From: Escherichia coli
GTDB taxonomy: Bacteria > Pseudomonadota > Gammaproteobacteria > Enterobacterales > Enterobacteriaceae
Assembly (NCBI RefSeq): GCF_045037415.1
Contig: NZ_CP173438.1
Length of the DNA: 64,000 nucleotides
Strand: one strand, 5' to 3'
Shown: positions 1 to 64,000 of the stretch, piece after piece
Position numbering within the stretch: the stretch's first letter is position 1
How the letters are laid out: every line of letters starts with the position of its first letter
Translations under genes and position numbers: made by a program
Notes under the pieces: model-generated
Database searches by the model: none
Seen by the model: only the letters and a program-made list of their open reading frames with translations
Told to the model about the DNA's origin: nothing

Positions 1-695
1 ATTACCGCCGCTTCCAGCGGATCGACATTGCGCGACACAATGCTTTGTAATGCGGTGGTGATATGTGCGGCAACCAGCACTGGATCGATGGCTTTGTGCG
101 GGATCGCACCGTGTCCGCCACAACCACGAACCGTAATATGGAACTGATCCATTGACGCCATCAGCGCCCCAGGCTGGAAGAAAAACTTGCCGACCGGCAA
201 ACCCGGCATGTTGTGCATCCCGAAAATGACATCGCAGGGGAAACGATCAAAAAGCCCCTCTTTAACCATGATCTCACCGCCGTTAATCATCTCTTCCGCT
301 GGCTGGAAGATAAGGCGTAACGTGCCGTTAAAACGGCGGGTTTCGGCAAAATAACGCGCGGCCCCCAGCAGTATGGTGGTATGCCCGTCATGCCCGCAGG
401 CGTGCATTAAACCAGGATGTTTACTGGCCCAGGGCTTGCCACTATTTTCATAAATCGGCAACGCATCCATATCCGCCCGCAGGCCAATACTTTTCTCTCC
501 GTCGCCCACTTTTAACGTGGCTACCACGCCGGTTGTCGCCAGCCCTTGCTCAACCTCATAGCCCCACTGGCGCAGCTTTTCCGCAACCAAAGCACTGGTT
601 TTAAATTCTTGTAATCCCAGCTCCGGGTTTTCGTGGATCTGATGGCGGATCTCGCGAAGTTCTTCCTCAAACCCACGAATATAGTGTTCGATCAT
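1..695 (-). CDS. M20D-family amidohydrolase (hippurate hydrolase/aminoacylase-like), N-terminal ~231 codons; 3' end lies beyond window start
   Basis: Manual reverse-strand translation from ATG at 693-695 gives MIEHYIRGFEEELREIRHQIHENPELGLQEFKTSALVAEKLRQWGYEVEQGLATTGVVATLKVGDGEKSIGL...; metal-binding signature MHACGHDGH encoded at 381..407. Absent from the ORF track because no stop lies inside the window. Confidence 0.7.
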   Translation of the reverse strand, partial: MIEHYIRGFEEELREIRHQIHENPELGLQEFKTSALVAEKLRQWGYEVEQGLATTGVVATLKVGDGEKSIGLRADMDALPIYENSGKPWASKHPGLMHACGHDGHTTILLGAARYFAETRRFNGTLRLIFQPAEEMINGGEIMVKEGLFDRFPCDVIFGMHNMPGLPVGKFFFQPGALMASMDQFHITVRGCGGHGAIPHKAIDPVLVAAHITTALQSIVSRNVDPLEAAV

Positions 696-1024
696 CGGCT
701 ATTCCTTTATTCACTTATAAACAGGCTAATTAACGGATTTTATTGATGGTATAAATACAAATAACCCATCAATATAAAATATTTATACATTTGTTTTATA
801 AGAAGATTTCATAAAGACAATAACAAAAAAGCACGCTTCGGCAAGATAAAACTATCAGCCATAAGAAAAAGCGATTAATAGTGAATAAATAAAATAAGAA
901 GGAGGAAGACAAAGCAAAGGCCGCTCACGATATAGCCAGATAAATGACGGGGATCAATTGGCTTACCCGCGATAAAATGTTACCATTCTGTTGCTTTTAT
1001 GTATAAGAACAGGTAAGCCCTACC

Positions 1025-2425
1025 ATGCCACATTCCTACGATTACGATGCCATAGTAATAGGTTCCGGCCCCGGCGGCGAAGGCGCTGCGATGGGCCTGG
1101 TTAAGCAAGGTGCGCGCGTCGCAGTTATCGAGCGTTATCAAAATGTTGGCGGCGGTTGCACCCACTGGGGCACCATCCCGTCGAAAGCTCTCCGTCACGC
1201 CGTCAGCCGCATTATAGAATTCAATCAAAACCCACTATACAGCGACCATTCCCGACTGCTCCGCTCTTCTTTTGCCGATATCCTTAACCATGCCGATAAC
1301 GTGATTAATCAACAAACGCGCATGCGTCAGGGATTTTACGAACGTAATCACTGTGAAATATTGCAGGGGAACGCTCGCTTTGTTGATGAGCATACGTTGG
1401 CGCTGGATTGCCCGGACGGCAGCGTCGAAACACTAACTGCTGAAAAATTTGTTATTGCCTGCGGTTCTCGTCCATATCATCCAACAGATGTTGATTTCAC
1501 CCATCCACGCATTTATGACAGCGACTCAATTCTTAGCATGCACCACGAACCGCGCCATGTACTTATTTACGGTGCTGGAGTGATCGGCTGTGAATATGCG
1601 TCGATCTTCCGCGGTATGGATGTAAAAGTGGATCTGATCAACACCCGCGATCGCCTGCTGGCATTTCTCGATCAAGAGATGTCAGATTCTCTCTCCTATC
1701 ACTTCTGGAACAGTGGCGTAGTGATTCGTCACAACGAAGAGTACGAGAAGATCGAAGGCTGTGATGACGGTGTGATCATGCATCTGAAGTCGGGTAAAAA
1801 ACTGAAAGCTGACTGTCTGCTCTATGCCAACGGTCGCACCGGTAATACCGATTCGCTGGCGTTACAGAACATTGGGCTGGAAACTGACAGTCGCGGACAG
1901 CTGAAGGTCAACAGCATGTATCAGACCGCACAGCCGCACGTTTACGCGGTGGGCGACGTGATTGGTTATCCGAGCCTGGCGTCGGCAGCCTATGACCAGG
2001 GGCGCATTGCCGCGCAGGCGCTGGTGAAAGGTGAAGCCACCGCACATCTGATTGAAGATATCCCTACCGGCATTTACACCATCCCGGAAATCAGCTCTGT
2101 AGGCAAAACCGAACAGCAGCTGACCGCGATGAAAGTGCCATATGAAGTAGGCCGCGCCCAGTTTAAACATCTGGCACGTGCACAAATCGTCGGCATGAAC
2201 GTGGGCACGCTGAAAATTTTGTTCCATCGGGAAACAAAAGAGATTCTGGGTATTCACTGCTTTGGCGAGCGCGCTGCCGAAATTATTCATATCGGTCAGG
2301 CGATTATGGAACAGAAAGGTGGCGGCAACACTATTGAGTACTTCGTCAACACCACCTTTAACTACCCGACGATGGCGGAAGCCTATCGGGTAGCTGCGCT
2401 AAATGGCTTAAACCGCCTGTTTTAA
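1025..2425 (+). CDS. sthA: soluble pyridine nucleotide transhydrogenase
   Basis: 466-aa [28 protein letters not shown]-binding N-terminus, matches remembered E. coli SthA length and sequence. Confidence 0.95.
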
Positions 2426-3325
2426 CACTTTATCGAAATGGCCATCCATTCTTGCGCGGATGGCCTCTGCCAGCTGCTCATAGCGGCTGCGCAGCGGTGA
2501 GCCAGGACGATAAACCAGGCCAATAGTGCGGCGTGGTTCCGGCTTAATGCACGGCAGATAAACAACCCCATCGCGTTTGCGTTCCGGCGGCACAGCCAGC
2601 GCAGGCAGTAAAGTGATCCCGCTACCTGCCGCCACCATGTTGCGCAGAGTTTCCAGGCTGGTCGCGCGGAAGTGTGTATCTTCATCCGCCCCGGCTTCAA
2701 AACAGAAACCCATTGCCTGATCGCGCAAACAGTGACCATCTTCCAGCATCAGCAGTTTTTCCCCTGCCAGATCGGCCATCGGTACGCATTCGCGGTTCGC
2801 CCACGGGTGGTCTTCATAGATAGCCAGCAACATTGGCTCATCAAACAACGGCACTTCAATGAATGCTTCGCTCTCTTTCACCAGCGCGAGGATCACGCAA
2901 TCGAGTTTGCCGCTGTCCAGTTGCGCCAGTAACTGGTGGGTCTGTGCTTCATGCAGATACATTTCCAGCTTTGGAAAGGTCTGGTGCAGCATCGGGATAA
3001 TATGCGGTAGCAGGTACGGTCCAACCGTGGGAATCAAACCAATATGCAGCGGTCCGGACATCGTCTCGCCCTGCTGGCTTGCCATCTCTTTAAGGACTTT
3101 CACCTCACGCAGCACGGTACGCGCCTGATCCACCAGCAGCATTCCCGCCTGGGTGAATAACACTTTACGGCTGGTCCGCTCCAGCAACATCACGCCCAGC
3201 TCATCTTCCAGCTTACGAATTTGCCCGCTAAGCGTCGGCTGGCTAACGTGGCAGGAATCTGCCGCACGCCGAAAATGGCGGTGTTCAGCCAATGCCACCA
3301 GGTACTCAAGATCACGAATATTCAT
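2408..3325 (-). CDS. oxyR: LysR-family oxidative stress regulator OxyR
   Basis: Track ORF 2408..3355; start trimmed to [40 protein letters not shown] (305 aa); 3' end overlaps sthA 3' end by 18 bp. Confidence 0.95.
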
Positions 3326-3339
3326 TATCCATCCTCCAT

Positions 3340-3420
3340 CGCCACGATAGTTCATGGCGATAGGTAGAATAGCAATGAACGATTATCCCTATCAAGCATT
3401 CTGACTGATAATTGCTCACA
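3340..3420. promoter_or_regulatory. oxyR/oxyS divergent promoter region with OxyR operator
   Basis: AT-rich dyad-containing sequence atagcaatgaacgattatccctatcaagcattctgactgataattgctcaca between the oxyR start and the oxyS 5' end; known arrangement in E. coli. Confidence 0.5.
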
Positions 3421-3535
3421 GAAACGGAGCGGCACCTCTTTTAACCCTTGAAGTCACAGCCCGTTTCGAGAGTTTCTCAGCTCGAATAACTAAAGCCAAC
3501 GTGAACTTTTGCGGATCTCCAGGATCCGCTTTTTT
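3421..3535 (+). ncRNA. oxyS: OxyS small regulatory RNA
   Basis: Sequence begins gaaacggagcggcacctcttttaacccttgaagtca and ends with hairpin gcggatctccaggatccgc plus T-tract (3511..3537); divergent from oxyR. Confidence 0.85.
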
Positions 3536-3591
3536 TTGCCATAAAAAAGCCCAGCGATAAGCCAGGCTCAAATTTATACATATAAATGTTC

Positions 3592-4965
3592 TTACCCCAA
3601 CCGCGCCTGCGCAAAAGCAATCGCCTGCGCCACCTGTTGCGGTGAGACACCGCCTTTTGCCGCACGCTTGTCGAGGCACGATTGCAGCGACAGAATCGGA
3701 TAGACATCTTCGCCAATCACCAGGCTGAATTTCTGCAACTCACTGAGTGGCAGATCTTCCAGCGGTTTGCCCTGACGAATGGCTTCCACCACCGCTTCAC
3801 CCACAATATGGTGCGCCTCGCGGAACGGTACGCCTTTCGCCACCAGATAATCCGCCAGTTCAGTAGCGTTGGAGTAACCCTGCTGCGCCGCTTCCTGGCA
3901 ACGCGGACGTTTCACCTGAATGCCGTCCAGCACCAGCGCCGCCATATGCAGGCAGTCCAGCCAGGTATCGAGCGCGTCGAACAGACCTTCTTTGTCTTCC
4001 TGCATATCTTTGTTGTAAGCCAGCGGCAAACCTTTCAGCGTCATCATCATGCCGGTTAACGCCCCCTGCACCCGACCGCATTTACCGCGAATCAGCTCCA
4101 GCGCATCCGGGTTTTTCTTCTGCGGCATTAATGATGAACCGGAAGTCACACGGTCAGAAAGCTCCACAAACCCCGCTTCGCCGGTGTTAAAGAAAATCAG
4201 ATCTTCAGCAAAACGCGACAGATGCACCATGCCGATAGCGGCAGCAGAAAGCAGTTCCAACACATGGTCACGGTCAGAAACGCTGTCGAGACTGTTACGG
4301 GTCGCCGAAGCAAAGCCCAGCCAACCTGCTAACTGTTCACGGTCGATTTCATAGGCCGTTCCTGCCAGTGCGCCACAGCCTAGCGGGCTGACATCCAGAC
4401 GCTTAAGCGCATCCTGCAAACGGCTTTCATCACGCGCCAGCATCTCAACGTAGGCCAGGCACCAGTGCGCGAACGTCACCGGCTGGGCGCGTTGCAGGTG
4501 GGTGTAACCCGGCATCACCGCGTCCTGATTGTTCTGCGCGGTCTCGACCAGAGCGGATTGTAACTGCCGGTTAGCCGTCAGCAACTCGCTAACGGTATCT
4601 TTGCACCACAGTTTCAGGTCAGTTGCTACCTGATCATTACGGCTACGCCCGGTATGCAATTTTTTGCCTAACTGACCCACTTTGTCGATCAGTTTGCCTT
4701 CCACCCAGCTATGGATATCTTCGGCGTCGCTTTCAAGGATTTGTTGTGGCCTGGCGCGAACATCTTCCAGCAGCACGTTCAGCGCCTCTTCCAGTTGCGC
4801 CTGCTCTTCTGCGGTTAACACGCCGACCGTTACCAGGGCTTTGGACCAGGCCACAGAGCCAACAATATCCTGCTCCGCCAGACGGTAATCAAAGCGCAGT
4901 GAGTCGTTGAATTGTTTGAACCGTTGATCTGCTGCCTGGGTAAAACGCCCGCCCCAAAGTGCCAT
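3592..4965 (-). CDS. argH: argininosuccinate lyase
   Basis: 457-aa ORF starting [34 protein letters not shown]; position in argCBH operon. Confidence 0.95.
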
Positions 4966-5025
4966 AACTCTGTTTCCTTATTTTGAAATTCAATGCCGGA
5001 AAGCTGCGCCTCCGGCCAACAAAAC

Positions 5026-5802
5026 TTAAGCTAAAATCCGCGTCCCCATCGGCATACCGTTAAACAGTGCCGGAAGCTGTTCCGCATGACGCCAGGAGGC
5101 GATATCTACCGGACGGCCCAACGTGCGCGCAGCATCCAGCGCCGCGTTCACTTTCACAATCATGCCGTCAGTAATAATGCCCTGCTCAATCAGTTGTTCT
5201 GCTTTCGCGGCGGTCATTTCGGCAATACGTTGCCCTTTGCCGTCGAGAATGCCGCTGACGTCAGAGAGCAAAATCAGATCCGCGCCCAGCGTTGCCGCCA
5301 GCGCCGTCGCCGCCTGGTCGGCATTGACGTTCATCAGTTGCCCTTCGTCTGTTACGCCAATGGAGCTGACCACCGGCAGATAACCGTTCTCCAGCAAACT
5401 GTTGATAAGCTTAGGCGAACCTGGCTGCGCCAGTCCAACATGGCCTAACTCTTCATCAAGCTGGGTCACTTTGATGCTGTCGCCGTCACCGAGAAACAAA
5501 CCTACGGCCGCAATCTGATGTTTCTTCGCCCATGCCAGCAGGGTTTTATTTGCCGTTCCCGCCAGTGCTCCGGTGATAATGTCTATCTGATCCGCAGGCG
5601 TCACCCGCAGGCCATTTTTCTTTTTCACCGGCAGATTCAGCCCTTTCATCAGCTCATCCACCACACAACCGCCGCCGTGCACAATCACCAGCGGACGCTG
5701 ATGTGACTCGCGATAATTCACCAGTGCGCTAAACAGACGTTCCAGCGCCTCTTCACTATCCAGCAGTACGCCACCCAGTTTGATAATTAATGGATTCATC
5801 AT
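5026..5802 (-). CDS. argB: acetylglutamate kinase
   Basis: Track ORF trimmed to [24 protein letters not shown] (258 aa). Confidence 0.93.
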
Positions 5803-5809
5803 TGCACCC

Positions 5810-6814
5810 TTAAATAAGAGACTGCGTTTCCGCATAGCCGAAACGAATATTGGCGCACTGCACCGCTTGTGCCGCCGCGCCTTTCAGTAAGTTGTCTTCG
5901 GTCGCCACAATAATCAGATGCTCGCCCTGAACGGCAAAACCGATATCGCAGAATGGCAGTCCAACGACATTTTTCAGCGCCGGAACGCCTTTGTCATACA
6001 GCCGCACCAGTGGTTTATGGGCATACGCCTGCTGTAACGCTTGCGCCACTTGCACCTGGCTCACACCCGGTTTCAGGCGGCAGGTAATGGTTTCGAGAAT
6101 GCCGCGCGGGAAATTGCCCAGATGCGGGGTGAAGATAACGTCAGCACCGAGGTGTGTGGCGATCTCTGGTTGATGGCGATGGGTAAAGACGCCATACGGT
6201 TGCAGGCTAACTTCACAAAAACTATTTGAAATCGCTGCCTTACGTCCTGCACCGCTCACGCCGCTGGTGGCGTTGATCACCGGCCACTGATTGAGGTCAA
6301 GAAGATCGGCATCAATCAACGGTTTCAGCGCCAGCTGTGCTGCCGTCGGATAACAGCCTGGCACGGCAATCAAGTTCGCTTCTTTTAATTTATTACCGCA
6401 CCACTCCGCCAGACCGTAGGCTGCCTGTTCCAGCAGTTCCGGGTATTGATGGGTAAAGCCGTAATATTTTTCATAGAAGGCGACATCGTTAACACGAAAC
6501 GCGCCGGAAAGGTCGAACACCACACAGCCTGCTTCAAGAAATTGCGGCGCTAAATCGTGGCTGACTTCATGGGCGGTGGCGAGAAACACCACGTCCACCC
6601 CTGGGCTAAACTCGCCGATATCCGACATCGGCTGCAACGGCAGATCAACGATGCCTTTTAGCTGCGGATGCAAATCGGAGATTAACTTTCCCGCATCATT
6701 GCTTTGCGCTGAAACAGTCAAAGCGGTTATGTTCATATGCGGATGGCGATTTACATAGGTCACTAGCTCTGCGCCAGCGTAGCCACTGGCACCCACAATC
6801 AGCGTATTCAACAT
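5810..6814 (-). CDS. argC: N-acetyl-gamma-glutamyl-phosphate reductase
   Basis: 334-aa [21 protein letters not shown]... Confidence 0.95.
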
Positions 6815-6904
6815 CGGGGCTATTCACCTTCTTATGTCTGGTTGCCAGGTTAAACGTAAAACATTCACCTTACGGCTGGTGGGTTTTATTACGCTCAACG
6901 TTAG

Positions 6905-6945
6905 TGTATTTTTATTCATAAATACTGCATGAATATTGATACTAT
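6905..6945. promoter_or_regulatory. ARG-box operator region of divergent argE/argCBH promoters
   Basis: tttattcataaatactgcatgaatattgatact contains tandem TGAAT/ATTCA ARG-box-like half sites between the argC and argE starts. Confidence 0.45.
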
Positions 6946-6967
6946 CATGACCAGAGGTGTGTCAACA

Positions 6968-8119
6968 ATGAAAAACAAATTACCGCCATTTATCGAGATT
7001 TACCGTGCTCTGATTGCCACACCTTCAATAAGCGCCACGGAAGAGGCACTCGATCAAAGCAATGCAGATTTAATCACTCTGCTGGCGGACTGGTTTAAGG
7101 ATTTAGGCTTCAATGTGGAAGTGCAGTCTGTGCCAGGAACTCGCAACAAATTTAATATGCTGGCCAGTTGCGGACAGGGGGCTGGCGGTTTGTTGCTGGC
7201 GGGGCATACCGATACGGTGCCATTTGATGACGGACGCTGGACGCGCGATCCATTTACGTTGACGGAGCATGACGGCAAGCTTTACGGCTTAGGCACCGCC
7301 GACATGAAAGGCTTTTTTGCGTTTATCCTTGATGCGCTACGCGATGTCGACGTCACGAAGCTTGCAAAACCGCTCTACATTCTGGCGACTGCCGATGAAG
7401 AAACCAGTATGGCCGGAGCGCGTTATTTTGCCGAAACTACCGCCCTGCGCCCGGATTGCGCCATCATTGGCGAGCCAACGTCGCTGCAACCGGTACGCGC
7501 ACATAAAGGCCACATCTCAAATGCCATTCGAATTATGGGTCAGTCGGGCCACTCCAGCGATCCGTCGCGCGGGGTTAACGCTATCGAACTGATGCACGAC
7601 GCCATCGGCCATATTTTGCAATTGCGCGATAACCTGAAAGAACGCTATCACTATGAAGCGTTTACCGTGCCATACCCCACACTCAACCTCGGGCATATTC
7701 ACGGCGGCGACGCCTCTAACCGTATTTGCGCTTGTTGTGAGTTGCATATGGATATTCGTCCGCTGCCAGGCATGACACTCAATGAACTTAATGGTTTGCT
7801 CAACGATGCATTGGCTCCAGTGAGCGAACGCTGGCCGGGTCGTCTGACGGTCGACGAGCTGCACCCGCCGATCCCTGGCTATGAATGCCCACCGAATCAT
7901 AAACTGGTTGAAGTGGTTGAGAAATTGCTCGGAGCAAAGACCGAAGTGGTGAATTACTGTACCGAAGCGCCGTTTATTCAAACGTTATGCCCGACGCTGG
8001 TTCTGGGGCCTGGCTCAATTAATCAGGCTCATCAGCCTGATGAATATCTGGAGACGAGGTTTATCAAGCCCACCCGCGAACTGATCACCCAGGTGATTCA
8101 CCATTTTTGCTGGCATTAA
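6968..8119 (+). CDS. argE: acetylornithine deacetylase
   Basis: Track ORF 6929..8119 trimmed to [26 protein letters not shown] (383 aa). Confidence 0.93.
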
Positions 8120-8136
8120 AACGTAGGCCAAACAAT

Positions 8137-8174
8137 GTCGGATGCGATGCTTGCGCATCTTATCCGACCTACAC
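8137..8174. repeat. REP element
   Basis: gtcggatgcgatgcttgcgcatcttatccgacctaca, REP-type palindrome downstream of argE. Confidence 0.7.
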
Positions 8175-8420
8175 CTTTGGTGTTACTCGAGGCGATTTTT
8201 TAACATTCCCATAAGTTACGCTTATTTAAAGCGTCGTGAATTTAATGGCGTAAATTCCTGCTATTTATTCGTTTGCTGAAGCGATTTCGCAGCATTTGAC
8301 GTCACCGCTTTTACGTGGCTTTATAAAAGACGACGAAAAGCAAAGCCCGAGCATATTCGCGCCAATGCGACGTGAAGGATACAGGGCTATCAAACGATAA
8401 GATGGGGTGTCTGGGGTAAT

Positions 8421-11072
8421 ATGAACGAACAATATTCCGCATTGCGTAGTAATGTCAGTATGCTCGGCAAAGTGCTGGGAGAAACCATCAAGGATGCGTT
8501 GGGAGAACACATTCTTGAACGCGTAGAAACTATCCGTAAGTTGTCCAAATCTTCACGCGCTGGCAATGATGCTAACCGCCAGGAGTTGCTCACCACCTTA
8601 CAAAATTTGTCGAACGACGAGCTGCTGCCCGTTGCGCGTGCGTTTAGTCAGTTTCTGAACCTGGCCAACACCGCTGAGCAATACCACAGCATTTCGCCGA
8701 AAGGCGAAGCTGCCAGCAACCCGGAAGTGATCGCCCGCACCCTGCGTAAACTGAAAAACCAGCCGGAACTGAGCGAAGACACCATCAAAAAAGCAGTGGA
8801 ATCGCTGTCGCTGGAACTGGTCCTCACGGCTCACCCAACCGAAATTACCCGTCGTACACTGATCCACAAAATGGTGGAAGTGAACGCCTGTTTAAAACAG
8901 CTCGATAACAAAGATATCGCCGACTACGAACACAACCAGCTGATGCGCCGCCTGCGCCAGTTGATCGCCCAGTCATGGCATACCGATGAAATCCGTAAAC
9001 TGCGCCCAAGCCCGGTAGATGAAGCCAAATGGGGCTTTGCCGTAGTAGAAAACAGCCTGTGGCAAGGCGTACCGAATTACCTGCGCGAACTGAACGAACA
9101 ACTGGAAGAGAACCTCGGCTACAAACTGCCCGTCGAATTTGTTCCGGTACGTTTTACCTCGTGGATGGGCGGTGACCGCGACGGCAATCCGAACGTCACT
9201 GCCGATATCACCCGCCACGTCCTGCTACTCAGCCGCTGGAAAGCCACCGATTTGTTCCTGAAAGATATTCAGGTTCTGGTTTCTGAACTGTCGATGGTTG
9301 AAGCCACCCCTGAACTGCTGGCACTGGTTGGCGAAGAGGGTGCCGCAGAACCGTATCGCTATCTGATGAAAAACCTGCGTTCTCGCCTGATGGCGACACA
9401 GGCATGGCTGGAAGCGCGCCTGAAAGGCGAAGAACTGCCAAAACCAGAAGGTCTGCTGACACAAAACGAAGAACTGTGGGAACCGCTCTACGCTTGCTAC
9501 CAGTCACTTCAGGCGTGTGGCATGGGTATTATCGCCAATGGCGATCTGCTCGACACCCTGCGCCGCGTGAAATGTTTCGGCGTACCGCTGGTGCGTATTG
9601 ATATCCGTCAGGAGAGCACCCGCCATACCGAAGCGCTGGGCGAGCTGACCCGCTACCTCGGTATCGGCGACTACGAGAGCTGGTCAGAAGCCGACAAACA
9701 GGCGTTCCTGATCCGCGAACTGAACTCCAAACGTCCGCTTCTACCGCGCAACTGGCAACCAAGCGCCGAAACGCGCGAAGTGCTCGATACCTGCCAGGTG
9801 ATTGCCGAAGCGCCGCAAGGCTCCATTGCCGCCTACGTGATCTCGATGGCGAAAACGCCGTCCGACGTGCTGGCTGTCCACCTGCTGCTGAAAGAAGCGG
9901 GTATCGGGTTTGCGATGCCGGTTGCTCCGCTGTTTGAAACCCTCGATGACCTGAACAACGCCAACGATGTCATGACCCAGCTGCTGAATATCGACTGGTA
10001 TCGCGGCCTGATTCAGGGCAAACAGATGGTGATGATTGGCTATTCCGACTCAGCAAAAGATGCGGGCGTGATGGCAGCTTCCTGGGCGCAATATCAGGCA
10101 CAGGATGCATTAATCAAAACCTGCGAAAAAGCGGGTATTGAGCTGACGTTGTTCCACGGTCGCGGCGGTTCCATTGGTCGCGGCGGCGCACCTGCCCATG
10201 CGGCGCTGCTGTCACAACCGCCAGGAAGCCTGAAAGGTGGCCTGCGCGTGACCGAACAGGGCGAGATGATCCGCTTTAAATATGGTCTGCCAGAAATCAC
10301 CGTCAGCAGCCTGTCGCTGTACACCGGGGCGATTCTGGAAGCCAACCTGCTGCCACCGCCTGAGCCGAAAGAGAGCTGGCGTCGCATTATGGATGAACTG
10401 TCAGTCATCTCCTGCGATCTCTACCGTGGCTACGTACGTGAAAACAAAGATTTTGTGCCTTACTTCCGCTCCGCTACGCCGGAACAAGAATTGGGTAAAC
10501 TGCCGTTGGGTTCACGTCCGGCGAAACGTCGCCCGACCGGCGGCGTCGAGTCGCTGCGCGCCATTCCGTGGATTTTTGCCTGGACGCAAAACCGCCTGAT
10601 GCTCCCCGCCTGGCTGGGTGCAGGTACGGCGCTGCAAAAAGTGGTCGAAGATGGCAAACAGAGCGAGCTGGAAGCCATGTGCCGCGATTGGCCATTCTTC
10701 TCGACGCGTCTCGGCATGCTGGAGATGGTCTTCGCCAAAGCAGACCTGTGGCTGGCAGAATACTATGACCAACGCCTGGTCGACAAAGCACTGTGGCCGT
10801 TAGGTAAAGAGTTACGCAATCTGCAAGAAGAAGACATCAAAGTGGTGCTGGCGATTGCCAACGATTCTCACCTGATGGCCGATCTGCCGTGGATTGCAGA
10901 GTCTATTCAGCTACGGAATATTTACACCGACCCGCTGAACGTATTGCAGGCCGAGTTGCTGCACCGCTCCCGCCAGGCAGAAAAAGAAGGCCATGAACCG
11001 GATCCTCGCGTCGAGCAGGCGTTAATGGTCACTATTGCCGGGATTGCGGCAGGTATGCGTAATACCGGCTAA
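8421..11072 (+). CDS. ppc: phosphoenolpyruvate carboxylase
   Basis: 883-aa [28 protein letters not shown]..., ends GMRNTG. Confidence 0.97.
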
Positions 11073-11254
11073 TCTTCCTCTCCTGCAAACCCTCGTGCTT
11101 TTGCGCGAGGGTTTTCTGAAATACTGCTGTTCTAACACCCTCGTTTTCAATATATTTCTGTCTGCATTTTATTCAAAATCTGGATATCCCTTCAGATATC
11201 CTTAAGGAATTGTCGTTACATTCGGCGATATTTTTTTCAAGACAGGTTCTTACT

Positions 11255-12988
11255 ATGCATTCCACAGAAGTCCAGGCTAAACCCCTTTTTAGCTGGAAAG
11301 CCCTGGGTTGGGCACTGCTCTACTTTTGGTTTTTCTCTACTCTGCTACAGGCCATTATTTACATCAGTGGTTATAGTGGCACTAACGGCATTCGCGACTC
11401 GCTGTTATTCAGTTCGCTGTGGTTGATCCCGGTATTCCTCTTTCCGAAGCGGATTAAAATTATTGCCGCAGTGATCGGCGTGGTGCTATGGGCGGCCTCT
11501 CTGGCGGCGCTGTGCTATTACGTCATCTACGGTCAGGAGTTCTCGCAGAGCGTTCTGTTTGTGATGTTCGAAACCAACACCAACGAAGCCAGCGAGTATT
11601 TAAGCCAGTATTTCAGCCTGAAAATTGTGCTTATCGCGCTGGCCTATACGGCGGTGGCAGTTCTGCTGTGGACACGCCTGCGCCCGGTCTATATTCCAAA
11701 GCCGTGGCGTTATGTTGTCTCTTTTGCCCTACTTTATGGCTTGATTCTGCATCCGATCGCCATGAATACGTTTATCAAAAACAAGCCGTTTGAGAAAACG
11801 TTGGATAACCTGGCATCGCGTATGGAGCCTGCCGCACCGTGGCAATTCCTGACCGGCTATTATCAGTATCGTCAGCAACTAAACTCGCTAACAAAGCTAC
11901 TGAATGAAAATAATGCATTGCCGCCGCTGGCTAATTTCAAAGATGAATCGGGTAACGAACCGCGCACCTTAGTGCTGGTAATTGGCGAATCGACCCAGCG
12001 TGGACGCATGAGCCTGTACGGTTATCCGCGTGAAACCACGCCGGAGCTGGATGCGCTGCATAAAACCGATCCGAATCTGACCGTGTTTAATAACGTGGTT
12101 ACGTCTCGTCCGTACACCATTGAAATCCTGCAACAGGCGCTGACCTTTGCCAATGAAAAGAACCCGGATCTGTATCTGACGCAGCCGTCGCTGATGAACA
12201 TGATGAAACAGGCGGGTTATAAAACCTTCTGGATCACCAACCAGCAGACAATGACCGCCCGCAATACGATGCTGACGGTATTTTCGCGCCAGACCGACAA
12301 GCAGTACTACATGAACCAGCAACGTACGCAGAGTGCGCGTGAATACGACACCAACGTGCTGAAGCCGTTCCAGGAAGTGCTGAAGGACCCTGCGCCGAAG
12401 AAACTGATCATCGTTCATCTGCTGGGTACGCATATCAAGTACAAGTACCGTTATCCGGAAGATCAGGGCAAATTTGACGGTAATACAGAGCATGTTCCAC
12501 CGGGATTAAACGCAGAAGAGCTGGAGTCATATAATGATTATGACAATGCTAACCTGTACAACGATCACGTGGTTGCCAGCCTGATTAAAGACTTTAAAGC
12601 GACCGATCCGAACGGTTTCCTGGTTTATTTCTCTGACCACGGTGAAGAGGTTTACGACACGCCGCCGCACAAAACTCAGGGGCGTAATGAAGACAATCCG
12701 ACGCGTCATATGTACACCATTCCGTTCCTGCTGTGGACGTCAGAAAAATGGCAAGCGACTCATCCGCGTGATTTCTCACAGGATGTTGATCGTAAATACA
12801 GCCTGGCGGAACTGATCCACACCTGGTCAGATTTGGCGGGCTTATCTTACGACGGTTACGATCCAACCCGTTCAGTGGTGAATCCGCAGTTCAAAGAAAC
12901 TACCCGCTGGATTGGTAACCCGTATAAGAAAAACGCACTGATCGATTACGACACTCTGCCGTATGGCGATCAGGTGGGTAATCAGTAA
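11255..12988 (+). CDS. eptC: phosphoethanolamine transferase (LPS core modification)
   Basis: Track ORF trimmed to MHSTEVQAKPLFSWKALGWALLYFWFF (577 aa); membrane N-terminus plus sulfatase-like domain. Confidence 0.9.
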   Translation: MHSTEVQAKPLFSWKALGWALLYFWFFSTLLQAIIYISGYSGTNGIRDSLLFSSLWLIPVFLFPKRIKIIAAVIGVVLWAASLAALCYYVIYGQEFSQSVLFVMFETNTNEASEYLSQYFSLKIVLIALAYTAVAVLLWTRLRPVYIPKPWRYVVSFALLYGLILHPIAMNTFIKNKPFEKTLDNLASRMEPAAPWQFLTGYYQYRQQLNSLTKLLNENNALPPLANFKDESGNEPRTLVLVIGESTQRGRMSLYGYPRETTPELDALHKTDPNLTVFNNVVTSRPYTIEILQQALTFANEKNPDLYLTQPSLMNMMKQAGYKTFWITNQQTMTARNTMLTVFSRQTDKQYYMNQQRTQSAREYDTNVLKPFQEVLKDPAPKKLIIVHLLGTHIKYKYRYPEDQGKFDGNTEHVPPGLNAEELESYNDYDNANLYNDHVVASLIKDFKATDPNGFLVYFSDHGEEVYDTPPHKTQGRNEDNPTRHMYTIPFLLWTSEKWQATHPRDFSQDVDRKYSLAELIHTWSDLAGLSYDGYDPTRSVVNPQFKETTRWIGNPYKKNALIDYDTLPYGDQVGNQ

Positions 12989-13008
12989 TTATCAGCCAGA
13001 TGTTATTT

Positions 13009-13092
<84 letters not shown>

Positions 13093-13213
13093 TACAAGTC
13101 GACTGAAACTGCCGCAATGTTTACATCTCACTCCCATCAGGCCACACTTTTCAGGTGGCCTTTTTTCATAATGCCAGTTACTGTTTTCCCGTCTACATAC
13201 CTAAGGGAATAAC

Positions 13214-14065
13214 ATGTATCACGACGTCAGCTATCTGCTCTCCCGCCTGATCAACGGCCCGCTGTCCCTGCGCCAGATTTACTTTGCCAGCAGCAACGGC
13301 CCGGTGCCCGATCTTGCGTATCAGGTCGATTTTCCACGTCTGGAAATTGTGCTGGAAGGTGAGTTTATTGATACCGGCGCTGGAGCAGCGTTAGTTCCCG
13401 GCGATGTGCTGTACGTCCCTGCTGGTGGCTGGAATTTTCCACAATGGCAAGCCCCCGCCACGACCTTTAGCGTGCTATTTGGCAAACAGCAACTCGGCTT
13501 CAGCGTCGTGCAATGGGATGGCAAACAATATCAAAATCTGGCGAAGCAACACGTCGCCCGACGCGGCCCACGCATTGGTTCTTTTCTGCTACAAACGCTC
13601 AATGAAATGCAAATGCAGTCGCAGGAGCAGCAAACGGCCAGACTTATCGTCGCCAGCCTGCTTAGCCACTGCCGCGATTTGCTCGGCAGCCAAATACAGA
13701 CCGCCTCACGCAGCCAGGCTCTATTCGAAGCTATTCGTGATTATATCGACGAACGCTATGCCTCCGCACTTACCCGCGAATCTGTCGCACAGGCGTTCTA
13801 TATTTCGCCAAATTACCTCTCGCACCTGTTTCAAAAAACGGGGGCCATTGGTTTTAACGAATACCTGAATCACACGCGACTGGAGCACGCTAAGACATTA
13901 TTGAAAGGCTATGACCTGAAGGTAAAAGAAGTGGCGCACGCCTGCGGCTTTGTCGACAGCAACTACTTCTGCCGTCTGTTTCGTAAAAATACCGAACGCT
14001 CGCCGTCGGAATATCGTCGGCAGTACCACAGCCAACTGACAGAAAAACCGACTACTCCAGAATAA
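13214..14065 (+). CDS. yijO: AraC-family transcriptional regulator
   Basis: 283-aa ORF with C-terminal AraC-type HTH; K-12 synteny between eptC and frwD. Confidence 0.85.
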   Translation: MYHDVSYLLSRLINGPLSLRQIYFASSNGPVPDLAYQVDFPRLEIVLEGEFIDTGAGAALVPGDVLYVPAGGWNFPQWQAPATTFSVLFGKQQLGFSVVQWDGKQYQNLAKQHVARRGPRIGSFLLQTLNEMQMQSQEQQTARLIVASLLSHCRDLLGSQIQTASRSQALFEAIRDYIDERYASALTRESVAQAFYISPNYLSHLFQKTGAIGFNEYLNHTRLEHAKTLLKGYDLKVKEVAHACGFVDSNYFCRLFRKNTERSPSEYRRQYHSQLTEKPTTPE

Positions 14066-14393
14066 GATGGGTTTGCTGCGGCGCAGAAAGCACTTTGCGC
14101 ACTGCGCTCATCACCCTCTGCGGCTCACGCAGGAAAGCGTAGATGCTGCATTGCACGTAGCGACAATGTTCAAATCGCTCAGCACCGGCAAGCTCGATAT
14201 CCGTAATTAACAGCGCAACATCCGCCCGGCGGATATCCTCGTCCGCTAAACGATTCTCCGTTCCCAACGCGCCCTGAGTTTCAATGCTGACGCCCCACTT
14301 CTCTAACTGGCACAACTTTTCCAGCCGTTCCGCCGCCATATAAGTATGCGCCACGCCGCTTACGCAGGCGGTTACTGCCACCAGATATGCCAT
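14052..14393 (-). CDS. frwD: fructose-like PTS enzyme IIB component
   Basis: Track ORF trimmed to MAYLVAVTACVSGVAHTYMAAERLE (113 aa); PTS IIB motif CxSGxAHTYMAAE. Confidence 0.85.
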   Translation of the reverse strand: MAYLVAVTACVSGVAHTYMAAERLEKLCQLEKWGVSIETQGALGTENRLADEDIRRADVALLITDIELAGAERFEHCRYVQCSIYAFLREPQRVMSAVRKVLSAPQQTHLILE

Positions 14394-14394
14394 T

Positions 14395-15273
14395 TTAACC
14401 TCCCACGGTAACCTGAAATCCGGCCCGTTCTGCCATTTCACGCATCGTTGCCACATCGGCTGACGACGGCGCAGCAACCTCTTTCATCGACCATGTTTTC
14501 CCCAGCAGGCGGTATTTCGGCTCGCCGTACTGATGAAACGGTAACAGATGGATCTGCTTGATATTCAGCGGGATCAGCACGTCCAGCGCCTGCTGCATAT
14601 TCTCCCGGCTGAGCGTGAAACCAGGGATCAGCGGTAAACGCGGGATCACGTTGACACCCTCACTCACCAGCAAACGCAGATTCTCCAGCACGCGTTGCAG
14701 GTTCATCTTCACCACATCCCGCGCCTGAGCCGCATCCATAATTTTTAAATCGAACAACACTTCATCGCACAATTTCGCCAGCGGTAACAGCTTGCTGGCT
14801 GGCGCGTCTCCGGCAGTTTCGATGGCGCATGACACACCCCATAGCCGCAGTCGCTGTAAAAAACGGGTCGCAAACTCCGCCTGCATTAACACTTCGCCGC
14901 CAGAAAGCGTGACGCCGCCGCCGGACGTGCGAAAGAAAATGTCATCTTTCATCACTTCCCGTTCCAGCGCGTCAAGGCTGATATCGCGGCCAATCCGTTC
15001 AAATGCCCCGGAGGGGCATTCATCCGCATCACGCAAACATTTCGCGCAGTGCAGACATTTCGCCTCTCTGCGCACCGTCTGGATTTTGCCGGAGATCGAC
15101 TCCGGATTAGCACACCATGGGCAAAGATGCGGACAGCCTTTAAAAAAGACCACCGTACGAATGCCCTCGCCGTCATTCAGTGAATAACGCTGAATGTTGA
15201 AAATGCGCGCCACATCATCGCGGCGCGTTTCCACAACGTTACAGCTGATGCGCTGTCCGGCGGATGATGTCAT
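14395..15273 (-). CDS. pflC: glycyl-radical enzyme activating protein (PFL activase-like)
   Basis: Track ORF trimmed to MTSSAGQRISCNV...; radical-SAM CPHLCPWCANPE motif (292 aa). Confidence 0.9.
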   Translation of the reverse strand: MTSSAGQRISCNVVETRRDDVARIFNIQRYSLNDGEGIRTVVFFKGCPHLCPWCANPESISGKIQTVRREAKCLHCAKCLRDADECPSGAFERIGRDISLDALEREVMKDDIFFRTSGGGVTLSGGEVLMQAEFATRFLQRLRLWGVSCAIETAGDAPASKLLPLAKLCDEVLFDLKIMDAAQARDVVKMNLQRVLENLRLLVSEGVNVIPRLPLIPGFTLSRENMQQALDVLIPLNIKQIHLLPFHQYGEPKYRLLGKTWSMKEVAAPSSADVATMREMAERAGFQVTVGG

Positions 15274-17536
15274 CCTGGATCTCCTTCGACAGTTCGACAA
15301 AGAAGGCGCTGTATCCGGCAACGCGCACCACCAGCCCGGCATAATCTTGTGGGCGCTGTTGCGCTTCCCGTAACGTGTCGGCGTTCACCACGTTAAACTG
15401 AATATGCTGCAACTTAAGCTGGGTAAACGCCCGTAAGAAGTCGGCCAGTTTGCGTAATCCCGCTTCACCTTCGAGGGTCGCCGGAGTGAATTTCACGTTC
15501 AGCAATGTACCGTTAGAAAGCAGTGTGTTATCGAGCTTACTGACTGATTTCAGTACCGCCGTTGGTCCTTGTGCGTCCTGACCCAGCATGGGTGACAAGC
15601 CACCGTCTGCCAGTTGCTCTCCGGCAAAGCGACCGTCTGGCGTCGCGCCAACCACCGCTCCCAACGGGACATGAGCAGAAACGGTATACGATCCCGGCGT
15701 GAAGTAGCCGCCGCGCGGGTTCTGGTATTTTTCCACTTCTTTGCAGTAGTGGCGTAACAGTTCGGCGCTAATGTTATCCACCTCGTCGATATCGTTACCG
15801 TATTTCTCGAAGCGGTTAATTAAGCGAGCGCGGACTTTTTCGCCTTCTGGCGTGGCGAAGTTGGCTTTTAATACCGACAGCAATTCGTCAAAACTTAAAC
15901 GCTGTTGATCAAAAATCATCCCTTTCAACGCATGGAGAGAATCGCTCAGGTTGGCGATACCGATCCCCTGTACGCCGGAGAAGTTATAACGCGCGCCGCC
16001 ATCGGTAATATCGCGACCTTTTTCCAGACAATCGCTGATAAAAGACGAGAGTAGCGGTACAGGTGCCCAGTCGCGATGGCCGATATCACAAATATTGCTG
16101 CCCTCAACCATCAGGGTGATGTAGTGGCTGATCTTGGCGCGGATCTGTTCCAGTAAACCTTCATAAGTCAGCGCAGCGTTGCCTTCATTTTCATGCAGGC
16201 AGATTTCCATCACTTTCAGCAGGTTAAACATCGCGATGTCATGCAAGCCGTAGGTTCTGCCGGGAATAGATAATTCCACACAGCCCACTACGGAATAGTC
16301 GCGCGCATCTTCCAGCAAAACGCCACGGTTGAGGAACGCTGGCACTACCACTTCATCGTTAAAGATTTGCGGAATACCGGTGCCGAGGCGAATGGTTTCT
16401 GCGGTTTTCATCAGGAACGGCGTGTCGATCAAGGCGTTAGTGCGCACGCCGAGGTTCGGTTGCGGTAATTGCACGCTTTGATAAGCGTCAAGGCAAAGGA
16501 ACGAAAGCACGTTCACCGCGCTACGTCCGTTCTCGGTTAACCCGCCGAGCAGTGCGGTATAGCCGGTAGGGAAACCGGCGAAATAACGCGCGCTACTGGT
16601 GGAGCGCAACAGCACGATGTCGTTGCATTTCACCCATAAAGATTCGAGCAGTTCTTTCAGGAATGCCGGATCTTCGCCCTGGGTTAATGATGTCTGATAG
16701 AACGGCAACATATACTGGTCGAAGCGCCCCAACGATAGCGAACTGGCGTTGGATTCGTATTGCAGAATGATGTTCATGTACCAGAATAACTGGCACGCCT
16801 GCCAGAACGTCTGCGGCTTATGTTCGGCGTTATGGCGGGAGATCTCCGCAATAGTCAGCAATTCTTCGCGACGCGGGCCATCAGTGCAGCTTGCCGCCAT
16901 CGTTTCCGCCAGTTCGGCGTAACGCAAAATATGTTTCTGCGAGGCTTCCAGCAGTAACAGCGCTGCCTGATAAAAGTGATTCTCCGGCTGTTGCTGACAA
17001 TGTTGCTGCATCTGTGCCACCAGCTCCCCCAGCCCGTGATTCAGCAGGCGCGGGTAATCAATAATAATGTGCCCCTGGCCTTTATCCGTCTGGTTGATGC
17101 TGAAAATCTGCGTGCTGGTCGCGGCTTTTACTTCATCCGTCATCTGCCCGTTGATGAAATCTTTCATCGAACGTTTTTCCCAGTACGGGAACAACTCTTC
17201 GCGGTAGATACGTTTATCTTCTTCGCTGATAGCAAAGCGGTCCTGCGGACGCGTCGGGAATTGATCCAGTTCTTTCAGCAGCCAGTAAGGGTCCATTTCC
17301 GGCGACATAATCCCGGCGCGTGGTTTTACGGTGCGGTTACCGGCAATCAGTTCTTCATCACGAATCGAAATTTCAACGTGTTCAAGGATATACGCTGTTG
17401 CTTTCGCCCGACGCATTATCACCGGCTCCCCTTCGGTTTGCCGATGGCTGGCGGTATAAAGCAACGCCCGCTCCAGCGAGATTTCACGGGTATTGGCAAA
17501 CAGTGCAGTTTTGAGGCGAGAGATACGATTCGTCAT
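15239..17536 (-). CDS. pflD: glycyl-radical enzyme (pyruvate formate-lyase-like)
   Basis: 765-aa ORF; C-terminal RVAGYSAFF glycyl-radical motif. Confidence 0.92.
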   Translation of the reverse strand: MTNRISRLKTALFANTREISLERALLYTASHRQTEGEPVIMRRAKATAYILEHVEISIRDEELIAGNRTVKPRAGIMSPEMDPYWLLKELDQFPTRPQDRFAISEEDKRIYREELFPYWEKRSMKDFINGQMTDEVKAATSTQIFSINQTDKGQGHIIIDYPRLLNHGLGELVAQMQQHCQQQPENHFYQAALLLLEASQKHILRYAELAETMAASCTDGPRREELLTIAEISRHNAEHKPQTFWQACQLFWYMNIILQYESNASSLSLGRFDQYMLPFYQTSLTQGEDPAFLKELLESLWVKCNDIVLLRSTSSARYFAGFPTGYTALLGGLTENGRSAVNVLSFLCLDAYQSVQLPQPNLGVRTNALIDTPFLMKTAETIRLGTGIPQIFNDEVVVPAFLNRGVLLEDARDYSVVGCVELSIPGRTYGLHDIAMFNLLKVMEICLHENEGNAALTYEGLLEQIRAKISHYITLMVEGSNICDIGHRDWAPVPLLSSFISDCLEKGRDITDGGARYNFSGVQGIGIANLSDSLHALKGMIFDQQRLSFDELLSVLKANFATPEGEKVRARLINRFEKYGNDIDEVDNISAELLRHYCKEVEKYQNPRGGYFTPGSYTVSAHVPLGAVVGATPDGRFAGEQLADGGLSPMLGQDAQGPTAVLKSVSKLDNTLLSNGTLLNVKFTPATLEGEAGLRKLADFLRAFTQLKLQHIQFNVVNADTLREAQQRPQDYAGLVVRVAGYSAFFVELSKEIQDDIIRRTAHQL

Positions 17537-17586
17537 GAGGAACTCCTGTGGGAAAGCGAACCCGCCCTTGCGGGCGGGATAAGAAC

Positions 17587-17907
17587 TTAAGCGGTTTGTG
17601 CCAGGTGAGCTTCAATTTTGCTCATAATGGCGTCAGCACGCTTTACCGCGTCGCTGATGTTGACACGCACGATAGTCTTGCCAGCAAAACGCTCTTCAAA
17701 TTTGATGCCGATATCTTTGGTCAAAATCACCATATCGGCGCTTGCCACGTCTTCCGCAGTCAGTTCATTTTCCAGACCAATCGACCCCTGGGTTTCTACT
17801 TTTACTTCCCAGCCTTTCGCTTTCGCGGCGCTTTCCAGCGCCTCTGCCGCCATATAAGTATGGGCAACACCTGAAGGACATGCGGTTACTGCGATAATTT
17901 TCGTCAT
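17587..17907 (-). CDS. frwB: fructose-like PTS enzyme IIB component
   Basis: 106-aa ORF MTKIIAVTACPSGVAHTYMAAEALE. Confidence 0.9.
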   Translation of the reverse strand: MTKIIAVTACPSGVAHTYMAAEALESAAKAKGWEVKVETQGSIGLENELTAEDVASADMVILTKDIGIKFEERFAGKTIVRVNISDAVKRADAIMSKIEAHLAQTA

Positions 17908-17921
17908 GGCTCGTTCCTCAA

Positions 17922-19001
17922 TTAATTAATTTCAAAATCCAGATCCAGGTCGTCTTCCTTCTCTTCAGTTGAAGACCCATTTTTACGCGCCAGACTTTTC
18001 AGCACGTTCACGCAGACTGCCGTCACAACCGCCCCGACAGCCACTGCCGCGATGTAACCCAACTTACCTTCAACCACCGGCAGCACAATCAGACCACCCC
18101 AGCCTGCATAGCACTGCGCACCGACCAGCGCCGCAGTTACCGCACCACAAACTGAACCGACCATGATGGAAGGAATGACACGCAGCGGATCGGCAGCGGC
18201 GAAAGGAATCGCCCCTTCAGTAACGCCAACACAGCCCATCACCAGTGCCGCCTTGCCGGTTTCGCGCTCTTCTGCGGAGAAATTTTTACGACCAATCAGC
18301 GTCGCCAGCCCCATCCCCAGCGGTGGAACACAAATCCCAACAGCGGCAATAGCCACCACGGTATAAACACCCTGAGCAACGCAAATCAGCATGAAGGCAT
18401 AGGCCACTTTGTTAACCGGGCCGCCCATATCGAACGCCAGCATCAGACCCATGATCACCGCCAGCATAACAATGCTGCCCTGCTGCATCCCCTGAAGCCA
18501 CTGGGTCAGGCTGTTGGTCAACGCCCCCACCGGCTCGCCCAGCCCCCACATCATGACGCCAGCGGTAATCAGTGTGCCGACGATTGGAATGATGAAGATT
18601 GGCATTACCGAGCGCAGAACTTTATGCACTGGAATTTTCTTCAGGTAATGCACCACGATGCCGCCGATAATCCCGGCGATCAGCGCACCAAAGAAGCCCG
18701 CGCCAAAGCTGTTACCAACCCAGGCACCGATAGCGCATGGAGCCAGCGCAGAACGTTCTGCAATGGAATAACCGATGTAAGCGGCGAGGAAAGGCACCAT
18801 CAGCGTCAAACCTGCAACGCCGATATCAAACAGTTTTTTCAGATTCGGATCGGCTACGGCATCCGGCACTGCGCCTTTGCCATACAACATGACGGAAACC
18901 GCCAGCAAAATACCGCCCGATACCACGAAGGGAATCATGTGTGAAACGCCCGTCATTAAATGCTGACGGGTATTTTTCAGGATCTGCACCAACTCATTCA
19001 T
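17922..19001 (-). CDS. frwC: fructose-like PTS enzyme IIC component
   Basis: 359-aa polytopic membrane ORF; synteny. Confidence 0.9.
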   Translation of the reverse strand: MNELVQILKNTRQHLMTGVSHMIPFVVSGGILLAVSVMLYGKGAVPDAVADPNLKKLFDIGVAGLTLMVPFLAAYIGYSIAERSALAPCAIGAWVGNSFGAGFFGALIAGIIGGIVVHYLKKIPVHKVLRSVMPIFIIPIVGTLITAGVMMWGLGEPVGALTNSLTQWLQGMQQGSIVMLAVIMGLMLAFDMGGPVNKVAYAFMLICVAQGVYTVVAIAAVGICVPPLGMGLATLIGRKNFSAEERETGKAALVMGCVGVTEGAIPFAAADPLRVIPSIMVGSVCGAVTAALVGAQCYAGWGGLIVLPVVEGKLGYIAAVAVGAVVTAVCVNVLKSLARKNGSSTEEKEDDLDLDFEIN

Positions 19002-19309
19002 AAGCTGCTCCCGGGCTTGCGAAAGCCCATGTCCATATTTTTGATGGAAGAAACAATAGGCAATCGCAGGCGGAGCAAACAGTGGATAAAAAGGCCATTT
19101 ACTGGACTTTTGTAATATCAGTACAAAAATGCGATCCGCCTCATAACTTGCGATAATCCGGAAGTACGCCGCAAAACGGCGTCTTGTGAGACGCGTCGCA
19201 AATTGACGGTTACATTACATTTGTCCAGCTTTTGGCAGATTTGTCACATGGCAGGCCGTTGCCGTGCGCTCTTATCCTGTAAACAGAAAACCGTACCGGG
19301 AGAAAGGCA

Positions 19310-21811
19310 ATGGCCCTGATTGTGGAATTTATTTGTGAGCTACCTAACGGCGTCCATGCGCGTCCGGCAAGCCACGTTGAAACGCTGTGTAATACTTTTT
19401 CATCACAAATTGAGTGGCATAACCTGCGCACTGACCGCAAGGGCAACGCCAAAAGCGCCCTTGCGCTGATTGGCACCGATACGCTGGTGGGCGATAACTG
19501 CCAGTTACTGATTTCCGGGGCCGACGAACAGGAAGCGCACCAGCGTTTAAGCCAATGGCTGCGCGATGAATTCCCCCACTGCGACGCACCGCTGGCGGAA
19601 GTAAAATCTGACGAACTGGAACCACTGCCGGTTTCACTGACCAATCTGAATCCGCAAATTATCCGCGCTCGCACCGTGTGCAGCGGTAGCGCAGGCGGCA
19701 TTCTGACGCCGATCTCTTCTTTAGATCTCAATGCGCTGGGTAATCTTCCCGCAGCCAAAGGCGTTGACGCCGAACAATCCGCACTGGAAAACGGTCTGAC
19801 GCTGGTACTGAAAAACATAGAGTTTCGTCTGCTGGATAGCGACGGTGCTACCAGCGCGATTCTGGAAGCGCACCGATCCCTGGCTGGCGATACTTCCCTG
19901 CGCGAACATTTACTGGCAGGTGTCAGCGCCGGATTAAGCTGCGCCGAAGCGATTGTTGCCAGTGCGAATCACTTTTGCGAAGAGTTCGCCCGTTCCAGCA
20001 GCAGTTACCTGCAAGAACGTGCCCTGGACGTACGCGACGTCTGCTTCCAGTTACTCCAGCAAATCTACGGTGAGCAACGCTTCCCGGCACCGGGCAAACT
20101 GACGCAGCCCGCCATTTGTATGGCTGATGAACTGACCCCCAGCCAGTTCCTCGAACTGGATAAAAATCATCTCAAAGGTCTGTTACTGAAAAGTGGCGGC
20201 ACCACATCACATACGGTGATCCTTGCCCGTTCGTTCAACATTCCGACGCTGGTAGGTGTGGATATTGATGCCCTTACTCCGTGGCAGCATCAGACGATTT
20301 ATATCGACGGCAACGCAGGGGCGATTGTGGTTGAGCCAGGGGAATCCGTGGCCCGTTATTATCAGCAAGAAGCCCGCGTACAGGACGCTCTGCGTGAGCA
20401 ACAGCGTGTCTGGCTGACCCAGCAAGCGCGTACCGCTGACGGTATCCGCATTGAAATTGCCGCTAACATCGCTCACTCCGTGGAAGCGCAGGCCGCATTC
20501 GGCAATGGTGCGGAAGGCGTTGGTTTGTTCCGCACTGAAATGCTCTATATGGATCGCACCAGTGCACCGGGTGAAAGCGAGCTGTACAACATCTTTTGTC
20601 AGGCGCTGGAGTCTGCCAACGGACGCAGCATTATTGTGCGCACTATGGACATTGGTGGTGACAAACCCGTTGATTATCTGAACATTCCCGCAGAAGCTAA
20701 CCCGTTCCTCGGTTATCGCGCGGTGCGTATTTATGAAGAATACGCGTCGTTGTTTACCACACAACTACGATCGATCCTGCGCGCCTCTGCTCACGGCAGC
20801 CTGAAAATCATGATCCCGATGATCTCCTCAATGGAAGAGATCTTATGGGTGAAAGAAAAACTGGCGGAAGCCAAACAGCAACTGCGTAACGAACACATTC
20901 CGTTTGATGAGAAGATCCAGCTCGGCATCATGCTGGAAGTGCCGTCGGTGATGTTCATCATCGATCAATGCTGCGAAGAGATTGATTTCTTTAGTATTGG
21001 TAGTAATGACCTGACGCAATATCTACTGGCAGTGGATCGCGATAACGCTAAGGTGACTCGTCACTACAACAGCCTGAATCCGGCCTTCTTGCGGGCGCTC
21101 GATTACGCCGTGCAGGCGGTGCATCGCCAGGGCAAATGGATTGGTCTGTGCGGTGAACTGGGAGCGAAAGGTTCCGTGCTGCCGTTGCTGGTCGGTTTAG
21201 GGCTGGATGAACTCAGCATGAGCGCACCATCAATTCCGGCGGCGAAAGCGCGGATGGCGCAACTTGATAGCCGTGAGTGCCGCCAGTTGCTCAACCAGGC
21301 AATGGCCTGCCGTACTTCGCTGGAAGTGGAACACCTGCTGGCGCAATTCCGCATGACCCAACAGGACGCACCGCTGGTCACCGCCGAGTGCATCACACTG
21401 GAAAGCGACTGGCGCAGCAAAGAAGAAGTGCTCAAAGGCATGACCGATAACCTGCTGCTGGCGGGCCGCTGCCGCTATCCGCGTAAACTGGAAGCCGACT
21501 TGTGGGCGCGCGAGGCCGTTTTCTCTACCGGACTGGGCTTTAGTTTCGCCATTCCCCACAGTAAATCGGAACACATTGAGCAATCCACCATCAGCGTAGC
21601 GCGTCTGCAAGCGCCAGTGCGCTGGGGCGATGATGAAGCGCAATTCATCATTATGTTAACCCTGAACAAACACGCCGCGGGCGATCAACATATGCGCATT
21701 TTCTCGCGCCTCGCTCGTCGCATCATGCACGAAGAATTCCGTAATGCGCTGGTTAACGCCGCCTCTGCCGACGCTATCGCCAGCCTGCTGCAACATGAAC
21801 TGGAACTGTAA
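19310..21811 (+). CDS. ptsA: multidomain PTS protein (HPr-EI-IIA fusion)
   Basis: 833-aa [27 protein letters not shown] (HPr-like N-terminus), central enzyme I domain, C-terminal IIA. Confidence 0.92.
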
Positions 21812-21822
21812 AAGGAAACATC

Positions 21823-22485
21823 ATGGAACTGTATCTGGACACCGCTAACGTCGCAGAAGTCGAACGTCTGGCACGCATATTCCCGATTGCCGGGGTGACA
21901 ACTAACCCGAGCATTATCGCTGCCAGCAAGGAGTCCATCTGGGAAGTGCTGCCGCGCCTGCAAAAAGCGATCGGTGATGAGGGCATTCTGTTTGCTCAGA
22001 CCATGAGCCGCGACGCGCAGGGTATGGTGAAAGAAGCGAAACGCCTGCGCGACGCTATTCCGGGCATTGTGGTGAAAATTCCGGTAACCTCTGAAGGTCT
22101 GGCAGCAATTAAAATGCTGAAGAAAGAAGGCATTACTACGCTGGGAACCGCAGTGTACAGCGCCGCGCAAGGATTACTGGCGGCGCTGGCTGGAGCCAAA
22201 TACGTTGCTCCATACGTTAACCGCGTAGATGCCCAGGGCGGTGACGGCATTCGTACTGTACAGGAGTTGCAAGCGTTACTGGAAATGCATGCGCCAGAAA
22301 GCATGGTGCTGGCTGCCAGCTTTAAAACACCACGTCAGGCGCTGGATTGTTTGCTGGCAGGATGTGAATCCATCACACTGCCCTTAGATGTAGCGCAACA
22401 AATGCTTAACACCCCTGCGGTAGAGTCAGCTATAGAGAAGTTCGAGCACGACTGGAATGCCGCATTTGGCACTACTCATCTCTAA
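21823..22485 (+). CDS. fsaB: fructose-6-phosphate aldolase 2
   Basis: 220-aa [35 protein letters not shown]. Confidence 0.93.
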
Positions 22486-22495
22486 AGGAGTAATT

Positions 22496-23599
22496 ATGGA
22501 CCGCATTATTCAATCACCAGGTAAATACATCCAGGGCGCAGATGTAATTAATCGTCTGGGCGAGTACCTGAAGCCACTGGCGGAACGCTGGTTAGTGGTG
22601 GGTGACAAATTTGTTTTAGGTTTTGCTCAATCCACTGTCGAGAAAAGCTTTAAAGATGCTGGACTGGTAGTAGAAATTGCGCCGTTTGGCGGTGAATGTT
22701 CGCAAAATGAGATCGACCGTCTGCGTGGCATCGCGGAGACTGCGCAGTGTGGCGCAATTCTCGGTATTGGTGGCGGAAAAACCCTCGATACTGCCAAAGC
22801 ACTGGCACATTTCATGGGTGTTCCGGTAGCGATCGCACCGACTATCGCTTCTACCGACGCACCGTGCAGCGCATTGTCTGTTATCTACACCGATGAGGGT
22901 GAGTTTGACCGCTATCTGCTGTTGCCAAATAACCCGAATATGGTCATTGTCGACACCAAAATCGTCGCTGGCGCGCCCGCGCGTCTGTTAGCGGCGGGTA
23001 TTGGCGATGCGCTGGCAACCTGGTTTGAAGCGCGTGCCTGTTCCCGTAGCGGCGCGACCACCATGGCGGGTGGCAAGTGCACTCAGGCAGCGCTGGCACT
23101 GGCTGAACTGTGCTACAACACCCTGCTGGAAGAAGGCGAAAAAGCGATGCTTGCCGCCGAACAGCATGTAGTGACTCCGGCGCTGGAGCGCGTGATTGAA
23201 GCGAACACCTATTTGAGTGGCGTTGGTTTTGAAAGCGGCGGGCTGGCGGCGGCACACGCGGTACATAACGGCCTGACCGCTATCCCGGACGCGCATCACT
23301 ATTATCATGGTGAAAAAGTGGCATTCGGTACGCTGACGCAGCTGGTTCTGGAAAACGCGCCGGTGGAGGAAATCGAAACCGTAGCTGCGCTTAGCCATGC
23401 GGTAGGTTTGCCAATAACTCTCGCTCAACTGGATATTAAAGAAGATGTCCCGGCAAAAATGCGAATTGTGGCAGAAGCGGCATGTGCAGAAGGTGAAACC
23501 ATCCACAACATGCCTGGCGGCGCGACGCCAGATCAGGTTTACGCCGCACTGCTGGTAGCCGACCAGTATGGTCAGCGTTTCCTGCAAGAGTGGGAATAA
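22496..23599 (+). CDS. gldA: glycerol dehydrogenase
   Basis: Track ORF trimmed to [25 protein letters not shown] (367 aa). Confidence 0.93.
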
Positions 23600-23610
23600 T
23601 CTACTCCAAA

Positions 23611-23633
23611 CTCCCGGCTTGTCCGGGAGTTTG
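23611..23633 (+). terminator. hairpin terminator after gldA
   Basis: ctcccggcttgtccgggag followed by ttt. Confidence 0.5.
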
Positions 23634-23644
23634 AACGCAAAATT

Positions 23645-23743
23645 GCCTGATGCGCTACGCTTATCAGGCCTACGCAATCTCTGCAATATAGTAAATTTAC
23701 GTACTTTTGTAGACCGGATAAGGCGTTCACGCCGCATCCGGCA
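23645..23743. repeat. REP pair (BIME)
   Basis: gcctgatgcgctacgcttatcaggcctac and gtagaccggataaggcgttcacgccgcatccggca. Confidence 0.8.
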
Positions 23744-23874
23744 CGCTGTGCCAGTAATCTGAAACTTCCACGTTGTTCGGGTGTTTTTTTATCCGCTTCT
23801 GGACATTTTCTCCACAGAACAATCGTTAGCCCGGAAGGTCGAATCTGTGACTCTTATTTTCACGGACGAAACAG

Positions 23875-24492
23875 ATGAAAGCTTCACTGGCGTTATTCAG
23901 TCTTCTGACGGTATTTACCAGTTACTCCTTAAAATCTCCCGCCGTTCCACCAACCGTGGTACAAATCCAGGCCAACACCAATCTTGCCATCGCAGACGGC
24001 GCCAGACAGCAAATCGGCAGCACGCTATTTTACGATCCGGCGTATGTGCAGCTTACCTATCCTGGCGGTGATGTCCCGCAAGAACGCGGCGTATGTTCCG
24101 ATGTGGTGATCCGTGCATTGCGCAGCCAGAAGGTCGATTTGCAGAAACTGGTGCACGAAGATATGGCGAAGAATTTTGCTGCGTACCCGCAAAAATGGCA
24201 GTTAAAGCGCCCGGACAGCAACATCGATCACCGTCGGGTGCCTAATCTGGAAACCTGGTTTACCCGCCACGATAAAACACGCCCCACCAGCAAGAACCCC
24301 AGTGACTATCAAGCGGGCGATATTGTCTCCTGGCGATTAGATAACGGGCTGGCACATATTGGGGTGGTGTCAGATGGCTTCGCCCGCGACGGTACGCCGC
24401 TGGTGATACATAACATTGGCGCAGGCGCGCAGGAAGAAGATGTACTGTTTAGCTGGCGGATGGTGGGGCACTATCGGTATTTTGCTAAATAA
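23875..24492 (+). CDS. yijF: DUF1287-family secreted protein
   Basis: 205-aa ORF with signal peptide MKASLALFSLLTVFTSYS; K-12 synteny. Confidence 0.85.
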   Translation: MKASLALFSLLTVFTSYSLKSPAVPPTVVQIQANTNLAIADGARQQIGSTLFYDPAYVQLTYPGGDVPQERGVCSDVVIRALRSQKVDLQKLVHEDMAKNFAAYPQKWQLKRPDSNIDHRRVPNLETWFTRHDKTRPTSKNPSDYQAGDIVSWRLDNGLAHIGVVSDGFARDGTPLVIHNIGAGAQEEDVLFSWRMVGHYRYFAK

Positions 24493-24518
24493 GAGATCTC
24501 CCCACATGAAGAAAAAAT

Positions 24519-25424
24519 TCAGATCCTTTTTACACTGACGGCTTCTTTTTTCTTACGGCTCACCAGCGCCAGTGCCAGTACAATCAGCACAATACCGCTA
24601 CCTTCAACTGCCCCCGGATTCTCACCGAGCAGCCACCAGGAAAAGAGTACGCCGCAAACGGGAACGGCCAGTGTGCTTAAGCTGGCAATACTGGCAGGCA
24701 AGTTTTTCAATACAAACAACCATAAGCTCCACGCCAGCGCTGTCGCCAGAATCGCACTGTAGGCCAGCGCCCAGAACACGGTGGGTTGCCAGTCAATTTC
24801 ACGTTGCGGCACCAGTAAAGCGACCACGCTCATCACCAGCGCCGCATACAGCATCTGCCAGGATGTTAGCGACAATAAATCCACGCGCGGATGGCGGGCA
24901 TACAGACGTTTAGCAACAATCGCGCTCGCCCCCCAACTCACACCGGAGAGGATTGCCAGCATGGCACTTTTCATCGAAGAGAAATCGAGTTGCCACGGCT
25001 GCAACACCAAAAATAAGCCGAAAGCGGCAATCAGTATCGCGAAATATTGCCCACGTCGCAGGCGTTCACCGAGAAACAACGCGGCGAAAATCACCACCCA
25101 GAACGGCATGGTATAGCTCAGGATTGCCACCTTCCCCGCTCCGCCGCTGACCAGCGCCCACTGTGCCAGGCCAACCATCCCGCAGGTTTGTAACAGGGCA
25201 ATGGCTAAGGTGTATTTAAACGGCGTCGGGCGCATTCCGCGACCACGTAATAAAAGAACGATGAATAAAACGAGAGCGCCGAAAATGCAGCGTAAGGCGG
25301 TGAAGTCGAAGGCACCGATGTAGCTGGTGACTTGCTTCATGAAAATCCAGCTATAACTCCAGATAAGTGTGAGCACAACCAGGCCACTGATTGCCAGTGG
25401 GTTGCTCTTTCCTGCGGCAGACAT
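24519..25424 (-). CDS. yijE: EamA/DMT-family transporter (cystine exporter)
   Basis: Track ORF trimmed to [28 protein letters not shown] (301 aa), about 10 TM segments. Confidence 0.85.
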
Positions 25425-25517
25425 GAGAGATCCAGTGTGTAGTTTTCCTGTGGACACTATACGCCGGTAAAGAAACTTCAGCGACTGCATGAAAGGCAGT
25501 CGCTGAAGAAGGTCAGA

Positions 25518-27752
<2,235 letters not shown>

Positions 27753-28026
27753 TTATAATTGAATTAATCCACGGATGCGATAGTTGAGATCTTACATATT
27801 GTTGGTTAAAGAGATGTAGATCAAATTGATCGTAATTAAGACTTTTTGATTATGTCCGATTTAGGACAAATGCTTTATAAAAAAGGGTTTTAGATTTGTA
27901 TCCTTCAAGTAATGAGGGAGAAAACAAGGCTGATAACCTTATTTTCCCGCCCTCATTTCGAGGCAGCATTTTGTGCTCTGTTTAAAATTTGTGAACACTG
28001 TGTGATTTTCACAAAAGGCACAATAC

Positions 28027-28920
<894 letters not shown>

Positions 28921-28969
28921 TTACCTCATCAATCGCTTATCGTTATATGTTGTGTTGTGCACATCTATC

Positions 28970-28995
28970 CGTTTAGACGTCCAGATGTAAAGATG
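28970..28995. promoter_or_regulatory. MetJ operator (met boxes) of metF promoter
   Basis: tttagacgtccagatgtaaag contains AGACGTC met-box repeats upstream of the metF start. Confidence 0.6.
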
Positions 28996-29216
28996 AAGGA
29001 AAAGCCGAAGGGCGTCAACCGAAAAATAACCAATGATGGTGAGGAAAAATCAGGGAAGATGAAAAAAACTCATCTTAATTAGAGGCGATAAAAGATTTCT
29101 CTATAGCGCAATCCACCTCGCACGTTTTGACTCATATTCTGACAACACAGCGACACCTGGGCTAATTCGAAAAACAACGTCCTGCCACCGGATGGTGATG
29201 TTAAGGCATCTGATTC

Positions 29217-29238
29217 GGCCTGCGCCCTCGCGTAGGCC
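29217..29238 (-). terminator. imperfect hairpin downstream of the nucleotidase-like gene
   Basis: ggcctgcgccctcgcgtaggcc, 8-bp stem with one mismatch, about 60 bp beyond the minus-strand stop at 29299; no clear U-tract. Confidence 0.3.
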
Positions 29239-29298
29239 GAATACAGGATCTGCGCAATCAACGGGTAACAAACAGTTGAGTCAATTCAGTGCGCACTT

Positions 29299-30852
29299 TT
29301 ATTTGATATCCTTCACGCGCATACCGTTGAGCTGTTCATCCGTAATGGTGTTGCCCGCTTTGAAGTAATCAACCACCGCGTGATAAACGTAATAACCGCC
29401 CGTTGTGTTACGCGCTTTCCCTTCGGTAAAGGCGGTAAAACCATCTCCACCATCAGCAAGGAAACTCTGAGTAGCAATGTGATAAACCGTCGCATCTTCA
29501 ATGGGTTTGCCATTCAAAGTCAGTGTGATTACCCGCTGACCAACCGGCCTGTTGCTGTCGTACTTCATTTCCAGGCCTTTCGATACCTGTAAAACGCCAT
29601 TGCTTAAACTTGCGCCGTGTTCCATCAGACTGCGTAATTGTTTACCCATGAGTTCCATCGTCACCAGTTCGTTGGGGAACGGAAACGTACTGATGACGCC
29701 GCCCATCGTGATCGCCCCTGCGGGGATCTCATTGCGGATACCACCAGAGTTTGTTAACGCCAGTTGGGTGTTTTTACCCGCCGCTACCAATAAAGCGTCA
29801 GCCGCCAGGTTCCCGAGGGAAGCCGATTCACCATAGGCACGTTTTAATTCAACCGGCGATTGCGCCACCGTTTGTTGCACCACTTCATCAAGCTTTTTAT
29901 TCCAGCCGTCGATCACCTGTTTCGTTTGCGGATCGGGCTTCCACTCGTCAGCGTAAATGGTTTTAAGCTCGAAGTTTTTCACCGTAAAATTATGCGGCTT
30001 CTCTTTGTAGTCGAGAACCAGTTTGCCCACATCAATCCCGCCGCTGTCAGTGGAGAGGATGAGCGTATTGCCGACTTTAATCGGTTCCGGCGTACCCACA
30101 TGTGCATGTCCGGTGATCAAAATATCCAGCCCTTTCACCTGACTTGCCGTCTGAATATCTTTATCCAACGCGCGACGCACATCTGTGCCTCCCATACTGG
30201 ACTGGCGGGCTGGAACACCTTCGTGGATCAGGGCGACGGTCAAATCAACCTTGCCTTTGAGTTCATCGATATAACGTTGTAGCCATTTAATTTCATCGCG
30301 CGCTTCAATACCCACGCGCGTGGCAGCAGATACCGTATCATTAAAGGCAAATACTCCGTGCAAACCAATAACGCCTATTTTCACACCGTCTTTTTCGATG
30401 ATGGTATAGGGCTTATCCCAGAATGATTTACTGCTGTTCTGATAAAAAATATTGCCCTGCACAATAGGGAATTTTGCCTGGCTCAACTGTAATAATGTGT
30501 TGTCCCAGCCGTGGTCAAATTCATGGTTGCCTATTGTGACGGCATCAAACGGCATAGTATTCATAATATCGATAATAGCCTTACCTTTGGTCAGGCTGCT
30601 GATATATGGCCCGGTAAAATAGTCGCCCGCATCAAAAAACCATGTCGCTTTATTTTTTGCTTTTTCTTGCTTAACCAGCGTAGTGATATTTGCCCAGCCG
30701 CCAATATCCCGTTTACCGTCAGCGATCCACGGCACTTTATAAGGCTCGACATGTGCATGGAGGTCGTTGGTATAAATGATGGTGACATCTTTAGCGCAAG
30801 CCCAGAATGGCAGTGTTAATGCGATACCCGCAGCAAGTATTTTAATTTTCAT
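29299..30852 (-). CDS. secreted bifunctional metallophosphoesterase / 5'-nucleotidase-family protein (UshA/CpdB-like); not in K-12 at this position
   Basis: 517-aa ORF with signal peptide [20 protein letters not shown]; calcineurin-like motifs [38 protein letters not shown]; C-terminal half consistent with 5'-nucleotidase substrate-binding domain. Confidence 0.8.
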
Positions 30853-30984
30853 AAACAGTCCCTTTCAGTGAGATAAAGGATTGCTACATTACGTTCTGAA
30901 AGACTTATTTATGTGAGAGTAATCACATCCGCAGGGGATAGTTGCCGGACAAAATCAACGACCTTGTGAAATCGTTGGTGATAT

Positions 30985-32115
30985 ATGTCGACTCTGTTTA
31001 CGATTAATGCCTGTAAGTCGTTTGGTTGCCGTAATTTAGGGCAGCCAACATCGACAGATTATAGCTGGCCCGACTATCGACTGGGTTATCCGGCACTGCA
31101 CTGTCGGGCATGTGGCAGTTACCCGCCGTTGTTTGACGAGCAACAATTTCGTGACTGGTTGACAGTTCACTTATCTACTTTTGCAACAGAGAAAGGCCAT
31201 TTTTGCCCGGTATGTTATGGCACAGAGACGATTTGTTATGGTCACAATCCACAGGGTTCGCAACGCATTCAATGCCGTAACTGCAAAAAAGTATGGACAC
31301 CCAAACAATATCAGAAAGAAATAACGACTCCCGAAATAATCGAAACGGTTGCTTTGCTCGTGCCATTTCAGGGAGTCAGCAGCGGGCAGAAACTGTATGT
31401 TTTAATCAGTTTTGATGCTCTTCGCGGTAATATTCTTCATCTTTCTACTAATTACACGCAGCATCAGGCTGGAGAAAGTCTGCATTATCGATACAGAGGA
31501 AATGCAGAACCAGAGTTACACGACAATAATATTGTACAACGCGTTGATATGCGCGAAGCACAATTTCTACGCCGCAGTCAGTTTGATGAAATTCAGTATG
31601 GCAGCGCAGCGCTCAAGCGCAATGCCAAAGGCGCTATTCTGCGTCCGGTTATCACTGCACACGGGCATTTCAGAGTACTGAATATTTTATTCCCTACAGT
31701 AAAAACACATGTAATTTCACACGAGTGTTTTTTAAGAGGTGCCATTATTACGGCCTGGGCTGATCTGTTTCGCCAACAGCAAGGTGAAATTTGGTTTATT
31801 GAAGAGGAAATAGCTGACGATACCGATAATATGCCCTGGCGTTTTCAGGGAAAAACTTATCACGGCTGGTGGAAAAATCAGTGGCAACTCTGGGTTCAGG
31901 GAAAAAATCGTAAAATGGTATGTGCATTAACGGGCGGAAAGAGTAGCAAAGCAGAAATGCTCTCTTTAGCAACCAGCAGACATTTTATCGACTGGCTACA
32001 TAAACAAGCAGTATTTACTCACAGCGCCCCGCTTTCCGCAGGGCGCGTTACGCAAATACTGCTTTCTCTGGCTCAGGATTACAACAACTGCGCCAGTCGG
32101 TTAATATCCGACTGA
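30985..32115 (+). CDS. cysteine-rich zinc-ribbon protein, transposase-like N-terminus (IS1 InsA / IS1595-type zinc finger), C-terminal domain of unknown function
   Basis: 376-aa ORF; CxxC pairs at C10/C15, C40/C43, C74/C77, C97/C100; CPVCYGTETICYGHNPQGSQRIQCRNCKKVW parallels the IS1 InsA CPxC...QRYxCxxCxKxW pattern; hand-estimated GC near 42 percent; last 37 nt overlap the antisense metL 3' end. Confidence 0.65.
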   Translation: MSTLFTINACKSFGCRNLGQPTSTDYSWPDYRLGYPALHCRACGSYPPLFDEQQFRDWLTVHLSTFATEKGHFCPVCYGTETICYGHNPQGSQRIQCRNCKKVWTPKQYQKEITTPEIIETVALLVPFQGVSSGQKLYVLISFDALRGNILHLSTNYTQHQAGESLHYRYRGNAEPELHDNNIVQRVDMREAQFLRRSQFDEIQYGSAALKRNAKGAILRPVITAHGHFRVLNILFPTVKTHVISHECFLRGAIITAWADLFRQQQGEIWFIEEEIADDTDNMPWRFQGKTYHGWWKNQWQLWVQGKNRKMVCALTGGKSSKAEMLSLATSRHFIDWLHKQAVFTHSAPLSAGRVTQILLSLAQDYNNCASRLISD

Positions 32116-34511
32116 ATCGCCCCGGCGGTGACGTCGCGCCCTGCACCTGGCCCGCGGATCACCAGCGGGTTGTCGCGATACCAGCGGCTTTCGATGGCAA
32201 AGACGTTATCGCATGGCAGTAGTGATGCCAGCGGATGGTCTTCACGCACCGCTTCCACGCCCACACGCGCTTTGCCATTGGCATCGAAACGCGCCACGTA
32301 GCGCAGCACCAGCCCCATTTCGCGGGCCGCTTCCAGTCGTTGCACCATCTGCTCGTTAAGTTCATCGCCATTTTCAAAGAAATGGTCGATGCTGCCGCCT
32401 TCGCAATGGGCAGGCACCAGTGATTCAACACGTACCTGGTCCGGTTCAATGTTGTAACCCGCTTCACGCGCCAGAATCACCAGCTTGCGCATTACGTCTT
32501 TGCCGGAAAGGTCATCACGCGGGTCAGGTTCGGTTAAGCCTTGCTGCCACGCCTGATCCACCAGTTCGGTAAACGGCACGCTACCGTCGAATTGCAGGAA
32601 CAGCCAGGAGAGCGTGCCGGAGAAGATCCCACTGATCGACAAAATGGTATCGCCGCTGTCGATCAGATCGCGCACGGTATGGTTGATCGGCAAACCCGCA
32701 CCGACGGTGGCGTTGTACAGCCAGTGACGCCCGGTTTTTTCGAAGGCGTCGTGGATCTGGCGATATTTATTGCTGTCGCTTGCTCCTGCCAGTTTGTTGG
32801 CACTGATGACGTGGAAACCGTGGCTGGCGAAATCAAGATACTGGTCAGCGAGCTGCTGGCTGGCGGTAACGTCCAGCACCACTAAATCATCATACGGATG
32901 GGCGCGCATCCACAGGAACAGCGACTCTTCATCCTGCTCGACCGCTTCATCGTTGAAGAAGGCTAACGCGCGGCTGGCGTCCAGACCGTCATAGCTCAAC
33001 AGGCTACGGCGGCTGTCCACCACGCCTGCCAGCACAAATTCAAAGCCGGTACGTGCCGAAAGCGTACTCTGCTCACGGGCGAACAGTTCCAGCCAGCGGG
33101 AACCGATATTGCCCTTGCCGAACAATACCAGGCCGATGCGTTTTTCCGCGCGGAAGACGGACTGATGCAGCCCCTGAATCAGGCTTTCGGTCGGGCCGGT
33201 GCGCAGTACTGCCACCAGGCTGATGCCGTCATCGGACTGCCAGGTAAATTCGACCGGCTGGCCTTTCAGTTGCTGCCAGAAGCGGTGGCAATGCAGCGGG
33301 TTACGGGTGACGCCCGCCCCAACCATCGCCACCAGCGCCAGCCCCTGACGCAGGCGCAGTTCGCCAGGTAATCCCGCTTCGTCGAGGATTTTCAGCGCAC
33401 TGTCGGCCACTTCTGAGGTGTAGCAAAATTGCAGCAACTGGCGATCGTTATGCACGCCAACCGCCAGTGGACGTACCTGAGCACGTTTCAGGATCTGGTC
33501 GATCTCTTTATGCGCCAGTTTGAAATCCTGGCTGGCGGGCACCTGAAACTCAATCAAGCAGACATCATCATGGCTGGTGACAATACGCGCACCAGTACCG
33601 GAGGCCAGCACGCGTTCAATGCGCGTGGAACCTTGATCCGGCGTGTAGCTACAGCGCAGTTGCAGGTCGATTTCGCTGCCAGAAACGGGCTGTAAAGTAC
33701 GGGCATGAAGAACGGGAGCCGCCAGACGCGCCAGTTCGCTGGCTTCATCCAGACGCAGCAACGGCAGCAGGCAGGCATCTTTCACTTTACGCGGGTCGGC
33801 GCTATATACCCCGGCGACGTCGCTCCAGATGGTTACGCGAGAAACACCCGCCAGCGCACCGATTTGTGTCGCGGAATAGTCGGAACCGTTACGCCCCAGC
33901 AGCACCGTTTCACCGGCGTTGTTACGGCTGATAAACCCGGTCACCACCAGACGTTTGCCCGGATGTTGTACCAGTAGCTGTTGCAGCAACGGGTAAGAAA
34001 GCCCTTCATCAACCTGCGGTTGCGCAGCGCGTTCAGCGCGTAAAAACTCGCGGGCATCAAGCCAGGCCGATGGCAGCCCTTGTTGATTAAGCACCGCAGA
34101 CATCAGGCGCGCCGACCACACTTCACCGTGGCCCACCACTTCCGCATACACCGCATCGTTAATACCGCTGTCGAGCAACGCCGCCAGGCGCTCAAGATCG
34201 CTGACAAAAGCGCTAATGAGGTTATCGGCTTCTTCGGCGGGTAGCAGGCCGCTAATCAGATCGCACTGATAACGACGTAATGTTTGTTGAACCTGATGCG
34301 CAGAGAGACGATCGGTCTGGCTTAGTTTCAACCAGTTAATCAACTGGTTAGTGGTGCTACCGGCGGCGGAAACCACCATCATATCGTCAGGCTGAGAGTA
34401 CTCCGCCATAATGCCCGCGACACGCAAATAACACTTCACATCAGCCAGACTACTGCCACCAAATTTATGCAGTTGACGACCTTTCGCCCCTGCCTGCGCA
34501 ATCACACTCAT
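32079..34511 (-). CDS. metL: bifunctional aspartokinase II / homoserine dehydrogenase II
   Basis: 810-aa ORF MSVIAQAGAKGRQLHKFGGSSLADVKCY... ending DINRLAQLL. Confidence 0.97.
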   Translation of the reverse strand: MSVIAQAGAKGRQLHKFGGSSLADVKCYLRVAGIMAEYSQPDDMMVVSAAGSTTNQLINWLKLSQTDRLSAHQVQQTLRRYQCDLISGLLPAEEADNLISAFVSDLERLAALLDSGINDAVYAEVVGHGEVWSARLMSAVLNQQGLPSAWLDAREFLRAERAAQPQVDEGLSYPLLQQLLVQHPGKRLVVTGFISRNNAGETVLLGRNGSDYSATQIGALAGVSRVTIWSDVAGVYSADPRKVKDACLLPLLRLDEASELARLAAPVLHARTLQPVSGSEIDLQLRCSYTPDQGSTRIERVLASGTGARIVTSHDDVCLIEFQVPASQDFKLAHKEIDQILKRAQVRPLAVGVHNDRQLLQFCYTSEVADSALKILDEAGLPGELRLRQGLALVAMVGAGVTRNPLHCHRFWQQLKGQPVEFTWQSDDGISLVAVLRTGPTESLIQGLHQSVFRAEKRIGLVLFGKGNIGSRWLELFAREQSTLSARTGFEFVLAGVVDSRRSLLSYDGLDASRALAFFNDEAVEQDEESLFLWMRAHPYDDLVVLDVTASQQLADQYLDFASHGFHVISANKLAGASDSNKYRQIHDAFEKTGRHWLYNATVGAGLPINHTVRDLIDSGDTILSISGIFSGTLSWLFLQFDGSVPFTELVDQAWQQGLTEPDPRDDLSGKDVMRKLVILAREAGYNIEPDQVRVESLVPAHCEGGSIDHFFENGDELNEQMVQRLEAAREMGLVLRYVARFDANGKARVGVEAVREDHPLASLLPCDNVFAIESRWYRDNPLVIRGPGAGRDVTAGAIQSDINRLAQLL

Positions 34512-34513
34512 TT

Positions 34514-35674
34514 TTACCCCTTGTTTGCAGCCCGGAAGCCATTTTCCAGGTCGGCAATTAAATCTTCGCCATCTTCAATACCGGTGGAGATACGCAGCAG
34601 CGTCTCGGAGATCCCGGCGGCAGCACGCGCTTCTGGTGCCATGCCTGCATGTGTCATGGTTGCGGCGTGAGAGATTAAACTTTCCACTCCCCCTAATGAT
34701 TCCGCCAGCGTAAACAACGACAGCCCGCCCAGGAAACGACGCAGCGTCTGCTCATCGCCATCCAGTTCAAAACTCAACATTGCGCCAAAGCCTTTTTGCT
34801 GGCGCGCGGCAATTTCATGCCCCTGATTTTCCGGCAGCGACGGGTGATACAGTTTCTTCACCAACGGCTGGGTTTGCAGATATTTCACAATCGCCTGCGC
34901 GTTGCGCTGCGCCAGCTCCATACGCGGCACCAGCGTTCGCAACCCGCGCAGCAGCAGATAGCTGTCAAACGCGCCGCCCGTCACGCCAATATTGTTTGCC
35001 CACCAGGCAAGTTCAGTGACAACGTCCGGGTCTTTAGCAATCACTACGCCTGCCACCACGTCAGAGTGACCGTTCAGATATTTCGTGCATGAATGCAACA
35101 CCAGATCGGCACCTAATGCCAGTGGATTTTGTAATGCCGGGCTTAAGAAGGTGTTATCCACCACGCTCACCGCCCCGACTTCCCTTGCCAGATGGCAAAT
35201 TTTCGCAATATCCACGACGCGTAACAATGGATTACTTGGGCTTTCTACCAGTACCAGTTTGGGTTTTTCTGCCAGCGCTGCCCGTAATGCCTGTTCATCG
35301 CTTTGATCAACAAACAACACGCGATAGCAACCGCGTTTCGCCAGGCTGTCGAACAGGCGATAGCTACCGCCGTAGCAGTCGTGCGGCGCAACCAGCAGAT
35401 CGCCAGGTTTCAAAAAGACGGTCGTTACCAGGTGAATCGCGGACATGCCGGTATTAGTAAGTACGGCACCGGCACCGCCTTCCAGTTCTGCCAGCGCACG
35501 CTGAACCACATCGCGCGTTGGGTTGCCGCGACGCGAGTAATCATGCGCACGTGGTTCATTAAATCCGGTAAAGTTATAGGTACTGGAAAGATGGATGGGA
35601 GGGACAACGCAACCATACTGTTCGTCGTCATTTAACCCGCTACGCACTGCGATGGTGGCCTGTTTACGCGTCAT
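34514..35674 (-). CDS. metB: cystathionine gamma-synthase
   Basis: Track ORF trimmed to MTRKQATIAVRSGLNDDEQYGCVVPPIHLSSTYNF (386 aa); 2-bp gap to metL. Confidence 0.95.
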   Translation of the reverse strand: MTRKQATIAVRSGLNDDEQYGCVVPPIHLSSTYNFTGFNEPRAHDYSRRGNPTRDVVQRALAELEGGAGAVLTNTGMSAIHLVTTVFLKPGDLLVAPHDCYGGSYRLFDSLAKRGCYRVLFVDQSDEQALRAALAEKPKLVLVESPSNPLLRVVDIAKICHLAREVGAVSVVDNTFLSPALQNPLALGADLVLHSCTKYLNGHSDVVAGVVIAKDPDVVTELAWWANNIGVTGGAFDSYLLLRGLRTLVPRMELAQRNAQAIVKYLQTQPLVKKLYHPSLPENQGHEIAARQQKGFGAMLSFELDGDEQTLRRFLGGLSLFTLAESLGGVESLISHAATMTHAGMAPEARAAAGISETLLRISTGIEDGEDLIADLENGFRAANKG

Positions 35675-35734
35675 GTGATGAAGTTCCCTGGGCTTTGTCG
35701 GTGAAATGTCAGGCACCAGAGTAAACATTGTGTT

Positions 35735-35768
35735 AATGGACGTCAATACATCTGGACATCTAAACTTC
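35735..35768. promoter_or_regulatory. MetJ operator (met boxes) in divergent metB/metJ promoter region
   Basis: atggacgtcaatacatctggacatctaaac, tandem AGACGTCT-like repeats. Confidence 0.65.
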
Positions 35769-35950
35769 TTTGCGTATAGATTGAGCAAATCCCAAATAGC
35801 CGTTAAAATTATATGCATTATCACGCCGACAGGTGCATTACACGATGTCACGGTAACGCCTGTACGGTAAACTATGCGGGTTTACGGTCAGTACCCACAT
35901 TAACTGTGTGGTCTGGTCTCAATTTATTGACGAAGAGGATTAAGTATCTC

Positions 35951-36268
35951 ATGGCTGAATGGAGCGGCGAATATATCAGCCCATACGCTGAGCACGGCAA
36001 GAAGAGTGAACAAGTCAAAAAGATTACGGTTTCCATTCCTCTTAAGGTGTTAAAAATCCTCACCGATGAACGCACGCGTCGTCAGGTGAACAACCTGCGT
36101 CACGCTACCAACAGCGAGCTGCTGTGCGAAGCGTTTCTGCATGCCTTTACCGGGCAACCTTTGCCGGATGATGCCGATCTGCGTAAAGAGCGCAGCGACG
36201 AAATTCCGGAGGCGGCAAAAGAGATCATGCGTGAGATGGGGATTAACCCGGAGACGTGGGAATACTAA
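35951..36268 (+). CDS. metJ: methionine repressor
   Basis: Track ORF trimmed to [66 protein letters not shown] (105 aa). Confidence 0.97.
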
Positions 36269-36327
36269 AGCGGAAAAGAGCGGCGCGGAGTTAACCAGCC
36301 GCTTTTTTCATACATGGACGTTTAACG

Positions 36328-36936
36328 ATGAAAATCAGGCTACTGATCCCCGGCCTGCTGGTTTCTGTGCCTGCATTTGCCTGGCAACCACAAACCGGCG
36401 ACATCATCTTTCAGATCTCTCGCTCATCGCAAAGTAAAGCGATCCAACTGGCGACCCATTCCGATTACAGCCACACCGGTATGCTGGTGATACGCAACAA
36501 AAAGCCCTACGTCTTTGAAGCCGTCGGCCCGGTAAAATATACCCCGCTGAAACAGTGGATCGCCCACGGTGAAGATAGCAAGTACATCGTGCGTCGCGTT
36601 AAAGGCGAGCTAAATGCCGAACAACAGCAAAAACTGGCGCAAACGGCAAAACGTTATCTCGGTAAACCGTATGACTCCAGCTTCTCGTGGAGCGACGATC
36701 GCCAGTACTGTTCGGAAGTGGTGTGGAAGGTCTACCAGAATGCGCTGGGAATGCGTGTGGGCGAGCAGCAGAAGCTGAAAGAGTTCGATCTTAGTAACCC
36801 GCTAGTTCAGGCAAAGCTCAAAGAACGCTACGGCAAAAATATTCCGCTTGAGGAAACGGTAGTTTCACCACAAGCCGTTTTCGACGCGCCACAACTCACC
36901 ACGGTCGCCAAAGAATGGCCGCTGTTTTCCTGGTAA
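36328..36936 (+). CDS. yiiX: DUF830 / putative lipid-binding hydrolase family protein
   Basis: 202-aa ORF with signal peptide; K-12 synteny between metJ and rpmE. Confidence 0.85.
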   Translation: MKIRLLIPGLLVSVPAFAWQPQTGDIIFQISRSSQSKAIQLATHSDYSHTGMLVIRNKKPYVFEAVGPVKYTPLKQWIAHGEDSKYIVRRVKGELNAEQQQKLAQTAKRYLGKPYDSSFSWSDDRQYCSEVVWKVYQNALGMRVGEQQKLKEFDLSNPLVQAKLKERYGKNIPLEETVVSPQAVFDAPQLTTVAKEWPLFSW

Positions 36937-36957
36937 TACGACCAAAATTCAGGCACA

Positions 36958-36984
36958 AAAAAAGCGCCGTGCGGCGCTTTTTTC
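36958..36984. terminator. bidirectional rho-independent terminator (yiiX / rpmE convergent)
   Basis: aaaaagcgccgtgcggcgcttttttc, GC hairpin flanked by A-tract and T-tract. Confidence 0.75.
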
Positions 36985-36996
36985 GGAAATCCGGTC

Positions 36997-37248
<252 letters not shown>

Positions 37249-37252
37249 CTAA

Positions 37253-39610
<2,358 letters not shown>

Positions 39611-39765
39611 ACCGCTCACGATGCGAGGCGGATCGAAAAATTCAATATTCATCACACTTTTCATGAAAATTCTGTAACCGTTTTCACGCGCTATCTGCTA
39701 AAAATGTTGCCGATGTGAAGTAAACATGGATGTAGTACGCCTGACGTGCCAGGCGAGGAGTGAGT

Positions 39766-40791
39766 GTGAAAGCGAAGAAGCAGGAAACTGCCGCGACCAT
39801 GAAAGACGTTGCCCTCAAGGCAAAAGTCTCTACAGCGACTGTCTCCCGAGCATTAATGAATCCCGATAAAGTCTCCCAGGCCACCCGTAATCGGGTTGAA
39901 AAAGCGGCCCGGGAAGTGGGTTATTTACCGCAGCCTATGGGGCGCAACGTCAAGCGTAATGAATCCCGCACCATTCTGGTGATTGTCCCGGATATCTGCG
40001 ACCCTTTCTTTAGCGAAATTATTCGCGGTATCGAAGTTACGGCGGCAAATCACGGATATCTGGTGCTGATTGGCGACTGTGCGCATCAAAATCAGCAGGA
40101 AAAAACCTTTATCGATTTGATCATCACCAAGCAAATTGATGGCATGTTGTTGCTGGGTTCAAGGCTGCCGTTTGATGCCAGCATTGAGGAACAGCGTAAT
40201 CTGCCGCCGATGGTGATGGCGAACGAATTTGCACCGGAACTGGAGCTGCCTACCGTTCATATCGACAATCTGACCGCCGCATTTGATGCAGTAAATTATT
40301 TATATGAGCAAGGGCATAAACGGATTGGCTGTATAGCCGGTCCCGAAGAGATGCCGCTGTGTCACTACCGCCTGCAAGGCTATGTTCAGGCGCTGCGTCG
40401 CTGCGGCATTATGGTTGATCCGCAATACATCGCCCGTGGCGACTTCACCTTCGAAGCCGGAAGCAGAGCAATGCAACAGCTGCTTGATCTTCCACAACCG
40501 CCTACTGCTGTCTTCTGCCATAGCGATGTGATGGCGCTCGGCGCACTTTCTCAGGCAAAACGTCAGGGGCTGAAAGTCCCGGAAGACCTTTCCATAATCG
40601 GTTTTGATAACATCGACCTGACGCAATTTTGTGATCCGCCGCTGACAACCATCGCGCAGCCGCGTTACGAAATCGGTCGGGAAGCTATGCTGTTATTGCT
40701 TGATCAAATGCAGGGGCAACACGTTGGCAGTGGCTCTCGTTTAATGGACTGCGAACTTATCATCCGGGGATCAACACGCGCGTTACCTTAA
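39766..40791 (+). CDS. cytR: LacI-family repressor CytR
   Basis: GTG-initiated ORF VKAKKQETAATMKDVALKAKVSTATVSRAL (341 aa). Confidence 0.9.
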   Translation: MKAKKQETAATMKDVALKAKVSTATVSRALMNPDKVSQATRNRVEKAAREVGYLPQPMGRNVKRNESRTILVIVPDICDPFFSEIIRGIEVTAANHGYLVLIGDCAHQNQQEKTFIDLIITKQIDGMLLLGSRLPFDASIEEQRNLPPMVMANEFAPELELPTVHIDNLTAAFDAVNYLYEQGHKRIGCIAGPEEMPLCHYRLQGYVQALRRCGIMVDPQYIARGDFTFEAGSRAMQQLLDLPQPPTAVFCHSDVMALGALSQAKRQGLKVPEDLSIIGFDNIDLTQFCDPPLTTIAQPRYEIGREAMLLLLDQMQGQHVGSGSRLMDCELIIRGSTRALP

Positions 40792-40882
40792 AGTAAACCT
40801 TTAAGACTGCCGTGACTGGTCAAAGGCCCGCCGCTTAAGTAACATGGCGGGCTGACGAACGAATAAATACAGCGAAACGATA

Positions 40883-41842
40883 GTGGCACAACGAGATTAT
40901 GTACGCCGCAGCCAACCGGCACCTTCGCGGCGAAAAAAGAGCACCTCACGGAAAAAGCAACGAAATCTGCCTGCGGTTTCTCCCGCTATGGTCGCTATTG
41001 CTGCCGCCGTTCTTGTGACCTTTATCGGTGGTCTGTACTTCATTACGCATCACAAGAAAGAAGAGTCCGAGACGCTGCAAAGCCAGAAAGTGACCGGAAA
41101 CGGACTACCACCAAAACCAGAAGAACGCTGGCGCTACATTAAAGAGCTGGAAAGTCGCCAGCCGGGTGTGCGTGCGCCCACAGAACCTTCTGCCGGTGGT
41201 GAAGTGAAAACGCCGGAGCAACTGACACCAGAACAACGCCAGCTTCTTGAACAAATGCAGGCCGATATGCGCCAGCAGCCAACGCAGCTGGTTGAAGTTC
41301 CGTGGAATGAGCAGACGCCGGAACAGCGTCAGCAAACGCTACAGCGCCAGCGTCAGGCGCAGCAATTAGCGGAGCAGCAACGCCTGGCTCAGCAGTCGCG
41401 TACGACTGAACAAAGCTGGCAGCAGCAGACGCGTACGTCGCAAGCCGCGCCGGTACAGGCGCAACCGCGCCAGTCTAAACCGGCTTCTACTCAGCAGCCG
41501 TACCAGGATCTGCTGCAAACCCCTGCGCACACGACCGCGCAGTCGAAGCCGCAGCAAGCTGCGCCGGTTGCTCGTGCCGCTGACGCGCCAAAACCGACGG
41601 CGGAGAAAAAAGACGAACGCCGCTGGATGGTGCAGTGCGGTTCGTTCAGAGGCGCGGAACAGGCAGAGACGGTACGTGCTCAGCTGGCGTTCGAAGGCTT
41701 TGACTCAAAAATTACCACCAACAATGGCTGGAATCGTGTGGTGATTGGCCCGGTGAAAGGCAAAGAGAACGCAGACAGCACCCTCAATCGCTTGAAGATG
41801 GCGGGTCATACAAACTGCATTCGGCTCGCCGCCGGGGGTTGA
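40883..41842 (+). CDS. ftsN: cell division protein FtsN
   Basis: 319-aa ORF, Q/P-rich linker and C-terminal SPOR domain (RWMVQCGSFRGAEQAETVRAQLAFEGF). Confidence 0.93.
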   Translation: MAQRDYVRRSQPAPSRRKKSTSRKKQRNLPAVSPAMVAIAAAVLVTFIGGLYFITHHKKEESETLQSQKVTGNGLPPKPEERWRYIKELESRQPGVRAPTEPSAGGEVKTPEQLTPEQRQLLEQMQADMRQQPTQLVEVPWNEQTPEQRQQTLQRQRQAQQLAEQQRLAQQSRTTEQSWQQQTRTSQAAPVQAQPRQSKPASTQQPYQDLLQTPAHTTAQSKPQQAAPVARAADAPKPTAEKKDERRWMVQCGSFRGAEQAETVRAQLAFEGFDSKITTNNGWNRVVIGPVKGKENADSTLNRLKMAGHTNCIRLAAGG

Positions 41843-41870
41843 AACCCTCAAAATCCCCCCCATCTATAAT
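41839..41870 (+). promoter_or_regulatory. sigma32 heat-shock promoter of hslVU
   Basis: ttgaaa (-35) ... ccccccatctataat (-10-like CCCCATNT) about 65 bp upstream of the hslV start. Confidence 0.65.
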
Positions 41871-41934
41871 TGCATTATGCCCCGTACTTTTGTACGGGGT
41901 TTGTACTCTGTATTCGTAACCAAGGGGTCAGCTC

Positions 41935-42465
41935 GTGACAACTATAGTAAGCGTACGCCGTAACGGCCATGTGGTCATCGCTGGTGATGGTCAGGCCACG
42001 TTGGGCAATACCGTAATGAAAGGCAACGTGAAAAAGGTCCGCCGTCTGTACAACGACAAAGTCATCGCGGGCTTTGCGGGCGGTACTGCGGATGCTTTTA
42101 CGCTGTTCGAACTGTTTGAACGTAAACTGGAAATGCATCAGGGCCATCTGGTCAAAGCCGCCGTTGAGCTGGCGAAAGACTGGCGTACCGATCGCATGCT
42201 GCGCAAACTTGAAGCACTGCTGGCAGTCGCGGATGAAACTGCATCGCTTATCATCACCGGTAACGGTGACGTGGTGCAGCCAGAAAACGATCTTATTGCT
42301 ATCGGCTCCGGCGGCCCTTACGCCCAGGCTGCGGCGCGCGCGCTGTTAGAAAACACTGAACTTAGCGCCCGTGAAATTGCTGAAAAGGCGTTGGATATTG
42401 CAGGCGACATTTGCATCTATACCAACCATTTCCACACCATCGAAGAATTAAGCTACAAAGCGTAA
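41935..42465 (+). CDS. hslV: ATP-dependent protease subunit HslV
   Basis: 176-aa [27 protein letters not shown]. Confidence 0.97.
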
Positions 42466-42474
42466 GGATCTCCC

Positions 42475-43806
42475 ATGTCTGAAATGACCCCACGCGAAAT
42501 CGTCAGCGAACTGGATAAGCACATCATCGGCCAGGACAACGCCAAGCGTTCCGTGGCGATTGCTCTGCGTAACCGCTGGCGTCGCATGCAGCTCAACGAA
42601 GAGCTGCGCCATGAAGTGACCCCGAAAAATATCCTGATGATCGGCCCGACCGGTGTCGGTAAAACTGAAATCGCCCGTCGTCTGGCTAAGCTGGCGAATG
42701 CGCCGTTCATCAAAGTTGAAGCGACCAAATTCACCGAAGTGGGCTATGTCGGTAAGGAAGTGGATTCTATTATTCGCGATCTGACCGATGCCGCCGTGAA
42801 AATGGTACGCGTCCAGGCTATCGAGAAAAACCGTTATCGCGCTGAAGAACTGGCAGAAGAACGTATTCTCGACGTACTGATCCCACCGGCTAAAAATAAC
42901 TGGGGACAGACCGAACAGCAGCAGGAGCCGTCCGCTGCTCGTCAGGCATTCCGCAAAAAACTGCGTGAAGGCCAGCTTGATGACAAAGAAATTGAGATCG
43001 ATCTTGCCGCAGCACCGATGGGCGTTGAAATTATGGCTCCTCCGGGCATGGAAGAGATGACCAGCCAGCTGCAGTCCATGTTCCAGAACCTGGGCGGTCA
43101 GAAGCAAAAGGCGCGTAAGCTGAAAATCAAAGACGCCATGAAGCTGCTGATTGAAGAAGAAGCGGCGAAACTGGTGAACCCGGAAGAGCTGAAGCAAGAT
43201 GCTATCGACGCTGTTGAGCAGCACGGGATCGTGTTTATCGACGAAATCGACAAAATCTGTAAGCGCGGCGAGTCTTCCGGTCCGGATGTTTCTCGTGAAG
43301 GCGTTCAGCGTGACCTGCTGCCGCTGGTAGAAGGTTGCACTGTTTCCACCAAACACGGGATGGTCAAAACTGACCACATTCTGTTTATCGCTTCTGGCGC
43401 GTTCCAGATTGCGAAACCGTCTGACCTGATCCCGGAACTGCAAGGTCGTCTGCCAATCCGCGTTGAGCTGCAGGCACTGACCACCAGCGACTTTGAGCGT
43501 ATTTTGACCGAGCCGAATGCCTCTATCACCGTGCAGTACAAAGCACTGATGGCAACTGAGGGCGTAAATATCGAGTTTACCGACTCCGGTATTAAGCGCA
43601 TCGCGGAAGCGGCATGGCAGGTGAACGAATCTACCGAAAACATCGGTGCTCGTCGTTTACATACCGTTCTGGAGCGTTTAATGGAAGAGATTTCCTACGA
43701 CGCCAGCGATTTAAGCGGTCAAACTATCACTATTGACGCAGATTATGTGAGCAAACATCTGGATGCGTTGGTGGCAGATGAAGATCTGAGCCGTTTTATC
43801 CTATAA
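42475..43806 (+). CDS. hslU: ATP-dependent protease ATPase subunit HslU
   Basis: 443-aa [28 protein letters not shown]; Walker A GPTGVGKT. Confidence 0.97.
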
Positions 43807-43836
43807 TCGCGTTCAATCATTTTCATCATTGTTTGA

Positions 43837-43860
43837 TGGGGCTGAAAGGCCCCATTTTTA
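43837..43860 (+). terminator. rho-independent terminator after hslU
   Basis: ggggctgaaaggcccc followed by atttttatt. Confidence 0.7.
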
Positions 43861-43872
43861 TTGGCGCGTATT

Positions 43873-44799
43873 ATGACTGAACAACAAATTAGCCGAACTC
43901 AGGCGTGGCTGGAAAGTTTACGACCTAAAACCCTCCCCCTCGCCTTTGCTGCAATTATCGTCGGGACGGCGCTGGCATGGTGGCAAGGTCACTTCGATCC
44001 ACTGGTCGCCCTGCTGGCATTGATTACCGCCGGGCTATTACAGATCCTTTCTAACCTCGCCAATGATTACGGCGATGCGGTAAAAGGCAGCGATAAACCT
44101 GACCGCATTGGGCCGCTACGCGGCATGCAAAAAGGGGTCATTACCCAGCAAGAGATGAAACGGGCGCTCATTATTACCGTCGTGCTCATCTGTCTCTCCG
44201 GGCTGGCACTGGTTGCAGTGGCGTGCCATACGCTGGCCGATTTTGTCGGTTTCCTGATTCTTGGCGGGTTGTCGATCATTGCCGCTATCACCTACACCGT
44301 GGGCAATCGTCCTTATGGTTATATCGGTTTGGGTGATATTTCCGTACTGGTTTTCTTTGGCTGGTTGAGCGTCATGGGGAGCTGGTATTTACAGGCTCAT
44401 ACATTGATTCCGGCACTGATCCTTCCGGCAACCGCATGCGGCCTGCTGGCAACGGCAGTACTGAACATTAATAACCTGCGTGATATCAATAGCGACCGCG
44501 AAAACGGCAAAAACACGCTGGTGGTGCGCTTAGGTGCAGTAAACGCGCGTCGTTATCATGCCTGCCTGCTGATGGGCTCACTGGTGTGTCTAGCGCTGTT
44601 TAATCTCTTTTCGCTGCATAGCCTGTGGGGCTGGCTGTTCCTGCTGGCGGCACCGTTGCTGGTGAAGCAAGCTCGTTATGTGATGCGCGAAATGGACCCG
44701 GTGGCGATGCGACCAATGCTGGAACGCACTGTCAAAGGAGCGTTACTGACTAACCTGCTGTTTGTTTTAGGGATATTCCTAAGCCAGTGGGCAGCATAA
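43873..44799 (+). CDS. menA: 1,4-dihydroxy-2-naphthoate octaprenyltransferase
   Basis: Track ORF trimmed to MTEQQISRTQAWLESLRPKTLPLAFAAIIVG (308 aa). Confidence 0.93.
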   Translation: MTEQQISRTQAWLESLRPKTLPLAFAAIIVGTALAWWQGHFDPLVALLALITAGLLQILSNLANDYGDAVKGSDKPDRIGPLRGMQKGVITQQEMKRALIITVVLICLSGLALVAVACHTLADFVGFLILGGLSIIAAITYTVGNRPYGYIGLGDISVLVFFGWLSVMGSWYLQAHTLIPALILPATACGLLATAVLNINNLRDINSDRENGKNTLVVRLGAVNARRYHACLLMGSLVCLALFNLFSLHSLWGWLFLLAAPLLVKQARYVMREMDPVAMRPMLERTVKGALLTNLLFVLGIFLSQWAA

Positions 44800-44891
44800 C
44801 TGACAAATATCAATTAACAATTGATGATTTTGCCAACAGCCCACATAGCGCGATATACTGAAAATTCTCGCAGCAACTGAATGTTAAGCCT

Positions 44892-45377
44892 ATGAAATAC
44901 GATACTTCCGAGCTTTGTGACATCTATCAAGAAGATGTTAACGTCGTGGAACCGCTGTTCTCCAACTTTGGCGGACGGGCGTCGTTTGGCGGACAAATAA
45001 TCACGGTAAAATGTTTCGAGGACAACGGGTTGCTGTACGATCTGCTCGAACAGAATGGCCGTGGTCGTGTTCTTGTCGTCGATGGCGGAGGTTCTGTTCG
45101 CCGCGCACTGGTCGATGCTGAACTGGCGCGTCTGGCAGTACAAAATGAATGGGAAGGCCTGGTCATTTACGGCGCGGTGCGTCAGGTAGATGACCTGGAA
45201 GAGTTGGATATCGGCATCCAGGCGATGGCGGCAATTCCGGTTGGTGCCGCTGGCGAAGGCATTGGCGAAAGCGATGTCCGCGTCAATTTTGGCGGTGTCA
45301 CCTTCTTCTCCGGCGACCATCTTTATGCCGACAATACCGGGATTATTCTTTCAGAAGATCCGCTGGATATTGAATGA
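44892..45377 (+). CDS. rraA: RNase E regulator RraA
   Basis: 161-aa [31 protein letters not shown]. Confidence 0.95.
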
Positions 45378-45380
45378 TAA

Positions 45381-45407
45381 AAAAGGCACCGCAAGGTGCC
45401 TTTTTTC
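45381..45407. terminator. bidirectional rho-independent terminator (rraA / zapB convergent)
   Basis: aaaaaggcaccgcaaggtgccttttttc. Confidence 0.75.
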
Positions 45408-45461
45408 TGCGTTACCTGTTGGCCTACACAGTAAAGAAATTACGCGAAAGATGAAGTGTAA

Positions 45462-45755
<294 letters not shown>

Positions 45756-46131
45756 TTACCGGTGACGCCTTAATAAATACGAGCGCACTTTAGTTAGCTC
45801 CGATTGTATGAAGCCGCGCCATCGCTGTCCAGCGGCACGCCTTGCAGATTACGGTTTGCCACACTTTTCATCCTTCTCCTGGTGACATAATCCACATCAA
45901 TCGAAAATGTTAATAAATTTGTTGCGCGAATGATCTAACAAACATGCATCATGTACAATCAGATGGAATAAATGGCGCGATAACGCTCATTTTATGACGG
46001 AGCACACACATTTTAAGTTCGATATTTCTCGTTTTTGCTCGTTAACGATAAGTTTACAGCATGCCTACAAGCATCGTGGAGGTCCGTGACTTTCACGCAT
46101 ACAACAAACATTAACTCTTCAGGATCCGATT

Positions 46132-48508
<2,377 letters not shown>

Positions 48509-48516
48509 TAATGATT

Positions 48517-48552
48517 GCCTGATGCGACGCTTGCGCGTCTTATCAGGCCTAC
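48517..48552. repeat. REP element
   Basis: gcctgatgcgacgcttgcgcgtcttatcaggcctac. Confidence 0.8.
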
Positions 48553-48678
48553 GAGTCGGATACACATCCGGCATCACGCAGACTCTGAAACCGTGCGGGG
48601 GCAACCCCGCACACATCAATAATCCCGCCCTTCCCCTGTGCTACACTTCGCGCCATTCCTTACTGCTTAGAGTTTGCT

Positions 48679-49689
48679 ATGAGACGAGAACTTGCCATCG
48701 AATTTTCCCGCGTCACCGAATCAGCGGCGCTGGCTGGCTACAAATGGTTAGGACGCGGCGATAAAAACACCGCGGACGGCGCGGCGGTAAACGCCATGCG
48801 TATTATGCTCAACCAGGTCAACATTGACGGCACCATCGTCATTGGTGAAGGTGAAATCGACGAAGCACCGATGCTCTACATTGGTGAAAAAGTCGGTACT
48901 GGTCGCGGCGACGCGGTAGATATTGCTGTTGATCCGATTGAAGGCACGCGCATGACGGCGATGGGCCAGGCTAACGCGCTGGCGGTGCTGGCAGTAGGCG
49001 ATAAAGGCTGTTTCCTCAACGCGCCAGATATGTATATGGAGAAGCTGATCGTCGGACCGGGAGCCAAAGGCACCATTGATCTGAACCTGCCGCTGGCGGA
49101 TAACCTGCGCAATGTTGCGGCGGCGCTCGGCAAACCGTTGAGCGAACTGACGGTAACGATTCTGGCAAAACCGCGCCACGATGCCGTTATCGCTGAAATG
49201 CAACAACTCGGCGTACGCGTATTTGCTATTCCGGACGGCGACGTTGCAGCCTCAATTCTCACCTGTATGCCGGACAGTGAAGTCGATGTGCTGTACGGCA
49301 TTGGCGGCGCGCCGGAAGGCGTGGTTTCTGCGGCGGTGATCCGCGCATTAGATGGCGACATGAATGGTCGTCTGCTGGCACGTCATGACGTCAAAGGCGA
49401 CAACGAAGAGAATCGTCGCATTGGCGAGCAGGAGCTGGCACGCTGCAAAGCGATGGGCATCGAAGCCGGTAAAGTATTGCGTTTGGGCGATATGGCGCGC
49501 AGCGACAACGTCATCTTCTCTGCCACCGGTATTACCAAAGGCGATCTGCTGGAAGGCATTAGCCGCAAAGGCAATATCGCCACCACCGAAACGCTGCTGA
49601 TCCGTGGTAAATCACGCACCATTCGTCGCATTCAGTCCATCCACTATCTGGATCGTAAAGACCCGGAAATGCAGGTGCACATTCTCTGA
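48679..49689 (+). CDS. glpX: fructose-1,6-bisphosphatase class II
   Basis: 336-aa ORF MRRELAIEFSRVTESAALAGYKWLGRGDKN. Confidence 0.97.
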   Translation: MRRELAIEFSRVTESAALAGYKWLGRGDKNTADGAAVNAMRIMLNQVNIDGTIVIGEGEIDEAPMLYIGEKVGTGRGDAVDIAVDPIEGTRMTAMGQANALAVLAVGDKGCFLNAPDMYMEKLIVGPGAKGTIDLNLPLADNLRNVAAALGKPLSELTVTILAKPRHDAVIAEMQQLGVRVFAIPDGDVAASILTCMPDSEVDVLYGIGGAPEGVVSAAVIRALDGDMNGRLLARHDVKGDNEENRRIGEQELARCKAMGIEAGKVLRLGDMARSDNVIFSATGITKGDLLEGISRKGNIATTETLLIRGKSRTIRRIQSIHYLDRKDPEMQVHIL

Positions 49690-49711
49690 GTGATTTGATC
49701 GATTGAGCCTT

Positions 49712-49738
49712 CCAGTCCTTCGGGACTGGAATTTTTTT
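49712..49738 (+). terminator. rho-independent terminator after glpX
   Basis: ccagtccttcgggactgg followed by aattttttt. Confidence 0.8.
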
Positions 49739-49785
49739 GTTCGGAGAACGAAGATAAGGCAAGTCAATCAAAACAGGAGAAAAAC

Positions 49786-50532
49786 ATGGCTGATTGGGTA
49801 ACAGGCAAAGTCACTAAAGTGCAGAACTGGACCGACGCCCTGTTTAGTCTCACCGTTCACGCTCCCGTGCTTCCGTTTACCGCCGGGCAATTCACCAAAC
49901 TTGGCCTTGAAATTGAAGGCGAACGCGTTCAGCGTGCCTACTCTTACGTTAACTCGCCCGACAATCCCGATCTGGAGTTTTACCTGGTCACCGTCCCCGA
50001 TGGCAAATTAAGCCCGCGACTGGCGGCGCTAAAACCGGGTGATGAAGTGCAAGTGGTTAGTGAGGCGGCAGGCTTCTTTGTGCTGGATGAAGTCCCTGAC
50101 TGCGAAACACTGTGGATGCTGGCGACTGGTACGGCGATTGGCCCTTATTTATCGATTCTGCAATTGGGCAAAGATTTAGAACGCTTCAAAAACATGGTGC
50201 TGGTTCACGCCGCACGATATGCCGCCGACTTAAGCTATCTACCTCTGATGCAGGAACTGGAAAAACGCTACGAGGGGAAACTGCGCATTCAGACGGTGGT
50301 CAGTCGGGAAACGGCTGCGGGTTCGCTCACTGGGCGGATACCGGCGTTAATTGAAAGTGGTGAACTGGAAAGCGCGGTTGGCCTGCCGATGAATAAAGAA
50401 ACCAGCCATGTGATGCTGTGCGGCAATCCACAGATGGTGCGCGATACACAACAGTTGCTGAAAGAGACCCGGCAGATGACGAAACATTTACGTCGCCGAC
50501 CGGGCCATATGACAGCGGAGCATTACTGGTAA
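49786..50532 (+). CDS. fpr: ferredoxin/flavodoxin-NADP+ reductase
   Basis: 248-aa ORF MADWVTGKVTKVQNWTDALFSLTVHAP. Confidence 0.95.
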   Translation: MADWVTGKVTKVQNWTDALFSLTVHAPVLPFTAGQFTKLGLEIEGERVQRAYSYVNSPDNPDLEFYLVTVPDGKLSPRLAALKPGDEVQVVSEAAGFFVLDEVPDCETLWMLATGTAIGPYLSILQLGKDLERFKNMVLVHAARYAADLSYLPLMQELEKRYEGKLRIQTVVSRETAAGSLTGRIPALIESGELESAVGLPMNKETSHVMLCGNPQMVRDTQQLLKETRQMTKHLRRRPGHMTAEHYW

Positions 50533-50536
50533 GCGG

Positions 50537-50965
50537 TTACTTGTCGATAAACGGCACGATCAAGAGATCCGCACTCAACTTATTGATCATCCCGCGATAT
50601 GCCGGCATCAAACGGTTGATAAATGAGTGGTGATGACCACAGACAAGGAGGTCGCACTGCTCTTTTTGCATAATTTCCAGCAGTGTTTCCGGCATTTCTC
50701 CGCGTTCAATACGCAGTTTTGTCTTCGGCCATTGAATATTTTTCGTCAGTTTATACAGCTTGTTATCCGACTTATTCTTCAACAATTGAAGAATATCTTC
50801 TGTTGCAGGGAAGTAGATACCCGGATACAACTCGCTTAAGCCATCATCAATATGAATTAACGTCAGGTGAGCGTCATTATGTCTGGCGAGCTCCAGGGCT
50901 TTATTCACCAGTAAGGCATCTTCTTCATTCCCGGAAATTGCCACGCCAATGTGTTTATAAGCCAT
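50537..50965 (-). CDS. uspD: universal stress protein D
   Basis: 142-aa [30 protein letters not shown]; Usp fold; synteny. Confidence 0.9.
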
Positions 50966-50991
50966 GTTTAACTCCTTCTAAAGCAACTCCA

Positions 50992-51291
50992 TCAAGCTAA
51001 CGAACGCAGTGATAACTCAAAAATAATCATCTCGGCCTGGCATGAGAAGGTGAAGGCCGCATCAAGCTCAACTTGCCCTTCCAGATCTTTAATCTTATAG
51101 GCCACGCTGGCCCCTTCATCTGCAGAGGATGCAGCGGCGGCAAGCTCTTTCAGTTTGGTCATAAAGGACTCTGCTTCTTCGCGGGTGGCAAAAAAGCGCG
51201 AAAACTTACTGGTACAGTTGTCGTTATCAATCACCGTACCGATATCAATCGCACATCCTTTAGTACTGCATTTATCTACGACATCTTTCAT
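50992..51291 (-). CDS. yiiS: DUF406-family protein
   Basis: 99-aa ORF; K-12 synteny. Confidence 0.8.
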
Positions 51292-51502
51292 AGGGCACCT
51301 CTGTATATTCGCCTCTCTGTCGATTACGACTTAAGAATAATGCGCCGTTAAAGGAAGAACAAACAAGTAATGATCTTATGGATTACCATTTTTTTTGATA
51401 TTGCTTAAGGTGAAGAGTTCAGAAGGATTTTCCGGGCATTGTCACTTGCATCGTGGAAATAACAATCCCGGAAAAAAATAGCGATAAGAGATATATTAAA
51501 GG

Positions 51503-51943
51503 TTAATTACTTGATTTATTGTCGGCTTTATACTTCACATCCTGGGTATCTTTACCATATTTATTTTCGCCTTGTGTGCCAACAAACGCACCAAGATCGA
51601 TAAGCATCATCACCAGAATCAGTGTTGGGATAAAACGCCCCACCGCCCATTGCCATACCCCCGGCAAAATTGCCCAGTTACCCGCCAGCAGCATCCACGC
51701 CACAATCATCAGAAATGCCCATGCGCCGGAACGCCCGCGATCATGCAAGCGCTTAACGGTTACTGCCGCTGTTGGCCAAAGCAAGCACACAAGGCAAAAC
51801 GCCGCGGTCTGAATATCGAGTAAATTTTTACCCGCCAGTGAGAAAAGCACCAGCATGCCTGCGAACCACAGGCCTATCCAAATCCAGAAATCACGGCGTC
51901 CAATACGCCCTTTAAATGAGAATAACCATTGCTGTATGGTCAT
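51503..51943 (-). CDS. yiiR: DUF805-family inner membrane protein
   Basis: 146-aa ORF with hydrophobic segments; synteny. Confidence 0.8.
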   Translation of the reverse strand: MTIQQWLFSFKGRIGRRDFWIWIGLWFAGMLVLFSLAGKNLLDIQTAAFCLVCLLWPTAAVTVKRLHDRGRSGAWAFLMIVAWMLLAGNWAILPGVWQWAVGRFIPTLILVMMLIDLGAFVGTQGENKYGKDTQDVKYKADNKSSN

Positions 51944-52043
51944 GTAAGTTCCTTGATGGTTGTCTTTTCCAGGATTCTACCCTTTTGACAAGGGCGACAG
52001 ATATCGTTTTAATCGGAGCCAGTCATAACAAAAGGTACTGTCA

Positions 52044-52643
52044 ATGAAGCCAGGGTGTACGCTGTTTATTCTCTTATGTTCTGCATTAACCGTTACAACA
52101 ACGGCGCATGCACAAACACCAGATACGGCAACGACCGCGCCTTATCTGCTGGCTGGAGCCCCTACTTTCGATCTCTCCATCAGCCAGTTTCGAGAAGACT
52201 TTAACAGCCAGAATCCCAGCCTGCCACTGAACGAATTTCGTGCCATCGACAGCAGTCCCGACAAAGCCAATCTCACTCGTGCAGCAAGTAAAATTAACGA
52301 GAACTTGTATGCTTCTACTGCGCTGGAGCGCGGTACCTTAAAAATCAAAAGCATTCAAATAACCTGGCTACCCATCCAGGGGCCAGAGCAAAAAGCCGCG
52401 AAAGCGAAAGCTCAGGCATACATGGCAGCGGTGATCCGCACACTCACCCCATTAATGACCAAAACTCAAAGCCAGAAAAAACTGCAGTCGCTACTAACGG
52501 CGGGGAAAAACAAACGTTATTACACCGAGACAGAAGGTGCACTGCGTTATGTTGTCGCGGACAACGGCGAAAAGGGGCTGACCTTCGCTGTTGAACCGAT
52601 TAAGCTGGCGCTATCTGAATCGCTTGAAGGTTTGAATAAATGA
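52044..52643 (+). CDS. yiiQ: DUF1454-family secreted protein
   Basis: 199-aa ORF with signal peptide MKPGCTLFILLCSALTVTTTAHA; synteny. Confidence 0.8.
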   Translation: MKPGCTLFILLCSALTVTTTAHAQTPDTATTAPYLLAGAPTFDLSISQFREDFNSQNPSLPLNEFRAIDSSPDKANLTRAASKINENLYASTALERGTLKIKSIQITWLPIQGPEQKAAKAKAQAYMAAVIRTLTPLMTKTQSQKKLQSLLTAGKNKRYYTETEGALRYVVADNGEKGLTFAVEPIKLALSESLEGLNK

Positions 52644-52750
52644 CAAAAAGCAAAGCCTTTGTGCCGATGAATCTCTATACTGTTTCACAGACCTGCTGCC
52701 CTGCGGGGCGGCCATCTTCCTTTATTCGCTTATAAGCGTGGAGAATTAAA

Positions 52751-53518
52751 ATGCGACATCCTTTAGTGATGGGTAACTGGAAACTGAACGGCAGCCGCCA
52801 CATGGTTCACGAGCTGGTTTCTAACCTGCGTAAAGAGCTGGCAGGTGTTGCTGGCTGTGCGGTTGCAATCGCACCACCGGAAATGTACATCGATATGGCG
52901 AAGCGTGAAGCTGAAGGCAGCCACATCATGCTGGGTGCGCAAAACGTGGACCTGAACCTGTCCGGCGCATTCACCGGTGAAACCTCTGCTGCTATGCTGA
53001 AAGACATCGGCGCACAGTACATCATCATCGGCCACTCTGAACGTCGTACTTACCACAAAGAATCTGACGAACTGATCGCGAAAAAATTCGCGGTGCTGAA
53101 AGAGCAGGGTCTAACTCCGGTTCTGTGCATCGGTGAAACCGAAGCGGAAAACGAAGCGGGCAAAACTGAAGAAGTTTGTGCACGTCAGATCGACGCGGTA
53201 CTGAAAACCCAGGGTGCTGCGGCATTCGAAGGTGCGGTTATCGCTTACGAACCTGTATGGGCAATCGGTACTGGCAAATCTGCAACTCCGGCTCAGGCAC
53301 AGGCTGTTCACAAATTCATCCGTGACCACATTGCTAAAGTTGACGCTAACATCGCTGAACAAGTGATCATTCAGTACGGCGGCTCTGTAAACGCGTCTAA
53401 CGCTGCAGAACTGTTTGCTCAGCCAGACATCGACGGCGCGCTGGTTGGCGGTGCTTCTCTGAAAGCTGACGCTTTCGCCGTGATCGTTAAAGCTGCAGAA
53501 GCGGCTAAACAGGCTTAA
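52751..53518 (+). CDS. tpiA: triosephosphate isomerase
   Basis: 255-aa [26 protein letters not shown]; active-site [11 protein letters not shown]. Confidence 0.97.
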
Positions 53519-53572
53519 GTCTGACAGGTGCCGGATTTCATATCCGGCACTTACTTTCCTAAACTCCTCGCC

Positions 53573-54328
53573 TTAACGCAAAATCTCACACTGATGATCC
53601 TGGATTTCTTCGGCTGAAGCACGGTTCAGCGTCAGTAGATTTCGTTGTGTCGCCAGCAATACAAATGAGTTATCACTCTGCCGTACCATCGCCAGCCCGT
53701 AGCTTCCCATATGTTCCCGCGCCTCAGGCACTTCTTCCGCCAGCATCATAAATGGGCTGCGTTGTACCAGTTCGCTTTCCGTTACCCGACGCGCCAGGTA
53801 CTCATGCCCACGCAAACCACCTGGCAGTGGCAACCAGCGGCTACTGATGTTCGCCAGATTGTTATCCAGCTGTTCGCGCACATCAGGACGAATACAAGAA
53901 ATATGAATATGAAAATGGTTTTGCGTACGCCCGGTGCGGGAGTTGATCGCCAGAGATACCGCGCGATCGGGAACAGGCTGGCCGTATTTTTGGCTCATAA
54001 AATCACGCGCCTGCCAGGCTAACCAGAAAAAATTAGGCGTTGACGGATCGGTCAACAATGGGCTTTCAGTACCGTTAATACGGTACGTTGGCATTAACAG
54101 ATATTGCAGTGGGCCATGACGATCTTTTAAAACCACGTATCCGGCGTTGGGTTTGACTTCCGCACATGGCGACGGGTTTTGGTTTTCCTGCTGGTTGGGC
54201 AAACATTGCTCAAGAACTATCTTACGTAACGTGTCTGACTCTTCACCGGTTAATTTCCAGTAACCAATACCGGCAGTCACAACGGCGATAACTATCATCA
54301 CCAAAAAAAGAAGACCCGCTTTTTTCAT
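53573..54328 (-). CDS. cdh: CDP-diacylglycerol pyrophosphatase
   Basis: Track ORF trimmed to [24 protein letters not shown] (251 aa); HFHIHIS HIT-like motif. Confidence 0.9.
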
Positions 54329-54434
54329 CTTTTTTTCCCTGTACCTCAAAGAGATGCAAGGGTAACGCAAAATCGTGACAAATAAAAAACCCAGTGGCGA
54401 GAAACCACCGGGCTTGATAATTATCCTGGGGAAA

Positions 54435-55424
54435 TCAGCGTTTGCTGATCTGATCGAACGTACCGCCGTTAGCAAAATGCTCTTTTTGCGCTTTCGTCCA
54501 GCCGCCGAACTCTTCATCAATGGTGAATAACTTCAATTTTGGAAACGCATTTTCGTACTTTTTCGCTACCTCAGCGTCGCGCGGACGGTAGTAGTTTTTC
54601 GCTGCAATTTCCTGACCTTCTGGCGAGTAGAGATATTTCAGGTAGGCTTCCGCCACCTCTTTGGTGCCTTTTTTCTCGACCACTTTATCGACCACCGACA
54701 CGGTTGGCTCTGCGAGGATAGACTCACTCGGCGTGACGATTTCGAATTTATCTTTCCCCAGTTCATTCGCTGCCAGCAGAGCTTCGTTTTCCCAGGCAAT
54801 CAGTACATCGCCAATTCCGCGCTCGACAAAAGTGTTAGTGGATCCACGCGCGCCAGAATCCAGAACTTCGACGTTTTTATACAGTGCCCGAACAAAATCC
54901 TGTGCTTTTGCCTGATCGTTGTTGTTGTGATGAAGCGCGTAGCCCCAGGCTGCCAGGTAATTCCAGCGCGCGCCACCAGAGCTTTTCGGATTAGGCGTGA
55001 TCACCGAAACACCCGGTTTAATCAGATCGTTCCAGTCATGGATCTGCTTCGGATTACCCTTACGTACCAGGAAAACAATGGTGGAAGTGTACGGTGCGGA
55101 GTTATCCGGCAGACGTTTGATCCACTCTTTATCAATCCGCCCGCGTTCCGCAATTGCGTCCACGTCATAGGCCAGAGCCAGCGTGACAACATCAGCTTCA
55201 ATACCGTTGATTACCGACGTCGCTTGTTTGCCTGAACCACCGTGTGACTGACGAATCACCACGTTATCGCCAGTTTGCTGTTTCCAGTGGGCGCTGAATG
55301 CCTTGTTGTACTGTTCGTACAATTCGCGCGTTGGATCATATGAAACGTTAAGAAGCTGAATATCCTTTGCCATAACGCTGGTTGCCACCAGCAAAAATGT
55401 TAACCCTACGCCCCACTTTTTCAT
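54435..55424 (-). CDS. sbp: periplasmic sulfate-binding protein
   Basis: 329-aa ORF with signal peptide [19 protein letters not shown]. Confidence 0.95.
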
Positions 55425-55589
55425 CGCCCGACTCTCTTATGTTGTGTTGTGATGAGCAAAGCGTGCCAGAAGGTTGACCAAACATTAAAGAATAAAAAAA
55501 GATTGGCTATAACTTGCGAGTATATGTTGGGGGATTAAAAAGGCGGAAGAAATCCGCCTCATATTGCTGACAAAGTGCGCTTTGTCCAT

Positions 55590-55687
55590 GCCGGATGCGG
55601 CACAAACGCCTTATCCGGCCTACAAAAGTTTGCAAATTCAATAGATTACAGAATTCATGTAGGCCTGATAAGCGAAGCGCATCAGGC
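55590..55687. repeat. REP pair (BIME)
   Basis: gccggatgcggcacaaacgccttatccggcctaca and gtaggcctgataagcgaagcgcatcaggc. Confidence 0.8.
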
Positions 55688-55743
55688 CTTTTTGCTTCTG
55701 TCATCGGTTTCAGGCTAAAGGAATCTGCCTTTTTCCGAAATCA

Positions 55744-56706
55744 TTAATACAGTTTTTTCGCGCAGTCCAGCCAGTCGCCTTTGAACGGACGCTTCATGTT
55801 TTCGATAGCGTCGATGATGTCGTGGTGAACCAGCTGTTCGTTCTGGATACCTACGCAACGACCACCGTAACCTGCCAGCAGCAGATCGATAGCGTAAGCG
55901 CCCATACGGGAAGCCAGAATACGGTCGTAAGGCACCGGAGAACCACCGCGCTGGATGTGGCCCAGCACAGTTGCGCGGGTTTCACGACCGGTTTCTTTCT
56001 CGATGAAATGCGCCAGTTCGTCAACATCACACATATGTTCGGTAATCGCCACGATCGCGTGTTTTTTACCTTTCGCGATACCCGCTTTGATTTCGTTTAC
56101 CAGGTCTTCACGGCTGAATTCAACTTCCGGAACCACAACGAATTCACAGCCACCGGCAATGGCCGCAGCCAACGTCAGATCGCCACAATAACGGCCCATC
56201 ACTTCCACCACGGAAATACGCTGGTGAGAAGAAGAGGTGTCACGCAGACGGTCGATCGCTTCTACAACGGTGCTCAGCGCAGTGAAGAAACCGATAGTGT
56301 AGTCAGTGCCTTTGATGTCGTTGTCGATAGTGCCCGGCAGGCCGATGCACGGGAAGCCCATTTCGGTCAGACGCATTGCACCCATGTAGGAACCGTCACC
56401 GCCGATAACCACCAGCGCGTCGATCCCACGTTTTTTCAGGTTTTCGATAGCCACGGCGCGGATGTTCTCGTCGCGGAATTCCGGGAAACGCGCAGAACCG
56501 AGGAACGTACCGCCACGGTTGATCATGTCAGAAACGCTGTAACGGTCTAGCTGTACCATACGGTCTTCATACAGACCCAGATAGCCGTCATAAATGCCCA
56601 TTACTTCCAGACCTTCTGTCAGCGCAGAACGAACAACCCCGCGAATTGCGGCGTTCATGCCTGGCGCATCACCGCCGCTTGTCAACACACCGATTTTCTT
56701 AATCAT
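55744..56706 (-). CDS. pfkA: 6-phosphofructokinase I
   Basis: Track ORF trimmed to [28 protein letters not shown] (320 aa). Confidence 0.97.
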
Positions 56707-56886
56707 GACTACCTCTGAACTTTGGAATGCAAAATGAAATCTGTTGCCGGAAGTCTTCTTGCACATCGAAGTGATCCAACGAATGTGCAAATAGTATAAC
56801 AATCACTTCCTGCTGAATTGATTCAGGTCAGGCCAAATGGCGGTATTTTATACACAAAATGCGGGTCTGGCTCTCTTTTATACTGA

Positions 56887-57789
56887 TTATGAAAGCATAG
56901 ACCGTTTACCCTCCCTGGGTACGACGGAACAGGGGTCCTGATGGATAATCACATCCGATCCCGGAAAACGCCGTAAAATAGCCTGCTCTACCTGATCCGC
57001 CACCATATGTGCCTGAACCAAAGGCAGAGAGTCTTCCATTTCCAAATGAATCTGAATAAAGCGGGTCGGCCCTGACTGCCGCGTGCGAAGATCGTGAGCG
57101 CCGCTAACACCCGGCCAGGAAGTCACGATATCAATAATTTCTTGCCGTTCCTCATCAGGCAATGCGCGATCCAGTAATGACTGTACCGCCTCATATCCCA
57201 TGCGTAACGCGCTATATAAAATATAGATGCCGATCCCCAATGCAAACAGAGCATCGGCGCGATGCCAGCCGTACCAGGACAACCCCAGCGCCAGCAGAAT
57301 TGCGCCGTTCATCATAACATCAGACTGGTAATGTAGCATATCAGCCCGCACCGCCTGGCTTTGCGTCCGGCGCACCACCCAACGCTGAAACGAGACAAGG
57401 ATAATCGTACAAATTAGCGCCACAATTGTCACGATAACCCCGACGCCTGGATCTGTCATCGGTGTTGGAGATACCAGATGTTGAATACCCGTCAAAAACA
57501 GGAATAGTGCCGAACCGGAGATAAACATACTTTGCGCCAGCGCCGCGAGGGACTCAGCTTTACCGTGACCAAACGAGTGATTATCGTCGGCAGGTTGCAG
57601 GGAATATCGCACCACCAGTAAATTCGTCAACGACGCACCGATATCCACCAGCGAATCCACCAGCGCGGCGAGAATACTCACCGACCCGGTATACCACCAT
57701 GCAAAAATTTTAATCAGCAATAGCAGCGAAGCCATCGCCGTCGCAGCAATCGCCGCCCGACTGACCAGCCGTCCATAAGATTGATTCAT
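56887..57789 (-). CDS. fieF: cation diffusion facilitator Zn/Fe efflux transporter
   Basis: Track ORF trimmed to [25 protein letters not shown] (300 aa). Confidence 0.93.
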
Positions 57790-57870
57790 AAATACTCCCG
57801 CTATCAACTGACGGTAGTATAACGGAAGCAAATCATCTGCAATGCATTAAGCAGCAGGCAAATTGAGGAT

Positions 57871-57937
57871 AAAAAAAACCCCCACATCATGTGGGGGAAG
57901 ACAGGGATGGTGTCTATGGCAAGGAAAACAGGGTTTA
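57871..57937 (-). ncRNA. cpxQ: probable CpxQ sRNA (processed cpxP 3'UTR) with rho-independent terminator
   Basis: Region immediately downstream of the cpxP stop ends in hairpin ccccacatgatgtggggg plus T-tract on the minus strand (plus-strand 57871..57897); exact 5' end not determinable from sequence. Confidence 0.45.
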
Positions 57938-58438
57938 CTACTGGGAACGTGAGTTGCTACTACTCAATAGCTTCAACGATGAACTTTTTTGCCATTGCGT
58001 CACGTCGCGCAACTGCTCCATTCGTTGTTGATGTTTCTCGTTTAAAACCGCTTGCTGCTCCGGCGTTAACAGGCGATACATTTGGTTGCGGACTTTTGCC
58101 ATCTCAACCTGACGAGCAATTTGCTCATTCGCCATTTTTTCTGCCTGTGCGCGCACAGCGTTTTCATCAAAATTTTCTGCGGTGACAAGGCGATGCATTG
58201 TCTCCAGTTCGCTAACATTAACAGGAGGCTGTTCGTGCCGGGCCTGTTGCATAAGATCTCGCATCTGCTGACGCTGATGTTCGGTTAAACTTATGCCGTC
58301 GAACATATGGCTCTGCGTACTGCGCTGCGTAAGTTCTTCACCCGGATGCCAGTTATCGCCTGAACCGACTTCAGCAGCGTGGCTTAATGAACTGACTGCC
58401 AGCGTTGAGGCCATGACGGCAGCGGTAACTATGCGCAT
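57938..58438 (-). CDS. cpxP: periplasmic Cpx pathway inhibitor/adaptor CpxP
   Basis: Track ORF trimmed to [39 protein letters not shown] (166 aa). Confidence 0.95.
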
Positions 58439-58517
58439 CATTTGCTCCCAAAATCTTTCTGTCGCGATTCAACGATAGAGAGTTTACGATTCAGGCTGCA
58501 AACATGCGTCAGGGGGT

Positions 58518-58532
58518 GTAAAACAACGTAAA
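58518..58532. promoter_or_regulatory. CpxR-P binding site in divergent cpxP/cpxRA promoter region
   Basis: gtaaaacaacgtaaa matches the GTAAA-N5-GTAAA CpxR consensus. Confidence 0.7.
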
Positions 58533-58587
58533 GTCATGGATTAGCGACGTCTGATGACGTAATTTCTGCCTCGGAGGTATTTAAACA

Positions 58588-59286
58588 ATGAATAAAATCC
58601 TGTTAGTTGATGATGACCGAGAGCTGACTTCCCTATTAAAGGAGCTGCTCGAGATGGAAGGCTTCAACGTGATTGTTGCCCACGATGGGGAACAGGCGCT
58701 TGATCTTCTGGACGACAGCATTGATTTACTTTTGCTTGATGTAATGATGCCGAAGAAAAATGGTATCGACACATTAAAAGCACTTCGCCAGACACACCAG
58801 ACGCCTGTCATTATGTTGACGGCGCGCGGCAGTGAACTTGATCGCGTTCTCGGCCTTGAGCTGGGCGCAGATGACTATCTCCCGAAACCGTTTAATGATC
58901 GTGAGCTGGTGGCACGTATTCGCGCGATCCTGCGCCGTTCGCACTGGAGCGAACAACAGCAAAACAACGACAACGGTTCACCGACACTGGAAGTTGATGC
59001 CTTAAGTCTCAATCCTGGTCGCCAGGAAGCCACCTTCGACGGGCAAACGCTGGAGTTAACCGGTACGGAGTTTACCCTGCTCTATTTGCTGGCACAGCAT
59101 CTGGGTCAGGTGGTTTCCCGTGAGCATTTAAGCCAGGAAGTGCTGGGCAAGCGCCTGACGCCTTTCGACCGCGCTATCGATATGCACATTTCCAACCTGC
59201 GTCGTAAACTGCCGGATCGTAAAGATGGTCACCCGTGGTTTAAAACCTTGCGTGGTCGCGGCTATCTGATGGTTTCTGCTTCATGA
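58588..59286 (+). CDS. cpxR: envelope stress response regulator CpxR
   Basis: 232-aa ORF MNKILLVDDDRELTSLLKELLEMEGF (OmpR family). Confidence 0.97.
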   Translation: MNKILLVDDDRELTSLLKELLEMEGFNVIVAHDGEQALDLLDDSIDLLLLDVMMPKKNGIDTLKALRQTHQTPVIMLTARGSELDRVLGLELGADDYLPKPFNDRELVARIRAILRRSHWSEQQQNNDNGSPTLEVDALSLNPGRQEATFDGQTLELTGTEFTLLYLLAQHLGQVVSREHLSQEVLGKRLTPFDRAIDMHISNLRRKLPDRKDGHPWFKTLRGRGYLMVSAS

Positions 59287-60656
59287 TAGGCAGCTTAACC
59301 GCGCGCATCTTCGCCATCTTCTGGCTGACGCTGGCGCTGGTGTTGATGTTGGTTTTGATGTTACCCAAGCTCGATTCACGCCAGATGACCGAGCTTCTGG
59401 ATAGCGAACAGCGTCAGGGTCTGATGATTGAGCAGCATGTCGAAGCGGAGCTGGCGAACGATCCGCCCAACGATTTAATGTGGTGGCGGCGTCTGTTCCG
59501 GGCGATTGATAAGTGGGCACCGCCAGGACAGCGTTTGTTACTGGTGACCACCGAAGGCCGCGTGATCGGCGCTGAACGCAGCGAAATGCAGATCATTCGT
59601 AACTTTATTGGTCAGGCCGATAACGCCGATCATCCGCAGAAGAAAAAGTATGGCCGCGTGGAACTGGTCGGTCCGTTCTCCGTGCGTGATGGCGAAGATA
59701 ATTACCAACTTTATCTGATTCGTCCGGCCAGCAGTTCTCAATCCGATTTCATAAACTTACTGTTTGACCGCCCGCTATTACTGCTGATTGTCACCATGCT
59801 GGTCAGTACGCCGCTGCTGTTGTGGTTGGCCTGGAGTCTGGCAAAACCGGCGCGTAAGCTGAAAAACGCTGCCGATGAAGTTGCCCAGGGAAACTTACGC
59901 CAGCACCCGGAACTGGAAGCGGGGCCACAGGAATTCCTTGCCGCCGGTGCCAGTTTTAACCAGATGGTCACCGCGCTGGAGCGCATGATGACCTCTCAGC
60001 AGCGTCTACTTTCTGATATCTCTCACGAACTGCGCACCCCGCTGACGCGTCTGCAACTGGGTACGGCGTTACTGCGCCGTCGTAGCGGTGAAAGCAAGGA
60101 ACTGGAGCGTATTGAAACCGAAGCGCAACGTCTGGACAGCATGATCAACGATCTGTTGGTGATGTCACGTAATCAGCAGAAAAATGCGCTGGTTAGCGAG
60201 ACCATCAAAGCCAACCAGTTGTGGAGTGAAGTGCTGGATAACGCGGCGTTCGAAGCCGAGCAAATGGGCAAGTCGTTGACGGTTAACTTCCCACCTGGGC
60301 CGTGGCCGCTGTACGGCAACCCGAACGCCCTGGAAAGTGCGCTGGAAAACATTGTTCGTAATGCTCTGCGTTATTCCCATACGAAGATTGAAGTGGGCTT
60401 TGCGGTAGATAAAGACGGTATCACCATTACGGTGGACGACGATGGTCCTGGCGTTAGCCCGGAAGATCGCGAACAGATTTTCCGTCCGTTCTATCGGACC
60501 GATGAAGCACGCGATCGTGAATCTGGCGGTACAGGTTTGGGGCTGGCGATTGTTGAAACCGCCATTCAGCAGCATCGTGGCTGGGTGAAGGCAGAAGACA
60601 GCCCGCTGGGCGGTTTACGGCTGGTGATTTGGTTGCCGCTGTATAAGCGGTCATAA
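59283..60656 (+). CDS. cpxA: envelope stress sensor histidine kinase CpxA
   Basis: 457-aa ORF; H-box SHELRTPLTRL; 4-bp overlap with cpxR. Confidence 0.97.
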   Translation: MIGSLTARIFAIFWLTLALVLMLVLMLPKLDSRQMTELLDSEQRQGLMIEQHVEAELANDPPNDLMWWRRLFRAIDKWAPPGQRLLLVTTEGRVIGAERSEMQIIRNFIGQADNADHPQKKKYGRVELVGPFSVRDGEDNYQLYLIRPASSSQSDFINLLFDRPLLLLIVTMLVSTPLLLWLAWSLAKPARKLKNAADEVAQGNLRQHPELEAGPQEFLAAGASFNQMVTALERMMTSQQRLLSDISHELRTPLTRLQLGTALLRRRSGESKELERIETEAQRLDSMINDLLVMSRNQQKNALVSETIKANQLWSEVLDNAAFEAEQMGKSLTVNFPPGPWPLYGNPNALESALENIVRNALRYSHTKIEVGFAVDKDGITITVDDDGPGVSPEDREQIFRPFYRTDEARDRESGGTGLGLAIVETAIQQHRGWVKAEDSPLGGLRLVIWLPLYKRS

Positions 60657-60679
60657 CGTCAACCTTCAGGTAAAAAAAT

Positions 60680-60816
60680 GCCTGATGCACTACGCTTATC
60701 AGGCCTACAAAACCTGTTGAATTTATGGGTTTTGTAGGCTGGATAAGGCGTTTACGCCGCATCCGGCATTTGAGCAGGATGCCTGATGCGACGCTGATAG
60801 CGTCTTATCAGGCCTA
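60680..60816. repeat. BIME cluster of three REP elements
   Basis: gcctgatgcactacgcttatcaggcctac; gtaggctggataaggcgtttacgccgcatccggca; gcctgatgcgacgctgatagcgtcttatcaggcctac. Confidence 0.85.
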
Positions 60817-60826
60817 CACTCCGGGG

Positions 60827-61501
60827 TTATTTTCCCCACAAACGGCGGGAAAAATCTTCGATCTTGCCGCTCAGTCGGCGCTTTTGCATCGTTCGCGTCC
60901 AGCTTTTCGATAACCCTGCAACGGAGAGTAAACGGTGATACTGATCGTCATCAAACGGCATATGCCATGCGATGGCGGCAGCCTCCTGCACGGTCACATC
61001 GCTGACACGGGAAACCAACTCCAGTGGCGCATCAGCAGATACCAACCCTGGTGCAATTACGCTATACAACCACCCCACTTTACCCGTGTTTTGCATCAAC
61101 TGCGCTATATCGCTGATATCAAAATGGTAATTGAGTTTATAGCAAGGTGAGCGTGGCTGGCTGACCTGAATTAATGCCTCTCCCCAGCGGAAAATATCAC
61201 CAATATAAACATTACTTTCCGTCAGACCGTCGGTTGAGAGATTTTCGCCAAACGCAGGCGCAACAAACAGCTCCGCCTGTTCCGGAAATTCCCGCGCCCA
61301 GTAGAGATAATGCTCACGAGGATAATGACACAGCGCTCTGTCTGGCCCGCCGTGGATCTTTTTCTCCGCCTGTTCGTCACCTTCCAGCCCCAGGTCCGTC
61401 AGCATCAACTCACCATCAACCTGGATTTTGGCAATTGCGCTGGGTTTGCCTTCGGGATAAGCCTGAATCTTGCCTGTGTATACATCAACCGGATATCGCA
61501 T
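60827..61501 (-). CDS. yiiM: MOSC-domain protein (N-hydroxylated base analog detoxification)
   Basis: Track ORF trimmed to MRYPVDVYTGKIQAYPEG (224 aa); synteny. Confidence 0.85.
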   Translation of the reverse strand: MRYPVDVYTGKIQAYPEGKPSAIAKIQVDGELMLTDLGLEGDEQAEKKIHGGPDRALCHYPREHYLYWAREFPEQAELFVAPAFGENLSTDGLTESNVYIGDIFRWGEALIQVSQPRSPCYKLNYHFDISDIAQLMQNTGKVGWLYSVIAPGLVSADAPLELVSRVSDVTVQEAAAIAWHMPFDDDQYHRLLSVAGLSKSWTRTMQKRRLSGKIEDFSRRLWGK

Positions 61502-61649
61502 CTGTTCCCTCTCCACGAGAAATTTCCCCATTAGACCATATTTATTTTATGTCAGGCGTGCTGTTTTCGCGGTAAGTATCCAGGCAGAAACGCAATTGAA
61601 AACCGGACGAACGTTAGTTCATCCGGCTGTGGGGATTAAGGAAGCTGGT

Positions 61650-62633
61650 TTATTTCACCGTACCTAAAATTTCGATTTTCGCCGCTCTGGCTTTGACTTT
61701 ACGTGACCAGATAGAGGTAAGAATTGGCACCAGAATCGAAGTCACAATGACCGCCGTCGCTACCAGCGAAGTTGCTGCCGGAGCCATAGGTTTAAACGCA
61801 GGCACCATTTCTGCAATCAGCACAGGTGTCGCTACCGCGGCCCCAGCGGAACTGGAAGCGGCAATTCCGGCAGTGCCATCGCCACCGCCAATCAATTTAT
61901 CGGCGATAATCAACGGAATACCGGTCACGATAATTACTGCCACACCCAACAGGATCCCCAGCAAACCTGTCTGGGCAATTACAGTCAAATCAATGGTATT
62001 GCCCAGTGCGAAGGCAAAGAATGGAATCAGCGTCTGCACCGCTTTGCTGAAAAATTCTCGTAACTCAGGGTCAAGGTTCCCCAGGGCAAAGCCCACCAGG
62101 AACGGCAATACTGCGCCGACGAAAACATGCGGTTCAAACGAGGCAATCCCGGCAGTGCCCAGAATAATCATCGTCATGAGCGGCCCGGACTCCAACGACA
62201 TCAACACAAATGCCCCAGCTTCTTCTTTTGTGCCGTACTGCTGCATGATGGAAGCGTAAAGTCCGCCGTTGGTCATATCCATCGCCGCCACCAGCGCCAA
62301 CGTTGAAAGTCCGGCAAAAAATCCAACTTCAACACCATGTTCCGGAATAATGCGCGAGGCAATTGCCGCAACCACCCACGCGACGGCAATTTTAGTTACC
62401 ACCAGCGTACCGGATTTACGCAGTACCGTTCCCGTCGCGCTTAATTTTATTGACGCCCCCATGCAAAAAAACCACACCGCCAGAATGGGCACCGTACCGG
62501 TAATCATCCCGTTGGTGAATGATCCAAAATATTTCCCCGCCCCCGGCGAGAAGGTGTGGCACAGTGCGCCAAGGAATAGCGGGACGAGCATCATCCCCCC
62601 CGGGATTTTCTCAATCGAGCGTTTTATCTGCAT
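61650..62633 (-). CDS. kdgT: 2-keto-3-deoxygluconate permease
   Basis: Track ORF trimmed to [23 protein letters not shown] (327 aa). Confidence 0.9.
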
Positions 62634-62752
62634 TTCCATCACCTGTCGGCATATTTTTAAGGGCTGATGCGTCATTCCTCAACGGAGCATCAGTGTTGAT
62701 GGAAACGAAGATAAACATTCATTTGATCAATAAAAGTGATCAAAACCACATC

Positions 62753-62773
62753 AATTGAAACGATGTTTTATTT
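62753..62773. promoter_or_regulatory. candidate KdgR operator upstream of kdgT
   Basis: aattgaaacgatgttttattt, imperfect dyad about 120 bp upstream of the kdgT start. Confidence 0.35.
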
Positions 62774-62807
62774 TTATCGGATCGTTGTTTTTATTTTGAA
62801 AGTGATC

Positions 62808-62880
62808 ACAAAAAAACCACCGCCGTTGGCGATGGTTCATTTTTTAAGCTGCAATGCGGCGTAAACGCCTCATTGCAGCA
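62808..62880 (-). terminator. sodA terminator region (two hairpins)
   Basis: On the minus strand: gctgcaatgaggcgtttacgccgcattgcagc, then accatcgccaacggcggtggt followed by ttttttt. Confidence 0.6.
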
Positions 62881-62892
62881 GGCGTCAAATGA

Positions 62893-63513
62893 TTATTTTT
62901 TCGCCGCGAAACGTGCCGCTGCTTCGTCCCAGTTCACCACGTTCCAGAACTCTTTAATGTAGTCCGGACGGCGGTTCTGGAATTTCAGGTAGTAAGCATG
63001 TTCCCACACATCCAGGCCCACAATCGGGAAGCCGGAAGCGCCAGAAATGGCTTCGCCCATCAGCGGAGAGTCCTGGTTAGCAGTAGAAACCACCGCCAGT
63101 TTATCGCCTTTTTGCACCAGCCATGCCCAGCCGGAACCAAAGCGGGAAGCTGCCGCTTTTTCAAATTCTGCTTTGAAATTATCAACGGAACCGAAATCAC
63201 GTTCGATAGCCGCTTTCAGGTCGCCCTGCAGGGTGGTGCCTTTTTTCAGACCTTTCCAGAACAGACTGTGGTTAGCGTGACCGCCAGCGTTATTGCGCAG
63301 TACGGTTTTCTTGTCTGCTGGCAGCTGGTCCAGTTTGGTGATCAGCTCTTCAACCGGCAGGTTAGCGAATTCTGGCAGGCTTTCCAGCGCCGCATTGGCG
63401 TTGTTAACGTAGGCCTGATGGTGTTTGGTGTGGTGGATTTCCATGGTCTGCTTATCGAAGTGCGGTTCCAGGGCATCGTAAGCATACGGCAGGGATGGCA
63501 GGGTATAACTCAT
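62893..63513 (-). CDS. sodA: manganese superoxide dismutase
   Basis: Track ORF trimmed to [33 protein letters not shown] (206 aa). Confidence 0.97.
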
Positions 63514-63584
63514 ATTCATCTCCAGTGTGGTCGGGCGGCCGATTGTTAATGCCGCGTAAGCAGTTGGTTCATTATAGTTAATTA

Positions 63585-63610
63585 AATGATATTGAAAATG
63601 ATTATCAATG
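63585..63610. promoter_or_regulatory. Fur box in sodA promoter region
   Basis: Minus-strand cattgataatcattttcaatatcatt resembles the GATAATGATAATCATTATC Fur consensus. Confidence 0.5.
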
Positions 63611-63797
63611 CCGTACTTTTCATAAGGGTATGGTTTTGCAGGAAAATGCCCAAGATGTGAAGCAAATCACCCACTTAATGCCGTGATTGCCAGTAAATCG
63701 GCAGCGGCGGCAACAGGCGAAAGGTTAATCGACAGCTCAATTTTTACACTCATCTCGTCGGAGATGTGACGCGACGAAAAATGATGAGGATAAGAAG

Positions 63798-64000
63798 ATG
63801 AGTAACGCGATTACGATGGGGATATTTTGGCATTTGATCGGCGCGGCCAGTGCAGCCTGTTTTTACGCGCCGTTCAAAAAAGTAAAAAAGTGGTCATGGG
63901 AAACCATGTGGTCAGTCGGTGGGATTGTTTCGTGGATTATCCTGCCGTGGGCCATCAGCGCCCTGTTACTACCGAATTTCTGGGCGTATTACAGCTCATT
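63798..64000 (+). CDS. rhaT: L-rhamnose-proton symporter, 5' portion (continues past window end)
   Basis: ATG at 63798; [38 protein letters not shown]; divergent from sodA as in K-12. Confidence 0.85.

Follow-up and report, generated by a model that had tools for sequence, protein, structure and literature searches.

A domesticated IS1-like transposase as a candidate local regulator of nucleotide and nucleoside scavenging genes in Enterobacterales and Vibrionales

The 64,000-nucleotide stretch of Escherichia coli DNA analysed here (the window) carries a 376-aa open reading frame that is transcribed divergently from a 5'-nucleotidase gene. Our comparisons suggest that the encoded protein is a domesticated IS1-like transposase acting as a local regulator of a nucleotide/nucleoside scavenging gene. 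To this reading, taken as a whole, we assign a probability of about 0.55. Its first two components, domestication and the link to the scavenging pathway, are each very probable. The regulatory role is suggested by the arrangement of the genes and by conserved promoter motifs.

The ORF exists as the initial annotation had described it, and the nucleotidase gene is indeed divergent from it. The product is recorded in RefSeq as WP_000105529.1, under the labels 'hypothetical protein' or 'cytoplasmic protein'. Around it, the genes are arranged as metF, 5'-nucleotidase gene, 376-aa ORF, metL and metB (Table 1). Alignment with an empty-site strain showed that cassette-specific DNA stops at about position 32077. 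The computed GC content of the ORF is 45.1%, as compared to 52.3% for the window and 57.9% for metL; an earlier hand count of about 42%, taken to be below the E. coli average, came close to this value.

Table 1. Positions in the window of the genes, promoter elements and protein regions discussed in the text.
Feature	Positions	Strand	Basis or remark
metF	28027-28917	-	local gene order
Two-gene cassette (nucleotidase gene and 376-aa ORF)	29071-32077 (approx.)		boundary alignments
5'-nucleotidase gene, 517 aa	29299-30852	-	divergent from 376-aa ORF
Conserved block TAC.TTACGTTCTGAAAG	30885-30901		19-region alignment
Candidate -10 hexamer TAATGT, nucleotidase promoter	30886-30891	-	within the TAC.TTACGTTCTGAAAG block
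Perfect CRP core TGTGA-N6-TCACA	30912-30927		sequence match; 19-region alignment
Third conserved block CAAAATCAACGACC-N5-AAATCGTTGGT	30949-30979		19-region alignment
Candidate -10 hexamer CAAAAT, 376-aa ORF promoter	30950-30955	+	position
Inverted repeat ATCAACGA-N10-TCGTTGGT, candidate operator	30954-30979		just upstream of 376-aa ORF
376-aa ORF	30985-32115	+	ATG start; ORF listing
Zinc ribbon 1, family-specific	31006-31116	+	residues 8-44 (N8, C10, K11, C15 ... C40, C43); conservation >=90%
Zinc ribbon 2, InsA/IS1-type	31204-31296	+	residues 74-104 (C74, C77, C97, C100); profile matches
RNase H-like (DDE transposase/integrase) fold	31336-31944	+	residues ~118-320; predicted
C-terminal helical region	31945-32088	+	residues ~321-368; model helices 320-375; ends Y366-N367
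Convergent 37-nt overlap of the 3' ends of 376-aa ORF and metL	32079-32115		ORF listing
metL	32079-34511	-	ORF listing

The 376-aa ORF is a real gene under purifying selection. Pairwise dN/dS values among Escherichia-clade alleles were 0.12-0.23, and the protein gave a confident AF2 model (pLDDT 94.6, pTM 0.93, 51-sequence alignment). For the neighbouring nucleotidase gene, intact and diverged copies gave 0.02-0.04. A total of 253 homologues of the protein were found. Full-length ones occur in Escherichia, Citrobacter, Klebsiella, Enterobacter, Kluyvera, Pluralibacter and others, with identities down to 63% among the matches listed. A wider family of proteins of 400-570 aa, 19-40% identical, extends to Proteus, Atlantibacter, Aliivibrio, Photobacterium, Vibrio and others.

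Using a 3.3-kb query, the cassette was found in 1837 of 5426 complete E. coli genomes, at a median of one place per genome; the window contains one copy of the ORF. The cassette is missing from 'empty-site' E. coli, of which locus L002 is an example and which include K-12 derivatives. K-12-type strains have other sequence at this site, including an annotated 44-aa hypothetical ORF. The metF-metL site is shared by E. coli, Citrobacter, Klebsiella, Kosakonia, Phytobacter, Pseudocitrobacter, Superficieibacter and Salmonella. One Salmonella match (H22), labelled as a plasmid, was inspected and turned out to be a chromosomal metJBL-metF-katG segment, and the reading of a plasmid-borne copy was dropped for it. 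The low GC content is not a sign of recent import, since Citrobacter, Klebsiella, Kosakonia, Phytobacter and Salmonella also carry the cassette between metF and metL. Given this synteny across genera, a horizontal-island reading was rejected. Although its GC is lower, the cassette was more probably present ancestrally and lost from many E. coli than acquired recently.

Automated names such as 'IS1 family transposase' and 'Transposase and inactivated derivatives', together with the weak match of the N-terminus to IS1 models, could be taken to mean that the gene belongs to an ordinary IS copy, active or decaying. This idea has next to no chance of being correct, and several results refute it. 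With the NCBIfam transpos_IS1 model, the 376-aa protein scored 21.4 bits, and the protein and its relatives together 21-38 bits, for a cutoff of 100; only the first 85 of the 199 model positions were covered. A search for terminal inverted repeats around the gene and around the two-gene cassette returned none, only short pairs at chance level, in line with what had been noticed at first sight. No intact IS ends and no full IS1 match were found. The ORF is a single uninterrupted frame, without the insA/insB -1 frameshift, and the conserved Asp-Asp of the transposase is missing from its product. It is a single-copy gene with cross-genus synteny and a dN/dS of about 0.15. Finally, in one strain a genuine IS1A is inserted within the 376-aa ORF, and the two sequences are clearly different.

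The N-terminal part of the protein resembles the DNA-binding head of InsA. Within the first 100 residues, cysteines are found at positions 10, 15, 40, 43, 74, 77, 84, 97 and 100. The initial annotation had counted four CxxC pairs; three of them are present (40-43, 74-77, 97-100) and the fourth is a Cx4C (10-15). Ribbon 1 is defined by residues N8, C10, K11, C15, C40 and C43, each conserved in at least 90% of the 51-sequence alignment, and its model shows two short strands (E26-30 and E37-40). It is separated from ribbon 2 by a helix.

The second ribbon (74-104) had been proposed to parallel the zinc finger of InsA. Taken alone, the 376-aa protein remained below threshold both with Pfam PF03811 (i-E 0.023) and with NCBIfam IS1_IS1595_Zn (NF050000; 21.8 bits for a cutoff of 28). 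The parallel is borne out at the level of the family. PF03811, one of the models against which a check had been suggested, was matched at E<=0.001 by 8 of 51 relatives, the best at 1.4e-7, and several relatives passed the NF050000 cutoff. Moreover, alignment of the family profile with IS1 InsAB', the sequence of which was taken from locus L055, gave hhalign probabilities of 96.5-97.3%. With the single sequence, Pfam, NCBIfam, PHROGs and PADLOC gave sub-threshold zinc-ribbon matches or none, and the PDB gave no match. Profile matches in the PDB to eukaryotic C2H2 zinc-finger arrays were taken as an artefact of Cys/His composition.

In long-form relatives, the match to the IS1 transposase model (199 positions) covers positions 1-85, with E-values down to 1e-9. 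These positions correspond to the ribbon and helix-turn-helix (HTH) part, that is, to InsA. The HTH is missing from the E. coli short form: in the family alignments, its residues 108 and 113 flank a gap about 55-60 residues long. In the model of the long-form protein P0143 (pLDDT 92.7), three helices are found between ribbon 2 and the first core strand. As judged from these alignments, the E. coli short form is one in which the segment with the HTH was lost, and the long-form relatives have kept it.

In the last 270 residues, where no motif had been recognised initially, the fold check identified a predicted RNase H-like fold of the DDE type from which two Asp are missing. This fold contains a four-strand beta insertion (residues 268-316). 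In the 51-sequence alignment, the position of the first canonical Asp (beta1) is occupied by T/S121 in 94% of the sequences (T121 in the 376-aa protein), and that of the second (after beta4) corresponds to R220-P221, with P221 in 96%. E/D247, after beta5, is the sole position of the triad conserved as acidic. According to the model and the alignment, the transposase fold is retained and the catalytic triad is not, this loss being judged from secondary-structure position and conservation rather than from 3D superposition. Residues R197, H228, H246, Y205, N156, W296, W300 and N367 are invariant or near-invariant in the C-domain of the 51 sequences; N367, in the conserved Y366-N367 motif, is found in 48 of 51. 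The C-domain could derive from the IS1 DDE domain or from another DDE family. The hhalign match is of low confidence beyond the InsA part, and we do not claim that the domain comes specifically from IS1.

Foldseek returned weak matches to the PIWI domains of prokaryotic Argonaute, SPARTA and SPARDA, and zinc ribbons with an RNase H-like fold are also found in defence nucleases. These likenesses might point to an anti-phage defence protein or to a nucleic-acid-targeting effector, the latter having been put forward in the initial annotation as an alternative. We consider such a role very improbable: PADLOC defence models recognised no family (0) for either cassette gene, the gene contexts are metabolic rather than defensive in enterobacterial and distant loci alike, and the catalytic triad is not intact.

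Overall, ancestry, loss of mobility, synteny across species and purifying selection make the domestication of a transposase well supported. This was the first of the two options named in the initial annotation. It agrees with the homology of the InsA-type ribbon, with a DDE fold devoid of Asp-Asp, with the lack of IS ends and with a single copy conserved in place and under selection.

We then consider the neighbourhood of the gene. The partner 5'-nucleotidase is a periplasmic protein of 517 aa, with a signal peptide, that belongs to the metallophosphatase family. It matched UshA/NadN/Nt5e-like models of NCBIfam and PDB entries 3IVD/3IVE ('Nucleotidase') with 1117 bits, a score that makes it near-identical to them. 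In every one of the 37 enterobacterial loci for which upstream DNA is available, a divergent 5'-nucleotidase homologue adjoins the homologue of the 376-aa ORF. Among them are cassettes at other genomic sites, second paralogous cassettes within one genome and members of the long-form clade (35-40% identity). The search for related loci by closer alignment covered Enterobacteriaceae and one Rahnella record.

Ten distant relatives (19-30% identity) were looked up, and all nine informative ones lie beside genes whose products degrade or take up nucleic acids, nucleotides or nucleosides. P0138 (30% identity) is divergent from a NupC-type transporter and a nucleoside phosphorylase, P0143 (26%) from a phosphopentomutase-like gene, a nucleoside phosphorylase and a nucleoside:H+ symporter, and P0150 of Proteus (23%) from a 5'-nucleotidase. 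The layout is not always divergent, which speaks against the regulatory reading: in some relatives, the nucleotidase gene is followed by the family gene within one operon. P0164 of Aliivibrio (24%) and P0199 (21%) are found on the same strand as a 5'-nucleotidase, 22 and 51 nt downstream of it, respectively. P0162 (25%) is clustered with Tsx, a 5'-nucleotidase and a sulfatase/phosphodiesterase. P0160 of Atlantibacter (27%) comes after Tsx, a sulfatase/phosphodiesterase and a radical-SAM maturase. P0219 of Photobacterium (19%) is downstream of a nucleoside phosphorylase, and P0193 of Thaumasiovibrio (23%) is convergent with endonuclease I. The tenth, P0153 (25%), is uninformative, its contig ending 216 nt upstream.

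The strict pairing with a secreted 5'-nucleotidase in Enterobacteriaceae could also be that of a cytoplasmic partner of the enzyme, either an inhibitor, a chaperone or an export factor. The classical intracellular inhibitor of E. coli UshA offers an analogue, and the faster evolution of the 376-aa protein as compared to the nucleotidase would agree with such a function. This explanation nevertheless looks improbable, since distant relatives are found beside cytoplasmic phosphorylases and membrane transporters with no nucleotidase nearby, and since the zinc-ribbon/HTH head is a nucleic-acid-binding module.

The intergenic region between the nucleotidase gene and the 376-aa ORF is 132 bp long (30853-30984). 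We aligned 19 such regions, from 19 species in which the encoded protein is about 60-95% identical to that of the window. Three conserved blocks were observed (Table 1). The CRP core is conserved in the 19 regions. It is the sole perfect match in the 64-kb window, for 0.07 expected by chance, and its centre lies 67.5 nt from the ATG of the nucleotidase gene and 65.5 nt from that of the 376-aa ORF. CRP-like sites recur in the intergenic or promoter regions of long-form and distant loci.

The third block contains the inverted repeat, the right arm of which, AAATCGTTGGT (30969-30979), is invariant in the 19 regions. In E. coli, the arms of this palindrome contain a GTTGRT core, as GTTGAT and GTTGGT. 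The palindrome could instead form a hairpin in the 5'-UTR or be the site of another factor. Folded as a hairpin, it has a computed energy of -6.7 kcal/mol. Across the 19-region alignment, 96.7% of the cells pair between the arms and no compensatory changes were seen, a result that speaks neither for nor against an RNA hairpin. Separately, the GTTGG core resembles the conserved AAGTTGG block of IS1 ends. This likeness concerns 5-6 nt only, in the orientation opposite to that of IRL, and was set aside as an unproven lead.

A related 12-mer, TTTTGNGTTGRT, was defined on three distant loci (L006, L014 and L013), in which it precedes the family gene by 22, 30 and 153 nt, respectively, and was then sought in further loci. 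It was found again 152 and 127 nt upstream of operons of the nucleotidase and the family gene (L010 and L058, respectively). In about 650 kb of loci there are nine matches, all in such promoter regions. The estimate by chance is about 0.6 matches over the 650 kb and at most 1e-3 per promoter region.

The promoter elements proposed near the 376-aa ORF are guesses from the consensus. With TAATGT and CAAAAT as -10 hexamers, the CRP centre would be placed near positions -40.5 and -42.5 of divergent class II-type promoters, and the palindrome would straddle the predicted start site of the 376-aa ORF.

These data can be assembled into the following model. The 376-aa protein comes from an IS1-type transposase that has become immobile and catalytically dead and has kept an InsA-like DNA-binding head, made of two zinc ribbons here and also of an HTH in longer relatives. 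The RNase H-like domain persists as a fold devoid of the two aspartates that DNA cleavage requires. The protein would bind the inverted repeat, through its GTTGRT core, in a CRP-dependent divergent promoter region. Once bound, it would control transcription of the adjacent nucleotidase/nucleoside gene and of its own gene. The former catalytic RNase H-like domain may serve for dimerisation or oligomerisation and/or for sensing of a nucleoside or nucleotide ligand. Binding to the motifs, the direction of regulation and ligand sensing are steps that we infer. The initial annotation had suggested, with a 'perhaps', that the protein regulates the divergent nucleotidase gene. The constant pairing in 37 of 37 loci and the conserved promoter motifs argue in favour of this suggestion, regulation itself being deduced from them.

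Another point speaks against a regulator. The HTH of IS1 InsA is thought to contact DNA, and in the short form, which has no HTH, DNA binding would depend on the zinc ribbons alone. In addition, the conserved polar residues of the C-domain, R197, H228, H246, E247, Y205 and N156, would also fit a new enzymatic site. The protein might thus be transposase-derived without being a transcription factor. Its RNase H-like domain would carry a new catalytic or ligand site (H228, H246, E247, R197, Y205), and the protein, either a cytoplasmic enzyme or a nucleic-acid/nucleotide-processing factor, would serve the same scavenging pathway. The (near-)invariant His, Glu, Arg and Tyr of the C-domain, the short form without HTH and the co-localisation with pathway genes, expected for enzymes too, are all compatible with this possibility. 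We regard it as unlikely, though the most serious of the alternatives. Searches in Pfam, NCBIfam and the PDB revealed no likeness to any enzyme family. The neighbours vary from periplasmic nucleotidase to cytoplasmic phosphorylase, transporters and secreted nuclease, a range easier to reconcile with a regulator than with a single-substrate enzyme. A divergent layout with a conserved palindrome at the start of its own gene is typical of regulators, and the InsA-type DNA-binding head has been maintained under selection.

A regulator derived from a transposase can be compared with several known systems. InsA is a DNA-binding autorepressor that acts at the IS1 end just upstream of insA, and the candidate operator of the 376-aa ORF is likewise located just upstream of its own gene. 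Long-form relatives share with InsAB' the order of CxxC...CxxC ribbon, HTH and RNase H-like fold, with homology at the profile level spanning ribbon and HTH. In contrast to InsAB', the family has an extra N-terminal zinc ribbon, a single ORF without -1 frameshift and about 150 extra residues (beta insertion and C-terminal helices). The HTH is gone from the E. coli form, and the family does not conserve the Asp-Asp of the DDE triad. Unlike IS1, the gene has no inverted repeats, is immobile and is fixed beside host catabolic genes.

In eukaryotes, the domestication of transposases into regulators is well documented. FHY3/FAR1, from Mutator-like elements, and DAYSLEEPER, from hAT, are domesticated DDE transposases experimentally shown to be transcription factors. 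As in the 376-aa family, mobility has been lost and purifying selection at a fixed locus has maintained both the DNA-binding domain of the transposase and its RNase H-like core; the 376-aa family, however, is bacterial (Enterobacterales, Vibrionales), and its regulatory role is a proposal. In bacteria, TldR proteins are TnpB-derived, nuclease-dead repressors that are RNA-guided, have a RuvC fold and come from IS200/IS605-type elements. There too, a transposon-encoded nuclease has lost its catalytic residues and has been co-opted to control neighbouring host genes, whereas the 376-aa protein has a DDE transposase as its ancestor, and no guide RNA was seen for it. Finally, CytR, DeoR and XapR, with CRP, resemble the proposed regulator by their classes of targets (5'-nucleotidase, deoD/deoB-like, nupC/nupG-like and tsx-like genes) and by a CRP site in the promoter region. 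They differ in belonging to the LacI, DeoR and LysR families, with no relation of sequence or fold to the 376-aa protein.

A literature search found no publication on the 376-aa family or on its link to nucleoside metabolism, and no described case of a bacterial DDE transposase domesticated into a regulator. In a 2022 review of mobile-element recruitment in prokaryotes, the terms 'DDE' and 'IS1' are absent. In databases, members of the family bear automatically assigned names that disagree with one another ('cytoplasmic protein', 'IS1 family transposase', 'lactate dehydrogenase'). Transposase domestication is a known type of event; what we describe is, on the evidence of sequence comparison, a bacterial variant of it, with a testable function. 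A bolder claim, which we put forward tentatively and with less confidence than the regulatory reading, is that this may be the first bacterial transcription-factor family issued from a dead DDE (IS1-type) transposase, in Enterobacterales and Vibrionales, with an RNase H-like domain turned into a nucleoside/nucleotide sensor.

One third of the complete E. coli genomes carry a member of the family, which also occurs in Klebsiella, Citrobacter, Enterobacter, Salmonella, Proteus, Vibrionaceae and others; its absence from K-12 may explain why it has escaped study. The gene-neighbourhood rule gives it a testable function and would correct the widespread mis-annotation of its members as transposases. 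It also provides a candidate regulator for a nucleotidase that is structurally solved and functionally orphan (PDB 3IVD). If the proposed role is true, the family would add a new regulatory layer beside CRP, CytR and DeoR for the scavenging of extracellular nucleic acids, nucleotides and nucleosides.

The last 12 codons of the target ORF are the final codons of metL read antisense, and this overlap encodes Y366-N367 (TAC AAC), a motif conserved in the family. Such an overlap between the target gene and metL is missing from some Citrobacter species. Directly after the metL stop codon, within the 3′ end of the target ORF, lies an imperfect inverted repeat, possibly a metL terminator located inside the coding sequence of the ORF. 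Downstream of the nucleotidase stop codon, a hairpin was found within cassette-specific DNA; it may represent a terminator or a REP-like element.

Coordinates of the features discussed in the text
Feature	Sequence	Coordinates	Repeat length	Complementarity	Loop
Overlap of target ORF and metL	window	32079-32115			
Y366-N367 codons	window	32080-32085			
Imperfect inverted repeat	window	32006-32064	27 nt	78%	5 nt
Hairpin	window	29213-29242	13-nt arms	92%	
IS1A insertion	L055	2939-3636			

Five of the homologous loci (L024, L026, L027, L046 and L047) carry cassettes located elsewhere than at the metF-metL site. Beside the conserved pair, they contain one or two additional tandem 5′-nucleotidase paralogues that share 56-68% identity with the reference nucleotidases, and L046 additionally contains a gene resembling those of radical-SAM maturases. 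Four Salmonella matches were obtained in the plasmid collection (H19-H22), one of which was inspected (L059, NZ_LN868945.1, labelled as a Salmonella Senftenberg plasmid). Because this sequence contains metJ-metB-metL, metF, katG and gldA, it looks like a chromosomal segment despite its label. Here the target gene is separated from metL by an mscS gene and one additional hypothetical gene.

Decayed copies are present in some lineages (L046, L048, L049 and L054). The target gene is truncated in the second cassette of Escherichia sp. MOD1-EC7003, in Kluyvera and in Salmonella arizonae, and both cassette genes are frameshifted in Citrobacter amalonaticus. In E. coli AVS0456 (L055), the IS1-derived target gene is itself interrupted by a genuine IS1A, leaving two halves that are both annotated as pseudogenes. 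The InsB of this IS1A copy has a Gly at the position of the first catalytic Asp (AEMGEQW), the canonical sequence being AEMDEQW.

When positions 29299-32115 of the window were compared with the homologous locus L021, the nucleotidase genes were almost identical (dS 0.006) whereas the target genes were deeply diverged (dS 0.47, 88% amino-acid identity). This disparity indicates a putative recombination breakpoint between the nucleotidase and the target gene or, alternatively, old allelic lineages of the regulator-like gene.

Follow-up and report, generated by a model that had tools for sequence, protein, structure and literature searches.

A conserved convergent overlap between a cysteine-rich gene and metL in Escherichia coli, probably an old feature reshaped by a 14-nt deletion

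The 3' ends of metL and of a gene encoding a cysteine-rich protein (the Cys-rich gene) overlap by 37 nt in the window, i.e. the whole 64,000-nt stretch of Escherichia coli DNA considered here. I show that both overlapping reading frames are real protein-coding genes, and argue that, as a whole explanation, the overlap is an inherited, fixed feature of an old gene pair with a later 14-nt deletion, and not an insertion scar (probability about 0.78). As overlapping genes go, the case is neat but ordinary; non-random are the zero spacing of the Cys-rich gene and metL and the conservation of that spacing.

The ORF list places the Cys-rich gene at 30985-32115 on the + strand (376 aa, ATG start) and metL, for aspartate kinase / homoserine dehydrogenase II, at 32079-34511 on the - strand (810 aa), the two sharing positions 32079-32115, which on the metL side hold the stop codon, 11 sense codons and 1 nt. 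Across the overlap the + strand reads ...GAT TAC AAC AAC TGC GCC AGT CGG TTA ATA TCC GAC TGA, and each stop codon lies inside the coding sequence of the partner, an arrangement kept in relatives. In the nomenclature of PMC2174442 the phase, read directly from the sequence, is 123:213, and the third codon positions of both genes therefore face each other; T32079 is both the wobble base of Asp365 and the third base of the metL stop codon. RefSeq/PGAP gives the same overlap in an identical genome (WP_000105529.1 at locus positions 3686-4816 on the + strand, metL from 4780 on the - strand), and the same pair of coding sequences with the same overlap in two divergent genomes. The convergent overlap that a sequence-only reading of the window had pointed out is thus borne out by the ORF list, the sequence and the RefSeq annotation; odd as it looks, it is genuine, and the 376-aa product should be neither trimmed nor flagged.

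The 37-nt overlap is present in all seven other loci of the short form (Cys-rich gene abutting metL) for which both genes are available, ORF length and overlap having been checked directly in three E. coli loci and in four from the species scan; an identical overlap and tail also occur in E. whittamii, in a cryptic Escherichia clade and in Pseudocitrobacter. Among 5426 complete E. coli genomes, a 401-nt junction probe reached a coverage of at least 80% in 1182 (95.5-100% identity), which are short-form, and 659 others are long-form. The length of the read-through is unremarkable, the chance of no stop in 11 random codons being about 0.6.

The conserved core of the Cys-rich protein (residues 1-367) ends at Tyr366-Asn367, both invariant in the alignment, and the tail beyond is variable, with about 45 different tails among 120 cluster representatives. 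In the window, the last nine residues (368-376, NCASRLISD) are the antisense translation of the last codons of metL. Every bearer of the tail N-C-A-S/R-R/L-L-I-S-D for which downstream DNA is available (four loci) abuts metL, one further locus stopping at a contig end, and homologues lying 4.6 kb from metL (the E. coli long form) or at other loci have different tails. The proposal that everything C-terminal of Asn367 comes from translation into antisense metL is thereby upheld; homologues with a tail of this type, ending at the same residues with no metL alongside, were the counterexample named with it, and none was found among the homologues searched. The MetL C-terminus (...IQSDINRLAQLL*) is itself invariant in 6/6 short-form sequences compared and can be aligned with yeast homoserine dehydrogenase as far as the penultimate MetL residue, the homoserine dehydrogenase domain being conserved and metL full-length. 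Synonymous sites of metL do vary, which accounts for the S/R and R/L variants of the tail; most of this drift should be silent in the tail too, since the wobble positions of both genes coincide in phase 123:213.

The divergently transcribed partner of the Cys-rich gene encodes a UshA-like 5'-nucleotidase (517 aa, 29299-30852, - strand), the two genes diverging from a region of 132 bp (30853-30984). The order metF, nucleotidase, Cys-rich gene, metL is found in 24 loci of other species, including Pseudocitrobacter and Escherichia; between metF and metL the pair occurs in Klebsiella, Citrobacter, Kosakonia, Phytobacter, Kluyvera and Superficieibacter and, decayed, in Salmonella arizonae. Since this site holds the pair in Escherichia outgroups and in seven or more genera besides, K-12-type genomes are taken as the deletion form. 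A common pangenome inference is thereby turned round, presence of the segment being the ancestral state and its absence from K-12 the derived one. That segment (29068-32077) contains the nucleotidase and the Cys-rich gene only, and K-12 has 197 bp of REP-containing DNA instead. The Cys-rich gene has a GC3 in keeping with its host genus (0.56-0.62 for Klebsiella, 0.41 for E. coli). Some horizontal spread of the locus is indicated by Pseudocitrobacter, whose Cys-rich copy is closer to that of E. coli (95-97% similar) than are the flanking genes (89-93%), and the ancestral status of the pair is not proven for every lineage.

Overlap with metL comes in two registers. Escherichia and Pseudocitrobacter have the 37-nt overlap in frame A; Klebsiella, Kosakonia and Phytobacter (six loci) have a 26-nt overlap in frame B, as do C. 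braakii and Citrobacter wls619, whose Cys-rich ORF crosses a spacer into that frame, and in other Citrobacter and in Superficieibacter a gap of 26-91 nt separates the two genes. On this comparison the overlap itself, as a 26-nt frame-B overlap, predates Escherichia. A vestige of frame B is still legible in the window at 32081-32104 on the + strand (ACA ACA ACT GCG CCA GTC GGT TAA, TTTAPVG*), homologous to the LTA[AT]AP[DG][GD]* tails used in Klebsiella, Kosakonia and Phytobacter. Frame-B loci and transposed copies have TAYAAC, 7 nt and then TTACAGC, and the window has a single TACAAC, the difference being exactly 14 nt; this hexamer (32080-32085), which comprises the Tyr366-Asn367 codons and the antisense of the metL Leu-Leu-stop region, is the probable deletion junction. 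The 8 nt after each hexamer are unrelated sequences, which makes it less likely that the frame-B lineages underwent a duplication. A single-step deletion remains a reconstruction, since no Escherichia genome still having the 14 nt was found and protein identity to the nearest frame-B relatives is only 58-64%.

The following succession of events is proposed. The nucleotidase and Cys-rich genes are long-term residents of the metF-metL interval across Enterobacteriaceae. The conserved fold ends at ...L-A-x-x-Y-N, anything after it being translated until a stop, and the tails differ widely by lineage; in Klebsiella, Kosakonia and Phytobacter the tail x-x-L-T-A-x-A-P-x-x-stop, taken as the older state, reaches 26 nt into the 3' end of metL in antisense frame B. 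The metL end of Escherichia, TTG-TTG-TAA, whose antisense is TTACAACAA, would have created a second TACAAC 14 nt downstream of the one formed by the Tyr-Asn codons. As the exact spacing and sequence suggest, slippage or a microhomology deletion of exactly 14 nt would then have put Tyr-Asn on top of the metL stop codon, with the result that the tail is now read in frame A (NCASRLISD-stop) and the overlap has grown to 37 nt. The new tail would be a by-product dictated by the MetL codons. With no intergenic DNA left, the metL transcript may be ended or stabilised by a hairpin and U-rich run inside Cys-rich codons 341-360. K-12-type E. coli, to judge from the distribution observed, would later have lost the gene pair, and the K-12 breakpoint would coincide with the overlap because the deletion stopped at the last base sparing metL. 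The locus may thus offer a worked example, at exact nucleotides, of a microhomology deletion switching the frame of an overprinted C-terminus.

The hairpin in question, stable and G+C-rich, is interrupted, with 27-nt arms and a 5-nt loop (32006-32064, - strand), starts 15 nt after the metL stop and is followed directly 3' on the metL strand by the U-rich run GUUUAUGUAG (31996-32005). Its minimum free energy is -41 kcal/mol for 78 nt (z = -5.7; a z of -6.1 was also obtained), and z ranges from -2.7 to -8.0 in 8/8 short-form loci. In the alignment 95.7% of cells are paired, with two compensatory pairs relative to Klebsiella, the covariation coming from two lineages only and the inner stem following in part from the need to encode the conserved residues S-A-x-L-S-A-G-R. 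Klebsiella, where the gene likewise overlaps metL, has the hairpin too, and it is absent where metL has a hairpin of its own (E2348/69 long form), has a REP spacer, or is non-adjacent or absent; Kosakonia and Phytobacter overlap metL without a comparable hairpin. The U-tract 3' of the stem is weak for an intrinsic terminator in E. coli (GUUUAUGU, 5 U in 8), and reads UUUUU in K. pneumoniae, UUUU in K. oxytoca and UGCUCU in K. spallanzanii at the same position. A simple promoter/terminator scan flagged no intergenic terminator between the two genes and missed both the interrupted hairpin, found by folding, and the E. coli U-run; the + strand folded downstream of the Cys-rich stop (z = -0.7) yielded no candidate terminator for the Cys-rich gene, and Rfam gave no family in 28900-32600 at E<=1. 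The hairpin with its U-rich run is likely to be a metL terminator or 3'-end stabiliser, and its predicted structure and position suggest that metL transcripts end about 75-85 nt into the Cys-rich gene. A neighbour's coding sequence could, in this way, take over the role of a terminator when intergenic DNA disappears.

Alternative histories of the junction have to be weighed against this account. In the sequence-only reading, the end of metL marked the probable right-hand junction of inserted DNA: the nucleotidase/Cys-rich segment would have entered a K-12-like ancestor, with the right junction at 32078/32079 and the end of the ORF acquired across it. K-12 homology does break beside the metL stop, the alignment downstream of that stop placing the break at 32077/32078, one base before the stop codon, with the other break at 29067/29068, and this part of the claim stands; the GC content of the segment (0.43-0.45, below the 0.57-0.61 of metL) and its presence in only 34% of E. 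coli genomes would also fit. That the break borders an insertion is not sustained, the same pair sitting at the same site in those seven or more genera and the outgroups, and the overlap with metL being already there in Klebsiella, Kosakonia and Phytobacter. Furthermore, no integrase was found in 29068-32077, no att repeats or target duplication were noticed on reading both borders, and the REP-containing replacement DNA of K-12 is unrelated; an insertion is therefore quite improbable. As to the Cys-rich ORF being an annotation artefact, either no real gene or one with an earlier true end, the protein matches no Pfam/NCBIfam family at threshold and is annotated merely as a hypothetical or cytoplasmic protein, yet its core evolves at a dN/dS of 0.11-0.21, it has 253 homologues at E<=1e-5, its AlphaFold model reaches pLDDT 94 and pTM 0.93 (pLDDT 59 for the last six residues) and no in-frame stop precedes 32113-32115, which leaves the idea with hardly any credibility.

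The short form might instead stem from a long form such as that of E2348/69 (7.8 kb: nucleotidase, Cys-rich gene, two more nucleotidases, tsx-like gene, hairpin, metL) through a 4.6-kb deletion from TACAA at the Cys-rich end to TACAA at the metL stop, and TACAA is found in both sequences exactly where the homology of short and long forms ends. However, the Cys-rich proteins of the two forms share only 77% identity, diverging most in the last third; the long-form tail ESLTPSC is of the transposed type with a degraded frame-B tail; E. whittamii, the cryptic Escherichia clade and Pseudocitrobacter carry the short form and not the long one; and the metL stop is TAG in long-form genomes, as against TAA in the short form and in K-12. 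No long-form genome with a Cys-rich gene more than 98% identical to the short-form one up to TACAA was seen, and this very improbable deletion was dropped after the cross-genus scan. MAFFT paired TGAATCGC of the long-form tail with the TGAATCGC that lies 28 nt inside metL, a match judged to be a chance 8-mer. A different question is whether the overlap was selected for regulation, convergent transcription or RNA duplexes at the 3' ends coupling the methionine-regulated expression of metBL to the Cys-rich regulator and, through it, to nucleotide scavenging. Several genera do keep a zero or negative spacing, in one register or the other, the two genes have no terminator between them, and an inverted-repeat search found a small hairpin inside the overlap, but any coupling is dispensable: Citrobacter and Superficieibacter separate the genes by REP-like spacers (those of Citrobacter being presumably REP, by their palindromic sequence; a count of one REP-like core motif in the loci was uninformative), the long form separates them by 4.6 kb, K-12 lacks the partner, and the embedded hairpin would limit rather than promote read-through. 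Selection for regulation is thus unlikely, and the preferred account remains an inherited overlap with a later 14-nt deletion.

The Cys-rich protein shows some likeness to transposases. A candidate zinc ribbon of transposase type (IS1/IS1595, InsA-like) spans residues 74-105 (31204-31299, + strand), below threshold in this protein (NF050000, 21.8 bits for a cut-off of 28), and Pfam Zn_ribbon_InsA matches 17/54 family members (best E-value 4e-8). The protein was also assigned an RNase H-like catalytic fold, for which the fold search alone was informative, a PDB sequence search with the family profile giving no meaningful match. C97, C100, R197 and H228 are invariant and H246 and E247 near-invariant in the family alignment; as for a D-D-E triad, no Asp column is conserved there at 90% or more. 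Unlike IS1/IS1595-type DDE transposases, which this conserved triad would characterise, the Cys-rich gene is neither multicopy nor variable in location: each locus has one copy, in synteny from genus to genus, some genomes having a further, paralogous locus. It is always divergently paired with nucleotide-hydrolase/porin operons. The protein, uncharacterised so far, looks like a putative domesticated transposase with a zinc ribbon that would act as a regulator. Because its gene consistently accompanies those for secreted nucleotide hydrolases and outer-membrane channels, it is a candidate for regulating nucleotide scavenging in ExPEC-associated regions.

The literature search for the locus returned only a description of the long form, GR 31 (metL..metF) of ExPEC/APEC strains, with UshA-like nucleotidases and a Tsx-like channel (PMC12928451). 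According to the passages available from that paper, GR 31 is the same interval with the same set of gene families, in the 7.8-kb long form as in E2348/69; the window, by contrast, has the 3-kb short form, in which there is a single nucleotidase and the Cys-rich gene adjoins metL, and those passages do not discuss the Cys-rich ORF or the overlap. E. coli is known to have 58 convergent overlaps, 21 of them with a Rho-independent terminator inside coding sequence (PMC2174442). As in such pairs, two real genes share their 3' ends here, with a candidate terminator hairpin and U-run in the codons of the partner; the differences are that a history seems traceable (from a 26-nt 123:132 overlap, through a 14-nt deletion, to a 37-nt 123:213 overlap) and that the hairpin occurs in the Escherichia and Klebsiella overlaps and not in those of Kosakonia and Phytobacter. 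A likeness is also seen to the out-of-frame remodelled C-termini and overprinting of the E. coli pangenome, where a small indel shifts the frame and yields a lineage-specific C-terminal peptide (PMC8788219); there the source of the peptide is another frame of the gene itself or DNA that is not coding, whereas here it comes from the antisense of a neighbouring housekeeping gene.

Paralogues of the Cys-rich gene that moved to the kdsA locus still have a fossil of the metL 3' end. It is degraded (about 62% identity) and was revealed by comparing in-register identity with sliding controls. A metL paralogue beside non-metL copies was sought by tblastn and blastn with no result, BLAST being unable to pick up so short a fossil, and indels in the Enterobacter-type copies make the ungapped test fail for them. 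Phages and islands are known to integrate into the 3' ends of genes and to provide a substitute 3' end, e.g. e14 and phage 21 in icd. The likeness lies in a short copy of a housekeeping-gene 3' end travelling with a mobile segment (the metL fossil of the kdsA-locus copies); the difference is that there is no integrase, and that the fossil is degraded and lies beside kdsA and not metL. It looks like a passenger remnant rather than an attachment site. The Enterobacteriaceae tail x-K-L-T-x-x-x-S-G-D may have been born by overprinting antisense metL, copies later moved to kdsA and elsewhere keeping a fossil of about 50-65 nt that runs on beyond their stop codon; in Escherichia and Klebsiella the same DNA would hold as many as three layers of information (the last helix and tail of the Cys-rich protein, the MetL C-terminus and the metL terminator); this suggestion is tentative and falls slightly short of even odds. 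If it is true, the locus would be a dated, stepwise example of convergent overlaps being born, frame-switched and exported. The kdsA-locus copies also illustrate how part of a housekeeping gene can be carried along, as a fossil, by a gene that changes place.

In the window, a UshA-like 5'-nucleotidase gene (29299-30852, minus strand) diverges from the Cys-rich ORF of 376 amino acids (30985-32115, plus strand), which in turn converges on metL (32079-34511, minus strand) and shares 37 nt with it (32079-32115); katG and metF are also present, and metB, metJ, yiiX, rpmE and priA lie beyond metL. The Cys-rich 3' end reads ...GAT TAC AAC AAC TGC GCC AGT CGG TTA ATA TCC GAC TGA, and the complement of 32079-32081 is the metL stop. 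That the convergent overlap is real is attested by direct reading of the sequence and by the RefSeq annotation of three genomes (one identical, two about 4% divergent), where both coding sequences and the 37-nt overlap are identical. Its phase is 123:213 in the nomenclature of PMC2174442, an arrangement in which the wobble positions of the Cys-rich gene and metL coincide. The case falls under known kinds (genes that overlap convergently, terminators embedded in a coding sequence, C-termini remodelled by a change of frame), though its history is unusually legible.

The proposal of the sequence-only reading that the C-terminus of the Cys-rich protein arises from reading into metL holds. When 19 diverse homologues are aligned, Y366 and N367 are the last invariant residues and all beyond them is variable, with some 45 distinct tails in 120 cluster representatives; the window protein ends NCASRLISD, and its 77%-identical counterpart from the 7.8-kb long form of the locus aligns to residue 367 and ends ESLTPSC. 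The tail N-C-A-[SR]-[RL]-L-I-S-D is confined to loci where metL abuts the gene, as in every case with downstream DNA to inspect, and was never found in homologues away from metL, which goes against the alternative of a genuine end with an incidental overlap. The MetL C-terminus, IQSDINRLAQLL up to the stop, is invariant while its synonymous sites vary, and it aligns with yeast homoserine dehydrogenase as far as the second-last residue; judging by sequence comparison, it is the older of the two readings. Given the variability of the tail, the constraint on metL, the origin of the Ser/Arg and Arg/Leu tail variants in silent metL changes, and an AlphaFold confidence falling from above 90 to 59 in the last six residues, the Cys-rich tail is best seen as a by-product.

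Exact stops computed for each locus reveal two registers. Escherichia and Pseudocitrobacter have the 37-nt overlap (frame A), and six Klebsiella, Kosakonia and Phytobacter loci have a 26-nt overlap in frame B (ATLTAAAPGD and AAVTATAPDG are examples of their tails). In C. braakii and Citrobacter wls619 the ORF crosses a spacer into frame B, again with a 26-nt overlap; the other Citrobacter and Superficieibacter carry 26-91 nt of palindromic REP-like DNA between the genes, into which several of the ORFs read (tail, for example, LPGGAAAYRAYG...). By their palindromic sequence, the spacers of the Citrobacter and Superficieibacter loci (L020, L023-L029, L031-L033, at about 10105-10215) are presumably inserted REP elements. 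All frame-B loci read TAYAAC (Tyr-Asn), 7 nt, and then TTACAGCAGCTGCGCC of the metL end; the window, exactly 14 nt shorter, has a single TACAAC running straight into AACTGCGCC. Since Escherichia metL ends TTG TTG TAA, the antisense of which is TTACAACAA, the ancestral Escherichia locus would have held TACAAC twice, 14 nt apart, and a deletion between the repeats would have produced the present sequence, moving the ORF from frame B to frame A and turning a 26-nt overlap into one of 37 nt. The former frame is still legible at 32081-32104 as TTTAPVG followed by a stop. The opposite event, a duplication in the frame-B lineages, is argued against by the 8 nt following each hexamer, which in frame-B species are mutually unrelated. 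The deletion would also have made the wobble base of Asp365 (GAT/GAC) the third base of the metL stop (TAA/TAG), and both stop variants are seen.

The overlap had also been taken for the right-hand junction of inserted DNA, which is not borne out, the nucleotidase/Cys-rich pair being syntenic between metF and metL across genera. Scanning a single genome from each species turned up 36 loci, and mapping of their neighbours places metF, the nucleotidase gene, the Cys-rich gene, metL and metB in that order in many Citrobacter species, Kosakonia, Phytobacter, Superficieibacter, Kluyvera, Klebsiella oxytoca, K. pneumoniae, K. spallanzanii, Pseudocitrobacter, E. whittamii and a cryptic Escherichia clade, as well as in Salmonella enterica subsp. 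arizonae, where the Cys-rich gene is an apparently decayed remnant. In the latter (L042:9001-9729) the match covers only residues 126-368 at 60% identity and lies about 950 bp from metL, the adjoining nucleotidase being intact; this copy appears to be decaying. Because of the cross-genus synteny, and because the GC3 of the Cys-rich gene tracks the host genus, the pair is a long-standing resident, and it is the K-12-type genomes that represent the deletion. Alignment with K-12 confirms a breakpoint at the metL end: homology stops at 29067 and resumes at 32078, with 197 bp of unrelated K-12 DNA between, and the breakpoint would fall at the metL stop because a deletion reaching any further would damage metL. 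The K-12 replacement (L003:1769-1965) contains a REP-like element with copies in the window at 13058-13092, 60735-60768 and 23710-23743; RefSeq annotates a 44-aa hypothetical ORF in the replacement, where the lost genes have left no recognisable trace.

Among 5426 complete E. coli genomes, the whole segment is present in 1837, a 401-nt probe with the junction at its middle is covered in 1182 (95.5-100% identity), the long form occurs in 659, and the remainder, K-12 among them, have neither form. The long form (L004:1880-9070 in E2348/69; 7.8 kb, with three UshA-like nucleotidases and a Tsx-like channel) runs nucleotidase (minus), Cys-rich gene, two further nucleotidases and Tsx-like channel (all plus); its metL stop is TAG, directly followed by a perfect hairpin terminator of its own, AAAAGCTGGCA...TGCCAGCTTTT. 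The long form corresponds to the "GR 31 metL..metF" region of APEC/ExPEC strains (PMC12928451). The locus apparently also moves horizontally to some extent: Pseudocitrobacter vendiensis and E. coli share 97% identity in the nucleotidase and 95% in the Cys-rich gene, against 89% in katG and 93% in both metF and metL, which suggests transfer of the short form between genera by flanking homologous recombination.

Some Escherichia genomes have two paralogous loci, the short form at metL and a larger nucleotidase/tsx cluster elsewhere (E. coli SCPM-O-B-8794, L010 and L018; Escherichia sp. MOD1-EC7003, L012 and L038), their Cys-rich copies being about 66-71% identical to each other; in L018 the second cluster lies beside kdsA.

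Paralogous loci away from metL occur in Enterobacter, Pluralibacter, Silvania and E. albertii, and one Escherichia strain has its second copy beside kdsA. Relocated copies have tails matching frame B in length and pattern (KLTATPSGH, KLTTTTSDH), with no metL-like gene present at those loci. The kdsA-locus copies match antisense metL of K. oxytoca and E. coli at 40-43 of 66-68 nt (61-64%), ungapped and in register from the stop, and the Kosakonia antisense metL end at 54-59%, against sliding controls that average 25% and reach at most 40%; the similarity runs about 25 nt beyond the paralogue's own stop, into non-coding DNA. In these copies (L018:10096-10200 and L017:1236-1340) the metL-like stretch takes up some 50-65 nt following the Tyr-Asn codons and looks like a metL fossil. 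The simplest reading derives the kdsA-locus copies from an ancestor next to metL, from which they took a piece of the metL 3' end along, in which case the tail of the Enterobacteriaceae family members would have been born by overprinting metL; the tails of more distant homologues are unrelated. An origin akin to an attachment site is less likely, since there is no integrase and the fossil sits at the wrong target.

The convergent transcripts might interfere. The Cys-rich gene and metL leave no gap that could house an intergenic terminator, and a consensus scan finds none. The metL-strand RNA past the stop folds with unusual stability (211 nt, z = -6.1), and folding and inverted-repeat analysis place there, as the dominant element, a long interrupted hairpin with 27-nt arms (32006-32032 and 32038-32064, metL strand), which begins 15 nt past the metL stop, lies within Cys-rich codons 341-360 and is followed by GUUUAUGU. 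The homologous 78 nt, folded in 38 loci, give -30 to -41 kcal/mol (z -2.7 to -8.0) in eight short-form loci and -30 to -42 kcal/mol (z -3.2 to -6.3) in three Klebsiella loci with the 26-nt overlap. Values are -9 to -25 kcal/mol (z -0.9 to +1.9) in 22 loci in which metL is missing, lies kilobases off or is set apart by a REP spacer, a group taking in the E. coli long form with its own post-metL hairpin, and -16 to -28 kcal/mol (z -1.7 to +0.8) in the five other 26-nt-overlap loci (Kosakonia, two Phytobacter, two Citrobacter). The hairpin is trailed by UUUU in K. oxytoca and UUUUU in K. pneumoniae, and in an Escherichia and Klebsiella alignment 95.7% of cells are paired, against 36-54% with slid partners, with two compensatory pairs. 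On the strength of this stability, locus distribution, Klebsiella U-runs and kept pairing, the hairpin is proposed to be an embedded metL terminator, or a 3'-end stabiliser after Rho termination; embedded terminators are documented for E. coli convergent overlaps (PMC2174442). The proposal is weakened by the poor E. coli U-tract, by the few independent lineages, by Kosakonia and Phytobacter having no such hairpin, and by an inner stem that conserved residues partly dictate.

On the plus strand the hairpin is not trailed by U's, and since folding finds no special structure after the Cys-rich stop, the Cys-rich transcript probably continues into metL in antisense, to be stopped by Rho or at some distant site. 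A perfect 10-nt inverted repeat, GCAGGGCGCG / CGCGCCCTGC (32038-32047 and 32135-32144), connects the hairpin's right arm with a metL site 87 nt off, across the overlap, inside which lies a 10-nt hairpin (32094-32114). A terminator-like hairpin with ATTTTGTCCG occupies 30956-30977 (minus strand) in the divergent region between the Cys-rich and nucleotidase genes; it would stop metL read-through that crosses the Cys-rich gene in antisense before it reaches the nucleotidase gene.

The window Cys-rich protein matches no curated family at threshold. Its residues 74-105 resemble, below threshold, the zinc ribbon of IS1/IS1595 transposases, and Pfam Zn_ribbon_InsA is matched by 17 of 54 members of its small family (136 representatives at 50% identity among 1.8 billion proteins), the alignment of which holds no conserved D-D-E triad. 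The gene is single-copy, syntenic and under purifying selection. Its most likely role, at roughly even odds, is that of a domesticated transposase acting as a local regulator of nucleotide scavenging. Secreted nucleotide hydrolases are its constant divergent partner, and a 27%-identical relative faces an operon of a porin, a class-B acid phosphatase and a class-II phosphodiesterase.

Follow-up and report, generated by a model that had tools for sequence, protein, structure and literature searches.

Does the short interval that follows the cpxP stop codon in Escherichia coli simply end an mRNA, or does it also release a small RNA acting on other transcripts? The 3' UTR of E. coli cpxP has been reported to yield the small RNA CpxQ, with Skp and CpxP levels lowered and skp repressed (PMC4817254). 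CpxQ is excised by RNase E aided by Hfq and covers nearly the whole cpxP 3' UTR, its region being the best conserved part of cpxP (PMC9438474); it binds Hfq (PMC4817254; PMC9438474) and represses nhaB, skp, agp, ydjN, fimA and cfa (PMC9438474; PMC5736990). We analyzed a 64,000-nt stretch of an E. coli chromosome (hereafter, the window), in which the original prediction, made from the letters alone, had placed a probable CpxQ sRNA within the cpxP 3' UTR.

Results

The interval downstream of cpxP matches the K-12 cpxQ gene

The window carries pfkA, fieF and cpxP on the minus strand and, divergently, cpxR and cpxA on the plus strand, the identities of the neighbors CpxP, FieF and CpxR being confirmed. 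The parental gene, cpxP, spans 58438 to 57938 on the minus strand in the list of open reading frames and encodes 166 aa; its product scores 215 bits against the CpxP profile NF007687 (cut-off 160) and is 100% identical to the CpxP region of MG1655 by tblastn. The stop codon, TAG, occupies positions 57940-57938.

In MG1655 (NC_000913.3), an ncRNA gene, cpxQ (b4716, 'small regulatory RNA CpxQ'), is annotated at 4106330-4106387, nine bases past cpxP. Transferred to the window, this annotation places the mature 58-nt CpxQ (UUUUCCUUGCCAUAGACACCAUCCCUGUCUUCCCCCACAUGAUGUGGGGGUUUUUUUU) at 57871-57928 on the minus strand. Over the 111 bases aligned around it, the window and MG1655 differ by a single mismatch, at 57887 in the loop of the terminator, where the window has an A and K-12 a C; thus, 57 of the 58 nt of CpxQ, including the entire 31-nt core described below, are identical to K-12 CpxQ and lie at the same position. 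The proposal that this 3' UTR contains CpxQ is therefore borne out, and so is its alignment to the E. coli sRNA. The A variant predominates in E. coli, with at least 99% identity to the CpxQ of the window in 4,192 of 5,424 records, and it is also found in the sampled genomes of Citrobacter, Salmonella, Escherichia albertii and Enterobacter.

The published E. coli CpxQ (2016, PMC4817254) has the same locus (after the cpxP stop codon and upstream of fieF), strand and length of 58 nt, the same terminator architecture, the same CpxR-controlled parental gene and the same full seed and core. K-12 CpxQ thus departs from that of the window at one terminator-loop base only (C versus A, 57887). Overall, this stretch is almost certainly the cpxQ gene of E. 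coli, encoding a CpxR-driven, RNase E/Hfq-processed sRNA of 58 nt: its location, anatomy and conservation are read directly from the data presented here, and the processing, Hfq dependence and targets come from published experiments on a near-identical sequence.

Anatomy and predicted fold of CpxQ

Read on the minus strand, the 3' end of cpxP is ...CCCAG TAG, followed by UAAACCCUG UUUUCCUUGCCAUAGACACCAUCCCUGUCUU CCCCCACA-UGA-UGUGGGGG UUUUUUUU or, with the hairpin written as one block, UAAACCCUG UUUUCCUUGCCAUAGACACCAUCCCUGUCUU CCCCCACAUGAUGUGGGGG UUUUUUUU. Beginning with the base next to the stop codon and ending with the final U of the tract, this segment measures 67 nt (57937-57871), which is the span that had been assigned to CpxQ from the letters alone. 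Its 3' end is that of the sRNA; its 5' end is 9 nt too long compared to the K-12 annotation, in which these 9 nt (UAAACCCUG; 57929-57937, minus strand) are cpxP 3' UTR and separate the stop codon from the first base of CpxQ. According to the same annotation, CpxQ begins at G/UUUU, between 57929 (G) and 57928 (U). The sequence CCCUG-UUUU around this point is kept in Enterobacteriaceae, Erwiniaceae and Yersiniaceae, and not in Morganellaceae.

The sRNA itself is composed of three parts. The first, CpxQ nt 1-31 (UUUUCCUUGCCAUAGACACCAUCCCUGUCUU; 57898-57928, minus strand), is a conserved single-stranded core that contains the 5' seed and a CCAUCCC loop. Within it, both the minimum free energy fold and the RNAalifold consensus predict a small stem-loop (stem-loop 1) of AGACA and UGUCU arms closing the CCAUCCC loop (CpxQ nt 14-30; 57899-57915, minus strand). 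Note that its pairs are nearly invariant, so that covariation can neither support nor refute this predicted stem; one compensatory change, from C-G to U-A, is present in Serratia sp. DD3. The second part is a Rho-independent terminator hairpin (CCCCCACA UGA UGUGGGGG; 57879-57897, minus strand), for which the terminator scan gives 8 pairs, 6 of them GC, a 3-nt loop and a T8 tail. [quoted passage not shown] A U-rich 3' tail is the usual Hfq-binding module for this class of sRNAs. The strong hairpin and U-tract that had been noticed on the minus strand after the cpxP stop codon are thus present exactly where they had been placed, as an 8-bp stem and eight U residues. The whole 67-nt span (57871-57937) folds with a free energy of -17.4 kcal/mol, corresponding to z = -2.35 relative to shuffled sequences.

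CpxQ would be expressed from the cpxP promoter

We then considered where transcription of CpxQ starts. The intergenic region between cpxP and cpxR harbors a predicted binding box for CpxR-P (GTAAAACAACGTAAA; 58518-58532, plus strand), and no other site in the 64-kb window matches GTAAA-N5-GTAAA exactly. We take this motif to be the CpxR box consensus, presumably driving the cpxP-cpxQ transcript from the cpxP promoter. With an exact box and a divergent cpxR-cpxA in place, the sequence features point to CpxQ expression under the control of CpxR through the cpxP promoter.

Some sRNAs located in 3' UTRs are instead transcribed from a promoter of their own, as is MicL/SlrA (PMC5736990), and CpxQ could likewise be an independent gene, with its promoter in the terminal part of cpxP just as that of MicL lies in cutC, rather than a processing product. 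However, the minus strand displays no sigma-70-like promoter from 57930 to 58440, which covers the cpxP 3' region; the literature assigns CpxQ to the cpxP promoter and to RNase E cleavage (PMC9438474; PMC5736990); and the 5' end of K-12 CpxQ is a U, a poor initiating nucleotide (PMC10250213). We consider an independent promoter very unlikely.

Transcription from the cpxP promoter followed by processing would then proceed as follows. CpxR-P would switch on the cpxP promoter, and the cpxP mRNA would run to the intrinsic terminator and its tail (57897-57871). RNase E, together with Hfq, would cleave 9 nt past the cpxP stop codon, at the G/UUUU step (57929/57928), and free a stable, Hfq-bound sRNA of 58 nt carrying a 5' monophosphate. 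Its unpaired 5' part of ~31 nt would pair with the nhaB, skp, cfa, agp and fimA mRNAs, repressing their translation or promoting their decay, and CpxQ would in this way limit damage to the inner membrane during envelope stress.

The CpxQ core is conserved throughout Enterobacterales

To sample the locus independently of the sRNA sequence, we selected one genome per species with a degenerate pattern for a conserved CpxR peptide, located cpxP beside cpxR by tblastn and read the sequence downstream of each cpxP stop codon. The CpxQ element is present in 98 of the 100 loci having enough sequence, from Escherichia, Citrobacter, Salmonella, Klebsiella, Enterobacter, Serratia, Yersinia and Rahnella to Erwinia, Pantoea, Photorhabdus, Xenorhabdus, Proteus, Providencia, Arsenophonus and others. 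Its 31-nt core, UUUUCCUUGCCAUAGACACCAUCCCUGUCUU, is exact in 80 of these 98 species and within at most one edit in 92. Loss of the seed region, which would have spoken against CpxQ, is thus the opposite of what these genomes display. In the same loci, the identity of the CpxP protein to its E. coli counterpart drops to ~37-50% (tblastn).

We compared the different parts of the locus by their mean identity to the window over the 93 comparable loci. This identity is 0.99 for the 31-nt core and 0.81 for the terminator. Outside CpxQ, it is 0.64 over the final 90 nt of cpxP and 0.55 over the 50 nt that follow the sRNA, with a shuffle baseline of 0.56. The terminator behaves differently from the core. 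A hairpin precedes the U-tract in all 58 distinct homologous sequences, built from 27 different 5' arms and with free energies ranging from -7.4 to -17.7 kcal/mol when each sequence is folded separately, and a run of at least five T follows it in 98/98 homologues. As the hairpin is kept in every variant in spite of these 27 arms, the stem is maintained by compensatory changes: the terminator stem is conserved as a structure and not as a sequence. Note that RNAalifold, run on a MAFFT alignment of 43 variants, recovered only three terminator pairs, since stem lengths and loops differ among variants and the stems are therefore mis-registered in the alignment.

These patterns bear on the simplest reading of the locus, in which it would comprise only the cpxP 3' UTR and an intrinsic terminator before fieF, with no trans-acting RNA. 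A hairpin and a U-tract right after a stop codon are what any terminator looks like. Yet a terminator alone would not require an unpaired stretch of 31 nt that stays 99% conserved when both the coding sequence beside it (64%) and the terminator stem (81%, 27 arms) drift. Moreover, regulation has been observed in K-12 upon deletion and over-expression for a sequence that differs at one loop base (PMC4817254, PMC6755755, PMC10250213), and regulation of targets by ectopic expression is already published for K-12. That the interval acts as a terminator only is thus extremely improbable, and nothing in its sequence argues against its identity as CpxQ.

Several loci depart from the common pattern. 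No recognizable CpxQ core was found downstream of two of the 100 cpxP-like loci, one from an uncultured Enterobacteriaceae MAG (L068) and one from Xenorhabdus thuongxuanensis (L084), the cpxP-like gene of the latter being possibly a paralogue. Hafnia psychrotolerans (L104) keeps the AUCCCUGUCUU half of the core, and its 5' seed has diverged to UUUUCAUGUCAUAGUC. In Yersinia artesiana, Y. proxima, Y. rohdei and Y. aleksiciae (L008, L093, L111 and L115), the in-frame stop codon of cpxP is the TAG within the CpxQ core (CCAUAG), so that the cpxP coding sequence appears, from the reading frame, to overlap the first ~15 nt of CpxQ in these four species. Lastly, one assembly of Serratia sp. DD3 has four contigs with cpxR-cpxP copies (L094, which is short, L095, L096 and L097); the last three carry identical and unusually diverged CpxQ cores (UUUUCCUUGCCAUAAUACCAUCCCUAUUUU), which include the compensatory change in the small stem mentioned above, and these copies may have been duplicated by the assembly, or the locus may truly be multi-copy.

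The Rfam family Hrs1 appears to be modeled on the wrong strand

An Rfam scan had been proposed as a check of the CpxQ assignment, and it did not return CpxQ: with Rfam 15 and gathering thresholds, no match was obtained at the CpxQ site, and the nearest family is a sub-threshold match to Hrs1 on the opposite strand. In a permissive scan, this best match (RF02628) covers 57871-57943 on the plus strand with 44.5 bits, compared to a gathering score of 56.4, and E = 1.5e-7; permissive matches to NsiR1, RyhB and OmrA-B were rejected as chance look-alikes of the terminator. Elsewhere in the window, naRNA4, a REP-derived nucleoid-associated RNA, matches above its Rfam gathering score downstream of cpxA (60737-60814, plus strand; 82 bits), and ES036/CssrF is barely above its cut-off just past the 3' end of pfkA (55625-55666, plus strand; 37.9 versus 37.6 bits).

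Taken at face value, the orientation of the Hrs1 match would imply a plus-strand functional RNA running antisense to the 3' UTR of cpxP. But beyond its score below the gathering threshold, such an RNA would open with A8 followed by a hairpin, and the scan finds for it neither a promoter nor a terminator. The RF02628 consensus itself opens with A7 and then a hairpin, i.e. the reverse complement of a terminator. The family does pass its threshold in Erwinia persicina and E. aphidicola (82.7 and 72.8 bits), again antisense to cpxP; these Erwinia matches lie at positions 2770-2844 of locus L052 and 1298-1373 of locus L014. In E. amylovora, however, the paper that defined Hrs1 describes a 74-nt, Hfq-dependent RNA with a Rho-independent terminator, detected on Northern blot and located between cpxP and fieF, with the orientation of these two genes (PMC4070566, Zeng and Sundin 2014). 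Since the matches are antisense to cpxP while this paper puts Hrs1 on the cpxP strand, RF02628 appears to be modeled on the wrong strand, as the reverse complement of the transcript. Failing the Hrs1 threshold therefore says nothing against the identity of CpxQ, and we attach practically no probability to a plus-strand RNA.

Hrs1 and CpxQ thus have in common their location between cpxP and fieF, their strand, their dependence on Hfq and a Rho-independent terminator. They also share the blocks CCUUGCCA and AUCCCUGUCU. Although Hrs1 was described as 74 nt long and specific to Erwinia, compared to 58 nt for E. coli CpxQ, it is the Erwinia counterpart of CpxQ. In the RefSeq records, no feature is annotated beneath the 58-nt CpxQ match, which is probably explained by this state of Rfam.

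Complementarity between the CpxQ core and published targets

The 5' end of CpxQ is described as the seed for nhaB and cfa (PMC6755755). For nhaB, regulation by way of a site in the coding sequence is conserved in E. coli, and the pairing site found in the translation-initiation region of Salmonella nhaB is not (PMC10250213). We looked in MG1655 targets for uninterrupted runs of pairing with CpxQ nt 1-31, using 200 shuffled 31-mers as a control. In the nhaB coding sequence, positions +299 to +310 form 12 pairs with CpxQ nt 7-18, ~2 nt from the published site, a length reached by 16/200 shuffles. The Shine-Dalgarno region of skp (-17 to -7) forms 11 pairs with CpxQ nt 3-13 (24/200 shuffles), and the long 5' UTR of cfa (-135 to -128) forms 8 pairs with CpxQ nt 4-11 (188/200 shuffles). 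These runs are compatible with the published sites; they are not significant relative to shuffles and carry no evidential weight on their own. Whole-target RNAduplex predictions, which allow large internal loops, could not tell the real seed from shuffles either, 46/100, 6/100 and 60/100 of which scored as well.

The translation-initiation region of MG1655 nhaB (-16 to -6; L123) also displays a run of 11 nt, with two G:U pairs, against CpxQ nt 1-11. As shuffled seeds often give runs of such lengths, this one may be due to chance.

The 3' part of cpxQ is an attachment site for P2-like phages

The 58-nt CpxQ query matched 6,097 places in 5,423 genomes, three of them on 'plasmids'. One of these 'plasmids' is a circular P2-like phage genome of 32.3 kb, in which an exact 45-bp segment (L122, 4001-4045) lies ~110 nt from the integrase gene. 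In strain 23556, a 32-kb P2-like prophage, extending from integrase to ogr, is inserted between cpxP and fieF and flanked by two exact direct repeats of the same 45 bp (L126, 1556-1600 and 33687-33731). The additional places are such prophage att repeats, and the possibility that they represent a second chromosomal copy of cpxQ was rejected. By comparison with the phage and prophage copies, the 45-bp attB core of WPhi/L-413C-type P2-like phages corresponds in the window to 57868-57912 (minus strand), i.e. to CpxQ nt 17-58 and 3 nt beyond. It is single-copy in the window, and the site is therefore empty in this strain.

The attachment site of WPhi has been known for about two decades. Assuming an offset of 1,977 bp between MG1655 sequence versions, position 4104392 becomes 4106369, which corresponds to nt 40 of CpxQ. 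The former position, an MG1655 coordinate, is all that is reported of the location of the WPhi and L-413C site (PMC3448106), and the genome paper on E. coli W names 'cpxP-fieF' for Wphi1 (PMC3032704). We found no link between the WPhi site and CpxQ in the searchable literature on CpxQ with attB or prophage integration.

Occupancy of this site is frequent. The junction between cpxQ and phage DNA is found in 794 of 5,426 complete E. coli genomes (~15%), a figure that agrees with the 837 genomes having an interrupted cpxP-fieF interval. The core is carried by 62 phage records, among which the matches listed include P2-like phages (Escherichia phage P2 and Peduovirus P24B2) and phages of Salmonella, Yersinia and Enterobacter. 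Beyond E. coli, a P2-type integrase gene lies 160-235 nt from the beginning of the CpxQ core in at least eight other species: Serratia sp. Ag1, Erwinia sp. OLFS4, E. rhapontici, three Photorhabdus and two Providencia (L072, L098, L119, L041, L073, L070, L005 and L074). These integrases are 57-71% identical to that of the E. coli prophage, the loci being too short to show a second att repeat, and their position suggests that the 3' end of CpxQ may be used as an attachment site in several genera.

Could the use of the site by phages, rather than the function of an sRNA, account for its conservation? The 45 bp at 57868-57912 are indeed an attB core, occupied in the 794 genomes counted above. However, phages exploit a conserved host sequence and do not impose its conservation; conservation is highest in 16 nt (57913-57928) that the att core does not cover; and the part duplicated by the phage takes in the terminator stem, where variation between genera is greatest. 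Conservation imposed by the phages thus has a vanishingly small probability, and the roles as an sRNA and as an attachment site coexist. Overall, the last 42 nt of cpxQ and 3 nt beyond are probably a landing pad for WPhi/L-413C-type P2-like phages, which carry an exact copy of this segment, so that in a lysogen the 3' two-thirds of CpxQ would be supplied by the phage, and the extreme conservation of the sRNA would make it a site available across the whole order, similar to tRNA and tmRNA genes.

Discussion

The locus downstream of cpxP in this E. coli chromosome is thus, with very high confidence, that of an sRNA that is already known and well studied, and the finding is in this respect an ordinary one. 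SdhX, SroC and NarS are, as is CpxQ, Hfq-dependent sRNAs that RNase E cuts from the 3' end of an mRNA, share its terminator and act by base pairing (PMC9438474). Their parental genes, seeds and regulons differ from those of CpxQ, whose parental mRNA is monocistronic and which, set against these sRNAs, occupies nearly all of the 3' UTR.

Two aspects only go beyond the textbook: the apparent strand error in the Hrs1 model and the presence, partly within cpxQ, of a widely used attachment site of P2-like phages. As for the first, automatic annotation misses cpxQ, an Rfam scan being falsely negative in E. coli and calling the antisense strand in Erwinia. As for the second, genes for structured RNAs are also the attachment sites of phage 186 (tRNA genes) and of Fels-2/SopE-phi (ssrA), similar to cpxQ. 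The P2-like phage at cpxQ carries the 3' part of the RNA gene, and integration rebuilds an intact gene, following the same logic as at tRNA genes and ssrA (PMC3448106). The cpxQ site differs from these in that the target is the 3' part of an sRNA derived from a 3' UTR. Frequent insertion of P2-like phages in cpxQ matters when the cpxP-fieF region of other strains is interpreted. As to the gene itself, CpxQ is a textbook case of an sRNA derived from a 3' UTR, with no novelty as a finding, and constitutes the non-coding arm of the Cpx response to inner-membrane stress.

Follow-up and report, generated by a model that had tools for sequence, protein, structure and literature searches.

The convergent spacer between cpxA and yiiM in this Escherichia coli chromosome is filled by three REP palindromes that form an ordinary E. 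coli atypical (chimeric) BIME, a three-unit allele of the K-12 element REP301. We consider the element, with a probability of roughly 0.8, to be a canonical BIME that works as a two-way 3'-end hairpin block, a role drawn from the literature, and whose units were seeded and reshuffled by RAYT. The sequence, unit types, hairpins on both strands, extragenic 3'-end position, orthology to K-12 and polymorphism come from the present analysis, and the function is taken from published work.

The window, by which we mean the whole 64,000-nucleotide stretch that was analysed, runs from an M20-peptidase gene and sthA through rhaT and is inverted relative to K-12 coordinates 4.10-4.16 Mb. Gene order was taken from the RefSeq annotation, and each gene coordinate was verified by translation. 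Strain SK1144 is 100% identical to the window over the cpxA-yiiM region. Rfam features elsewhere in the window include the OxyS sRNA, the L31 leader upstream of rpmE and the ClpQY (hslVU) promoter element (3421-3530, 37216-37268, 41880-41937). The cpxA/yiiM spacer measures 170 bp, and the three REPs that an initial annotation had described there as a BIME downstream of cpxA lie where it placed them; its span of 60680-60816 starts correctly and stops short of the real end at 60817. Unit types Z1, Y and Z2 were assigned from unit length and the G/T-C/A stem pair, which gives the following arrangement:

59283-60656, plus strand: cpxA, context gene; last sense codon TCA, against AGT in K-12-type alleles
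60672-60678, plus strand: A7 run, which reads as a U7 tract on the minus strand, one base past the Z1 hairpin; kept as A6 in E. albertii and Escherichia sp. MOD1
60680-60708, plus strand: Z1-type REP, 29 nt, GCCTGATGCACTACGCTTATCAGGCCTAC; covariance model 48.6 bits; hairpin -11.1 kcal/mol; missing in K-12
60709-60733, no strand: tail-to-tail linker, 25 nt; short form of the BIME-1 'L' linker; IHF-consensus match with 2 mismatches
60734-60767, minus strand: Y-type REP, 34 nt, GCCGGATGCGGCGTAAACGCCTTATCCAGCCTAC; covariance model 59.5 bits
60768-60780, no strand: head-to-head linker between Y and Z2, 13 nt; aligns to the naRNA4 model linker and differs from it in sequence
60781-60817, plus strand: Z2-type REP, 37 nt, GCCTGATGCGACGCTGATAGCGTCTTATCAGGCCTAC; covariance model 56.7 bits; hairpin -21.8/-21.4 kcal/mol
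60827-61501, minus strand: yiiM, context gene, convergent with cpxA; the Z2 stem begins 13 nt past its stop codon

The palindromes belong to the REP family. With up to 2 mismatches allowed, the window contains 12 copies of the REP tail motif CTTATCMGGCCTAC where 0.53 would be expected, and none of 100 shuffled sequences reached 12. We derived a covariance model from the window's 11 canonical REPs and searched all 64,000 nucleotides with it unfiltered; these 11 scored 47-60 bits, and the next best match reached 20.8 bits. Because this model was trained on the window itself, two independent checks weigh more: the K-12 annotation of REP301, and the Rfam model naRNA4 (RF02564), which matches 60737-60814 over model positions 1-77 of 77 with 82 bits against a gathering score of 59.5. 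K-12 REP names are those of the Harris 2026 supplement; the RefSeq K-12 feature tables carry no REP features.

The build and setting of the units are those of REPs as well. They are imperfect palindromes of 29, 34 and 37 nt, in keeping with the 30-40 nt of the family, and all three end in CCTAC, so that the CTAC/GTAG foot is present. Every one of the 11 window REPs has the stem mismatch, a G-T pair followed by an unpaired C/T (alignment columns 12-13 / 29-30); the stem cells of the window REPs are paired in 97.6% of cases, and four pairs have changed on both sides. All 11 lie outside genes in tandem or convergent spacers and none in a divergent one, which agrees with the extragenic, mostly 3'-terminal position of REPs. 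Chance matches, or ordinary gene-specific terminators outside the REP family, would account for hairpins at gene ends and for nothing beyond that; we give this reading practically no credence, since it is refuted by the motif enrichment, the model scores and the dozens of matching places per genome (median 20 per E. coli genome, 901-bp query). The initial annotation had called these features ordinary for E. coli, and as canonical REP/BIME sequences they are.

The order Z1, short L linker, Y, 13 nt, Z2 makes the element an atypical BIME. It shares with the atypical BIMEs of Bachellier 1994 and Ton-Hoang 2012 the mixture of Z1, Y and Z2, the presence of both BIME-1-like and BIME-2-like linkers and the alternating orientation; it is a single small array, whereas the described ones are often multi-copy (Ton-Hoang 2012). 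From BIME-1 (RIP/RIB: Z1, L linker with IHF site, Y) it has the tail-to-tail Z1-Y pair and the TTGAATTT core of the L linker, but the linker is 25 nt instead of about 35 nt, the IHF consensus is weaker, with 2 mismatches, and Z2 is attached as a third unit. It falls outside BIME-2 as well, a class that consists of Y and Z2 alone with short linkers and mostly comes in tandem, whereas here there is one Y-13 nt-Z2 unit with a Z1 attached; the K-12 allele of the same element would qualify as a minimal BIME-2. With REPIN/RAYT systems (Pseudomonas, E. coli REPtrons) it shares an inverted REP doublet foldable as one long hairpin, and the GTAG foot and stem mismatch are present; no RAYT gene was found within the window. 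The closest paralogue of the Z1-25 nt-Y part lies in the hemN-yshB spacer of many E. coli genomes, at 91.5% identity (O103:H2 segment 1498-1593), so BIME-1-like pairs with the short linker constitute a small subfamily.

The match to RF02564 raises the idea that the Y-Z2 unit is a gene for an naRNA4-like RNA that binds HU and condenses the chromosome. The model represents the Y-linker-Z2 unit of REP325, the naRNA4 of Qian 2015, and the full-length match at 82 against 59.5 bits with the same head-to-head order would fit that idea. In effect, however, the model describes any Y-linker-Z2 BIME unit. Here there is one unit rather than a tandem, its linker sequence is unrelated to that of REP325, and it is known as a sequence match, not as a separate RNA; moreover, REP325/naRNA4 gave no measurable nucleoid compaction and REP-REP contacts were undetected (Harris 2026). 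We regard an RNA gene of this kind as very improbable.

A main role at the level of DNA would place a gyrase site on the Y of the Y-Z2 part, an IHF site between Z1 and Y, or both, with the element shaping supercoiling. Its setting, a spacer between convergent genes where positive supercoils build up, suits such a role; an excess of gyrase cleavage sites is seen in BIME-2, mainly on Y units (Sutormin 2018), and BIME-1 L linkers often carry IHF sites (Ton-Hoang 2012). Yet gyrase binds only some BIME-2, in the main multi-copy ones (Sutormin 2018), and a single Y-Z2 is present here, while the linker falls 10 nt short of L and has 2 mismatches to the IHF consensus against 1 in canonical L linkers. 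Gyrase or IHF binding at the cpxA/yiiM copy is thus possible but less likely, and a main role of this kind appears rather unlikely.

Each of the three units folds as the expected hairpin on both strands (-11 to -22 kcal/mol), and the whole spacer folds with z = -7 and -8; in these folds the Z1 and Y tails pair with each other. The U7 tract after the Z1 hairpin on the yiiM-sense strand looks like a candidate intrinsic terminator for yiiM read-through. Liang and Deutscher (2015) reportedly found that translation is lowered, through ribosome stalling, by REPs within about 15 nt of a stop codon; the Z2 stem begins 13 nt past the yiiM stop, and the first stem begins 23 nt past the cpxA stop here and about 15 nt past it in K-12. 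A strict terminator scan of the cpxA/yiiM spacer returned nothing, which leaves no other terminator-like site there; the scan comes up empty because REP stems contain a mismatch. Weak Rfam matches in the spacer (mir-5856, mir-BART19 and others) were set aside as noise, as they lie far below their gathering scores.

In the two-way 3'-end block that we favour, the convergent cpxA and yiiM transcripts would both read into the REP cluster, where the stable hairpins would pause or terminate RNA polymerase, in part Rho-dependently, and would block 3'-to-5' exonucleases. Such a block would insulate cpxRA from yiiM and set both 3' ends. We propose it because the Harris 2026 supplement lists the Z2 hairpin of K-12 REP301 as a bidirectional terminator, in log as well as in stationary phase, because convergent gene pairs with REPs between them show higher expression on both sides and REP325 is a partly Rho-dependent terminator and mRNA stabiliser (Harris 2026), and because the spacer holds no other terminator-like site. 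On its minus strand the window is identical to that K-12 hairpin at 60776-60817; the listing concerns the two-unit allele of K-12. Against a 3'-end block stands the finding that REPs act differently according to context and bring no genome-wide gain in mRNA half-life (Harris 2026). No paper naming both cpxA and yiiM came out of a literature search on terminators.

The REP units themselves would originate from the TnpA-REP/RAYT tyrosine transposase and would have been reshuffled by it together with REP-REP recombination. TnpA-REP cleaves and recombines BIMEs in vitro (Ton-Hoang 2012), and its sequence requirements, the GTAG, the stem mismatch and an adjacent inverted REP, are all present. Such reshuffling and recombination would lead to alleles with 0, 1, 2 and 3 units at the site, and alleles of each of these kinds were observed.

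The K-12 site holds Y-13 nt-Z2 only, in a 105-bp spacer; this two-REP allele occurs in 4,700 of 5,426 complete E. coli genomes, and the three-REP allele in 540. Of the two, K-12 REP301 has orthologous Y, 13-nt linker and Z2 units, with linker and Z2 identical, and the window adds Z1, the 25-nt linker and the A7 run, 65 bp in all; the Y unit has an intact GTAG in the window and GCAG in K-12. EcN, a strain of phylogroup B2, carries the K-12 allele. Another 161 genomes have a REP-free allele, a 255-bp spacer with a different GC-rich dispersed repeat, and REPs at cpxA/yiiM are therefore dispensable. A fourth allele has one hybrid REP and looks like the product of a Y/Z2 REP-REP deletion.

In E. 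coli 21AH057 the REP-free spacer (segment 658-912) contains an inverted pair of GC-rich CCCTCACCC..CCCTCTCCC repeats, which occupy a median of about 5 places per genome and appear to resemble 'box C'. A similar GC-rich repeat follows cpxA in Superficieibacter electus.

The junctions of the alleles differ as far as the last sense codon of cpxA (60651-60656), which reads TCA in the allele with three REPs and AGT in those of the K-12-type, single-REP and REP-free kinds, so the polymorphic block starts inside cpxA; the CpxA protein is unchanged between alleles (same WP_000580417.1). E. albertii and Escherichia sp. MOD1-EC7003 have the three-REP architecture, the same cpxA end (TCA TAA) and the A-run, and Citrobacter and Superficieibacter species have TCN or GCN at the last codon. 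From this comparison the three-REP haplotype looks old, and the AGT-TAA junction found in the remaining E. coli alleles seems to be derived. Simple deletion from the window allele does not account for the K-12 allele. A derivation of the K-12 junction AGTTAAAC... from the window's CGTCAACC... by point changes was dropped as unconvincing, at 9 of 13 bases matching by eye.

Much of this variation would also be expected if the cluster were purely selfish or neutral, a relic of RAYT spread and REP-REP recombination in a harmless gap with no local function. Polymorphism at the site is high, and strains have 0, 1, 2 or 3 REPs there or else an unrelated repeat; the K-12 Y unit has GCAG for GTAG; and the E. 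albertii copy, whose Z2 reaches 30 bits, is decaying, which speaks for weak selection. Five of 8 window loci have a REP count other than that of K-12:

argE-ppc (8120-8420): 1 REP here, 6 in K-12
metF-metL: 0 REPs here, a decayed copy in K-12
metJ-yiiX (36269-36327, 59-nt spacer): 0 REPs here, 2 in K-12 (BIME-1)
glpK-glpX (48509-48678): a full Z2 here, only a decayed Y in K-12
cpxA-yiiM: 3 REPs here, 2 in K-12

On the other side, the three-unit architecture is common to E. coli, Escherichia sp. MOD1 and E. albertii, stem pairing is kept by compensatory changes, and the K-12 hairpin is listed as a terminator. We see a purely neutral cluster as a real but minor possibility. The variation agrees with published accounts in which BIMEs contribute heavily to intergenic polymorphism and serve as IS1397 targets.

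The alleles might instead be functional 3'-end variants of cpxRA/yiiM, with CpxA and YiiM levels that differ by REP turnover alone. The three-REP allele would add the Z1 hairpin and the U7 tract, and would move the first hairpin from about 15 to 23 nt past the cpxA stop; the replaced block would reach the last codon of cpxA and leave the protein as it is. We think such functional divergence between the alleles quite unlikely.

REPs occur at five further loci of the window, and all six positions listed in the initial annotation (8137, 13009, 23645, 48517, 55590 and 60680) hold canonical REPs:

8137-8172, plus strand: lone, slightly degenerate REP in the argE-ppc spacer; stem pairing kept by two compensatory changes
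13009-13090, both strands: REP pair in the eptC-yijO spacer (13009-13045, plus; 13057-13090, minus); empty site of the SK1144 IS1397 insertion
23645-23742, both strands: BIME-1 in the gldA-yijF spacer (Z1 23645-23673, plus; 35-nt L linker; Y 23709-23742, minus)
48517-48552, plus strand: Z2 REP in the glpK-glpX spacer, with a truncated Y remnant (about 48556-48580)
55590-55687, both strands: BIME-1 in the pfkA-sbp spacer (Y 55590-55623, plus; 35-nt L linker; Z1 55659-55687, minus)

The recurrence of REP pairs that had been claimed for the window is found at three of these five loci, while 8137 and 48517 are single REPs. The further claim that REPs lie mostly at convergent gene ends did not survive the classification of the 56 window spacers: five of the six loci lie between co-directional genes, cpxA/yiiM alone is convergent, and the 10 divergent spacers have none.

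The L linker of the pfkA-sbp BIME-1 carries an IHF-like site and a borderline Rfam match to the sRNA ES036 (CssrF) at 55625-55666 (37.9 against 37.6 bits); the ES036 family seems to model a BIME-1 linker. In SK1144, an IS1397 element (IS3 family; 11592-13023 of the compared segment) sits exactly in the loop of the 13009-13045 REP with a 3-bp TGA duplication, in keeping with the known REP-loop specificity of IS1397. The equivalent point in the window is 13024-13026. Short CCGGA...TCCGG hairpins at 53529-53547 (tpiA-cdh) and 61601-61626 (kdgT-yiiM) are identical to K-12 REP303 and REP300; they are without the canonical REP foot, were absent from the initial list, and in the covariance search the REP303 copy scored 11.9 bits and the REP300 copy gave no match at E up to 10. 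The sole non-canonical match above noise in the window is a REP-like hairpin at 4991-5022 (TGCCGGA...TCCGGCCAAC; 20.8 bits, E=0.0016), which lies between argB and argH of the argCBH operon, in a spacer of 60 nt.

Two segments had been singled out as free of REPs, and their emptiness had been read as consistent with foreign origin:

29068-32078, no strand: accessory segment between metF and metL, REP-free; a 5'-nucleotidase gene and a gene without Pfam match
696-1024, no strand: AT-rich divergent promoter spacer between the M20-peptidase gene and sthA, REP-free

The absence itself holds. Looking specifically for REPs inside the metF-metL insert, we found no canonical one over 29068-32078 with the covariance model (best match 7.4 bits, E=8.4), and the same model found none in the AT-rich spacer. 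As evidence of foreign origin this carries no statistical weight, since at 6 loci per 64 kb the chance of zero REPs in both segments comes to 0.72 for the DNA as a whole, 0.53 when confined to non-coding DNA and 0.75 for eligible, non-divergent spacer DNA. The comparison of REP density inside and outside the candidate insertions likewise showed no difference, with a Fisher test on REP occupancy of the spacers at p=1.0. The two genes of the insert are divergent and the second overlaps metL, so that it offers one eligible REP spacer only. The AT-rich spacer, as a divergent promoter region, is not a place to expect REPs in any case; in K-12, divergent gene pairs account for about 1% of them (Harris 2026).

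What marks the insert as accessory DNA is its genome distribution (1,840 of 5,426 complete E. coli genomes) and its G+C of 0.45-0.49, not its lack of REPs. The K-12 metL-metF spacer, which has no insert, contains a decayed Y REP, REP306 (K-12 4132345-4132384, 27.5 bits), inside the roughly 200 nt that the insert replaces (window junction near 29068). The polymorphism is a replacement and not a pure insertion, and the presence of REP306 in K-12 goes mildly in the direction of the earlier claim. At the start of the window lies the Peptidase_M20 gene (1-695, minus strand; Pfam E=2.7e-29), divergent from sthA, where in K-12 fabR adjoins sthA; this end may be another strain-variable segment.

REPs and BIMEs, their Y, Z1 and Z2 types, their polymorphism between strains and their targeting by IS1397 have been known since the 1990s, and the element described here is known biology; by itself, the cpxA/yiiM BIME is of little consequence. 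Where a 3-kb segment or a divergent promoter spacer lacks REPs, this should not count as evidence of foreign origin. The occurrence of 0, 1, 2 or 3 REPs at one convergent junction is a natural allelic series, usable for the terminator/stabiliser model of REPs.
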